Source: an uncultured Erysipelotrichaceae bacterium | GTDB lineage: Bacteria; Bacillota_I; Bacilli_A; Erysipelotrichales; Erysipelotrichaceae | Assembly (NCBI GenBank): GCA_964401865.1 | Contig: CAYNZZ010000002.1 | Location: 30,001 to 62,000 of the forward strand | Direction of reading: 5' to 3' | DNA: 32,000 nt | In this document: piece after piece, positions 1 through 32,000 of the stretch | How the letters are laid out: each line of letters opens with the position of its first letter | How positions within the stretch are numbered: position 1 is the stretch's first letter | Notes under the pieces: model-generated | What the model was told of the DNA's origin: nothing | The model's database searches: none | The model's input: only the letters and a program-made list of their open reading frames with translations | Program-made: the position numbers and the translations under genes

Positions 1-888
1 GCTATTACTGCATCTGATGTTAAAGAATTAAGAGAACGCACTGGCGCAGGTATGATGGACTGCAAAAAGGCTCTTACTGAGTGCGATGGTGATTTAGATA
101 AAGCTATCGACTGGTTAAGAGAAAAAGGTATTGCCAAAGCCGCTAAGAAAGAATCAAGAATTGCTGCTGAAGGTTTATCAAAAGCAATTGTTGATGGTAA
201 TGTTGCTTGTTTGGTGGAAATCAACACTGAAACAGACTTTGTTGCAAAGAATGAAAGTTTCTTAAGATTATTAGATGATACTTGCAATGTTATCATCAAA
301 AACAAGCCAACTGATTTGGAAGCTGCTCTAGCTTTAGATGTTAATGGTAAAACATTAAATGATTTATATGTTGAAGCTATCGCTACAATTGGTGAAAAGA
401 TTTCTTTAAGACGTTTTGAAGTTATTGAAAAAAATGACGAAGATTGTTTCGGTGTTTATATGCACAATGGTGGGCAAATTTCTGTTGTTTCTGTATTGAA
501 GAACACAAGTGATGCACAGGTTGCTAAATATATTGCAATGCAAATTGCATCTATGGCTCCTCAATATGTTTCAAGAAACGATATGCCTACTGATGTTGTT
601 GAACATGAGAGACAGATTCAAACTGAAATCGTCAAGAATGATGAAAAATTCATTGGAAAACCTGAAAAGGTTATCGAAGGCGCTATTGAAGGTAAGGTAT
701 CTAAATCTTTACAAGATATGTGCTTAGTTGATCAAATTTATTTCTTAGATCCTTCTAAGAAATGTGGTCAATTCTTGAAAGAGAATAATACTGAAGTATC
801 TAAATTTGTACGTTACTTGGTTGGCGAAGGAATTGAAAAACGTCAAGAAAATTTTGCCGATGAAGTTTCTAAACAAATGGGTCAATAA
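1..888 (+). CDS. tsf: Elongation factor Ts, 5'-truncated by the window edge
   Basis: Frame 1 is open from base 1 (AITASDVKELRERTGAGMMDCKKALTECDGDLDKAIDWLREKG, the canonical EF-Ts N-terminus). The ATG at 52 in the ORF track is therefore internal. Stop TAA at 886-888. Confidence 0.95.
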   Translation, partial: AITASDVKELRERTGAGMMDCKKALTECDGDLDKAIDWLREKGIAKAAKKESRIAAEGLSKAIVDGNVACLVEINTETDFVAKNESFLRLLDDTCNVIIKNKPTDLEAALALDVNGKTLNDLYVEAIATIGEKISLRRFEVIEKNDEDCFGVYMHNGGQISVVSVLKNTSDAQVAKYIAMQIASMAPQYVSRNDMPTDVVEHERQIQTEIVKNDEKFIGKPEKVIEGAIEGKVSKSLQDMCLVDQIYFLDPSKKCGQFLKENNTEVSKFVRYLVGEGIEKRQENFADEVSKQMGQ

Positions 889-909
889 AAAGGGATTTTT
901 CCCTTTTTT
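887..909 (+). terminator. Weak intrinsic terminator after tsf
   Basis: AAAAAGGGA (887-895), loop TTTT, TCCCTTTTT (900-908). The stem is A/T-rich with only 3 G:C pairs, and the T-run forms part of the stem. Confidence 0.45.
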
Positions 910-939
910 GTTTAAATGAACATTTAAATGGAGAATATG

Positions 940-1650
940 ATGTACAAACGTGTTTTATTAAAATTGAGTGGCGAAGCCTTGGGTAATGATAAAGATTGCT
1001 TTGATGTCGATGTGCTTAATAAAGTCGCTGATGAAGTAAAAAGTATCGTCGAACATGGAGTAGAAGTTTCGATTGTTTGCGGTGGTGGCAATTTTGTAAG
1101 AGGACGCACATTATCGAAATTAGATTTTGATCGTGTTACTTCCGATTATATCGGTATGCTTGGAACCGTTATGAATGCAATGGCCCTTGAGACTACTTTA
1201 AAGAAAAAAGGTGTAAAAGCCATTGCTATGTCAGCACTTGATGTCGCATGCGTTGAAAGACATAATCCTATTAAAGCTAAAGAATTGCTCGATAATGGTT
1301 ATGTTGTTATTTTTGGTGGTGGAACTGGAAGAGCTTATTTTTCTACTGATACCACTTCATCGCTTTGTGCGAGTGAAATTGGTGCCGATGTTATCCTAAT
1401 GGCAAAAAATGGTGTAGATGGTGTGTATAATGCCGATCCAAATGTTGATGTCTCGGCAAAACGCTATGATGTTTTAAGTTTTGATGATATACTAAATATG
1501 AAGTTAAAAGTTATAGACAGTACTGCTGCCAGCATGTGCATTGATAACAATATTGAAGCTTTTGTATTCGATATGAAAGAAGATGGAAATATTTCTAAAG
1601 CAGCATTAGGCGAGGCTATCGGTACTCGTATCATAACAGGGAGGAAATAA
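940..1650 (+). CDS. pyrH: UMP kinase
   Basis: YKRVLLKLSGEAL and GGGN motifs with full-length PyrH-like sequence. The ORF is open from ATG 928, but GGAG at 930-933 favours ATG 940 (or 937) as the start. Confidence 0.93.
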   Translation: MYKRVLLKLSGEALGNDKDCFDVDVLNKVADEVKSIVEHGVEVSIVCGGGNFVRGRTLSKLDFDRVTSDYIGMLGTVMNAMALETTLKKKGVKAIAMSALDVACVERHNPIKAKELLDNGYVVIFGGGTGRAYFSTDTTSSLCASEIGADVILMAKNGVDGVYNADPNVDVSAKRYDVLSFDDILNMKLKVIDSTAASMCIDNNIEAFVFDMKEDGNISKAALGEAIGTRIITGRK

Positions 1651-2195
1651 TGGAACAGGTTATTATTGATTGCGAAGCAAAAATGGATAAGTCAATAGAA
1701 CAACTTCATCACAATTTGAATAAGGTTCGTACCGGTCGTGCAAATCCTACACTATTAGATAGTATTGCAGTTAATTACTATGGTGCTATGACACCAGTTA
1801 ATCAAATCGCTTCTATTAGTGTTAGCGAAGGACGTACATTGGTTATTAAACCTTATGATGCAAATAGTTTAAAAGATATCGAGAAGGCTATTAATGCATC
1901 TGAATTAGGTTTACCACCACAAAATGATGGTAGTGTTATTAGAGTTAGTGTTCCACAATTGACAGAAGAAACAAGACGCAATTATTGTAAAGATGTATCT
2001 AAGATGGCAGAGGAATCTAAGGTTAGTATCAGAAATATCAGACGTGATATGAATGATATCATTAAGAAAGATAAGAGCATTCCAGAAGATAGTCAAAAAG
2101 ATTTACTTGAACAAATTCAAAAAGTAACAGAAAAATATACAGATAAAATCGATAGTATTGCTAAAGAAAAAGAAAAAGAGATAATGACAATATAA
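1650..2195 (+). CDS. frr: Ribosome recycling factor
   Basis: Typical RRF sequence (VRTGRANPTLLD, ITVNYYG-like, IRNIRRD). The start overlaps the pyrH stop (TAATG) and is preceded by GGGAGG. Confidence 0.95.
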   Translation: MEQVIIDCEAKMDKSIEQLHHNLNKVRTGRANPTLLDSIAVNYYGAMTPVNQIASISVSEGRTLVIKPYDANSLKDIEKAINASELGLPPQNDGSVIRVSVPQLTEETRRNYCKDVSKMAEESKVSIRNIRRDMNDIIKKDKSIPEDSQKDLLEQIQKVTEKYTDKIDSIAKEKEKEIMTI

Positions 2196-2890
2196 TGGTT
2201 TCCTTAAATCATATTGCAATTATTATGGATGGCAATGGGCGTTGGGCTAAAGCTCAAGGTAAAAAGCGTACCGATGGACATCGACAAGGTGTAAAAAATG
2301 TGCGTAATATTGCCATATATGCTAACGGTTTAGGCATAAAGTGTCTTACGCTTTATGCCTTTTCGACTGAAAATTGGAAAAGACCAGCTGAGGAAGTTGA
2401 CTATTTGATGTCCTTACCAAAAGTCTTTTTTAACGCATATTTAAAAGAGTTGATGGAAAAGAATATCAAAGTAATGATGATCGGTGATATTAATCGTATT
2501 CCCGATGAAGCTAAAAAAATATTTTTATCAGCGATTGATAAGACTAAGAATAATACTGGGATGATTTTGAATTTTGCTCTAAACTATGGTTCGAGAGATG
2601 AAATTGTTAGAGCGTGTTTAGCTTTTGGCAAAGATTATAAAAATGGTGTTGTCGATGATTTAAATGAGGAATCATTTAAACAATACCTTATGACTAGAGA
2701 TCTGCCAGAAGTAGATTTGCTAATTCGCACTAGTGGTGAACAACGTATTTCTAATTTTTTACTATATCAATTAGCTTATAGTGAATTGATATTTAGAGAA
2801 GAATCGTGGCCCGAATTTAATGAGAAATCTTTGGACGAATGTATCAATGAGTTTAACAATCGAACAAGAAGGTTTGGAGGTTTGCTATGA
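2195..2890 (+). CDS. uppS: Isoprenyl transferase (undecaprenyl-diphosphate synthase)
   Basis: HIAIIMDGNGRWA, FSTENWKRP and RTSGEQRISNFLLYQ motifs. TAATG overlap with frr. Confidence 0.95.
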   Translation: MVSLNHIAIIMDGNGRWAKAQGKKRTDGHRQGVKNVRNIAIYANGLGIKCLTLYAFSTENWKRPAEEVDYLMSLPKVFFNAYLKELMEKNIKVMMIGDINRIPDEAKKIFLSAIDKTKNNTGMILNFALNYGSRDEIVRACLAFGKDYKNGVVDDLNEESFKQYLMTRDLPEVDLLIRTSGEQRISNFLLYQLAYSELIFREESWPEFNEKSLDECINEFNNRTRRFGGLL

Positions 2891-3648
2891 AAACTAGAAT
2901 TATTTCAGCAATCATACTCGTATTAGTTTGCTTTCCACCTTTGTTTTTTGGCGGAATATTCCTGAATATTTTTCTAGCATTAGTTCTTTTAATGGATGCT
3001 TATGAATATTGTACGATAAGAAAAAAACGTTTTAATTGGTTGCTGTATTCGTCAATGATTGCTTTTTCAGGATTTATTTGTTTTTTTCCAAATCGTGTTA
3101 CTGGTATCACTATCATATATTTGATTACACTATTTTTCTTTGGTATCTGTTTTGAAGATGTTACTTTAGATGATGTTTGCTCAACTTTTATGATGGCGAT
3201 CATTTTAGGCCATGCGATATTGTCGGTATTAAATATATATGCATTTAATTATTTGTTAATGTTCTATGTCTTGATAGCCGCTTTTGCTTGCGATATAGCT
3301 GCTCTATTTACAGGAATGCTTTTTGGAAAACATAAATTAAACGAGAGAATATCACCAAAGAAAACGGTTGAAGGAGCAATAGGAGGATGGCTTTTTGGAT
3401 TTATATTGTCATTCTTATTTGCTTATTTCTTTGATTTCTTCTCAATATCGGTTTACTTTATATTATTCACTTCTTTGACACTTCCTATTGTAGCTCAAAT
3501 AGGTGATTTATCCTTTTCGTTAATTAAACGTAATTATGGGGTAAAGGATTTCGGTTCTTTGATTCCGGGACATGGTGGTATTTTAGATCGTATTGATTCA
3601 TTACTGTTATGTTTGATTTTTTTTAGTTCGATGGTTAATTTTATATGA
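2887..3648 (+). CDS. cdsA: Phosphatidate cytidylyltransferase
   Basis: Polytopic membrane protein carrying the CDS signature SLIKRNYGVKDFGSLIPGHGGILDRIDS. ATGA overlap with uppS. Confidence 0.92.
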   Translation: MKTRIISAIILVLVCFPPLFFGGIFLNIFLALVLLMDAYEYCTIRKKRFNWLLYSSMIAFSGFICFFPNRVTGITIIYLITLFFFGICFEDVTLDDVCSTFMMAIILGHAILSVLNIYAFNYLLMFYVLIAAFACDIAALFTGMLFGKHKLNERISPKKTVEGAIGGWLFGFILSFLFAYFFDFFSISVYFILFTSLTLPIVAQIGDLSFSLIKRNYGVKDFGSLIPGHGGILDRIDSLLLCLIFFSSMVNFI

Positions 3649-4784
3649 AGAAATTATTAGTGTTTGGTATCAGTGGTTCGATCGGAACTCAAACTGTAGA
3701 TGTGGTTAGAGAACATCAAGATAAATTTGAGATTGTCGGCTGTAGCGTTCATTCCAATATTGAATATTTGCGCAAGTTATTAAAAGAATTTAAAATCAAA
3801 AATGTCTGTATAGCTGAAGAAAATAAAGAATTAGAAGATGAATTTACAGACATCAATTTCTATTATGGCAATGATGGTCTTTGTAAAATGGTTGAAGATA
3901 TCGAGTATGACTTACTAATCAATTCTTTGGTTGGTATTAGTGGATTACTTCCGACTTTAACATCTATCATCAATAAAAAAGATGTCGCTTTAGCTAACAA
4001 AGAAACATTGGTTGTTGGAGGAGATTTAGTTATGAAACTTGCCAAAACTAATGGAGTATCTATAATTCCTATCGATTCTGAACATTCAGCTATTTATCAG
4101 TGCTTAAATGGGGAAAATGCCAAGCAGGTTAAACGTCTAGTTATTACTGCTTCTGGCGGTGCTTTTAGACATTTGAGTCATGATGAATTGGAGAATGTAT
4201 CTATCGAAGATGCTTTACATCATCCAACTTGGAAAATGGGCAAGAAGGTAACCATTGATAGTGCAAGTATGATGAATAAGGGTTTTGAAGTTATTGAAGC
4301 CCATCATTTATTTAATGTTGATTATGACAATATTGATGTTCTTCAACACTCGGAGTCAATTGTTCACTCTCTTGTTGAATATCAAGATAAATCTATGATT
4401 GCTCAATTATCTAATCCTGATATGCGTGTAGCGATTCAATACGCTCTGTCTCAACCAGATAGACTCGAAAATGAATTAACGCCCAGTTTGAATTTAGAAG
4501 ATATTATGTGCTTGCATTTCTCTAAATTAGATTTTAAAAGATACCCTTTATTAGAACTTGCTTACTATGTAGGAAGAATGGGTGGAAATTTAGGAGCAGT
4601 ATTAAATGCTGCTGATGAGGAAGCGATTGATTTGTTCCTGAATAATAAAATATCTTTTGTCGATATCGAAAAGATTGTCATTAAGGCTATCAAGGAAGCA
4701 GAATATATTGCTAATCCAAGCTTACAAGATTTATTTGCAAGTGACAAAAAGACAAGAGAAAAAATTATACTTGAGTATAAATAG
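3645..4784 (+). CDS. dxr: 1-deoxy-D-xylulose-5-phosphate reductoisomerase
   Basis: GISGSIGTQT NADPH-binding N-terminus, LANKETLV, DSEHSAI and HPTWKMG motifs. ATGA overlap with cdsA. Confidence 0.95.
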   Translation: MKKLLVFGISGSIGTQTVDVVREHQDKFEIVGCSVHSNIEYLRKLLKEFKIKNVCIAEENKELEDEFTDINFYYGNDGLCKMVEDIEYDLLINSLVGISGLLPTLTSIINKKDVALANKETLVVGGDLVMKLAKTNGVSIIPIDSEHSAIYQCLNGENAKQVKRLVITASGGAFRHLSHDELENVSIEDALHHPTWKMGKKVTIDSASMMNKGFEVIEAHHLFNVDYDNIDVLQHSESIVHSLVEYQDKSMIAQLSNPDMRVAIQYALSQPDRLENELTPSLNLEDIMCLHFSKLDFKRYPLLELAYYVGRMGGNLGAVLNAADEEAIDLFLNNKISFVDIEKIVIKAIKEAEYIANPSLQDLFASDKKTREKIILEYK

Positions 4785-4797
4785 GGATAAATTTTAT

Positions 4798-4847
4798 GAA
4801 CCTATTCAATGCGACCATTATAGTTTGAATAGGTTCTTTATTTTTTG
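4798..4847 (+). terminator. Intrinsic terminator after dxr
   Basis: Perfect 12-bp stem GAACCTATTCAA (4798-4809) / TTGAATAGGTTC (4825-4836), followed by TTTATTTTTT. Confidence 0.75.
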
Positions 4848-4861
4848 TATTCTTAAATAAT

Positions 4862-4891
4862 TTGCATATTAGACATTCAATAGGTTAAAAT
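4862..4891 (+). promoter_or_regulatory. Candidate SigA-type promoter for rseP
   Basis: TTGCAT (4862-4867), 18-nt spacer, TAAAAT (4886-4891). A 7-bp inverted repeat AGACATT (4871-4877) / AATGTCT (4892-4898) brackets the -10. Prediction by eye only. Confidence 0.35.
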
Positions 4892-4914
4892 AATGTCTTA
4901 GAAGGTGAGTAGAT

Positions 4915-5982
4915 TTGTATACACTAATTTTGTTTTTAATTTTACTATCGGTGATTGTGGTGGTTCATGAATTTGGACATTTAATTGCTGCTAAAATATT
5001 TAATGTCTATTGCCACGAGTTTTCTATTGGCATGGGTCCTAAACTGTTCTCAAAAAAAATCAAGGAAACAACTTATTCGATTAGGGCAATTCCTGTCGGT
5101 GGTTTTGTGGCTATGGCTGGCGACACAGATAACGCGTTAGAGACATCGGTTGATGTTGAAGTGCCAAAAGAGCGAACTCTTATTGGAATTGCGCAATGGA
5201 AAAAGATAATTATCATGTTGGCGGGAATCATCATGAATTTGGTTTTAGCGATTATTGTGATCGCGATGATTTTATTGTCCAATGGAACTTATGCCGTTTC
5301 GCCCGACACTACAATCGGCAGAGTATTGCCTGATAGTGCGGCGGAATTAGCTGGATTACAAAGCGGAGATTTTGTTAGGGAAGTTTCGTTTGACAATGGC
5401 ATTTCATCTAAGCCTAGCTCTTTTAATGATTTAGTTAGTTTTTTATATAGTTATGATGGAAATGGCGAAATAACATTCTCGGTAATAAGAGATGGACAAA
5501 GTATGGATATCGCCATCAAACCTACATATGATGCTACAAGCGGTAGTTATGTAGTTGGGATCAATAGCAGTGATTTTAAATTTGTTGATATAAATATTTT
5601 AAACTGTTGGTATTATGCATTTGATTATTCGATATACATTATGCGAACGATTTTTATGTCTTTATCGCAGTTGATTAGAGGATTTGGACTGCAAAATTTA
5701 TCTGGGCCATTAGGGATTTATCAAGCTACAGAAGAGGCTGTATCTTTGGGGCTTCAATCATATTTTATGATGTTTGCGGTCATTTCGCTGAATGTCGGTA
5801 TTTTCAATGCCTTACCTATTCCAATTATGGATGGTGGAAGAGTATTGATTACAATTATTGAGATGATTATAAAAAGACCGATTTCAGAGAAAATGCAGAA
5901 TTCTTTAATGACTGCTAGTTTATTATTGCTGTTAGCGTTGCTAGCTTTCGCGACTTTCCAAGATATTGTTAAATTATTTTAA
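4915..5982 (+). CDS. rseP: RIP (site-2) zinc metalloprotease RseP/RasP family
   Basis: TTG start preceded by GAAGGTGAG. HEFGH zinc motif in TM1, a central PDZ-like segment and the C-terminal NALPIPIMDGG motif. Confidence 0.9.
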   Translation: MYTLILFLILLSVIVVVHEFGHLIAAKIFNVYCHEFSIGMGPKLFSKKIKETTYSIRAIPVGGFVAMAGDTDNALETSVDVEVPKERTLIGIAQWKKIIIMLAGIIMNLVLAIIVIAMILLSNGTYAVSPDTTIGRVLPDSAAELAGLQSGDFVREVSFDNGISSKPSSFNDLVSFLYSYDGNGEITFSVIRDGQSMDIAIKPTYDATSGSYVVGINSSDFKFVDINILNCWYYAFDYSIYIMRTIFMSLSQLIRGFGLQNLSGPLGIYQATEEAVSLGLQSYFMMFAVISLNVGIFNALPIPIMDGGRVLITIIEMIIKRPISEKMQNSLMTASLLLLLALLAFATFQDIVKLF

Positions 5983-5990
5983 AGGGGCAA

Positions 5991-6854
5991 ATGATGAAAG
6001 AAAAATTTAAATACTTATTATATGGTGTATTTATGGGCATATCGAATGTAATTCCGGGCGTTAGTGGTGGCACTATGGCTATCATACTTAATTTTTATGA
6101 TCGTCTTATGGAATCGATCACTTTTAATTTCAAGATTATAAAGAAAAATATATCTTTTCTTATTCCTTTAGGTATCGGTGTAGTTATAGGAATCTTAGGT
6201 TTAAGCAAGGTAATGAATATTTTGTTGATCGATTTTCCTGTTCAGACTTATTTATCGTTTGTTGGAATCGTTATTGGTTCACTCCCTTTGATTTGGTCGA
6301 AAGTGAAAAGAAGCAATGAAAAAGTAAAAATTTCATCTTGGATAAGTTTCGCTGTTATGCTAGGAATAATGATATTTTTAGCCTTTTTTAACGCCGATAA
6401 GGAAACTGCGCCAATCGCATACACATCTTTTTCGATTGAAGCTTGCGTCATGTGCTTTATTGCGATGGTAATCGGTTCATCGACAATGATTATTCCGGGT
6501 ATCAGTGGTTCATTGATGCTTTTGATAATGGGTATGTATGGAACTATATATGGTTTTGTCATTTCAGAATTATATATTCCATTATTAATTCCTGCTGGAT
6601 TAGGTGCTGTTGTTGGTATCTTTGGAGGAGCAAAAATAATTACTTCACTTTTAAAAAGATATGAACAATTGACCTATATGGCTATTTTAGGGTTGCTTAT
6701 TGGTTCTTTAATCGAGCTATTTAAGCGTTCTAACATATTAACTTCTGATTTAATTACCGTTGCAACTGCAGTGGTAATGGCTTTAGTCATGTTTATTATC
6801 GTGTATATGTTTTCGATGGCAGAAATCAAACGCGATGCAAAGGAGAAAGAATAA
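5991..6854 (+). CDS. DUF368 family polytopic membrane protein (family proposed as an undecaprenyl-phosphate translocase, PopT-like)
   Basis: Internally duplicated membrane protein with IPGVSGGTMA (N-half) and IPGISGSLML (C-half) motifs characteristic of DUF368. GGGG at 5984-5987 means ATG 5994 is an alternative start. Confidence 0.75.
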   Translation: MMKEKFKYLLYGVFMGISNVIPGVSGGTMAIILNFYDRLMESITFNFKIIKKNISFLIPLGIGVVIGILGLSKVMNILLIDFPVQTYLSFVGIVIGSLPLIWSKVKRSNEKVKISSWISFAVMLGIMIFLAFFNADKETAPIAYTSFSIEACVMCFIAMVIGSSTMIIPGISGSLMLLIMGMYGTIYGFVISELYIPLLIPAGLGAVVGIFGGAKIITSLLKRYEQLTYMAILGLLIGSLIELFKRSNILTSDLITVATAVVMALVMFIIVYMFSMAEIKRDAKEKE

Positions 6855-7867
6855 TGAACATTTTAGTAACGGGCGGTACAGGTTATATTGGTTCTCATAC
6901 AGTTGTGGAGCTGATTAATTCTCATCATGAAGTAATTATTGTAGATAATTTATACAACTCTAATATTCATGTTTTAGATCGAATCGAAAAACTGACAGGA
7001 GTTAAGCCTAAATTTTATGAAGTGGATATTAGGGATTATGGTGCTTTGGAAATGGTGTTCAAAGACAATAAAATTGATGCAGTTATTCATTTTGCTGGTT
7101 TAAAAGCTGTAGGTGAATCGGTTTCTATTCCACTAAAATACTATGAAAACAATATTTCTGGTTCTTTGAATTTGTATAATTTAATGGAAAAACATCATGT
7201 GAATCATATTGTTTTCTCATCTAGCGCAACAGTTTATGGAGATAATTTCTCAGTACCGTTTAAAGAGGAGTATGGTTTAGGTGATACTACAAATCCATAT
7301 GGGACAACAAAAAAGTTCAATGAGATTATTTTGACTGATTTATGTCATGCTAATAGTGATTTATCATGTGTTTTACTTCGCTATTTTAACCCGATTGGTT
7401 CTCATGAATCAGGAATGCTTGGTGAAGTTCCTAATGGTATCCCAAATAACTTAGTACCATATATTGCAAAGGTATCTAGTGGGGAATTGGATCATTTAAG
7501 AGTTTTTGGTGACGATTATGATACTATCGATGGCACTGGTGTAAGAGATTATATACATGTTGTCGATTTAGCTAAAGCTCATGTTAAAGCCATTGAGTAC
7601 AGTGAAAATCTAAAAGGAGTTGATGTAATTAATGTCGGTTCCGGAAAAGGCTATTCAGTACTAGAAGTATTACACGCTTATGAAAAAGCATGTGGTAAGA
7701 AATTAGCTTATAAAGTTTACGACCGTCGTCCTGGCGACATTGCGACTTGTTATGCTGATGTGGAGAAAGCTAAAAAAGTTCTTGGTTTTGAAGTCCAATA
7801 TGATATTGATAAAATGTGCGAAGACTCATATCGATTTACGGTTATGAATCCACATGGCATTGAATAA
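6854..7867 (+). CDS. galE: UDP-glucose 4-epimerase
   Basis: GGTGYIGSH Rossmann motif, catalytic YGTTK (YxxxK), full-length GalE-like sequence. TAATG overlap with the DUF368 gene. Confidence 0.93.
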   Translation: MNILVTGGTGYIGSHTVVELINSHHEVIIVDNLYNSNIHVLDRIEKLTGVKPKFYEVDIRDYGALEMVFKDNKIDAVIHFAGLKAVGESVSIPLKYYENNISGSLNLYNLMEKHHVNHIVFSSSATVYGDNFSVPFKEEYGLGDTTNPYGTTKKFNEIILTDLCHANSDLSCVLLRYFNPIGSHESGMLGEVPNGIPNNLVPYIAKVSSGELDHLRVFGDDYDTIDGTGVRDYIHVVDLAKAHVKAIEYSENLKGVDVINVGSGKGYSVLEVLHAYEKACGKKLAYKVYDRRPGDIATCYADVEKAKKVLGFEVQYDIDKMCEDSYRFTVMNPHGIE

Positions 7868-7914
7868 CTATGAAGATTAATTAAAATTTATCTATAAATA
7901 TAAATATTGAATTA

Positions 7915-7943
7915 TTGATAAATTTCATAATATCTTCTATAAT
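7915..7943 (+). promoter_or_regulatory. Near-consensus SigA-type promoter
   Basis: TTGATA (7915-7920), 17-nt spacer, TATAAT (7938-7943). The A of ATG 7950 lies 7 nt after the -10 and no Shine-Dalgarno sequence is present. Confidence 0.6.
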
Positions 7944-7949
7944 TTAGTT

Positions 7950-8165
7950 ATGAACAAAATGAATGATTTATTGGATTCTTTAGTGTCCATCAGTAGTCTT
8001 AATCAAGGGAAAGCATCGAAAATTATTCAAAGCATAGGGCATGATGATGTAAAAATTGTTGTTAAAAACAATGAACCTATGGCTGCTATTATTTCTGTTT
8101 CTCGTTATAGCGAACTTATAGAGGCAGAAGAAAGACTTTTATCTTTGGAAGGAAGTAATAAATGA
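7950..8165 (+). CDS. Phd/YefM-like (type II antitoxin fold) small protein, orphan
   Basis: 71 aa. The core VSISSLNQGKASKIIQSI..DDVKIVVKNNEPMAAIISVSRYSELIEAEE follows the Phd/YefM N-domain pattern (sequence-specific-looking N-terminus, xxPvAvxxSxxxYexl). The TGA stop overlaps the next ATG. Confidence 0.6.
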   Translation: MNKMNDLLDSLVSISSLNQGKASKIIQSIGHDDVKIVVKNNEPMAAIISVSRYSELIEAEERLLSLEGSNK

Positions 8166-9121
8166 TGAAAAGAAAAATTAGGTATGACCGATTAGCATTG
8201 CTAGTTGGGATAGCGATTTCATTTCTATTAGTTATATTTTTAGGAATTAAATTATTATTCCTTAATGGAAATGATAAAAATCCTTCTAAGACCGATGATT
8301 CTGTAAATAGTACACCGAGTGGCGAGACTACAAATGATGTGAATTTCACTTTGGACGATTACAATATATATGCAAGTGATAAACTTGATTTTCGCTTTAT
8401 TGTTGCTGATATGACTGTTAAATCAAAAGATGGCAAAGGCATTGATTTTGAGATGTCAAAGTTGGAAACGAACGAATTAATTCAATTAAATAATATTGCA
8501 TCATATATTTCTAAGTTTCAAGAAGCTGGATATTCAATTGCGAAATTAAATTTAGCCGATAGCATTAAGAGTGATAGTAGTGAAATGAAAATTCGCCTTT
8601 TTATTCCAGTCACAAAAAGAACCGATTCATTAGTGCTAAACAATATGCTTAATTCTGAACAGATAACTTTTGACTTATCAAAAGAGGCTAAAGATATCGA
8701 AGAATTCAAAAACACCAGTGGAGAAGTAATTTCTGATGGTAAGTCATTTGATATTTATGTATCGAACGCTTATGTCAGTACTTCGATGTATCGAGATTCA
8801 CAAGAATATACTTATCCATCAACAATTAAAGTGTTTACTTATAAATTAAACATCAATAAACTCGAAAAAGAAGGAATTTCCATCGAAGAGGCTTATTTTA
8901 TACCTGATGGAACAGATGAAAAATATAAGGCTTTAGATGCATCTTTCTCTTCTTTGAAAGATGATAATATTATCGGTATTCCTTTAAAGGTCAATGATAC
9001 ATATGCTTTATTCTTTGAATTATACAATCCAGATGAGAATAACATCACTTATAATGGTAAATTACAATTGAAATTCTCGAACTCAGAACAAATAGTAGAA
9101 GTTTCTACAGTAATCCAATAG
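8162..9121 (+). CDS. Bitopic membrane protein with a beta-rich ectodomain (two DUF4352-like halves), function unknown
   Basis: N-terminal basic stretch plus one TM helix (LALLVGIAISFLLVIFLGIKLLF), a Ser/Thr/Asp-rich linker, then two segments with alternating beta-strand-like patterns. No catalytic motif recognised. Confidence 0.6.
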   Translation: MMKRKIRYDRLALLVGIAISFLLVIFLGIKLLFLNGNDKNPSKTDDSVNSTPSGETTNDVNFTLDDYNIYASDKLDFRFIVADMTVKSKDGKGIDFEMSKLETNELIQLNNIASYISKFQEAGYSIAKLNLADSIKSDSSEMKIRLFIPVTKRTDSLVLNNMLNSEQITFDLSKEAKDIEEFKNTSGEVISDGKSFDIYVSNAYVSTSMYRDSQEYTYPSTIKVFTYKLNINKLEKEGISIEEAYFIPDGTDEKYKALDASFSSLKDDNIIGIPLKVNDTYALFFELYNPDENNITYNGKLQLKFSNSEQIVEVSTVIQ

Positions 9122-9129
9122 GTTTATAT

Positions 9130-12105
9130 ATGAAAAATGGACATAAATTTATATTAACTCTTGTCTTGATGACATTATTTCTTTCAGGAACATTACAATT
9201 AAATACTTTTAAAGCTGTAGCTAGTGAGTACTATAGCTTTTCTTGTGGTGTTAATGAGTATGAAGTTTCCTATATCAAGGATGATGGAAACTTTGAGAAA
9301 GAATCATGTCATAAAGATTATGCGAGTGCCAATTCTAGAATGAAAGAATTGGGTGAAGATTATGTGGTCAGAAGTGCTAGTTCTTTGTCGCCGACTAAAA
9401 TTGTATCAATGGTGAGTGGCATGGCCTATAGTTATCCGGCAAGGTCTGGTTCTAGCACGATGAATATTTATGAACATCCATCTGATCGCTCTATCTATAC
9501 AAAGACAACTTATATCACAAACCATTGGGAAATGACATATCATGAAACAGAACGTGTTTTAAGTGATGGCAAGCTTGGAATGATTAAAGTATCGATGAAT
9601 GGCTTTGAGGGTTATGCCGACTTAGAAAACACTGATTTAGTTCCTAGTAAATACATTGAAAAAAGCATCGCTATATATTTGGGTGGCAATGATACAACTG
9701 GCGAAAACGAACAGCCGTTTATGGTTATTCCAAGACAAAAATACTATGAGGCAGTGGATGATGGAAATTATGTAGATTTAGTTTTGACTTATCATCAGAT
9801 GTATCCAAGAAAAGGTTCATCAGAACCGGTTACTTATACATCAAAAATAGGGCCTGCTCCTAGTTTTATGAAACCTGGTCTTAAGTATTATTCAAGTGAT
9901 GGTATTCATTATTATAGCGATACCGAATTGAAAAACTATGTAGGTACTGATTATAGCTATTATCAATATCTACCACTTAGGTCAAAAACCAATATTTCAG
10001 CACCACAATTTGAAGCTTTTTTGAAAAACACTAGTTTTTATAATCAATCTAAATTGAAAAATGAAGCACAGAATTTTATTGATTCGCAAGATTTATACGG
10101 ATGCAATGCATTACTTGTATATGCTTTGGCTTGTCATGAATCGCTTTACGGAACTAGCAATTTTGCAATCGACAGAAATAATCTTTTTGGATGGAATGCA
10201 TTTGATTCCGATCCTAATCAAGCTTCACATTTTGAATCAATATCACAATCTATCAAAGAACAGATGGGTATTAATTTAAGAGGATTTATTGATGTTACTG
10301 ATGGTCGTTTCTTTAATTCGTCACTTGGGAATAAAGGAAGTGGAATGAATGTTAAGTATGCCTCAGATCCTTATTGGGGTGTAAAGATTGCTGCTATTGC
10401 TTATAATATCGATAAATTTGCAAACAATTATAATGGCAACTTAAGTGATTTTGATAAATATGACTTAGCATTGGTTGATGCATTTGATATAGATGTTAAA
10501 CAAGGGCCAGGAAGTAGTACCACTACTTTATATAAGACTGGATATGGCGGAAAATATCAGAAGGATTTTATCGTCATTAAATTAGGGGAAGTTGGTTCCT
10601 ACACTAAAATCCAATCAACTAATGCGATTGATGAAAATGGAAATATTAAAACACATCGAACACCAGTTACAACCGGTGATATAAATCCAATTTCTACTTA
10701 TGATTTCAATAAGAGTGTTGCCTATATTTTAAGTGACAATCTTGTTGCTTTGAATTACGAAAAACAAAATAATGATGCAGGTAAATACATCTTTGAATTA
10801 AACTCTTATGGATGGAACAATGATCTACTTCATATAGAAGGTAAGTCATACGTTGATGGATATAAGATTAGCAGTGTCGAAGATGTTGAGGTTACTTTTG
10901 AATTAATTGGTAGCAATGAAAGTTATTATTTCGTTTTAGACACTAGTTTAAAAAACGATTACGAGGTAAGTTTTATTGATGATATTGATATAAAAGACTT
11001 AAAAATTGATACTTATAAGATGAAAATTGTGACCACTTATAGTTCTAATGATAAGGAATATTCATCGGATATTAAGAATCAACAACTTTTGAATGTCAAA
11101 AATATTAATGGTAAACAGTATTCGTTCTTGATAGATAACTCCTACAATACAATCAGTGTTAGTGAGACAAGATACGAAGCTAACCCAATTAGACAATCAC
11201 TGTATAAAGCAACATTTGATAGTGGTGTTTTGAAAATAAATGGTATTGCAGTACTGGATAGAGTCAACATCATTAATGAAGAAGATATAAGCCATAAACT
11301 CGTTTTAATTGATAAAACTGATAGAGATAAGGTTTATGAATTTGAATTGAATAGTATTGAATCAAAAGGCTTTAGTCTAAATGATGGATATACTTATAAT
11401 TATCCAATGTTTGAAGGGGAAATAGATTTAAATGCCATTGATAATTCAACTTATGATATTTATATTGATGTGAAAGTCGGTAATATTGAAAAAAGAGCAC
11501 GATTATTCTCGACAATGAATTCGCACAACAATATTGTAGATAGTGTTGATAATGTGGTTTATCGTTTAACCACAAATCAGATATATGCTTTCGCATTTGA
11601 ACTGGATATTATGAATAATAATTTAGATTTTGATGAGTTGTCTAAACCGACTTTGAGTAATACTCTATTTGGATACGATACTATTAATGTTAAAGATGGT
11701 GTACTGAATATGAGTGGGTATGGAATGATTTACAAAACAAATTACCCAAATAACTCCAATAAAAAATATCACCAAGTATATTTAGTGGCTGATGACGGTA
11801 AGTCTTATCCTATCAACACTGAATCATATGCTTGCGAAGTAGATTATGCATCAATATTAGGAAGTGATAACAACTTAGATAATATGTGTTTTAGAGCATC
11901 TACTAAACTAGATTCCAGTATTTTACCTAGTGGTCACTATCGAATTTATTTAGGTATAACTTCTGACAATTATAATGATATTGTAGAATTTAGTAATCCT
12001 AATTATCGCAATATAGCTAGTATTGAATATAATGGCAGAAACTTTGTTTTCAACACAAGTTCTATAAGAGACCGTATTGAATTAACTATTGAAGGAAATG
12101 AGTAA
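9130..12105 (+). CDS. Secreted GH73 endo-beta-N-acetylglucosaminidase, 991 aa, with large N- and C-terminal accessory regions
   Basis: Signal peptide (LFLSGTLQLNTFKAVA/SE). Glucosaminidase core NALLVYALACHESLYGTSNFAIDRNNLFGWNAFD ... KYASDPYWG (catalytic Glu context and YAxDPYW motif). The C-terminal roughly 440 aa form three related modules. Confidence 0.85.
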   Translation: MKNGHKFILTLVLMTLFLSGTLQLNTFKAVASEYYSFSCGVNEYEVSYIKDDGNFEKESCHKDYASANSRMKELGEDYVVRSASSLSPTKIVSMVSGMAYSYPARSGSSTMNIYEHPSDRSIYTKTTYITNHWEMTYHETERVLSDGKLGMIKVSMNGFEGYADLENTDLVPSKYIEKSIAIYLGGNDTTGENEQPFMVIPRQKYYEAVDDGNYVDLVLTYHQMYPRKGSSEPVTYTSKIGPAPSFMKPGLKYYSSDGIHYYSDTELKNYVGTDYSYYQYLPLRSKTNISAPQFEAFLKNTSFYNQSKLKNEAQNFIDSQDLYGCNALLVYALACHESLYGTSNFAIDRNNLFGWNAFDSDPNQASHFESISQSIKEQMGINLRGFIDVTDGRFFNSSLGNKGSGMNVKYASDPYWGVKIAAIAYNIDKFANNYNGNLSDFDKYDLALVDAFDIDVKQGPGSSTTTLYKTGYGGKYQKDFIVIKLGEVGSYTKIQSTNAIDENGNIKTHRTPVTTGDINPISTYDFNKSVAYILSDNLVALNYEKQNNDAGKYIFELNSYGWNNDLLHIEGKSYVDGYKISSVEDVEVTFELIGSNESYYFVLDTSLKNDYEVSFIDDIDIKDLKIDTYKMKIVTTYSSNDKEYSSDIKNQQLLNVKNINGKQYSFLIDNSYNTISVSETRYEANPIRQSLYKATFDSGVLKINGIAVLDRVNIINEEDISHKLVLIDKTDRDKVYEFELNSIESKGFSLNDGYTYNYPMFEGEIDLNAIDNSTYDIYIDVKVGNIEKRARLFSTMNSHNNIVDSVDNVVYRLTTNQIYAFAFELDIMNNNLDFDELSKPTLSNTLFGYDTINVKDGVLNMSGYGMIYKTNYPNNSNKKYHQVYLVADDGKSYPINTESYACEVDYASILGSDNNLDNMCFRASTKLDSSILPSGHYRIYLGITSDNYNDIVEFSNPNYRNIASIEYNGRNFVFNTSSIRDRIELTIEGNE

Positions 12106-13791
12106 ATGAAAGATTTTTTTAAGAATAAAACCAATATTATACTAGTGACTGTTTTGGTACTGCTGTGCAGTTTAACTGTTTATCTTTTTGTTATGATTTA
12201 CGGTCCAAAGAATGTTGTTGCTATTGATTTTTCTAATTTGACCGAGCAAGAGATACTAGAGTGGAAGAAATCAAATGAATTGTCTGATGATGTATTTTCT
12301 ATTTCTTATCAATACAACGAAGAAGTAGAAAAAGATAAGGTTTGTTATCAATCGGTAAAAGAAGGAGATTCTATTACAAATGGTATCTCAATTATTATTT
12401 CTAATGGTCCAGATCCAGATTTAGATATTAAACTTCCAAATATTAGCGAAATGGATTATGAAAAAATGAAGGAATGGCTTGATAACAATAAGTTTTCTAA
12501 TTATCACTTTGAGTATGTTTTGGATGACGAACATGAAAAAAATGCAGTATTGAATATAAATGTCCAGAATTCAGCTAAAAGAAGCGATGAAATAATTATT
12601 TTTATTTCTGCTGGCAATGGCGAAGATGATCCAAATATCACAGTTCCTGACTTTAAATCGTATAGTATTGCTGAAATCAATGAATGGGGTGAGGCCAACA
12701 GAATTAATATCAAAATTAATTATGTGTTGTCCTCGACTTATGCAAGCGGAACTATTATCGAACAGAGTTTAAGCTCTTTTAGTGAAATAAGTATTGGTAG
12801 CACAATTACCATTACAATTTCACAAGGCGTTGGAATTACGATGAAGGATTTTTATAATAGTACTCGTTCTAATGTTGAAATATGGTGTAAAGAAAATAAT
12901 ATTAAAGCTAGCTATTATTATGTTGAATCAAATAGTGTAAGTGAAAATAGGGTTGTTTCAACCGAACCAAAAGCCGGTATATTAATCGGCTCAGGTGACA
13001 GTATTAAAGTTTATCTGGCCAAGGAAAAAGAAAATAAAGAAACTGTTATTGTTGATGGTGATAGACTAAACAAGACTGAGAAAGAGTTTGTTGAATATAT
13101 CAAGTCGTTAGGTTTAAATCCAGTCAAAGGAAGTACAGAATATTTTTCCACTACCATTATAAAAGGAAATGTTTTTAGTTATGATGACGGAGAATTTGAT
13201 AAGGGTTCAAATATCAATTACAACTTATCCGCTGGTCCTTATACTTTCGTAGCTAATGAATATAACGGCAAAAGCAAAGGCACAATAAACTCTCTTGTTT
13301 CTGAATACAATAATCGCAATGCACATATATCTGTTAAATTCAATGAAGTCGAGACTAATAAATATAACGAAGGTATTACTTTTGATTGTAAGTCATCTAA
13401 AAATGGAATTAATACTAATGTTACATGTAGCATCGCTAAGAAGGAAAGTGGCAGCGAACCTAGCCCATCTCCAAGTCCTTCGCCTAGCCCGACTCCAAGT
13501 CCTTCGCCTAGCCCGACTCCGTCGCCAACACCTACACCAACTCCAACTCCTGAACAAGAAAACTATATCGGTACGAAACTTTTATATAGCTCGCCAGATG
13601 GTTACGATGCGACATTGGAATTAGTGAATAGAAATTTAGGAGTTTTTGATTTAACTATTGTCGATGGGTTTGATGAAGCTTTAGCATCAGGTCAAATTAT
13701 TTCTATTTCTGTTGGTAATTACGGAACTGCTTATGATCCGGGACTTTATCCAATTTCTACCGAAGTAGTAGTGGTTATTAATAAGAAATAG
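12106..13791 (+). CDS. Membrane-anchored multi-PASTA-repeat protein without a kinase or transpeptidase domain
   Basis: Nine-residue cytoplasmic tail and one TM helix, then about 5-6 repeats of about 65 aa matching the PASTA pattern (e.g. ITVPDFKSYSIAEINEWGEANRINIKINYVLSSTYASGTIIEQSLSSFSEISIGSTITITISQG). A Pro/Ser/Thr linker precedes a final small domain. Confidence 0.7.
   Translation: MKDFFKNKTNIILVTVLVLLCSLTVYLFVMIYGPKNVVAIDFSNLTEQEILEWKKSNELSDDVFSISYQYNEEVEKDKVCYQSVKEGDSITNGISIIISNGPDPDLDIKLPNISEMDYEKMKEWLDNNKFSNYHFEYVLDDEHEKNAVLNINVQNSAKRSDEIIIFISAGNGEDDPNITVPDFKSYSIAEINEWGEANRINIKINYVLSSTYASGTIIEQSLSSFSEISIGSTITITISQGVGITMKDFYNSTRSNVEIWCKENNIKASYYYVESNSVSENRVVSTEPKAGILIGSGDSIKVYLAKEKENKETVIVDGDRLNKTEKEFVEYIKSLGLNPVKGSTEYFSTTIIKGNVFSYDDGEFDKGSNINYNLSAGPYTFVANEYNGKSKGTINSLVSEYNNRNAHISVKFNEVETNKYNEGITFDCKSSKNGINTNVTCSIAKKESGSEPSPSPSPSPSPTPSPSPSPTPSPTPTPTPTPEQENYIGTKLLYSSPDGYDATLELVNRNLGVFDLTIVDGFDEALASGQIISISVGNYGTAYDPGLYPISTEVVVVINKK
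13471..13518 (+). repeat. Perfect 24-bp tandem duplication inside the Pro/Ser/Thr linker
   Basis: CCAAGTCCTTCGCCTAGCCCGACT occurs at 13471-13494 and again at 13495-13518. It lies in a locally GC-rich stretch (about 13455-13550) encoding SPSPSPSPSPTPSPSPSPTPSPTPTPTPTP. Confidence 0.9.
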
Positions 13792-13826
13792 TTTTATACA
13801 TTGATTATTTTATACTTTTAACCGGT

Positions 13827-13854
13827 TTGACATTGTTATTTTGATGTATATAAT
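13827..13854 (+). promoter_or_regulatory. Consensus SigA-type promoter for the MATE/ATP-grasp unit
   Basis: TTGACA (13827-13832), 16-nt spacer, TATAAT (13849-13854). Confidence 0.6.
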
Positions 13855-13947
13855 TTAAGGAGTGCGAGAGGTACTCCTTTTATGCGATTTATTAAGCGTT
13901 TTTGTGTTTGGGAAGGTATATTAAAGCCTGAACAAATAAGGGGCGAA

Positions 13948-15282
13948 ATGCCAACAAATAAAAGTATATATTTAAAGACATTTGAAATGGCGTGGCCTAG
14001 TGCTTTGGAGAATGTTTTAATTGCTCTGATTGGTGCCATTGATATGATAATGGTAGGTTTTTTGGGTAAGGAAGCAATCTCTGCTGTTGGAATATGCAAT
14101 CAGCCTAAATTTATTGCTTTGGCTCCTATTCTGGCTCTTAATACTGCGACGATAGTTTTTGTAGCTAGAAGAAAAGGGGAAAATAAACAAAAATCTGCCA
14201 ATGATTATACAAGAATAGCGACCATTTTCTCTTTTATTTTCAGTCTATTGGTTTGCACACTTTTTTATTTTAATGCTAAAAGTATTTTGATTTTTGCGGG
14301 TGCCCAGAATGATTATATTGATTTATCAGTCGATTATTTTAGAATCATCTTAATAAGTTTGATACCTTATTCTGTTGGTTTGACTATTACTTCAGCTCAA
14401 AGAGGAGCTGGTTATACAAAAATATCTCTTATTACTAATTTGACTGCTAATTTAGTGAACATCTTTTTTAATTTTTTATTAATTCATGGCTATTGGGGTT
14501 TTCCGGCTTTAGGAGTCAAAGGTGCGGCTATTGCGACGGCTATAGGTAATTGTGTATCCTTTATAGTTGCGATTGTTTCTTTTTCACTTAAAAAGAGATA
14601 TTTACATATTACATTTAATAAAATCGAAAACTTCATCTCTAAAACAAAAAAGTTATTTAAAGTGGCTTTTAATGCCTTTATTGAGCAAATATTCTTACGT
14701 GTTGGCTTCTTTATCTATGCTAAGGTAGTTGCGGGACTTGGAACGGCAGAGTTTGCTGCACATCAGGTATGTATGAATATTATGAATATATCATTTGCCT
14801 TCGGAGATGGTTTGCAGGTGGCTAATACATCACTTGTAGGTCAATCATTGGGACAAAAGAGAAGCGATTTAGCAATTGTATACACTAGAATTGCACAATT
14901 GATAGGTATTTTAATTGCTTTTGTATTGTGCTTAATTATTGGTTTTTATTCAAATGAATTAGTTGCGATTTTTTCACCTGAAGCTGATGTTATTGCCTTG
15001 GCTTCGATTCCGATGAAAATACTGGGTTTTACGGTTTTATTTCAGATTCCTCAAGTTATTGTCATCGGGGCTCTTAGAGGTGCAGGAGATGTTAAATTCG
15101 TTGCGTGGATGATGTTATTATGTGTGGGAATGATTCGTCCAGCTCTATCTTATTTATTTGCCTATCCTTTAGGGCTAGGGATAATTGGAGCATGGATTGG
15201 CTTATTTATTGATCAGATTATGCGTTTTGCGATCTCGTTTGCGAGATTCCATAAAGGTGAATGGTTGAAGATTGTTTTATAA
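13948..15282 (+). CDS. MATE family efflux transporter
   Basis: Twelve-TM-like protein with a typical MATE N-terminus (LKTFEMAWPSALENVLIALIGAIDMIMVGFLGKEAISAVG) and internal duplication. The ORF is open from ATG 13882, but AAGGGG (13938-13943) supports ATG 13948. Confidence 0.85.
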   Translation: MPTNKSIYLKTFEMAWPSALENVLIALIGAIDMIMVGFLGKEAISAVGICNQPKFIALAPILALNTATIVFVARRKGENKQKSANDYTRIATIFSFIFSLLVCTLFYFNAKSILIFAGAQNDYIDLSVDYFRIILISLIPYSVGLTITSAQRGAGYTKISLITNLTANLVNIFFNFLLIHGYWGFPALGVKGAAIATAIGNCVSFIVAIVSFSLKKRYLHITFNKIENFISKTKKLFKVAFNAFIEQIFLRVGFFIYAKVVAGLGTAEFAAHQVCMNIMNISFAFGDGLQVANTSLVGQSLGQKRSDLAIVYTRIAQLIGILIAFVLCLIIGFYSNELVAIFSPEADVIALASIPMKILGFTVLFQIPQVIVIGALRGAGDVKFVAWMMLLCVGMIRPALSYLFAYPLGLGIIGAWIGLFIDQIMRFAISFARFHKGEWLKIVL

Positions 15283-15292
15283 AGGAGATACA

Positions 15293-16291
15293 ATGCGTTA
15301 TTTAAGAAGAATTTTGGAACTTGATTATAAAAAGATGTTTACAATGATTAAAAGAGTTCATAAGCGAAGCCATAAATCATATTTATTTATTATTTATGAC
15401 ATTTTTCGTTGTTCAAGAAAATTTGGTTCTGGTTATGTTGATTACTGTAATTTTCATTTTGAAGAACTTAGTGATGAATTAAAAGCCACATATGTAACTA
15501 GAATGGTTAATGATGAGTATTGTCGGGTTTTAAATGATCCTAATAGCTATGATTTAGTTAATGACAAACCTACTTTTTTAAGAGTTTACCAAAAATTTGC
15601 AAAAAGAGATTACTTAGATTTAAGAAATGCAACCTATGATGATTATTTTGAGTTTATAAAGAAACACCAAAAATTTATTGTTAAACCAGTTGATCAGCTA
15701 TGTGGTTCTGGTATCGAAATGGTTGAAATTAATGATAACGAAAAAGAAACATTCGATAAACTTATAGATAATAAACAGTTTTTGCTTGAAGAAATAATTG
15801 TTCAAGATGAAAAGATGGCCAGTTTGAATCCTAGTTCAATAAATACTATCAGAGTTGTTACAATAGTTAGAAATGGCAAAGTTTATACACCTTTTATTGC
15901 TTTGAGAATGGGCAGAAAGGATGTTGTAGTGGATAATTTTAATCATGGAGGTCTAAATGCATTGATCAACGATAGGGGAGTTGTTTATACCGTTGGTGTC
16001 AGCAAAGACGAGAAAGAATACGAGTTTCATCCTGATAGTAATGTCAAAATAAAGGGTTTTGAAATTCCGCACTTTGACGAATTGATAAAAGTAGCAAAAG
16101 ATGTTGCATTGGTAACTCCTTCACTTGGGATGTGTGGTTGGGATATGTGTATCAGTAAAGATAAAGGAATTTGTGTAATTGAAGGTAATCATTTACCTGG
16201 ATATGATCTATATCAGTGCTATGGACATCGTCCTGATAATAAAATTGGTAAAAAACCGATATTTGATGAAATAGTGTATGGCAATAAATAA
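15293..16291 (+). CDS. ATP-grasp enzyme, sugar-transfer-associated type (ATPgrasp_ST/TupA-like)
   Basis: GGAG lies 5 nt upstream of ATG 15293. FIVKPVDQLCGSGIE, NTIRVVT, DNFNHGGL and GWDMCISKDKGICVIEGN segments match the ATP-grasp architecture of this subfamily. Substrate unknown. Confidence 0.7.
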   Translation: MRYLRRILELDYKKMFTMIKRVHKRSHKSYLFIIYDIFRCSRKFGSGYVDYCNFHFEELSDELKATYVTRMVNDEYCRVLNDPNSYDLVNDKPTFLRVYQKFAKRDYLDLRNATYDDYFEFIKKHQKFIVKPVDQLCGSGIEMVEINDNEKETFDKLIDNKQFLLEEIIVQDEKMASLNPSSINTIRVVTIVRNGKVYTPFIALRMGRKDVVVDNFNHGGLNALINDRGVVYTVGVSKDEKEYEFHPDSNVKIKGFEIPHFDELIKVAKDVALVTPSLGMCGWDMCISKDKGICVIEGNHLPGYDLYQCYGHRPDNKIGKKPIFDEIVYGNK

Positions 16292-16323
16292 TACGAACTT
16301 AAATGTTCGTATTATTTTGTTTT
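16290..16323 (+). terminator. Intrinsic terminator
   Basis: AATACGAAC (16290-16298), 6-nt loop, GTTCGTATT (16305-16313), then ATTTTGTTTT. Confidence 0.8.
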
Positions 16324-16412
16324 GAACAGTTTTACGGTATATGGATTTATTCGTTATTATTTTGTCACTTTTTTAAGATATAATTAAATTAAGAAATAGT
16401 AGGAGGAAAACT

Positions 16413-19400
16413 ATGACTAAAACATTTATGTCAATGGATGGTAATACAGCAACTGCTCATTGTGCTTATGCATTTACTGAAGTAGCTTGTATTTATCCTA
16501 TTACTCCGTCTTCTCCGATGGCGGAAGTTATTGATGTGTGGGCATCTCAAGGCAGAAAGAATATTTTTGACAAGGTTATAAAAGTAGTTGAGATGCAAGC
16601 AGAAGGTGGTGCTGCTGGTGCTGTTCATGGTGCTTTACAGGGTGGTACTTTAGCTTCGACTTTCACAGCATCTCAAGGTCTTTTATTGATGATTCCAAAC
16701 ATTTACAAGATGACTGGTGAATTATTACCAGGTGTAATTCATGTCGCAGCTAGAGCGTTAGCTGGAAGATCTTTGTCTATTTTTGGTGATCATCAGGATG
16801 TTTATGCTTGCCGCCAAACCGGTGTATGTATGCTTGCTTCCCATTCTGTTCAAGAATGTATGGATTTAGCAGGTGTAGCTCACTTGTCAGCAATTAAGGG
16901 TTCTCTACCTTTTATTCATTTTTTTGATGGTTTTAGAACTTCTCATGAAATTCAAAAGATTGAAGTAATGGATCAGGAATTCTTGAAGAGTTTAGTAGAT
17001 TTTGATGCAGTTGAACGTTTCCGTGCAAATGCATTGAATCCACATTCCAATCCAGTGACTCGTGGTGGCGCTGAGAATGACGATGTTTTCTTTGCTGGCA
17101 AAGAGGCACAAAGACATTTCCATGATGATATGCCTGATATCGTTAATGCATATATGCAAGAGATTTCAAAACATACAGGTCGTCACTATGCTCCATTTAC
17201 ATATTATGGTGCTGAAGATGCTGAAAGAATTATTGTTGCAATGGGTTCTGTTACTGAGACGATTAAGGAAACTGTTGATACTTTAGTGGCTAATGGCGAA
17301 AAAGTCGGATTGATTAAAGTCCATCTATTCCGTCCATTCTCGACTAAATATTTAGAAGCTGTACTTCCAAGTACGGTTAAGAAGATTGCTGTTTTGGATA
17401 GAAGTGCTGAACCAGGTGCAAGAGAGCCATTATATTTAGATGTATGTGCTTCATTGAAACATCATAAAGGTTTAGAAATCATTGGCGGACGTTATGGATT
17501 GAGTTCTCATGATACAGCTCCTAACCAAATTAAGGCTGTTTTCGATGTGTTGAAACAAGATGAAATGCCTGATGAATTTACTATTGGTATCAATGATGAT
17601 GTCAACCATTTATCTCTTCCACTCGATGAAGATTTTCATAATTCACGTGATTACACATCTTGTTTGTTCTATGGTTTAGGTAGTGATGGAACAGTGAGCG
17701 CCAATAAGTCATCTATTAAGATTATTGGTGATAATACTGACCAATATGCTCAAGCGTATTTCCAATATGATTCTCGTAAAGCTGGTGGTGTAACTCGTTC
17801 GCATTTACGTTTTGGACCTACACCAATTCGTTCAACTTATTATATTGATAACGCTGATTTCGTATCTTGTTCATTAGATGCTTACTGTTTTAAATATGAT
17901 ATGACCAAGAGCTTAAAGTATGGTGGTACTTTCTTACTTAATACAACATTCTCTAAAGATGAGATTGAACAGCATTTGCCAAACAGAATGCTAGCTGGTT
18001 TAGCTAAGAAAAATGCTAAATTCTATATTATTGATGCCACTAAGATTGCACTTGAAATTGGTATGGGTAGAAGAACTAATACTATCTTACAATCTGCTTT
18101 CTTTGCGTTAAATGAACAAATAATGCCTTATGACAAAGCTGTTGAATTGATGAAGTATATGGCTGAAAAGACATATTCTAAGAAGGGTGACGATGTTGTT
18201 GCGCTGAACTTCAAAGCCATAGATGAAGGTAAATCTGGACTTATTGAAATTGAAGTAAAACCTGAATGGGCTTCGCTTCCATATGATAAGAGTCGCGTAT
18301 TGACTGGCGATGAATACTTCGATATTCATGTAATGGGTATCAACTCACTTGATGGTTATGATCTTCCTACTAGCAATTTTACTAAGTATGGTCTTGCTGA
18401 TGGTTCAATCAAGAATGGCATTTCGTTCAAGGAAAAGAGAACAATCGCTATTCAAGTACCTACTTGGAATCCTGATAACTGTATTCAATGTGGTTTCTGT
18501 TCATTTGTATGTCCTCATGCAACAATTAGACCATTCTTGTTGACTGAAGAAGAAATTAAGAATGCGCCTATGGAGTTCAAATCGATTCCTGCTATGGGCA
18601 AAGGTGTTGAAAATCTTAGATATCGTATCCAAGTTTCACCTGCTAACTGTGTAGGATGTGGCTTATGTGTTACCGAATGTCCAGGTAAGGGTGGCAATAA
18701 AGCTTTATCTATGGAAGATATCAATATTAAACTTGATCAAGAACCTCTTGCAGATTACTTGTTTAAAGAAACAGAATACAAGACTCAATATTTCCCAACA
18801 ACTACTGTTAAGGGTTCACAGTTTATGATGCCTTATTTTGAAGTATCTGGTTCTTGTCCAGGATGTGGTGAAACTCCATACTATAAATTAGCTTCTCAAT
18901 TATTTGGTAAAGATATGTTAGTAGCTAATGCAACTGGATGTTCAATGATTTACTGTTCAAGCGTTCCATCTTCTCCATTTGTAAATGATAAAGAAGGAAA
19001 TGGTGTTGCATGGGCTAACTCATTGTTTGAAGATAACGCTGAATATGGTTTCGGTATGGCTATTGCTCAAAACTATAAAGAAGCTCATATCTTAGAAATT
19101 ATGGAAAATAATTTAGATGGTGATTGTAAAGAAGCATTTGAGAAATACTTAGCTTGTGGTGGCGATCGTGATGCACAAAGAGCATGTAAGGATGAAGTCA
19201 TCAATGCTGTCAAGAATTCTAACAATCCTAATGTAAAAGAATTATTAGATTACGAAAGAGATCTAGTTTCTAAATCGGTATGGATCGTTGGCGGTGATGG
19301 TTGGGCATACGATATTGGATATGGCGGATTAGACCATGTTATTGCCAATGATTTGAATGTAAATATTTTGGTTCTTGATACTGAAGTATATTCTAATACA

Positions 19401-19910
19401 GGTGGACAATCTTCTAAATCATCTCAAGCAGCTTCAATTGCTAAGTTTACTGCTGGTGGTAAAGCTACTGCTAAGAAAGATTTGGGTATGATTGCAATGG
19501 CATACGGACATGTATATGTAGCTTCTGTTGCCATGGGTGCAAATCGTCAACAAACTTTGAATGCTTTCATTGAAGCTGAAAGTTATGATGGACCATCCTT
19601 AATTGTTGCTTACTCACCATGCGTTGAACATGGTATTAAAGGTGGATTATCTAATCATCAAAGAGTTCAAGCTAATGCTGTTGAGTGTGGCTATACTACT
19701 CTTTATCGTTTCGATCCTCGTAAGGAACAACCGCTTACAATTGATTCTAAAGAACCTAATTGGGATAAATTCCATGACTTCTTGATGAACGAGACTCGCT
19801 TTGCTCAATTGATTAAATTAAAGGGCGAAGAAAAAGCTAATGAAATGATGAACAAGACACTTCAGGACGCTCAAAAACGTTACGCTCGTTTAAAAGAAAT
19901 GCAAAAATAG
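16413..19910 (+). CDS. nifJ: Pyruvate:ferredoxin (flavodoxin) oxidoreductase, single-polypeptide type
   Basis: 1165 aa, with AGGAGG upstream of the start. Two 4Fe-4S ferredoxin motifs (CIQCGFCSFVCP, CVGCGLCVTECP) and the TPP-binding GGDGWAYDIGYGGLDHV motif. Full-length PFOR layout. Confidence 0.96.
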   Translation: MTKTFMSMDGNTATAHCAYAFTEVACIYPITPSSPMAEVIDVWASQGRKNIFDKVIKVVEMQAEGGAAGAVHGALQGGTLASTFTASQGLLLMIPNIYKMTGELLPGVIHVAARALAGRSLSIFGDHQDVYACRQTGVCMLASHSVQECMDLAGVAHLSAIKGSLPFIHFFDGFRTSHEIQKIEVMDQEFLKSLVDFDAVERFRANALNPHSNPVTRGGAENDDVFFAGKEAQRHFHDDMPDIVNAYMQEISKHTGRHYAPFTYYGAEDAERIIVAMGSVTETIKETVDTLVANGEKVGLIKVHLFRPFSTKYLEAVLPSTVKKIAVLDRSAEPGAREPLYLDVCASLKHHKGLEIIGGRYGLSSHDTAPNQIKAVFDVLKQDEMPDEFTIGINDDVNHLSLPLDEDFHNSRDYTSCLFYGLGSDGTVSANKSSIKIIGDNTDQYAQAYFQYDSRKAGGVTRSHLRFGPTPIRSTYYIDNADFVSCSLDAYCFKYDMTKSLKYGGTFLLNTTFSKDEIEQHLPNRMLAGLAKKNAKFYIIDATKIALEIGMGRRTNTILQSAFFALNEQIMPYDKAVELMKYMAEKTYSKKGDDVVALNFKAIDEGKSGLIEIEVKPEWASLPYDKSRVLTGDEYFDIHVMGINSLDGYDLPTSNFTKYGLADGSIKNGISFKEKRTIAIQVPTWNPDNCIQCGFCSFVCPHATIRPFLLTEEEIKNAPMEFKSIPAMGKGVENLRYRIQVSPANCVGCGLCVTECPGKGGNKALSMEDINIKLDQEPLADYLFKETEYKTQYFPTTTVKGSQFMMPYFEVSGSCPGCGETPYYKLASQLFGKDMLVANATGCSMIYCSSVPSSPFVNDKEGNGVAWANSLFEDNAEYGFGMAIAQNYKEAHILEIMENNLDGDCKEAFEKYLACGGDRDAQRACKDEVINAVKNSNNPNVKELLDYERDLVSKSVWIVGGDGWAYDIGYGGLDHVIANDLNVNILVLDTEVYSNTGGQSSKSSQAASIAKFTAGGKATAKKDLGMIAMAYGHVYVASVAMGANRQQTLNAFIEAESYDGPSLIVAYSPCVEHGIKGGLSNHQRVQANAVECGYTTLYRFDPRKEQPLTIDSKEPNWDKFHDFLMNETRFAQLIKLKGEEKANEMMNKTLQDAQKRYARLKEMQK

Positions 19911-19933
19911 TCTATTTCAATTAAATGGTATGC

Positions 19934-19967
19934 AAAAGGATAGAAGATTACTCTTCTATCCTTTTTA
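19934..19967 (+). terminator. Strong intrinsic terminator after nifJ
   Basis: Perfect 14-bp stem AAAAGGATAGAAGA (19934-19947) / TCTTCTATCCTTTT (19952-19965) with loop TTAC. The T-run is included in the stem. Confidence 0.85.
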
Positions 19968-20016
19968 TGAATTTTAAATGTTTATGATATGATAGAATAA
20001 CTGAGAGGTTATTGAT

Positions 20017-21816
20017 ATGTCTTTTTTACCAACTACTTATGAAGAAATGATAGAACAGGGGATAGAAACTCCTGATTTTGTATATGTTACTGGCGACGCC
20101 TATGTCGATCATCCATCTTTTGGGGCAGCTATTATTACCAGAATACTAGAAAATAGAGGTTATAAGGTTTGTGTTCTAGCTGAACCAGATTATAAAACTA
20201 ATAAAGATTTTAAACGTTTTGGTAAACCTCGTTTAGGTTTTTTGATTAGTGGCGGGAATATCGATTCAATGGTCAATAATTACAGTGTGGCAAAGATAAG
20301 GCGCAAACATGATGTTTATTCACACGATGGACTAAATCATCGACCTGATAGAGCTTTAATAGTATATAGTCAATTAGCCAGGAGTGCTTATCCTGATGCT
20401 GATATTTTGATTGGTGGCATTGAGTCAAGTCTTAGAAGATTGGCACATTATGATTATTGGGATGATGATTTAAGAAAGAGTGTTTTAATAGATAGTGGCG
20501 CTGATTTATTGATGTATGGAATGGGAGATATTTCTATTGTCGAGATAGCTGAAGCTTTGGATTCTGGTTTAAGAGCCAAAGATTTAGTTTACTTAGATGG
20601 CGTAGTCTATAAAACCGATGATATTTCATATTTGAGTGATGACTATATTGAACTTCCAAGTTTTAAGGAACTTAAAGAAGACAAACTGAATTATGCTAAG
20701 TCATTTAAGCTACAATATCAAAATACCGACCATTATAGTGCTAAGACTCTAGTAGAAAAGTATGATGATTTCTATATTGTACAGAATAGGCCTAATCGTC
20801 CGCTTACTCAAATGGAATTAGATGATACATATGAGCTTCCTTATGAAAGAGATTACCATTTTTCCTATAAACAAAAAGGAGAACACATATCATCTATTGA
20901 TGAAGTTAAATTCTCATTAGCGTCTAATCGCGGCTGTTTTGGTGGATGTTCGTTTTGTGCTTTAACTTTTCATCAGGGTAGAATAATTCAATCAAGATCG
21001 AAGGAATCGCTTGTTAAAGAAGCGATTAAATTAACTGAGATGGAAGACTTTAAAGGATATATTCACGATGTAGGTGGGCCAACTGCCAATTTCTATAATA
21101 AGGCTTGCGATAAACAAAAGAAATATGGCGTCTGCACTAATAGAGCGTGTCTGTCGCCACGCTGTCCAAATTTAAAAGTTTCTCACACTGATTACTTAGA
21201 TATTTTAAGAGCGATAAGAAGCATTGACGGAATCAAGAAAGTTTTTGTCAGAAGTGGAATAAGATATGATTATTTAATTTATGATGAAGATGAAACATTC
21301 TTTAATGAACTTGTTGAACATCATATTTCTGGTCAATTAAAGGTGGCTCCTGAACATATTGCTGACGAAGTACTAGATGTAATGGGCAAACCTCGTCATG
21401 ATGTATATGAATGCTTTAAGAAAAAATACGAAGAGATAAACAAGAGACATAATAAAGATCAGTACTTGGTTCCTTATTTGATGTCTTCACATCCTGGAAG
21501 CGACATCAATAGTGCCATTGCTTTGGCTGAATACTTGCGCGATATTCATTATCAACCAAAACAGGTACAGGATTTCTATCCGACTCCTTCAACTATTTCA
21601 ACAGTTATTTATTATACAGGCGTTCATCCTTTGACTAATAAAGAAGTATTTGTTGAAAAGAGTCCGCATGGCAAAGCGATTCAAAGAGCTTTGATGCAAT
21701 ATAAAAATCCAAAGAACTATTCATTGGTTTACGAAGCACTTGTGAAAGCTAATCGTTTAGATTTAGTTGGCTATGGTCCAAAATGTTTAATTAAACCTAG
21801 GAGGGTGAAAAAATGA
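20017..21816 (+). CDS. ygiQ: YgiQ family (UPF0313) radical SAM protein
   Basis: N-terminus FLPTTYEEM...VYVTGDAYVDHPSFGAAII is typical of the YgiQ N-domain. Radical SAM cluster motif CFGGCSFC (CX3CX2C). 599 aa. Confidence 0.88.
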   Translation: MSFLPTTYEEMIEQGIETPDFVYVTGDAYVDHPSFGAAIITRILENRGYKVCVLAEPDYKTNKDFKRFGKPRLGFLISGGNIDSMVNNYSVAKIRRKHDVYSHDGLNHRPDRALIVYSQLARSAYPDADILIGGIESSLRRLAHYDYWDDDLRKSVLIDSGADLLMYGMGDISIVEIAEALDSGLRAKDLVYLDGVVYKTDDISYLSDDYIELPSFKELKEDKLNYAKSFKLQYQNTDHYSAKTLVEKYDDFYIVQNRPNRPLTQMELDDTYELPYERDYHFSYKQKGEHISSIDEVKFSLASNRGCFGGCSFCALTFHQGRIIQSRSKESLVKEAIKLTEMEDFKGYIHDVGGPTANFYNKACDKQKKYGVCTNRACLSPRCPNLKVSHTDYLDILRAIRSIDGIKKVFVRSGIRYDYLIYDEDETFFNELVEHHISGQLKVAPEHIADEVLDVMGKPRHDVYECFKKKYEEINKRHNKDQYLVPYLMSSHPGSDINSAIALAEYLRDIHYQPKQVQDFYPTPSTISTVIYYTGVHPLTNKEVFVEKSPHGKAIQRALMQYKNPKNYSLVYEALVKANRLDLVGYGPKCLIKPRRVKK

Positions 21817-22244
21817 AAAAGAAAATAATATATGTATTATCTGCTCTTGCAGTATTGGTGTTTGCATTTGTAATATACTATTTTAATATCGAACAAAGAA
21901 AAGATAATGGCACTAAAACAATAAACATTAGTATTGTTGTCGAACAGAATGCAATATTTAGCGATTCTTTTAAGACTAATTCTTCAACACTTGAGGAATT
22001 GTTGGTTGAATTAAATGAAGAAGGAAAGATTTTTTTAGATTACGAAAATTCAGAATATGGTATGTACATTAAGGGTATGGGCAAAGAAGAATTAATAGTT
22101 GAGGATCCTTCATCATCTAAATATTGGACATATTCTTCTGATAATAACGATGATTGTTTAAAAAATGCTTTTTGTCCAGCTGCCAGCAGTTTGATAATAA
22201 ATGATGGAGATACGTTTGTTTTCGAATTGATAAAATATGAATGA
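21813..22244 (+). CDS. DUF4430 (transcobalamin-like C-terminal domain) protein with an N-terminal membrane anchor
   Basis: The ATGA start overlaps the ygiQ stop. One TM/signal-anchor helix, then the STLEELLVEL...GMYIKGMG...KYWTYSSDNN...LIINDGDTFVFEL pattern of DUF4430. Confidence 0.65.
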   Translation: MKKKIIYVLSALAVLVFAFVIYYFNIEQRKDNGTKTINISIVVEQNAIFSDSFKTNSSTLEELLVELNEEGKIFLDYENSEYGMYIKGMGKEELIVEDPSSSKYWTYSSDNNDDCLKNAFCPAASSLIINDGDTFVFELIKYE

Positions 22245-22731
22245 TATCAGAAGACTTGTTTATGATTCCGTTTTAGTATCTATATTAGTTGTGATAAAGG
22301 AAGCATTATCGTTTATCCCTAATGTCGAACTTGTCACCTTATTATTTATAGTCTATGCTTTGAATATGCGGATATTTGATTTATTACTGATATCTTTTGT
22401 ATTTTCACTTATCGAAAACATTTTGTATGGTTTTAATATTTATTCTCTTTGTTACTTTGTTGTGTGGGGGATAATTGTTTGTGTATCTTATCTTTTTAGA
22501 TATAAGCTTACCGATGAGTATAAAGTAGCTACATTGTCGCTGACTTTTGGCTTATTATTTGATGTTCCTTTTAGTATTCCATATTTTTTACTCGGCATAA
22601 ATGTTGGTATATCTTATTTATTGAGTGGCTTGTTATTTACATTAGTTCATGGCATTAGTAATTTTATAGTTGCTTTATTACTGTTTAAACCAATTAATTC
22701 AAGTTTTAAGAAATTATGTCAATTTAAATGA
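22237..22731 (+). CDS. Small polytopic membrane protein, ECF-transporter S-component-like
   Basis: 164 aa with about 5-6 hydrophobic helices and an IPNVELVTLL segment reminiscent of S-component families. Overlaps the DUF4430 gene by 8 nt. The assignment is tentative. Confidence 0.4.
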   Translation: MNDIRRLVYDSVLVSILVVIKEALSFIPNVELVTLLFIVYALNMRIFDLLLISFVFSLIENILYGFNIYSLCYFVVWGIIVCVSYLFRYKLTDEYKVATLSLTFGLLFDVPFSIPYFLLGINVGISYLLSGLLFTLVHGISNFIVALLLFKPINSSFKKLCQFK

Positions 22732-22758
22732 ATTGATGTTTATTGTATAATGATTTAT

Positions 22759-23784
22759 ATGAAAGTTTTGTTATATTTTGAAAATGAAAAAATGTTATCA
22801 ATTTCTGGAATTGGACGAGCAAAAAAACATCAGATGATGGCTTTGCAAAGTGCAGGAGTAGATTTTACTACTGATCCTTTTGATGATTTTGATATTTTAC
22901 ATATCAATACATGTTATTTAAATTCTGCTCCGATCATAAATAAAGCTCATAGTGAAGGCAAGGCGGTTATATATCACGCTCACTCTACTGAAGAAGATTT
23001 TCGCAATTCTTTTTTGTTCTCTAATCAAATATCTCCTCTTGTTAAGAAATTTTTGGTCGGTTTATATTCAAAAGCAGATGAAATTATTACACCGACACCA
23101 TATTCAAAAAAACTGTTAGAAGGTTATGGTATTAAATTACCTATTACCGCCATTTCTAACGGCATTGATTTAACAAGATTTCAATATGATGAAGAGAAAA
23201 TTAAGGCATTTTATCGTTATTTTGGCTTAAATAAAGAAGATAAAATCGTTATGAGCGTTGGACTACTTTTTGAAAGAAAAGGAATTCTGGATTTCTTCGA
23301 GGTAGCTAAACGATTGCCACAATATAAATTTATTTGGTTTGGTGATACGCCGTCAATTTCAATTCCACCAGCAATTAATAAAGCAGTTTTAGATCGCCCA
23401 ATAAATGTGATTATGCCCGGTTATGTAAAGGGTGGAATAATAGAAGGTGCTTATATGGCAAGCGATTGTTTCTTTTTCCCGTCTTATGAAGAAACCGAGG
23501 GCATTGTTGTACTAGAAGCGATGGCTTCAAAACAACATATTATCGTTCGTGATATTGGCGTTTTTGATGGTTGGCTTAATGATAAAGAAAATTGTTACAA
23601 AGGTAAAAATAACGATGAATTTGTTGAACTGATAACCGGAATTGTAGAAGGGAAATTAAATGATACTAGTGAAGGAGCTTATAATACCGCAAAGAATCGT
23701 TCGATTGAAAAAATTGGTCAAGAATTAAAAGTAGTTTACACTAGAGTTTATAATAATATGACATATGAAAAAAATATTCAGTAA
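22759..23784 (+). CDS. GT4 glycosyltransferase, CpoA/alDGS-like (second sugar of a diglycosyl-diacylglycerol)
   Basis: MKVLLYFENEKMLSISGIGRAKKHQMMAL N-terminus and EETEGIVVLEAMA (GT4 E-x7-E region). ATG 22750 is the alternative start and neither start has a Shine-Dalgarno sequence. TATAAT at 22746-22751. Confidence 0.75.
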   Translation: MKVLLYFENEKMLSISGIGRAKKHQMMALQSAGVDFTTDPFDDFDILHINTCYLNSAPIINKAHSEGKAVIYHAHSTEEDFRNSFLFSNQISPLVKKFLVGLYSKADEIITPTPYSKKLLEGYGIKLPITAISNGIDLTRFQYDEEKIKAFYRYFGLNKEDKIVMSVGLLFERKGILDFFEVAKRLPQYKFIWFGDTPSISIPPAINKAVLDRPINVIMPGYVKGGIIEGAYMASDCFFFPSYEETEGIVVLEAMASKQHIIVRDIGVFDGWLNDKENCYKGKNNDEFVELITGIVEGKLNDTSEGAYNTAKNRSIEKIGQELKVVYTRVYNNMTYEKNIQ

Positions 23785-24793
23785 TTATTTATTTAATATT
23801 CTGCTAATTTTAGGCATTGGAGCAATTGTAATATATTTTTCTCTATCTGGAAATGAAGAAGGAGTTTTTGAAGCCTTTAATAGCATTCGCATTGAATATA
23901 TGTTGTTGTGCTTATTGCTTTTATTTTTATGGCAATTTTCAGTTGGCTCAATACTTACAATTTTTGCGAAATTATACCGTCCTAAATATCGTTACTCACA
24001 AGGCTTATTGAATTCCATTGTCGCATCCTTTTTTCATGGTATTACACCTAGCGCATCAGGCGGACAGATTGCTCAATTTTATGTTTTTAAAAAACAGGGT
24101 ATTCAAACTGGTGAGGCTGGTTCAATTTTGTGGACTGAGTTTATTGTTTATCAAAGTACGATGTGTGTTTTAGGGTTGATATTGATTCTTTTGAAGTTTC
24201 CTTTTTTCTTTAATCGGTATTCAAATCTATTTATTTTTGTTATCGTGGGTTTTGTATTAAATGCTTCGATTATTTTTGCCTTGTACGCCTTAGCGAAATT
24301 CAAAAGAGTTCACAATTGGATAATGACAAAAGGTGTTGATTTAGCATATAAATTTCACATTATTAAAGATAAAGAAAAAGCTATTGATAGTATAAATGTG
24401 CAATTAAATAAGTTTACATATGAAGCTTCACATTTTAAAGAGCATAAAAAAGAACTGTTTTTTTCAGTTGTATTATGTGTGGTTAGATTAGTTATTTATT
24501 ATTCAATTCCATTTGTAATATTTGTAGCAATGGGCATCCATGCTGATTTTGATTTGTTTATTAATTGTTTGGCAATGGGTTCTTTTGTATCCATTGTTTC
24601 AGGACTTATTCCTATACCTGGTGCTAGTGGAGGAGCTGAAGCGATATTTGTTATGATGTTTAGCAATTTATTTGATCCTACCTTGGTTACAAGTGTTATG
24701 CTGATATGGCGTTTTTTGACCTATTATTTAATAATTTTGGTAGGCAGTTTGTGTTTTATATATGCAAAAATGATGAAAGTTGAGGAAGACTAA
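23765..24793 (+). CDS. UPF0104 / lysyl-phosphatidylglycerol-synthase-TM-region-like (flippase-like) membrane protein
   Basis: About 8 TM helices with GITPSASGGQIAQ and PIPGASGGAEA motifs typical of the MprF-flippase-like family. No C-terminal synthase domain. Overlaps the upstream GT4 gene by 20 nt. Confidence 0.75.
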   Translation: MKKIFSNYLFNILLILGIGAIVIYFSLSGNEEGVFEAFNSIRIEYMLLCLLLLFLWQFSVGSILTIFAKLYRPKYRYSQGLLNSIVASFFHGITPSASGGQIAQFYVFKKQGIQTGEAGSILWTEFIVYQSTMCVLGLILILLKFPFFFNRYSNLFIFVIVGFVLNASIIFALYALAKFKRVHNWIMTKGVDLAYKFHIIKDKEKAIDSINVQLNKFTYEASHFKEHKKELFFSVVLCVVRLVIYYSIPFVIFVAMGIHADFDLFINCLAMGSFVSIVSGLIPIPGASGGAEAIFVMMFSNLFDPTLVTSVMLIWRFLTYYLIILVGSLCFIYAKMMKVEED

Positions 24794-26784
24794 TGCGTGT
24801 TGCTTTATTTACTGATACATACTTGCCTGATGTAAATGGTGTAGTTACATCAATTGAACTGTTGCGTCAGGAACTAGAAAAAAACGGTCATGATGCATAT
24901 GTTGTATGTACTTATCCAGGCATTATGAAAATTAAACAAGATGGTAAGATTATTAGACTACCTGGCATTGAACTTAAACAATTGTATGGTTATGCCATGG
25001 CTAGTCCTATTCACTATCTTTTTATCGATGACCTAAAGAAGTTAAATTTTGATATTATTCATGTTCATACTGAATTCGGAGTTGGCATTTTCGCAAATAT
25101 AGTTGCTAAGCAACTACACATTCCACTTGTAAGAACGTATCATACTACATATGAAGATTATACACACTATATTAATTTTACTCATTTAGAAAGTATTGAT
25201 AAATTGGCGAAAAAGGCTGTTTCAGCCATTTCTAAGGCTTATGGAGATTCATGTATGCAATTAATTGCCCCATCGCGCAAAACTAAAAATATGTTACTTA
25301 GCTATGGAATAAAAACACCAATCTCTATCATTCCAACTGGTATAGAACTATCTAGATTTAAAAGAGAAAATACATCGATTGAGACAATTAAAAAGACAAG
25401 ATCAGAATTGGGTGTTAAAGACGATGAAAAAATGCTACTTTATGTCGGAAGAATCGCTCAAGAAAAATCTATTGATTTGATCATTAGAACTTTTAAGAAT
25501 ATAAAAGCTGATGGTCTTAAAGTAAAATTGGTTATTGTTGGTGGCGGACCGCAATTAGATGATTTAAAGAAAATGACTGATAATTACCAATTGAATGGTT
25601 ATATAGTTTTTGTGGGAAAAGTGCCATTTGATAATGTGCCGACTTATTATCATAGTGCTGATGCATTTATCAGTGCTTCAACTACTGAAACTCAAGGTAT
25701 GACATATATTGAAGCACTTTCTAGCGGGTTAGTTGTTTTTGCGCGCTATGATGAAGTTTTGGATGATATTGTATATGATAATGAAAATGGGTTCTTATTT
25801 AATGACGAAGAAGAATTGTTAGTTAAGATAAAAGAATTCTTATCATTAGATGACAGTCGAATAAATCAAATGTCTAAAAAATCAATTGAATCAACAATAA
25901 ATTATAATGCTGATATATTTGGTAAAAATATAATCGAGTTATATAACAAGGCTTTGAATGATTTTACCGATAATTATATAATCAGTGCTGTTCGTTTGAA
26001 AAGTGACTATGTGGTGATTGACATAACTTCTAGTAATGGTCAGGAAGAAAAAATTTATGTATCGCTTGATCAGTATTATGATTTTGGTCTTAGAAAAGAT
26101 GGGAAGCTAACTTTTAGTCAATATGATGAAATCAAGAAGAACGAAGGTTGTGTTTTGGCATATCGTGCTAGTTTAAAAAGATTAGCCAATCGAGATTATA
26201 CGGTTAAAGAAATGTATGATTATTTAAATAAGAATTATAATCTTGATATTAAACAAATCAATAAGATTATTGATAAGCTAATCGAAATTAATTTGTTAGA
26301 TGATTACCGTTATTGTTTATACAAGATCGAAACTTATGAAAAGGCCTTATATTCGCAAAAAAAGATTATTCAAAATTTGCGTAAAGTCGGTGTACCTTTA
26401 AATATCATTGAAGAACTTGTTATTGATAAAAAAGATGAAGATGAAGAATTCAATAAAGCGATGAAACTGGCTGAAAAATACCAGGCTCAGATTCATAACA
26501 AATCTTTAAATATGAAAAAACAGCTTATTTTTAAAAAACTGGTGCAAGAAGGTTTTGCGATAGATATAGCTAATAAGGCATTATCTTTATTGTCTTTTCA
26601 AGAGGAAACATTTGAAGAAAAGTTTTTGCTGCGCAAAGAGGCGAATAAAGCTAAATCAAGATTTGAAAAGAAGTATCATGGAACCGAATTGAGAAATAGA
26701 ATATATCATTCATTGGTATCAAAAGGTTTCAATATTGATGCAGTATATGCGATTTTAAATGAAATGGAGTGGAATGATGACTAA
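24793..26784 (+). CDS. Fusion protein: GT4 glycosyltransferase (alMGS-like monoglucosyl-diacylglycerol synthase type) joined to a full-length RecX-like C-terminal domain
   Basis: N-terminal about 390 aa: MRVALFTDTYLPDVNGVVTSI, ETQGMTYIEALSSG (GT4). C-terminal about 270 aa (from about nt 25966): IISAVRLKSDYVVIDI...YDFGLRKDGKLT...AYRASLKRLANRDYTVKEMYDYL...HSLVSKGFNIDAVYAILNEM follows the firmicute RecX layout. The frame is continuous with no stop or internal SD/ATG at the junction. Confidence 0.75.
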   Translation: MRVALFTDTYLPDVNGVVTSIELLRQELEKNGHDAYVVCTYPGIMKIKQDGKIIRLPGIELKQLYGYAMASPIHYLFIDDLKKLNFDIIHVHTEFGVGIFANIVAKQLHIPLVRTYHTTYEDYTHYINFTHLESIDKLAKKAVSAISKAYGDSCMQLIAPSRKTKNMLLSYGIKTPISIIPTGIELSRFKRENTSIETIKKTRSELGVKDDEKMLLYVGRIAQEKSIDLIIRTFKNIKADGLKVKLVIVGGGPQLDDLKKMTDNYQLNGYIVFVGKVPFDNVPTYYHSADAFISASTTETQGMTYIEALSSGLVVFARYDEVLDDIVYDNENGFLFNDEEELLVKIKEFLSLDDSRINQMSKKSIESTINYNADIFGKNIIELYNKALNDFTDNYIISAVRLKSDYVVIDITSSNGQEEKIYVSLDQYYDFGLRKDGKLTFSQYDEIKKNEGCVLAYRASLKRLANRDYTVKEMYDYLNKNYNLDIKQINKIIDKLIEINLLDDYRYCLYKIETYEKALYSQKKIIQNLRKVGVPLNIIEELVIDKKDEDEEFNKAMKLAEKYQAQIHNKSLNMKKQLIFKKLVQEGFAIDIANKALSLLSFQEETFEEKFLLRKEANKAKSRFEKKYHGTELRNRIYHSLVSKGFNIDAVYAILNEMEWNDD

Positions 26785-27712
26785 AAAAATAAAGGATTTT
26801 AAAGAGGGTGAACACGTTAATACTCTCTTGCTTCTAACTTCACTTGTTAAAGGAACGACCAATAATGGTGCTCCATACTTAACATTAGTTATTCAGGATG
26901 ATACTCAAAGTATTGAAGCGAAAATGTGGGATGTAAAACCGAATATTGAAAAGGAATTGGAAGTAGGGAAGGTATTTGAGTTTGACCTTGAGATAATTAA
27001 ATATCGAAACGCATTGCAAGCAAAAGTTATTAAAGTTTTGCCTGTTCAACAAAAAGATGTAAAGAAAGAAGATTTTATCTTTAAATCGCCAATTGAAAAA
27101 GAAGATTTACGTAAATTTATTCAAGACACTATTCACCGCATCAATAACTTGAAAATCGCTAAGATTGTCAGCTCGTGTTTAAAATATTATGAAAATGAAT
27201 TTTATGAGTATCCGGCTGCCAGTAAGATTCATCACAGTTTTATGGGTGGATTGGCAACTCATACTTATGGTATGTGTAAATTAGCTATTGCGATATGTGA
27301 TATTTATCCTGATTTGTCATCAGATTATCTGTTAGCTGGCGTTATTTTACACGATTTAGGAAAGATTGAAGAGTTATCTAGTCCGGTTGTTACTGAATAT
27401 ACCAAAGAGGGAAAACTACTTGGTCACATCTCGATTCTTCAAGCTCGTCTATTAGAAATAGGCAAAGAATTGCAGTTAGAAGACAGCGAAGAATTATTGA
27501 TTTTGAGACATATGGTTTTAGCTCATCATGGACAATATGAGTTTGGCTCGCCAGTAAGACCAGAAACTATTGAAGCTGAGATATTGTACTTAATTGATAA
27601 TATCGATGCAAGAATCAATACTATTCAAAAAGCTTTTGAACAAATTGAAGTTGGTGAATTTACGCCAAGATTATTCTCACTTGATAATCGTTCATTTTAT
27701 AAACATCAATAA
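26777..27712 (+). CDS. yhaM: 3'-5' exoribonuclease YhaM (OB-fold plus HD domain)
   Basis: IKDFKEGEHVNTLLLLTSLVKGTTNNGAPYLTLVIQDDTQSIEAKMWD (OB fold), then HHSFMGGLATHT and ILHDLGK (HD domain). GGAG at 26766-26769. The start overlaps the fusion gene's stop. ATG 26774 is an alternative start. Confidence 0.9.
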   Translation: MTKKIKDFKEGEHVNTLLLLTSLVKGTTNNGAPYLTLVIQDDTQSIEAKMWDVKPNIEKELEVGKVFEFDLEIIKYRNALQAKVIKVLPVQQKDVKKEDFIFKSPIEKEDLRKFIQDTIHRINNLKIAKIVSSCLKYYENEFYEYPAASKIHHSFMGGLATHTYGMCKLAIAICDIYPDLSSDYLLAGVILHDLGKIEELSSPVVTEYTKEGKLLGHISILQARLLEIGKELQLEDSEELLILRHMVLAHHGQYEFGSPVRPETIEAEILYLIDNIDARINTIQKAFEQIEVGEFTPRLFSLDNRSFYKHQ

Positions 27713-27804
27713 TATTTAAGTAAATGCCACAATAGTCACATAAGGTTTATGGAGGTATTTATTTTTCATGAATATAATTAAGAGTTAATGAAATCGGAAC
27801 ATTT

Positions 27805-27832
27805 AAAAAGGAGGACACTAGTCCTCCTTTTT
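27805..27832. terminator. Bidirectional intrinsic terminator between convergent yhaM and HIT genes
   Basis: AGGAGGAC (27809-27816), loop ACTA, GTCCTCCT (27821-27828), flanked by an A-run 5' and a T-run 3'. Confidence 0.85.
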
Positions 27833-27838
27833 AGAGCG

Positions 27839-28231
27839 TTATTTATTAATCTTTTCTAATAATGATTTTAAATCAAATTCATTTTCATGAAAGTTGATCT
27901 CGATTGTGTCGTTTTCGTCATATCTAGGAATGATATGAAAATGTAAGTGCATCACTGTTTGTCCGGCTATTTCATTGGTATTTACTAGCAGATTAAATCC
28001 TTTAGCATTTAAATTAGTAACGACCTTATTAGCAACTTCCTGAACCTTTACAATCATCTTTGCAAGTTCATCAGCAGGAATAGCTAAGACATTTTCGTAA
28101 TGCTTTTTAGGCATAACAAGTGTATGTCCTAAAGTAGTTTGCGAGATATCTAAGATAGCTAAAACATCATCATCTTCATAAATCTTGTATGATGGAATTT
28201 CGCCATCAATTATTTTGCAAAATACACACAT
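27839..28231 (-). CDS. HIT family (histidine triad nucleotide-binding) protein
   Basis: CVFCKII N-terminus and the histidine triad HLHFHIIPR. 130 aa. TAATG overlap with the upstream gene on the minus strand. Confidence 0.92.
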   Translation of the reverse strand: MCVFCKIIDGEIPSYKIYEDDDVLAILDISQTTLGHTLVMPKKHYENVLAIPADELAKMIVKVQEVANKVVTNLNAKGFNLLVNTNEIAGQTVMHLHFHIIPRYDENDTIEINFHENEFDLKSLLEKINK

Positions 28232-29103
28232 TATTTTAATGACTCATATTGAGAACTAACTAAATCGTAAGTTCTTTGATCGTAGAATTGGATATCGTGT
28301 TTACCAAAGAAGTAGTTAATAGCATCAGCTAATTCAAATTTATTTAATAATGTTTCAATAAATTCATCTTTAAAGTTACTAGCATCTCTATCAATGATAT
28401 TTATAACATAGTATCTAGTTTCAGCGACTTCATTACCAGTACTATCAGTAGTAGTTGTTGAAGTATTGATAATATCTGATAAACCAATTTTGGTAGTGTC
28501 GGCATTTAGATATTCCTTGATTTCGATTGCAAGTGAATCGCTATCTAAATAAACTTTAGCACTTGCATCACTTGAATAACCATTACTCGATACAACTTCA
28601 GTGAAATCTTTACCTGCATTAACTTCTTCAATTACTTTATTTGCTGTGTCGAGATCAGAAAAGTAAGCTAATTGCATTTTAACAGGTTTGTTTTCATCTG
28701 CGTATTGGTCAAAGTTTAAATCGATGTATTGATTAGCTAATTCTTCAGAACAAATTGAAGCTACTATATTTTCTTTAAGAGCATCTTTTCCACCGTAGTA
28801 GTATTCAAGTTGACTATAGTATGAACCATAAGTCTGTTCCATCATTTCTAATCTTTCATCAGCTTGTTTTTCTACTTCTTCCAAGTCGATTCCTTCTGTT
28901 TGGCTGACTTTAGCAATTAATTTATTGATAATAATCGCTGAGTAATCGTTGTTTTGCATTGAAGTAAATAAGTCTTGCTTAGTGACATTTTCCTTTTCTT
29001 TGCTGATGATAATTTCATCACCACCGCTAACAAGTACTTTTTCTGAATTTGAACAAGCAGATAATAATAGAACGGATAATATTCCAATTAATAATTTTTT
29101 CAT
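28231..29103 (-). CDS. PrsA-like lipoprotein with a degenerate parvulin-like region
   Basis: Lipobox LLSAC after a signal peptide. The central region follows the parvulin layout (AGKDFTEVV...), but both conserved His positions are replaced (MQLAYF instead of SHILV, RYYVINII instead of GYHIIK). Confidence 0.6.
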   Translation of the reverse strand: MKKLLIGILSVLLLSACSNSEKVLVSGGDEIIISKEKENVTKQDLFTSMQNNDYSAIIINKLIAKVSQTEGIDLEEVEKQADERLEMMEQTYGSYYSQLEYYYGGKDALKENIVASICSEELANQYIDLNFDQYADENKPVKMQLAYFSDLDTANKVIEEVNAGKDFTEVVSSNGYSSDASAKVYLDSDSLAIEIKEYLNADTTKIGLSDIINTSTTTTDSTGNEVAETRYYVINIIDRDASNFKDEFIETLLNKFELADAINYFFGKHDIQFYDQRTYDLVSSQYESLK

Positions 29104-30107
29104 TATTCTGCCTCGCTTTCGTTTAATCTGGTTTCTAATTCGCTCTTAAATCCTTCGTCTACAATGTTGATATTCAATTCTTGAGCTTTTTCCAGGATGA
29201 TTTGAGCGTATAGATTTGAATGAAGATCAAACAGTTGTGATATGAAGTCTTGATTATCCAATAAAGTATCGACAGTTGAAGCATTACATTTGATGATATG
29301 ATAACCAAATTGAGTTACGATGACATCGCTAACTTCGCCTTCATTTAATTTCATTGATGCATCAGCGAATTCACTAACATATTTTGATTTGCTGTCTTCA
29401 TCAATTAAACCTAAATATCCACCATTGGTATTGCTTGAATCTTCTGAGTAGTCATATGCAACCTGAGCGAAATCTTCGCTTTGAAGTTTTTCTAATACCT
29501 CGTTTAATTTTGCGGTTTCTTCTTCAGTTGGATTAGCTTTATGAGTTACTGTTCCATCTTCGTTTTTAATCTCTTCTACATCTGCAACTTTAATCAAGAT
29601 ATGTGAAATAGTTCTTGGAGATTTTTCCATATATGGAGTAACATATTCTTCTTCGTGAGCTAAGAAATATTCTTTTGATAAAGCGTAATTCTTTTGCAGA
29701 TAAATATAATAGTTCGCAAGATCATCAATACCATTAAATCCCAATGAACGCAGATCGGCATCTAATGTATCTCTGTCATAAGAACTTAGTAGATATTGAG
29801 CATTATTACTAGCTACAGTTTTCATTTCACTAGTTGTATCAACGGCACTTTCAACTACCAATCTATCAAGTGCTCTATATGATGAATCAAAACCATATCT
29901 TGAATATAGTTCATCGTATAATTCATCAGCATAATATGACTCGCCATCGATGCTGTATATGACATATGAATCGTCTTGTTTTAAAGTTTTGATTTCTTTT
30001 TCGCTATTAGCATTCATTTCAACGGCGTAGAAGATGACAAATACTACTGCTAATATTGCTAATGTAAAGACAAACCAATACTTTTTGATTAAATCTTTTG
30101 TTTTCAT
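29103..30107 (-). CDS. Membrane-anchored parvulin-type peptidyl-prolyl isomerase (PrsA/PpiC-like)
   Basis: N-terminal TM anchor with no lipobox Cys. Intact parvulin motifs SHILIKV, GGYLGLI and FGYHIIKC. AGGAGG is present upstream (CCTCCT at 30113-30118 on the + strand). Confidence 0.85.
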   Translation of the reverse strand: MKTKDLIKKYWFVFTLAILAVVFVIFYAVEMNANSEKEIKTLKQDDSYVIYSIDGESYYADELYDELYSRYGFDSSYRALDRLVVESAVDTTSEMKTVASNNAQYLLSSYDRDTLDADLRSLGFNGIDDLANYYIYLQKNYALSKEYFLAHEEEYVTPYMEKSPRTISHILIKVADVEEIKNEDGTVTHKANPTEEETAKLNEVLEKLQSEDFAQVAYDYSEDSSNTNGGYLGLIDEDSKSKYVSEFADASMKLNEGEVSDVIVTQFGYHIIKCNASTVDTLLDNQDFISQLFDLHSNLYAQIILEKAQELNINIVDEGFKSELETRLNESEAE

Positions 30108-30130
30108 AAATTCCTCCTAAACACCACGTT

Positions 30131-30159
30131 ATTATATAATACTAATTTTTTTTATACAA
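30131..30159 (-). promoter_or_regulatory. Candidate promoter for the minus-strand PPIase operon
   Basis: On the minus strand: TTGTAT (30159-30154), 17-nt spacer, TATAAT (30136-30131). Confidence 0.45.
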
Positions 30160-30227
30160 TTTATACCGGTAAAATTCAGCTAAAATTCAGTTTATAGATT
30201 GTATTTAAAGCTTAGTTTGCGGTATTA

Positions 30228-30236
30228 TGTTATAAT
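30228..30236 (+). promoter_or_regulatory. Candidate extended -10 promoter for sufC
   Basis: TGTTATAAT (TGnTATAAT) lies 19 nt upstream of ATG 30256. AGGAGG at 30245-30250. No good -35 element. Confidence 0.45.
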
Positions 30237-30255
30237 TTTCTAGCAGGAGGTAATT

Positions 30256-31083
30256 ATGGCACACTGTTTACAAATAAAAGACTTACATGTTCAAGTTGAA
30301 GATAAAGAAATATTAAAAGGTTTAAATTTAACAATCAATAGTGGTGAAATACACGCTATTATGGGGCCTAATGGCAACGGTAAATCAACATTACTACAAA
30401 CTATAATGGGCAATCCAAGTTATACTGTCAGTCAAGGCGAAATTCTTTATGATGGTAAAGATGTTTTAAAAATGACTGTTGACGAAAGAAGCAGAGCTGG
30501 GATCTTTTTGGCTATGCAATATCCTAAAGATATTCCTGGTGTTACTAATTCAGACTTTTTAAAGGCAGCAATGAATTCCAGAAGAGAAGAACCGATATCG
30601 CTTTTTACTTTTATTAAAGAGATTGAAGCTAATATCAAAAAATTACATATGAAAGATGATTTGGCTCATCGTTTTGTAAATGATGGTTTTTCTGGCGGTG
30701 AAAAAAAACGTAATGAAATACTTCAAATGTTGATGCTTAAACCGAGTTTGGCAATGTTAGACGAAATAGATAGCGGTTTAGATGTCGATGCAATCAAGAT
30801 AGTTTCATCAGCCATTGAAGATTATTGTTTAAATAATGATTCAATGTTGCTTGTCGTATCACATTATGAAAGATTTTTTACAATGATTCACCCAACGCAC
30901 TCTCATGTCATTGTTGATGGCAAAATCGTGGTTGAAGGTGATTATGAACTAGTTGAAAAAATAGATAATGATGGTTATGACTGGTTATACAAAGAATTAA
31001 ATATTTCATTTGTTAAAGAGATGAAACCGATGGTATATAGCTTAGGCACCTGTGCTAATAACAAGAGGCTAAAAAATGAGTAA
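30256..31083 (+). CDS. sufC: Fe-S cluster assembly ATPase SufC
   Basis: Walker A GPNGNGKST, signature FSGGEKKRNEILQ, Walker B LAMLDEIDSGLD, H-loop SHY. About 25 extra C-terminal residues relative to the usual end near GYDWL. Confidence 0.93.
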   Translation: MAHCLQIKDLHVQVEDKEILKGLNLTINSGEIHAIMGPNGNGKSTLLQTIMGNPSYTVSQGEILYDGKDVLKMTVDERSRAGIFLAMQYPKDIPGVTNSDFLKAAMNSRREEPISLFTFIKEIEANIKKLHMKDDLAHRFVNDGFSGGEKKRNEILQMLMLKPSLAMLDEIDSGLDVDAIKIVSSAIEDYCLNNDSMLLVVSHYERFFTMIHPTHSHVIVDGKIVVEGDYELVEKIDNDGYDWLYKELNISFVKEMKPMVYSLGTCANNKRLKNE

Positions 31084-31822
31084 GGTCATAAATATCGTAA
31101 ATGAAAAACCGCTTTTAATCAGTGAAAAAGAAGATGCTAATATTATGATTATTATCGATTCAAATAAAGCGAATATAAGTTATGAATTTAAGGGTGGTAA
31201 CTATAATATTTTTATCTATCGTAAATCTAAGAACTTAGATTTAAGGGAAAGTGCTATTCTTTCAAATGAGACTAATTTGAATATTAGTTATTTAGATCTT
31301 GAAGATAATGATTTAATTCAAAACTCAGCTTTTACATTAAATGCTCGTTCTGTTTTAAATTTAAATTCGATATATTTAGGCAGCAAAAACAAAGATATTA
31401 ATTTTGATATCACCAATAAAGGTGCTCATAGCGAGGCTTATGTCAGTAATTCGATAGTTGCTCTTAAGGACTCAGATTTGAAATTAAATGTTATCGGCAA
31501 TATTGTAAGTGGGGCTAAATCTTCTATCCACCATCAAAAAAGTCGCTGTTTAACTATCGATTCATTAACTAAGGCTTTGATAAGACCAGTATTAAATATT
31601 GATGAGAATGATGTTGTGGCATCACATTCTCTATCATCAGGCACTATTGATGATGAAGTTTTATATTACATGAATGCTCGCGGCTTAGATAAGAATAGTG
31701 CTTTGTTGCTGATGATTGAAAGTTATCTTTCATTTGAACCATCACTTTATAAATTATTCGACGGTGGTGAGAACATTGAAGAAGAGAATAGAAAGAAAGT
31801 GAAAAGCTTATGTTTGATGTAA
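31076..31822 (+). CDS. sufD: SufD-like Fe-S assembly protein, short form (248 aa)
   Basis: C-terminal SufB/SufD beta-helix pattern (HHQKSRCLTIDSLTKALIRPVLNIDENDVVASHSLSSGTIDDEVLYYMNARGLDKNSALLLMIESYL). Overlaps sufC by 8 nt. Confidence 0.8.
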   Translation: MSKVINIVNEKPLLISEKEDANIMIIIDSNKANISYEFKGGNYNIFIYRKSKNLDLRESAILSNETNLNISYLDLEDNDLIQNSAFTLNARSVLNLNSIYLGSKNKDINFDITNKGAHSEAYVSNSIVALKDSDLKLNVIGNIVSGAKSSIHHQKSRCLTIDSLTKALIRPVLNIDENDVVASHSLSSGTIDDEVLYYMNARGLDKNSALLLMIESYLSFEPSLYKLFDGGENIEEENRKKVKSLCLM

Positions 31823-32000
31823 ATAAAATCCGTAACGATTTTCCAATGTTTAAAAATAATCCTAATTTAATATATTTTGATTCAGCAGCCACTTCATATA
31901 AACCACAATGTGTAATTGATGAAGTGATGAATTATTATACTAATAAGACAGTTAATATTCATCGTGGCGACTACGATCTATCTTTTGAAGTTTCTAATGA
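31810..32000 (+). CDS. sufS: Cysteine desulfurase SufS, 3'-truncated by the window edge
   Basis: Absent from the ORF track because it has no stop in the window. My translation from ATG 31810 is MFDVNKIRNDFPMFKNNPNLIYFDSAATSYKPQCVIDEVMNYYTNKTVNIHRGDYDLSFEVSN, the canonical SufS/CsdA N-terminus. Overlaps sufD by 13 nt. Confidence 0.88.
   Translation, partial: MFDVNKIRNDFPMFKNNPNLIYFDSAATSYKPQCVIDEVMNYYTNKTVNIHRGDYDLSFEVSN

Follow-up and report, generated by a model that had tools for sequence, protein, structure and literature searches.

What is a gene for a 71-aa protein with the pattern of an antitoxin N-domain doing at the head of three genes for extracytoplasmic peptidoglycan proteins? The question is raised by a 32,000-nucleotide stretch of DNA from an uncultured Erysipelotrichaceae bacterium (contig CAYNZZ010000002.1, positions 30,001 to 62,000; hereafter the window), for which an original prediction from sequence had proposed a four-gene unit. 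When re-read, all four were located on the plus strand where they had been placed: PHD71 (7950-8165, 71 aa, cytoplasmic), ANC319 (8162-9121, 319 aa), GH73 (9130-12105, 991 aa) and PASTA561 (12106-13791, 561 aa). The junctions were also as described. The ATGA overlap of PHD71 and ANC319 was read directly at 8162-8165, the 8-nt gap between ANC319 and GH73 was seen at 9122-9129, and GH73 abuts PASTA561 stop-to-start (TAA-ATG, 12103-12108). No terminator had been noticed between the four genes, and terminator-like sites in the block were indeed about as frequent as chance predicts (3 against 2.5), the sole notable one being a weak 5-bp stem (9814-9827). RNA folding of the junctions and flanks gave no convincing terminator in the block or upstream of the PHD71 promoter. 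The Rfam search of the window matched no RNA family, and there is thus no sign of a riboswitch or attenuator. The unit ends before a perfect TTGACA-16-TATAAT promoter for the next gene (13827-13854, plus strand), which encodes a MATE transporter (13882-15282).

The 991-aa product is a predicted enzyme, a LytB-like GH73 N-acetylglucosaminidase. Its earlier assignment as a secreted GH73 glucosaminidase was borne out by a PF01832 (Glucosaminidase) score of 49.7 bits against a cut-off of 30.2, and the N-terminus is signal-peptide-like. The WW-like and GH73 catalytic region (aa 244-428, nt 9859-10413) matched the LytB structures 4q2w/7pj3 (E 2e-23). Across at least 30 orthologues, the catalytic Glu of the HES motif, aligned to ES of LytB, is invariant, the NLFGWNA motif is invariant or nearly so, and YASDPYWG is nearly invariant. 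The conserved N-domain with two invariant Cys residues (aa ~35-243) and the three C-terminal repeats of ~130 aa (nt 10819-11160, 11221-11607 and 11695-12087) matched no known family. A prophage lysis cassette was considered as an explanation of the locus and rejected; nothing related to the N-domain of GH73 was present in viral contigs.

PASTA561 is a bitopic protein that starts ~10 residues before its TM segment (aa ~11-32). It had been described as carrying about six PASTA-like repeats. PF03793 was matched with 87.3 bits in four stretches (Pfam), and an iterated profile started from the Pfam-confirmed PASTA gave six clear repeats (aa 39-99, 110-168, 180-239, 246-304, 318-375 and 382-443; nt 12220-13434 overall) and a weak seventh. 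The repeats are followed by a Ser/Pro/Thr linker (nt 13441-13575), which contains a 24-nt tandem repeat at 13459-13520, and by a C-terminal domain of ~70 aa. The repeat number varies from 5 to 10 across the family. The reported lack of a kinase or PBP domain was confirmed by the absence of Pkinase and transpeptidase matches (Pfam, NCBIfam); only positions 339-563 of the PknB_PASTA_kin model, its TM and PASTA part, are covered. Separately, a defence-system reading was rejected, as PADLOC gave only PASTA-driven matches to PD-T4-6.

ANC319 had been called an N-terminally anchored, beta-rich ectoprotein, and the predicted structure agrees: a short basic cytoplasmic tail (KRKIRYDRL), with ~7 residues modelled in the cytoplasm, leads into a TM helix (aa 8-34), beyond which lie two ectodomains with a beta-sandwich fold (aa ~55-175 and aa ~185-319). 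The family comprises 168 clusters at 50% identity with a uniform length of 300-335 aa. Weak fold likeness was found to YxkC, CD630_09570 and MPT63 (E 6e-4 to 3e-3, TM 0.45-0.49), which we take to be DUF4352 or MPT63 family proteins. The earlier guess of a DUF4352-like protein therefore stands at the level of fold and fails as sequence-family membership: ANC319 and ten diverse relatives gave no Pfam match, DUF4352/MPT63-type families included. No toxin family was matched in Pfam, NCBIfam, PHROGs or PADLOC. The tail motif K-I/V-R-x-D-R-L is invariant in the close clade, is kept in lineages that lack PHD71 (L003, L020), and decays in distant family members. GpsB-type docking through this motif was considered and set aside.

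The identity of the 71-aa protein as a Phd/YefM N-domain required qualification. PHD71 is a divergent homologue, and its own matches fall below threshold: 25.0 bits to PF02604 PhdYeFM (E 1.7e-5; gathering score 29.8), 19.3 against a cut-off of 20.8 for TIGR01552 (NCBIfam), and E 0.004 for phrog_2268 (PHROGs). Among its homologues, 58 of 86 matched PF02604 at E ≤ 0.01 (best E 1.4e-5). Outside its own orthologues, the protein closest to PHD71 is a 111-aa Phd antitoxin of a phage, encoded next to a ParE-like toxin (L067). It is 41% identical to PHD71 over 56 gapless residues and passes the PF02604 gathering score (30.5 bits), and it is from this identity, rather than from the sub-threshold match of PHD71 itself, that the homology to Phd/YefM is drawn. 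Foldseek on the predicted fold placed PfiA and Phd on top without significance (E 0.4-2). PDB sequence searches with the PHD71 profile and the single sequence returned nothing, or one spurious designed-repeat match, and hhalign of the profile against E. coli YefM gave no signal, a single-sequence template being uninformative.

The alignment to the phage antitoxin stops at residue 59 of 71, leaving ~12 residues compared with ~47 in the relative, and all PHD71 orthologues are 62-89 aa long. Judged by its length, the C-terminal tail is too short for a toxin-binding region. The remaining N-domain is under strong purifying selection (dN 0.03-0.25 with dS saturated), its orthologues being 66-86% identical where those of ANC319 are 33-57% identical, and its conservation is at the housekeeping level, like that of galE. 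At the same time, the gene is absent from at least seven lineages that retain the downstream genes, and two or more nested lineages have lost it with ANC319, GH73 and PASTA561 intact. The proposal that the four genes form a unit thus holds in that they are conserved together, and has to be relaxed for PHD71, which is optional.

The promoter of PHD71 (7915-7943, plus strand) is of the sigma-70 type and consists of TTGATA (7915-7920), 17 nt and TATAAT (7938-7943), in accordance with the near-consensus promoter reported earlier (11 of 12 consensus positions). Promoter-like sites are common in the AT-rich DNA of the window (49 found, 43 expected); the position of this one is kept across 21 loci, and in 18 of these the -10 hexamer lies exactly at -12 to -7 from the A of the ATG (7950 in the window). 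Because of this -10 position and because no Shine-Dalgarno sequence is present before the ATG, the PHD71 mRNA is predicted to be leaderless. The promoter also carries a candidate operator (7889-7924, plus strand) of 12-nt phased units, TATCTATAAATA (7889-7900) and TATTGATAAATT (7913-7924), the second of which contains the -35 box. This is a weakened version of the array of 2-4 TATnGAYAAAT units in sister lineages; L014 and L016, for instance, have three. The motif GA[TC]AAA[TA] occurred in 47 copies in 20 promoters compared with 2.9 in shuffles, and 24 of 30 adjacent spacings were multiples of 12. The array is degenerate in the window's own subclade, with two units in the window and, when the pattern is applied strictly, no unit in L001, L002 and L004. 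Loci without PHD71 have a Shine-Dalgarno-led start and no phased array, so that the leaderless design and the arrays are found only where PHD71 is present. The phased repeats point to autoregulation by PHD71, since they are absent where its gene is absent, and PHD71 is probably the regulator of the operon; being AT-rich, the repeats could instead act as a UP-like element, as a curvature element or as a binding site for a different regulator. In the loci without PHD71 there is a palindrome, TATAGATAAAATCTATA, perhaps the remnant of an operator or else a weak terminator of galE.

More than 25 Erysipelotrichaceae loci, all compared loci being from uncultured organisms, contain the four-gene set with the genes abutting or overlapping. 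Wherever the neighbours are visible in an Erysipelotrichaceae-type locus, the ANC319, GH73 and PASTA genes lie side by side and either overlap or are separated by no more than ~20 nt, and the junctions remain overlapping or abutting down to 27-35% identity. The operon site is fixed downstream of uppS-cdsA-dxr-rseP-galE, and the flanking genes for DUF368, Sm_multidrug_ex, MATE and ATP-grasp proteins come and go between loci. Synteny extends over more than 10 kb in nearly all loci, flanks included. The operon is vertically inherited and lineage-specific in Erysipelotrichaceae (Solobacterium/Bulleidia-related clade). Since most of the conservation is synteny within the family, vertical inheritance alone explains part of it. 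Pairs of the genes are found outside this site: a GH73+PASTA pair with a 4-nt overlap adjoins T2SSE, RRXRR-HNH and restriction-modification system genes (L024/L025), and an anchor+GH73 pair occurs in another, non-syntenic context (L046/L049). Deeper branches carry anchor and GH73 with no PHD71. Relatives with GH73 and no anchor (L042) or no PASTA (L044-L046, L049) were also found, indicating that the enzyme family does not strictly depend on either partner.

The reading that we favour, with somewhat better than even confidence, is a cell-wall operon in which a GH73 enzyme and two membrane-anchored partners that dock it stand behind a detoothed, autoregulating antitoxin-type protein, PHD71. The earlier view of a wall-remodelling unit headed by a toxin-antitoxin-derived protein is supported. 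From the gene content, domains, conservation, coupling, promoter geometry and repeat array observed, we infer DNA binding by PHD71, contacts among the proteins and a role in cell separation. The PASTA561 rod would recognise nascent or uncrosslinked peptidoglycan at the septum and dock or position GH73, as PASTA4 of StkP does for LytB, and ANC319 may act as a second membrane tether or gate. Together, PASTA561 and ANC319 would limit the cutting of glycans to the separation of daughter cells or the maturation of the wall. The first cistron would be an addition of the crown clade, a tail-less Phd/YefM-type protein made from a predicted leaderless mRNA, with its translation coupled to that of ANC319. 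The most probable target of PHD71 is the array of 12-nt phased TATnGAYAAAT repeats that overlaps the -35 box, and binding there would autoregulate the operon.

Four other explanations were weighed against this one. The original prediction had offered a toxin-antitoxin-like arrangement with a harmful, envelope-acting partner, in which PHD71 would neutralise ANC319 and/or the hydrolase and its degradation would lead to lysis. The gene order and the ATGA overlap are typical of antitoxin-toxin pairs, and the nearest non-orthologous relative of PHD71 is a true phage antitoxin beside a ParE-like toxin. However, PHD71 ends ~12 residues past its N-domain where that relative has an extension of ~47 aa, the next gene encodes a 319-aa bitopic protein with ~7 cytoplasmic residues and no toxin family match, and in every locus the set keeps the same place within a housekeeping block. 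Moreover, deeper branches hold the anchor and GH73 without PHD71, which is itself conserved at the housekeeping level, unlike fast-evolving antitoxins. We regard this explanation as highly improbable: the locus is not a toxin-antitoxin system, since PHD71 has been lost at least twice with its partners kept, has no toxin-binding tail and evolves at a housekeeping-slow rate. PHD71 might instead be a cytoplasmic adaptor or chaperone acting on the juxtamembrane tail of ANC319 or on another factor, and so control insertion or activity of the complex. The translational coupling of the two genes, the invariance of the tail motif in the close clade and the extreme conservation of PHD71, as for a surface with several partners, would fit such a role. 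The motif is nevertheless kept in the lineages without PHD71 (L003, L020), characterised Phd/YefM proteins use the N-domain for DNA binding and dimerisation (PMC1802561), and the phased repeats co-vary with the presence of PHD71, which together make the adaptor improbable.

The four genes could also be neighbours without a joint function, with PHD71 a relic orphan antitoxin, or one that regulates something else, and the three wall proteins acting independently and kept together by shared ancestry only. The synteny of nearly all loci over more than 10 kb is what this would predict, and orphan antitoxins are described in the literature as common in genomes. Yet the tight junctions are kept to 27-35% identity while the flanks turn over, and the GH73+PASTA and anchor+GH73 pairs recur outside synteny. 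A relic does not fit the strong purifying selection and conserved leaderless design of PHD71, and we give this explanation a low probability, similar to that of the adaptor. Slightly less improbable, though still unlikely, is that the module is real and serves another purpose, such as wall turnover or glycan-length control, surface-polymer anchoring, or regulated autolysis or DNA release. The C-terminal repeats and N-domain of GH73 belong to no known family, a second GH73+PASTA copy lies among mobile-type genes, and SagB of S. aureus with its membrane partner trims nascent glycans (bioRxiv 10.1101/2020.05.21.109470). Against this, by resemblance only, the best solved relative of GH73 is the separation enzyme LytB and the sole characterised PASTA-GH73 partnership concerns separation.

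The favoured reading of a docked and autoregulated wall operon can be extended to one that we consider unlikely, in which a toxin-less antitoxin N-domain was recruited as the repressor of a dedicated septal-cleavage machine made of GH73, a kinase-less PASTA receptor or ruler and a double beta-sandwich tether. If true, the repressor would be scarce, made from a leaderless mRNA and maybe labile to proteolysis, and stress that destabilises it or favours leaderless translation would retune autolysin output. The PASTA repeat number (5-10) would set the cutting distance from the membrane. PASTA561 would then be the first PASTA protein standing on its own to be given a partner, and PHD71 an example of an antitoxin tamed for the control of the envelope.

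A literature search found no paper describing the arrangement, consistent with the earlier impression that no system of this composition had been described. The operon logic is not without precedent, because the placement of LytB by a PASTA domain is already known (PMC10434722). That streptococcal StkP-LytB pair is the only characterised link between a PASTA repeat and a wall hydrolase. The present locus provides independent genomic evidence for such a partnership, as the genes are co-encoded family-wide and the pair also occurs outside the syntenic site. The kinase-less PASTA561 separates a docking or ruler role of PASTA from kinase signalling in a testable form. The locus also gives context to the unannotated 168-cluster ANC319 family. 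PHD71 is a clean case of an antitoxin N-domain that, minus toxin and tail, is now a conserved first cistron with a candidate operator, and it bears on the recycling of toxin-antitoxin parts into housekeeping regulation. The carriers are common and poorly studied gut and oral Erysipelotrichaceae.

Among known systems, lytABC of Bacillus subtilis is an operon of an autolysin and a modifier protein. Like lytABC and the YxkC-DacA pair (PDB 9a4z), the present locus combines a wall enzyme with a non-catalytic accessory protein; however, LytC is an amidase and not a GH73 enzyme, and B. subtilis LytB and LytA are unrelated to ANC319 and PASTA561. YxkC is among the best single-domain fold matches of ANC319, a weak likeness (TM 0.45, 19% identity) with no sequence-family match. 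The SagB-SpdC pair of Staphylococcus aureus resembles the locus in that a membrane partner is thought to set the activity or placement of a GH73 enzyme (bioRxiv 10.1101/2020.05.21.109470). There, SagB is membrane-anchored and SpdC is polytopic and CAAX-protease-like, whereas GH73 of the present locus appears to be secreted and has bitopic partners whose ectodomains are large.

PHD71 shares with Phd/YefM antitoxins (E. coli YefM-YoeB and the phage pair of L067) a homologous N-domain, the first position in the operon and the overlap with the next gene, and differs in having neither a toxin-binding tail nor a cytoplasmic toxin, in being fixed in the core genome with housekeeping-level conservation, and in its predicted leaderless mRNA. 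YefM operators have paired sites with their centres 12 bp apart, no further than 80 bp from the start codon (PMC1802561); the repeated sites here are likewise 12 bp apart and within ~80-105 bp of the start codon. They form an array of 2-4 TATnGAYAAAT units in place of the paired TGTACA palindromes (PMC1802561).

The closest parallel is the StkP-LytB pair for cell separation in Streptococcus pneumoniae (PMC10434722, citing Zucchini et al. 2018), in which a WW-like and GH73 catalytic module is likewise paired with a membrane-anchored extracellular PASTA array. LytB finds its place by binding PASTA4 of StkP with its N and M modules, at a KD of 22 uM (PMC10434722). In that pair the distal PASTA docks and localises the hydrolase; here genetic linkage points to a putative partnership. 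GH73 has no choline-binding module and carries an unrelated Cys-containing N-domain and 2-3 novel repeats of ~130 aa. Its would-be PASTA-binding region is unrelated to the choline-binding N and M modules of LytB. In contrast to StkP, PASTA561 has no kinase domain, its PASTA repeat number varies from 5 to 10 between loci, and it is encoded directly downstream of the hydrolase in the same operon.

Four genes lie in one direction on the forward strand with exactly the coordinates predicted: PHD71, a Phd/YefM-like gene (7950-8165, 71 aa), the anchored-protein gene ANC319 (8162-9121, 319 aa), the hydrolase gene GH73 (9130-12105, 991 aa) and the PASTA-protein gene PASTA561 (12106-13791, 561 aa). The sequence shows the ATGA overlap at 8162-8165, a gap of 8 nt before GH73 and the TAA-ATG abutment before PASTA561, and the expected promoter upstream of PHD71 was found as TTGATA-17-TATAAT at 7915-7943. 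The claim that no terminator separates the genes also held, as terminator-type hairpins inside the block occurred at chance level and RNA folding of its junctions gave no convincing terminator. The next gene, encoding a MATE transporter, has a perfect promoter at 13827-13854. Directly 3' of it, a 9-bp hairpin (AAGGAGUGC-GAGAG-GUACUCCUU) followed by UUUUAUG (13857-13883) sequesters the MATE Shine-Dalgarno sequence (z-score -2.65 for the 101-nt stretch); this element could be the terminator of the four-gene operon, or it could act on MATE translationally or by attenuation.

The window, at about 31% GC, is a core chromosomal region in which the four genes follow tsf-pyrH-frr-uppS-cdsA-dxr-rseP-PF04018-galE and precede genes for MATE, an ATP-grasp protein, PFOR, a radical-SAM protein and glycosyltransferases. 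No Rfam family was detected in the window. The PF04018 gene (undecaprenyl-phosphate translocase-like, 5991-6854), between rseP and galE, was found only in the window's subclade when compared with loci L007-L017; its site holds an Sm_multidrug_ex gene in some sister lineages and nothing in others. Between the radical-SAM and glycosyltransferase genes, two overlapping ORFs of 143 and 164 aa (21813-22731) had no Pfam match. At the C-terminus of a 663-aa GT4 glycosyltransferase (24793-26784) are RecX-type three-helix domains (PF21981, 31.2 bits; PF21982, 30.9 bits; cut-off 26 each), an unusual fusion.

Matches of PHD71 to Phd/YefM were below threshold in Pfam (25.0 bits, threshold 29.8), NCBIfam (19.3, threshold 20.8) and PHROGs (E 0.004), and 58 of its 86 homologues showed the same weak Pfam match. 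Its AlphaFold model (pLDDT 72) consists of a helix, a beta-hairpin and a long helix, and the best PDB matches, antitoxin PfiA and a Phd protein, were not significant. The nearest non-orthologous relative is a 111-aa protein of a phage locus (L067), which exceeds the Pfam Phd/YefM threshold and whose stop overlaps the start of a ParE-like toxin. PHD71 is read as an antitoxin N-domain that lacks the tail for toxin binding because it is 41% identical, gap-free, to the first ~64 residues of this antitoxin and ends where the C-terminal extension of the latter begins; on sequence comparison, the phage protein is the decisive link of PHD71 to Phd/YefM. In L067 (5977-6647), and also in L068-L073, this canonical antitoxin and its toxin, both 111 aa, are encoded by an insertion between the phage tape-measure gene and tail genes. 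PHD71 is a real and strongly constrained gene, with 66-86% identity across loci versus only 33-57% for the neighboring ANC319, and dN of 0.03-0.25 with synonymous sites saturated.

Co-occurrence was analyzed in contigs of ANC319 and PHD71 homologues, a genome scan, and a scan of metagenomes that used the GH73 N-domain as seed; the related loci came from MAGs of uncultured Erysipelotrichaceae or Solobacterium. Conservation of the gene set was confirmed, with the anchor-GH73-PASTA order present in every Erysipelotrichaceae-type locus with visible neighbors and its junctions overlapping or abutting, whereas the flanking genes vary. PHD71 orthologues were present in about 30 fetched loci, roughly 20 once near-identical loci were collapsed, and absent from L003, L009, L011, L020/21, L022, L044/45 and L046/49. 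A single gain followed by two or more losses is suggested by a rough neighbor-joining tree built from the GH73 N-domain, in which L020/22 and L003/8/9/11, both PHD-less, nest in PHD-bearing clades and the deeper branches lack the gene. Outside the syntenic site, L046/49 encode the anchor and GH73 followed by a cadherin-like secreted protein in place of PASTA, and in L024/25 GH73 and PASTA adjoin a T2SSE ATPase, an RRXRR-HNH protein and a restriction-modification system, suggesting that these two genes can move or duplicate as a cassette. This second-context copy (6977-11622 in L024/L025) has neither anchor nor PHD, and the restriction-modification system is of the Bpu10I type. Neither partner was found beside more distantly related GH73 proteins (24-39% identity).

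Of 21 PHD-bearing loci, 18 have the -10 hexamer at exactly -12 to -7 from the A of the ATG and lack a Shine-Dalgarno sequence; by textbook geometry, the mRNA is predicted to be leaderless. Upstream are two to four copies of the 12-mer TATnGAYAAATw, one including the -35 box. The motif occurred 47 times in 20 promoters versus 2.9 in shuffles and 24 of 30 adjacent spacings were multiples of 12, in loci that are related to each other and AT-rich. The window's own subclade has only a degenerate array, with two units here (7889-7900 and 7913-7924). YefM operators have paired sites 12 bp apart, at most 80 bp from the start codon (PMC1802561). In PHD-less loci, the phased array is absent, the start is led by a Shine-Dalgarno sequence and the promoter has an extended -10. 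Between galE and the anchor gene, L003 (~997-1020) and equivalently L009 and L011 contain the palindrome TATAGAT-AAA-ATCTATA followed by a T-run, possibly the remnant of one half of the PHD operator or else a weak terminator for galE.

GH73 has an above-threshold Pfam Glucosaminidase match, and among solved structures the catalytic module of pneumococcal LytB is closest (E 2e-23 over aa 244-428). Among orthologues the catalytic Glu does not vary, and the motifs NLFGWNA and YASDPYWG are nearly invariant; the N-domain is conserved and contains two invariant Cys, and novel C-terminal repeats of ~130 aa number three here versus two in most orthologues. PASTA561 comprises a TM segment, six PASTA repeats (5-10 in orthologues), a Ser/Pro/Thr linker and a small C-terminal domain, and only the TM-plus-PASTA half of the PASTA-kinase model aligns to it. 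Matches to Trypan_PARP, internalin K and SslE are spurious and caused by the linker. The coding sequence of the linker (13441-13575) contains a 24-nt tandem repeat (13459-13520), and protein lengths within the 90% identity cluster are 552, 553 or 561 aa, differences that may reflect repeat slippage there.

ANC319 had no match in Pfam, NCBIfam, PHROGs or PADLOC, and none of the family members tested matched Pfam. Clustering at 50% identity gave only 168 family clusters in a set of 1.84 billion representatives, with lengths of 300-335 aa in nearly all members. In the model (pLDDT 76.5), a TM helix (aa 8-34) precedes two beta-sandwich domains, and the protein weakly resembles RbmA (two FnIII domains) as a whole and YxkC, CD630_09570 and MPT63 as single domains. 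The cytoplasmic tail next to the helix has the motif K-(I/V)-R-x-D-R-(L/I) (aa 2-11, 8165-8194); invariant in the close clade and retained in PHD-less loci, it decays in distant members, and a cytoplasmic factor could dock on it. One 956-aa sequence among the representatives (P0223) fuses the TM segment and first beta-sandwich to a long coiled-coil, tape-measure-like protein with a Gly-rich tail, and may derive from a phage or from chimeric assembly.

The original prediction was accurate as an observation and partly as an interpretation: the wall-hydrolase operon with a toxin-antitoxin-derived head stood, and the alternative of a toxin-antitoxin system was rejected, failing four of five defining features. 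The best-supported reading of the block is a dedicated wall-hydrolase operon in which the leading gene product, a domesticated antitoxin N-domain, is probably an autoregulator, and we infer DNA binding, protein contacts and a role in cell separation. A literature search found no paper on such an arrangement. The PASTA-hydrolase pairing parallels that of StkP PASTA4 with LytB (PMC10434722), and the membrane-partner logic of the operon parallels that of SagB-SpdC.

Follow-up and report, generated by a model that had tools for sequence, protein, structure and literature searches.

How might RecX, a potent regulator of RecA, have come to be encoded as the tail of an apparent glycolipid synthase, and does the attachment matter? 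To our knowledge, every RecX studied so far is a small soluble protein. In the window (the whole stretch of 32,000 nucleotides that was analysed), positions 24793..26784 of the (+) strand hold a single ATG-initiated open reading frame of 663 aa plus stop, the fused gene mgs::recX, as judged from the ORF itself, Pfam, NCBIfam and a homologue search. Its first part is a complete GT4 glycosyltransferase resembling monoglucosyl-diacylglycerol synthases (aa 1-392), its second a complete long-form firmicute RecX (aa 395-663). Pfam recognizes Glyco_transf_4 at aa 14-188 and Glycos_transf_1 at aa 200-361, as well as RecX_HTH1 at aa 456-481 and RecX_HTH3 at aa 612-655, all above their gathering scores, and no second RecX-family match was found among the window's ORFs of at least 90 aa. 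The first-pass annotation of this DNA had proposed that one frame joins two complete modules and that the window carries no other recX; the Pfam and NCBIfam searches bear out the former, the scan of the remaining ORFs the latter. We consider it likely that the gene encodes a real, anciently fused bifunctional protein, whose C-terminal 270 residues are the ordinary RecX of the lineage, made solely as an extension of an active GT4 glycolipid synthase of the Mgs/BgsB type.

Could a sequencing or assembly error have merged two adjacent genes? Of 13 related loci, two are broken: in one (L002), on a MAG contig of 1.9 kb, 97 nt are deleted and the frame is shifted, and the other (L007) carries two in-frame stop codons. 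Against such an error, assemblies from NCBI, ENA, JGI and Logan yield more than 120 independent clusters with the same uninterrupted ORF and junction, and the GC content is even across the junction. In a search of 5.8 billion proteins, the best 120 clusters (90% identity) are 649-669 aa long and align to 98-100% of the query with identities of 44-100%. Among representatives at 50% identity, the fusion is present in about 25 of the best 150. Genome contigs were searched with a pattern built from a 6-sequence alignment (a 20-sequence alignment was too divergent, and the RecX half alone matched nothing), and at 11 of the 13 named genome loci, from Erysipelotrichaceae and Thomasclavelia, the gene is one uninterrupted ORF. 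Anaerorhabdus furcosa and Ca. Fimiplasma are, with Thomasclavelia spp., among the carriers of the fusion. The architecture is thus shared by relatives in at least 120 clusters and 11 of 13 loci; this recurrence refutes an artefact, to which we attach next to no probability. With proteins 68-74% identical, synonymous sites have reached saturation. The L002 locus was also considered as a possible ancestral two-gene state and rejected, given that its deletion is evident against an intact relative with 92% identity.

How is the RecX part translated? A Shine-Dalgarno sequence GAGGA (24782-24786) precedes the ATG of the fusion (24782..24795, (+); pairing -5.8 kcal/mol), and this ATG overlaps the stop codon of the upstream flippase-like gene (TAATG). 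Translation would begin at ATG 24793, within a tightly coupled unit. In the structure model, the glycosyltransferase ends in a helix at aa 373-392 and RecX opens with a strand at aa 395 (nt 25975), which leaves a link of two residues (aa 393-394; 25969..25974, (+)) that is apparent from both alignment and model. The RecX start proposed earlier, near nt 25966, was right to within a few codons. Across the fusion family the alignment columns at the junction are essentially gap-free. Neither the window's fusion nor nine fused relatives have a stop codon, a frameshift or an in-frame start with a convincing Shine-Dalgarno sequence at the junction, just as had been read from the window's sequence. 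A promoter scan was at chance level (43 against 47.8); a promoter match of 10/12 positions lying on the junction at 25954-25982 was discounted, because the codons there are not conserved.

The locus around the fusion has the appearance of a tightly coupled transcription unit with the order ygiQ, two small ORFs, a bgsA-like glycosyltransferase, the flippase-like gene, mgs::recX and yhaM. Its probable 5' limit is a terminator-like hairpin after the pyruvate:ferredoxin oxidoreductase-type gene PFOR (19934..19965, (+)), and its probable end a strong terminator-like hairpin with a 15-bp stem after yhaM (27802..27835, (+)), both found by hairpin search. The upstream glycosyltransferase (22750..23784, (+)) belongs to the IagA/BgsA family of LTA glycolipid-anchor enzymes (494 bits, cut-off 460), and the flippase-like membrane protein (23765..24793, (+)) is assigned by Pfam and family models to the LPG_synthase_TM family. 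Downstream, a YhaM-like 3'-5' exoribonuclease with OB and HD domains, identified by family models (26777..27712, (+)), overlaps the 3' end of the fusion. Its Shine-Dalgarno sequence (GGAG) and its start (ATG 26774 or 26777), read from the sequence at 26766..26779 (+), are embedded in the codons for the conserved C-terminus of the fusion, E-M-E-W-N-D-D. A search for LexA/Cheo-box sites (GAAC-N4-GTTC, at most one mismatch) returned 8 matches against 7.4 expected, none of them placed at a promoter, and thus gives no evidence for SOS control of the locus.

What would the first module do? The glycosyltransferase (24793..25968, (+)) is a GT-B fold enzyme of the Mgs/BgsB kind according to Pfam, NCBIfam, the structure model and Foldseek. 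By far its top-scoring family is the NCBIfam model of alpha-monoglucosyldiacylglycerol synthase, NF049988, which it matches over aa 1-389 (model positions 1-389 of 398) with 306 bits, below the equivalog cut-off of 400 bits. Foldseek aligns it with the retaining GT4 structures MshA, BshA, PimA and PimB' at a target TM of up to 0.82. G219-R220, K225, E299 and E307 are invariant across 74 fusions, including the E299-x7-E307 catalytic motif of retaining GT4 enzymes (25687..25713, (+)). The N-domain is basic (pI 8.9), the C-domain acidic (pI 4.8), and no transmembrane segment was found in the module; these features are consistent with peripheral membrane association and UDP-Glc:DAG transfer, and a glycolipid pathway is also suggested by the IagA/BgsA-family enzyme and the flippase-like protein immediately upstream. 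With the alpha-monoglucosyl-diacylglycerol synthases alMGS of Acholeplasma laidlawii and BgsB of Enterococcus faecalis, the module has in common a match to the Mgs model over its full length, the GT-B fold, E-x7-E, and a basic N-domain and an acidic C-domain without transmembrane segments; the fusion's operon also includes a second glycosyltransferase, of the BgsA family. The fusion differs from them in its 270 additional C-terminal residues of RecX and in its lower score. alMGS is a monotopic enzyme anchored by its basic N-domain (PMC6506492). By homology to alMGS and BgsB, the module would make monoglucosyl-diacylglycerol at the inner face of the membrane and be held there by its basic N-domain. 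Since both modules score below the NCBI equivalog cut-offs, exact substrate and activity, including donor and acceptor specificity, are what we infer from such comparisons.

The second module has the complete architecture of a long-form RecX: a three-stranded beta subdomain with a short helix at its N-terminus (aa 395-431; 25975..26085, (+); NCBIfam and structure model), followed by four three-helix repeats (aa 441-657; 26113..26763, (+); Pfam, structure model and Foldseek). RecX_HTH1 scores 30.9-35.4 bits and RecX_HTH3 31.2-34.2 bits, with a Pfam cut-off of 26; RecX_HTH2 is called by Pfam in relatives but not in the window's protein, where its helices are present in the structure model. The firmicute RecX model PRK14135 aligns over aa 409-659 (model positions 19-264 of 267), with 117-120 bits against a cut-off of 240.

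Might the repeats then have been co-opted for a role away from DNA, as the first-pass annotation had offered as an alternative? RecA control would have been lost, and the module would now regulate or scaffold the synthesis of glycolipids or LTA anchors, or act on RNA together with YhaM. The low equivalog score is in keeping with this idea, as are the operon shared with envelope genes and the constant linkage and translational coupling to yhaM, an exoribonuclease homologue. However, the PRK14135 cut-off is missed as well by this lineage's free and relic orthologues (82-157 bits), and because its free RecX proteins score equally low, the divergence marks the whole lineage rather than the fusion. 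The RecX fold and length are fully kept, and the only significant PDB matches of this half in Foldseek are the RecX structures 3D5L, 3E3V, 3C1D and 3DFG (E 6.5e-10 to 8e-4, target TM 0.77-0.82), 3E3V being recovered also by phmmer at E = 1.6e-8. Free orthologues and relics moreover retain the module with no glycolipid genes nearby. Given the module's positional orthology with free recX, the preserved recX-yhaM linkage and the survival of the module after loss of the glycosyltransferase, we rate co-option as the less likely reading and give it little credence.

An ordinary RecX is therefore the identity that we favour for the tail, and the comparison with Bacillus subtilis RecX (YfhG; PRK14135) is instructive. 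Both belong to the class of about 265 aa in which a beta subdomain at the N-terminus precedes three-helix repeats in tandem, but the fused RecX lacks a separate start codon, is the C-terminal part of an enzyme of 76 kDa, stays under the equivalog cut-off and is linked to yhaM, a linkage that we take to be absent in B. subtilis. By homology, the module would fold on its own, bind to filaments of RecA and favour their disassembly. B. subtilis RecX, a protein of 264 aa, acts as a modulator of RecA threads; in competent cells it forms foci at the poles (PMC3527212).

Where does the fusion come from? In related genomes whose PFOR is 73-77% identical to that of the window, the same chromosomal position is occupied by three forms: a free form, PFOR-recX-yhaM (L024-L028), the fused form, PFOR-mgs::recX-yhaM (L007, L008, L010), and a relic form, PFOR-relic::recX-yhaM (L030). 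The slot PFOR ... recX-yhaM-HIT-prsA is common to the relatives with free recX, and yhaM is the constant partner of recX in every form. The fused RecX half is the positional orthologue of the ordinary stand-alone recX. The relic of Solobacterium moorei (WP_449136780.1), like other relic-RecX proteins of 366-463 aa, has yhaM downstream and keeps the MRI... start and the last glycosyltransferase helix before a full RecX module; in contrast to the fusions, the glycosyltransferase core of these proteins is deleted or decayed, in frame in S. moorei, and no glycosyltransferase family is detected. They are natural experiments in which RecX outlives the enzyme. Matches of about 268 aa that look like stand-alone RecX (for example P0130) were set aside as fragments on contigs of about 1 kb, whose clusters also hold glycosyltransferase pieces.

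In a tree of RecX sequences, free and relic forms nest among the fused ones in 79-95% of 200 bootstraps, which implies that the fusion came first and that the glycosyltransferase part was lost repeatedly. At the base of the tree, the separation of the fused clade from the outgroup is unsupported (3 of 200 bootstraps), so that the argument for a single origin comes from the common junction and the nesting. We envision that mgs was placed immediately 5' of recX-yhaM and that the stop codon and spacer were lost once, after which several lineages would have lost or eroded the glycosyltransferase part while keeping RecX. In this, the gene resembles Rosetta-stone fusions, in which stop codon and spacer disappear between co-transcribed neighbours and split and fused states coexist in relatives. 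It departs from the typical case in that its partners serve membrane lipid synthesis and recombination control and in that it persists across a whole order; we know of no functional link between these two pathways.

Does the tether then matter? The fusion is dispensable in some lineages, which had not been foreseen, and the repeated loss of the glycosyltransferase indicates that the tether is not essential. Conceivably, the fusion concerns expression only, with a protease or low-level internal initiation releasing a soluble RecX and the tether having no role. The free RecX found at the same locus in close relatives, the losses themselves and the structure model of the fusion, whose pTM of 0.58 and want of a defined interface suggest no fixed contact between the modules, would all accord with such a release. 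Yet no internal Shine-Dalgarno sequence and start are conserved in the ten fused genes, and the length-invariant helix-to-strand link of about two residues would make a poor protease site. Decay of the glycosyltransferase in frame, with its start retained, is in turn expected if RecX depends on that start; it also lends indirect support to the earlier proposal that RecX is made only as a fusion. We regard a purely expression-related fusion as improbable. Were the tether neutral all the same, the locus would offer a clean, datable Rosetta-stone fusion between unrelated pathways, in which dependence on an upstream start forces a dead domain to decay in frame.

If RecX is made only as the tail of the enzyme, as we favour, it would be produced 1:1 with the glycosyltransferase and be confined to the membrane periphery; the proposal of the first-pass annotation, that RecA control may in this way be tied to the membrane, is plausible. 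A further step would be that the tether is functional: confinement of RecX to the membrane surface by a monotopic glycolipid synthase would control RecA filaments by location, either sparing filaments in the nucleoid or striking RecA at membrane sites of DNA uptake, and would couple RecX dosage to envelope-lipid synthesis. We hold this stronger version to be rather unlikely; if it were true, it would amount to a previously unknown spatial, membrane-linked layer of control over recombination, the SOS response or transformation in a major gut-bacterial group. Close relatives that carry RecX at this locus in fused, relic-fused or free form are natural controls for these alternatives. Either way, in the Erysipelotrichales, an entire order of bacteria common in the gut and mouth, RecX appears to be joined to a membrane enzyme, and no route to a free form is obvious.

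The first-pass annotation was also not aware of any description of this architecture. Our literature searches found no paper on a GT4-RecX fusion, but hundreds of its members are already deposited in databases, automatically annotated either as 'RecX family transcriptional regulator' or as 'glycosyltransferase', and each of these names conceals half of the protein.

The first-pass annotation had proposed that a glycolipid glycosyltransferase of the GT4 type and a firmicute RecX are joined in one uninterrupted 663-aa ORF (window 24793-26784, + strand), and our searches confirm this. Pfam matches above the gathering score cover both halves (Glyco_transf_4, aa 14-188; Glycos_transf_1, aa 200-361; RecX_HTH1, aa 456-481; RecX_HTH3, aa 612-655). 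Full-length NCBIfam matches identify the alpha-monoglucosyldiacylglycerol synthase model Mgs (aa 1-389, model 1-389 of 398) and the firmicute RecX model PRK14135 (aa 409-659, model 19-264 of 267), with scores of 306 and 117-120 bits that fall short of the respective curated cut-offs for equivalogs (400 and 240 bits). The ATG of this gene, mgs::recX, follows a GAGGA motif and overlaps the stop codon of the preceding gene (TAATG). Consistent with the earlier claim of no other recX in the window, the remaining ORFs of at least 90 aa yielded no second RecX-family match.

In an AlphaFold2 model of the full fusion, built on 74 fusions (mean pLDDT 87.4, pTM 0.58), the GT half adopts a GT-B fold, whose last helix (373-392) is connected by a two-residue link to the RecX strand starting at 395; three beta strands (395-424), a short helix and four three-helix repeats (441-657) make up the RecX half. 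Modelled alone, the latter reaches a pLDDT of 95.5 and a pTM of 0.83, and its significant PDB matches, six chains in total, all belong to four RecX crystal entries (3D5L, 3E3V, 3C1D, 3DFG), with 3E3V also retrieved by sequence search at E = 1.6e-8. The GT half matches the retaining GT4 structures MshA, BshA, PimA and PimB' (target TM <=0.82), and its residues G219-R220, K225 and E299-x7-E307 are invariant in 74/74 fusions. No TM segment was found in the GT half; it combines a basic N-domain (pI 8.9) with an acidic C-domain (pI 4.8), a charge asymmetry also reported for the monotopic enzyme alMGS (PMC6506492).

Might the fusion be an artefact? Its recurrence excludes this. Among the matches listed in a search of 5.8 billion proteins, 120/120 clusters share the architecture (649-669 aa, 98-100% query coverage, 44-100% identity), and they are drawn from NCBI, ENA, JGI and Logan assemblies. 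Alignment of the fusions shows gap fractions of only 0.00-0.01 at the junction (aa 381-420), with mean conservation of 0.65 in the GT half and 0.54 in the RecX half, and GC content is even across the junction. A genome scan recovered 14 loci in MAGs assigned to Erysipelotrichaceae and Thomasclavelia; the junction was examined in 13 of these, and in 11 one open frame contains a full-length fusion of 660-689 aa. The two exceptions are of different kinds. Compared with the intact, 92%-identical L001, locus L002 lacks 97 nt, a deletion with 7 nt of microhomology (749-755) that takes away the GT's end and causes a frameshift; on a contig of only 1.9 kb, a true deletion is indistinguishable from an assembly defect. 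L007 has two in-frame stops in the GT N-terminus (L007 3822-3945; codon 22, TAA for Glu; codon 39, TAG for Cys) in an otherwise intact gene, reflecting either low-coverage sequencing error or GT decay at an early stage. The taxonomic range of the fusion is only loosely defined, because its most divergent named carrier, Ca. Fimiplasma, is placed by NCBI taxonomy in Eubacteriales incertae sedis.

Is RecX made only as part of the fusion, as had been inferred? In ten fused genes scanned for in-frame start codons (ATG, GTG, TTG) that have SD pairing, no conserved start exists near codons 390-410, and the best internal candidates vary in position between genomes and mostly pair weakly; at the sequence level, the inference therefore stands. 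Free RecX could possibly be released by proteolysis or cryptic initiation, a route that the sequence does not favour. A sigma-70-like 10/12 match (TTGAAT-17-TATAAT) lies exactly at the junction (25954-25982); promoter-like matches in this AT-rich region are overall at chance level, and the codons concerned are not conserved.

Among the best 150 representatives of 1068 RecX-half relatives (exhaustive HMMER search, E <= 0.001), about 25 are full fusions and a second class comprises RecX proteins that are truly free (260-290 aa). A further recurrent class of 366-463 aa mostly begins like the GT (MRI plus hydrophobic residues) and has, ahead of a complete RecX, only weak N-domain remnants and the last GT helix, with no match to a GT family; a Solobacterium moorei member (WP_449136780.1, 384 aa) belongs to a cluster found on contigs of up to 2.23 Mb. 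In these relics, the GT has decayed in frame with the GT start kept, as expected if RecX lacks its own. Two shorter proteins from this search, P0146 (241 aa) and P0166 (146 aa), join a TM-like hydrophobic N-terminus (e.g. FFVIVFSIFFIAIPILIIINNI) to the C-terminal part of RecX only, and could be artefacts of gene calling on fragments or represent an alternative membrane anchor for part of RecX.

Genomic look-ups place the fused, free and relic forms at one orthologous locus, with a PFOR gene 73-77% identical to that of the window wherever the locus includes it. The order is PFOR-recX-yhaM in L024-L028, PFOR-mgs::recX-yhaM in L007, L008 and L010, and PFOR, further genes, bgsA-like, flippase-like, mgs::recX and yhaM in the window, L001 and L003. 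L030 reads glucosaminidase-PASTA-PFOR-relic::recX-yhaM-HIT-two PrsA-like genes-ABC, and the Solobacterium-type L023 has unrelated genes before relic::recX-yhaM. The fused RecX is thus the positional orthologue of ordinary recX, and the stable unit is recX-yhaM. Distant free recX genes of other Bacillota (L015, L016 from Fundicoccus, L017-L022) have neither yhaM after them nor mgs nearby, which suggests that the pairing is confined to the Erysipelotrichales-type lineage. An NJ analysis of 120 RecX modules joins every free or relic form tested to a subset of the fused forms, with the outgroup left outside in 79-95% of 200 bootstraps; support for the deepest split is lacking (3/200). This grouping, together with the identical junction, favours a single early fusion followed by repeated loss of the GT part.

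What might such a fusion do? The sequence analysis shows a single ORF with two complete conserved modules, the lack of a conserved internal start, orthology to free recX and a glycolipid operon context. By homology, the GT module would make monoglucosyl-DAG on the cytoplasmic side of the membrane, and the RecX module would bind RecA filaments and promote their disassembly, as does B. subtilis RecX, which forms polar foci in competent cells (PMC3527212, PMC5587729). RecX would then be produced 1:1 with the enzyme and kept near the membrane. The RecX module is unlikely to have been co-opted for a non-DNA role, since it is orthologous to free recX and survives without the GT. The RecX tether may be adaptive or may be an accident that is tolerated: its long persistence and the fixed link argue that it is of some value, and repeated loss that it is not essential. 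We see a minority chance that mgs::recX uncovers spatial control of RecA. The two domains are each well known. The suggestion that their combination was undescribed holds for the literature searched (8.3 million papers), in which we found no account of it, but the architecture is already deposited in public databases under automated names, such as 'RecX family transcriptional regulator [Erysipelotrichaceae bacterium]' and 'glycosyltransferase [Anaerorhabdus furcosa]'.

The gene lies between two strong terminator-like hairpins, one downstream of PFOR (19934-19965) and the other downstream of yhaM (27802-27835); the stretch that they enclose has no hairpin of similar strength (14-15-bp stem). 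This unit starts with ygiQ (radical SAM), followed by two small overlapping ORFs of 143 and 164 aa (21813-22731), an LTA-anchor glycosyltransferase of the IagA/BgsA family (494 bits, cut-off 460), a flippase-like membrane protein, mgs::recX itself and yhaM (full-length match, 352 bits); consecutive genes overlap by 1-20 nt. Both small ORFs lack a Pfam family and are kept in L001 and L003, and the 164-aa product looks like a multi-pass membrane protein. At 26761-26784, GAAATGGAGTGGAATGATGAC encodes the conserved fusion C-terminus E-M-E-W-N-D-D and also carries the yhaM SD (GGAG) and ATG start(s), so conservation of this tail may reflect a dual constraint, coding and translational. A search for LexA boxes gave no signal. 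Elsewhere the window carries housekeeping chromosome, with tsf, pyrH, frr, uppS, cdsA, dxr, rseP and glucosaminidase, PASTA, MatE, ATP-grasp and PFOR genes, then HIT, PrsA-like proteins and Suf. A 319-aa ORF without a Pfam family (8162-9121) lies just upstream of the 991-aa glucosaminidase-domain protein and the kinase-less PASTA-domain protein. On the minus strand, 28231-29103 and 29103-30107 form a tandem pair of lipoprotein-like genes, one with PPIase (PrsA) domains; the other, with a lipobox-like LLSAC, no Pfam match and a place beside PrsA in relatives, may be a degenerate PrsA paralogue.
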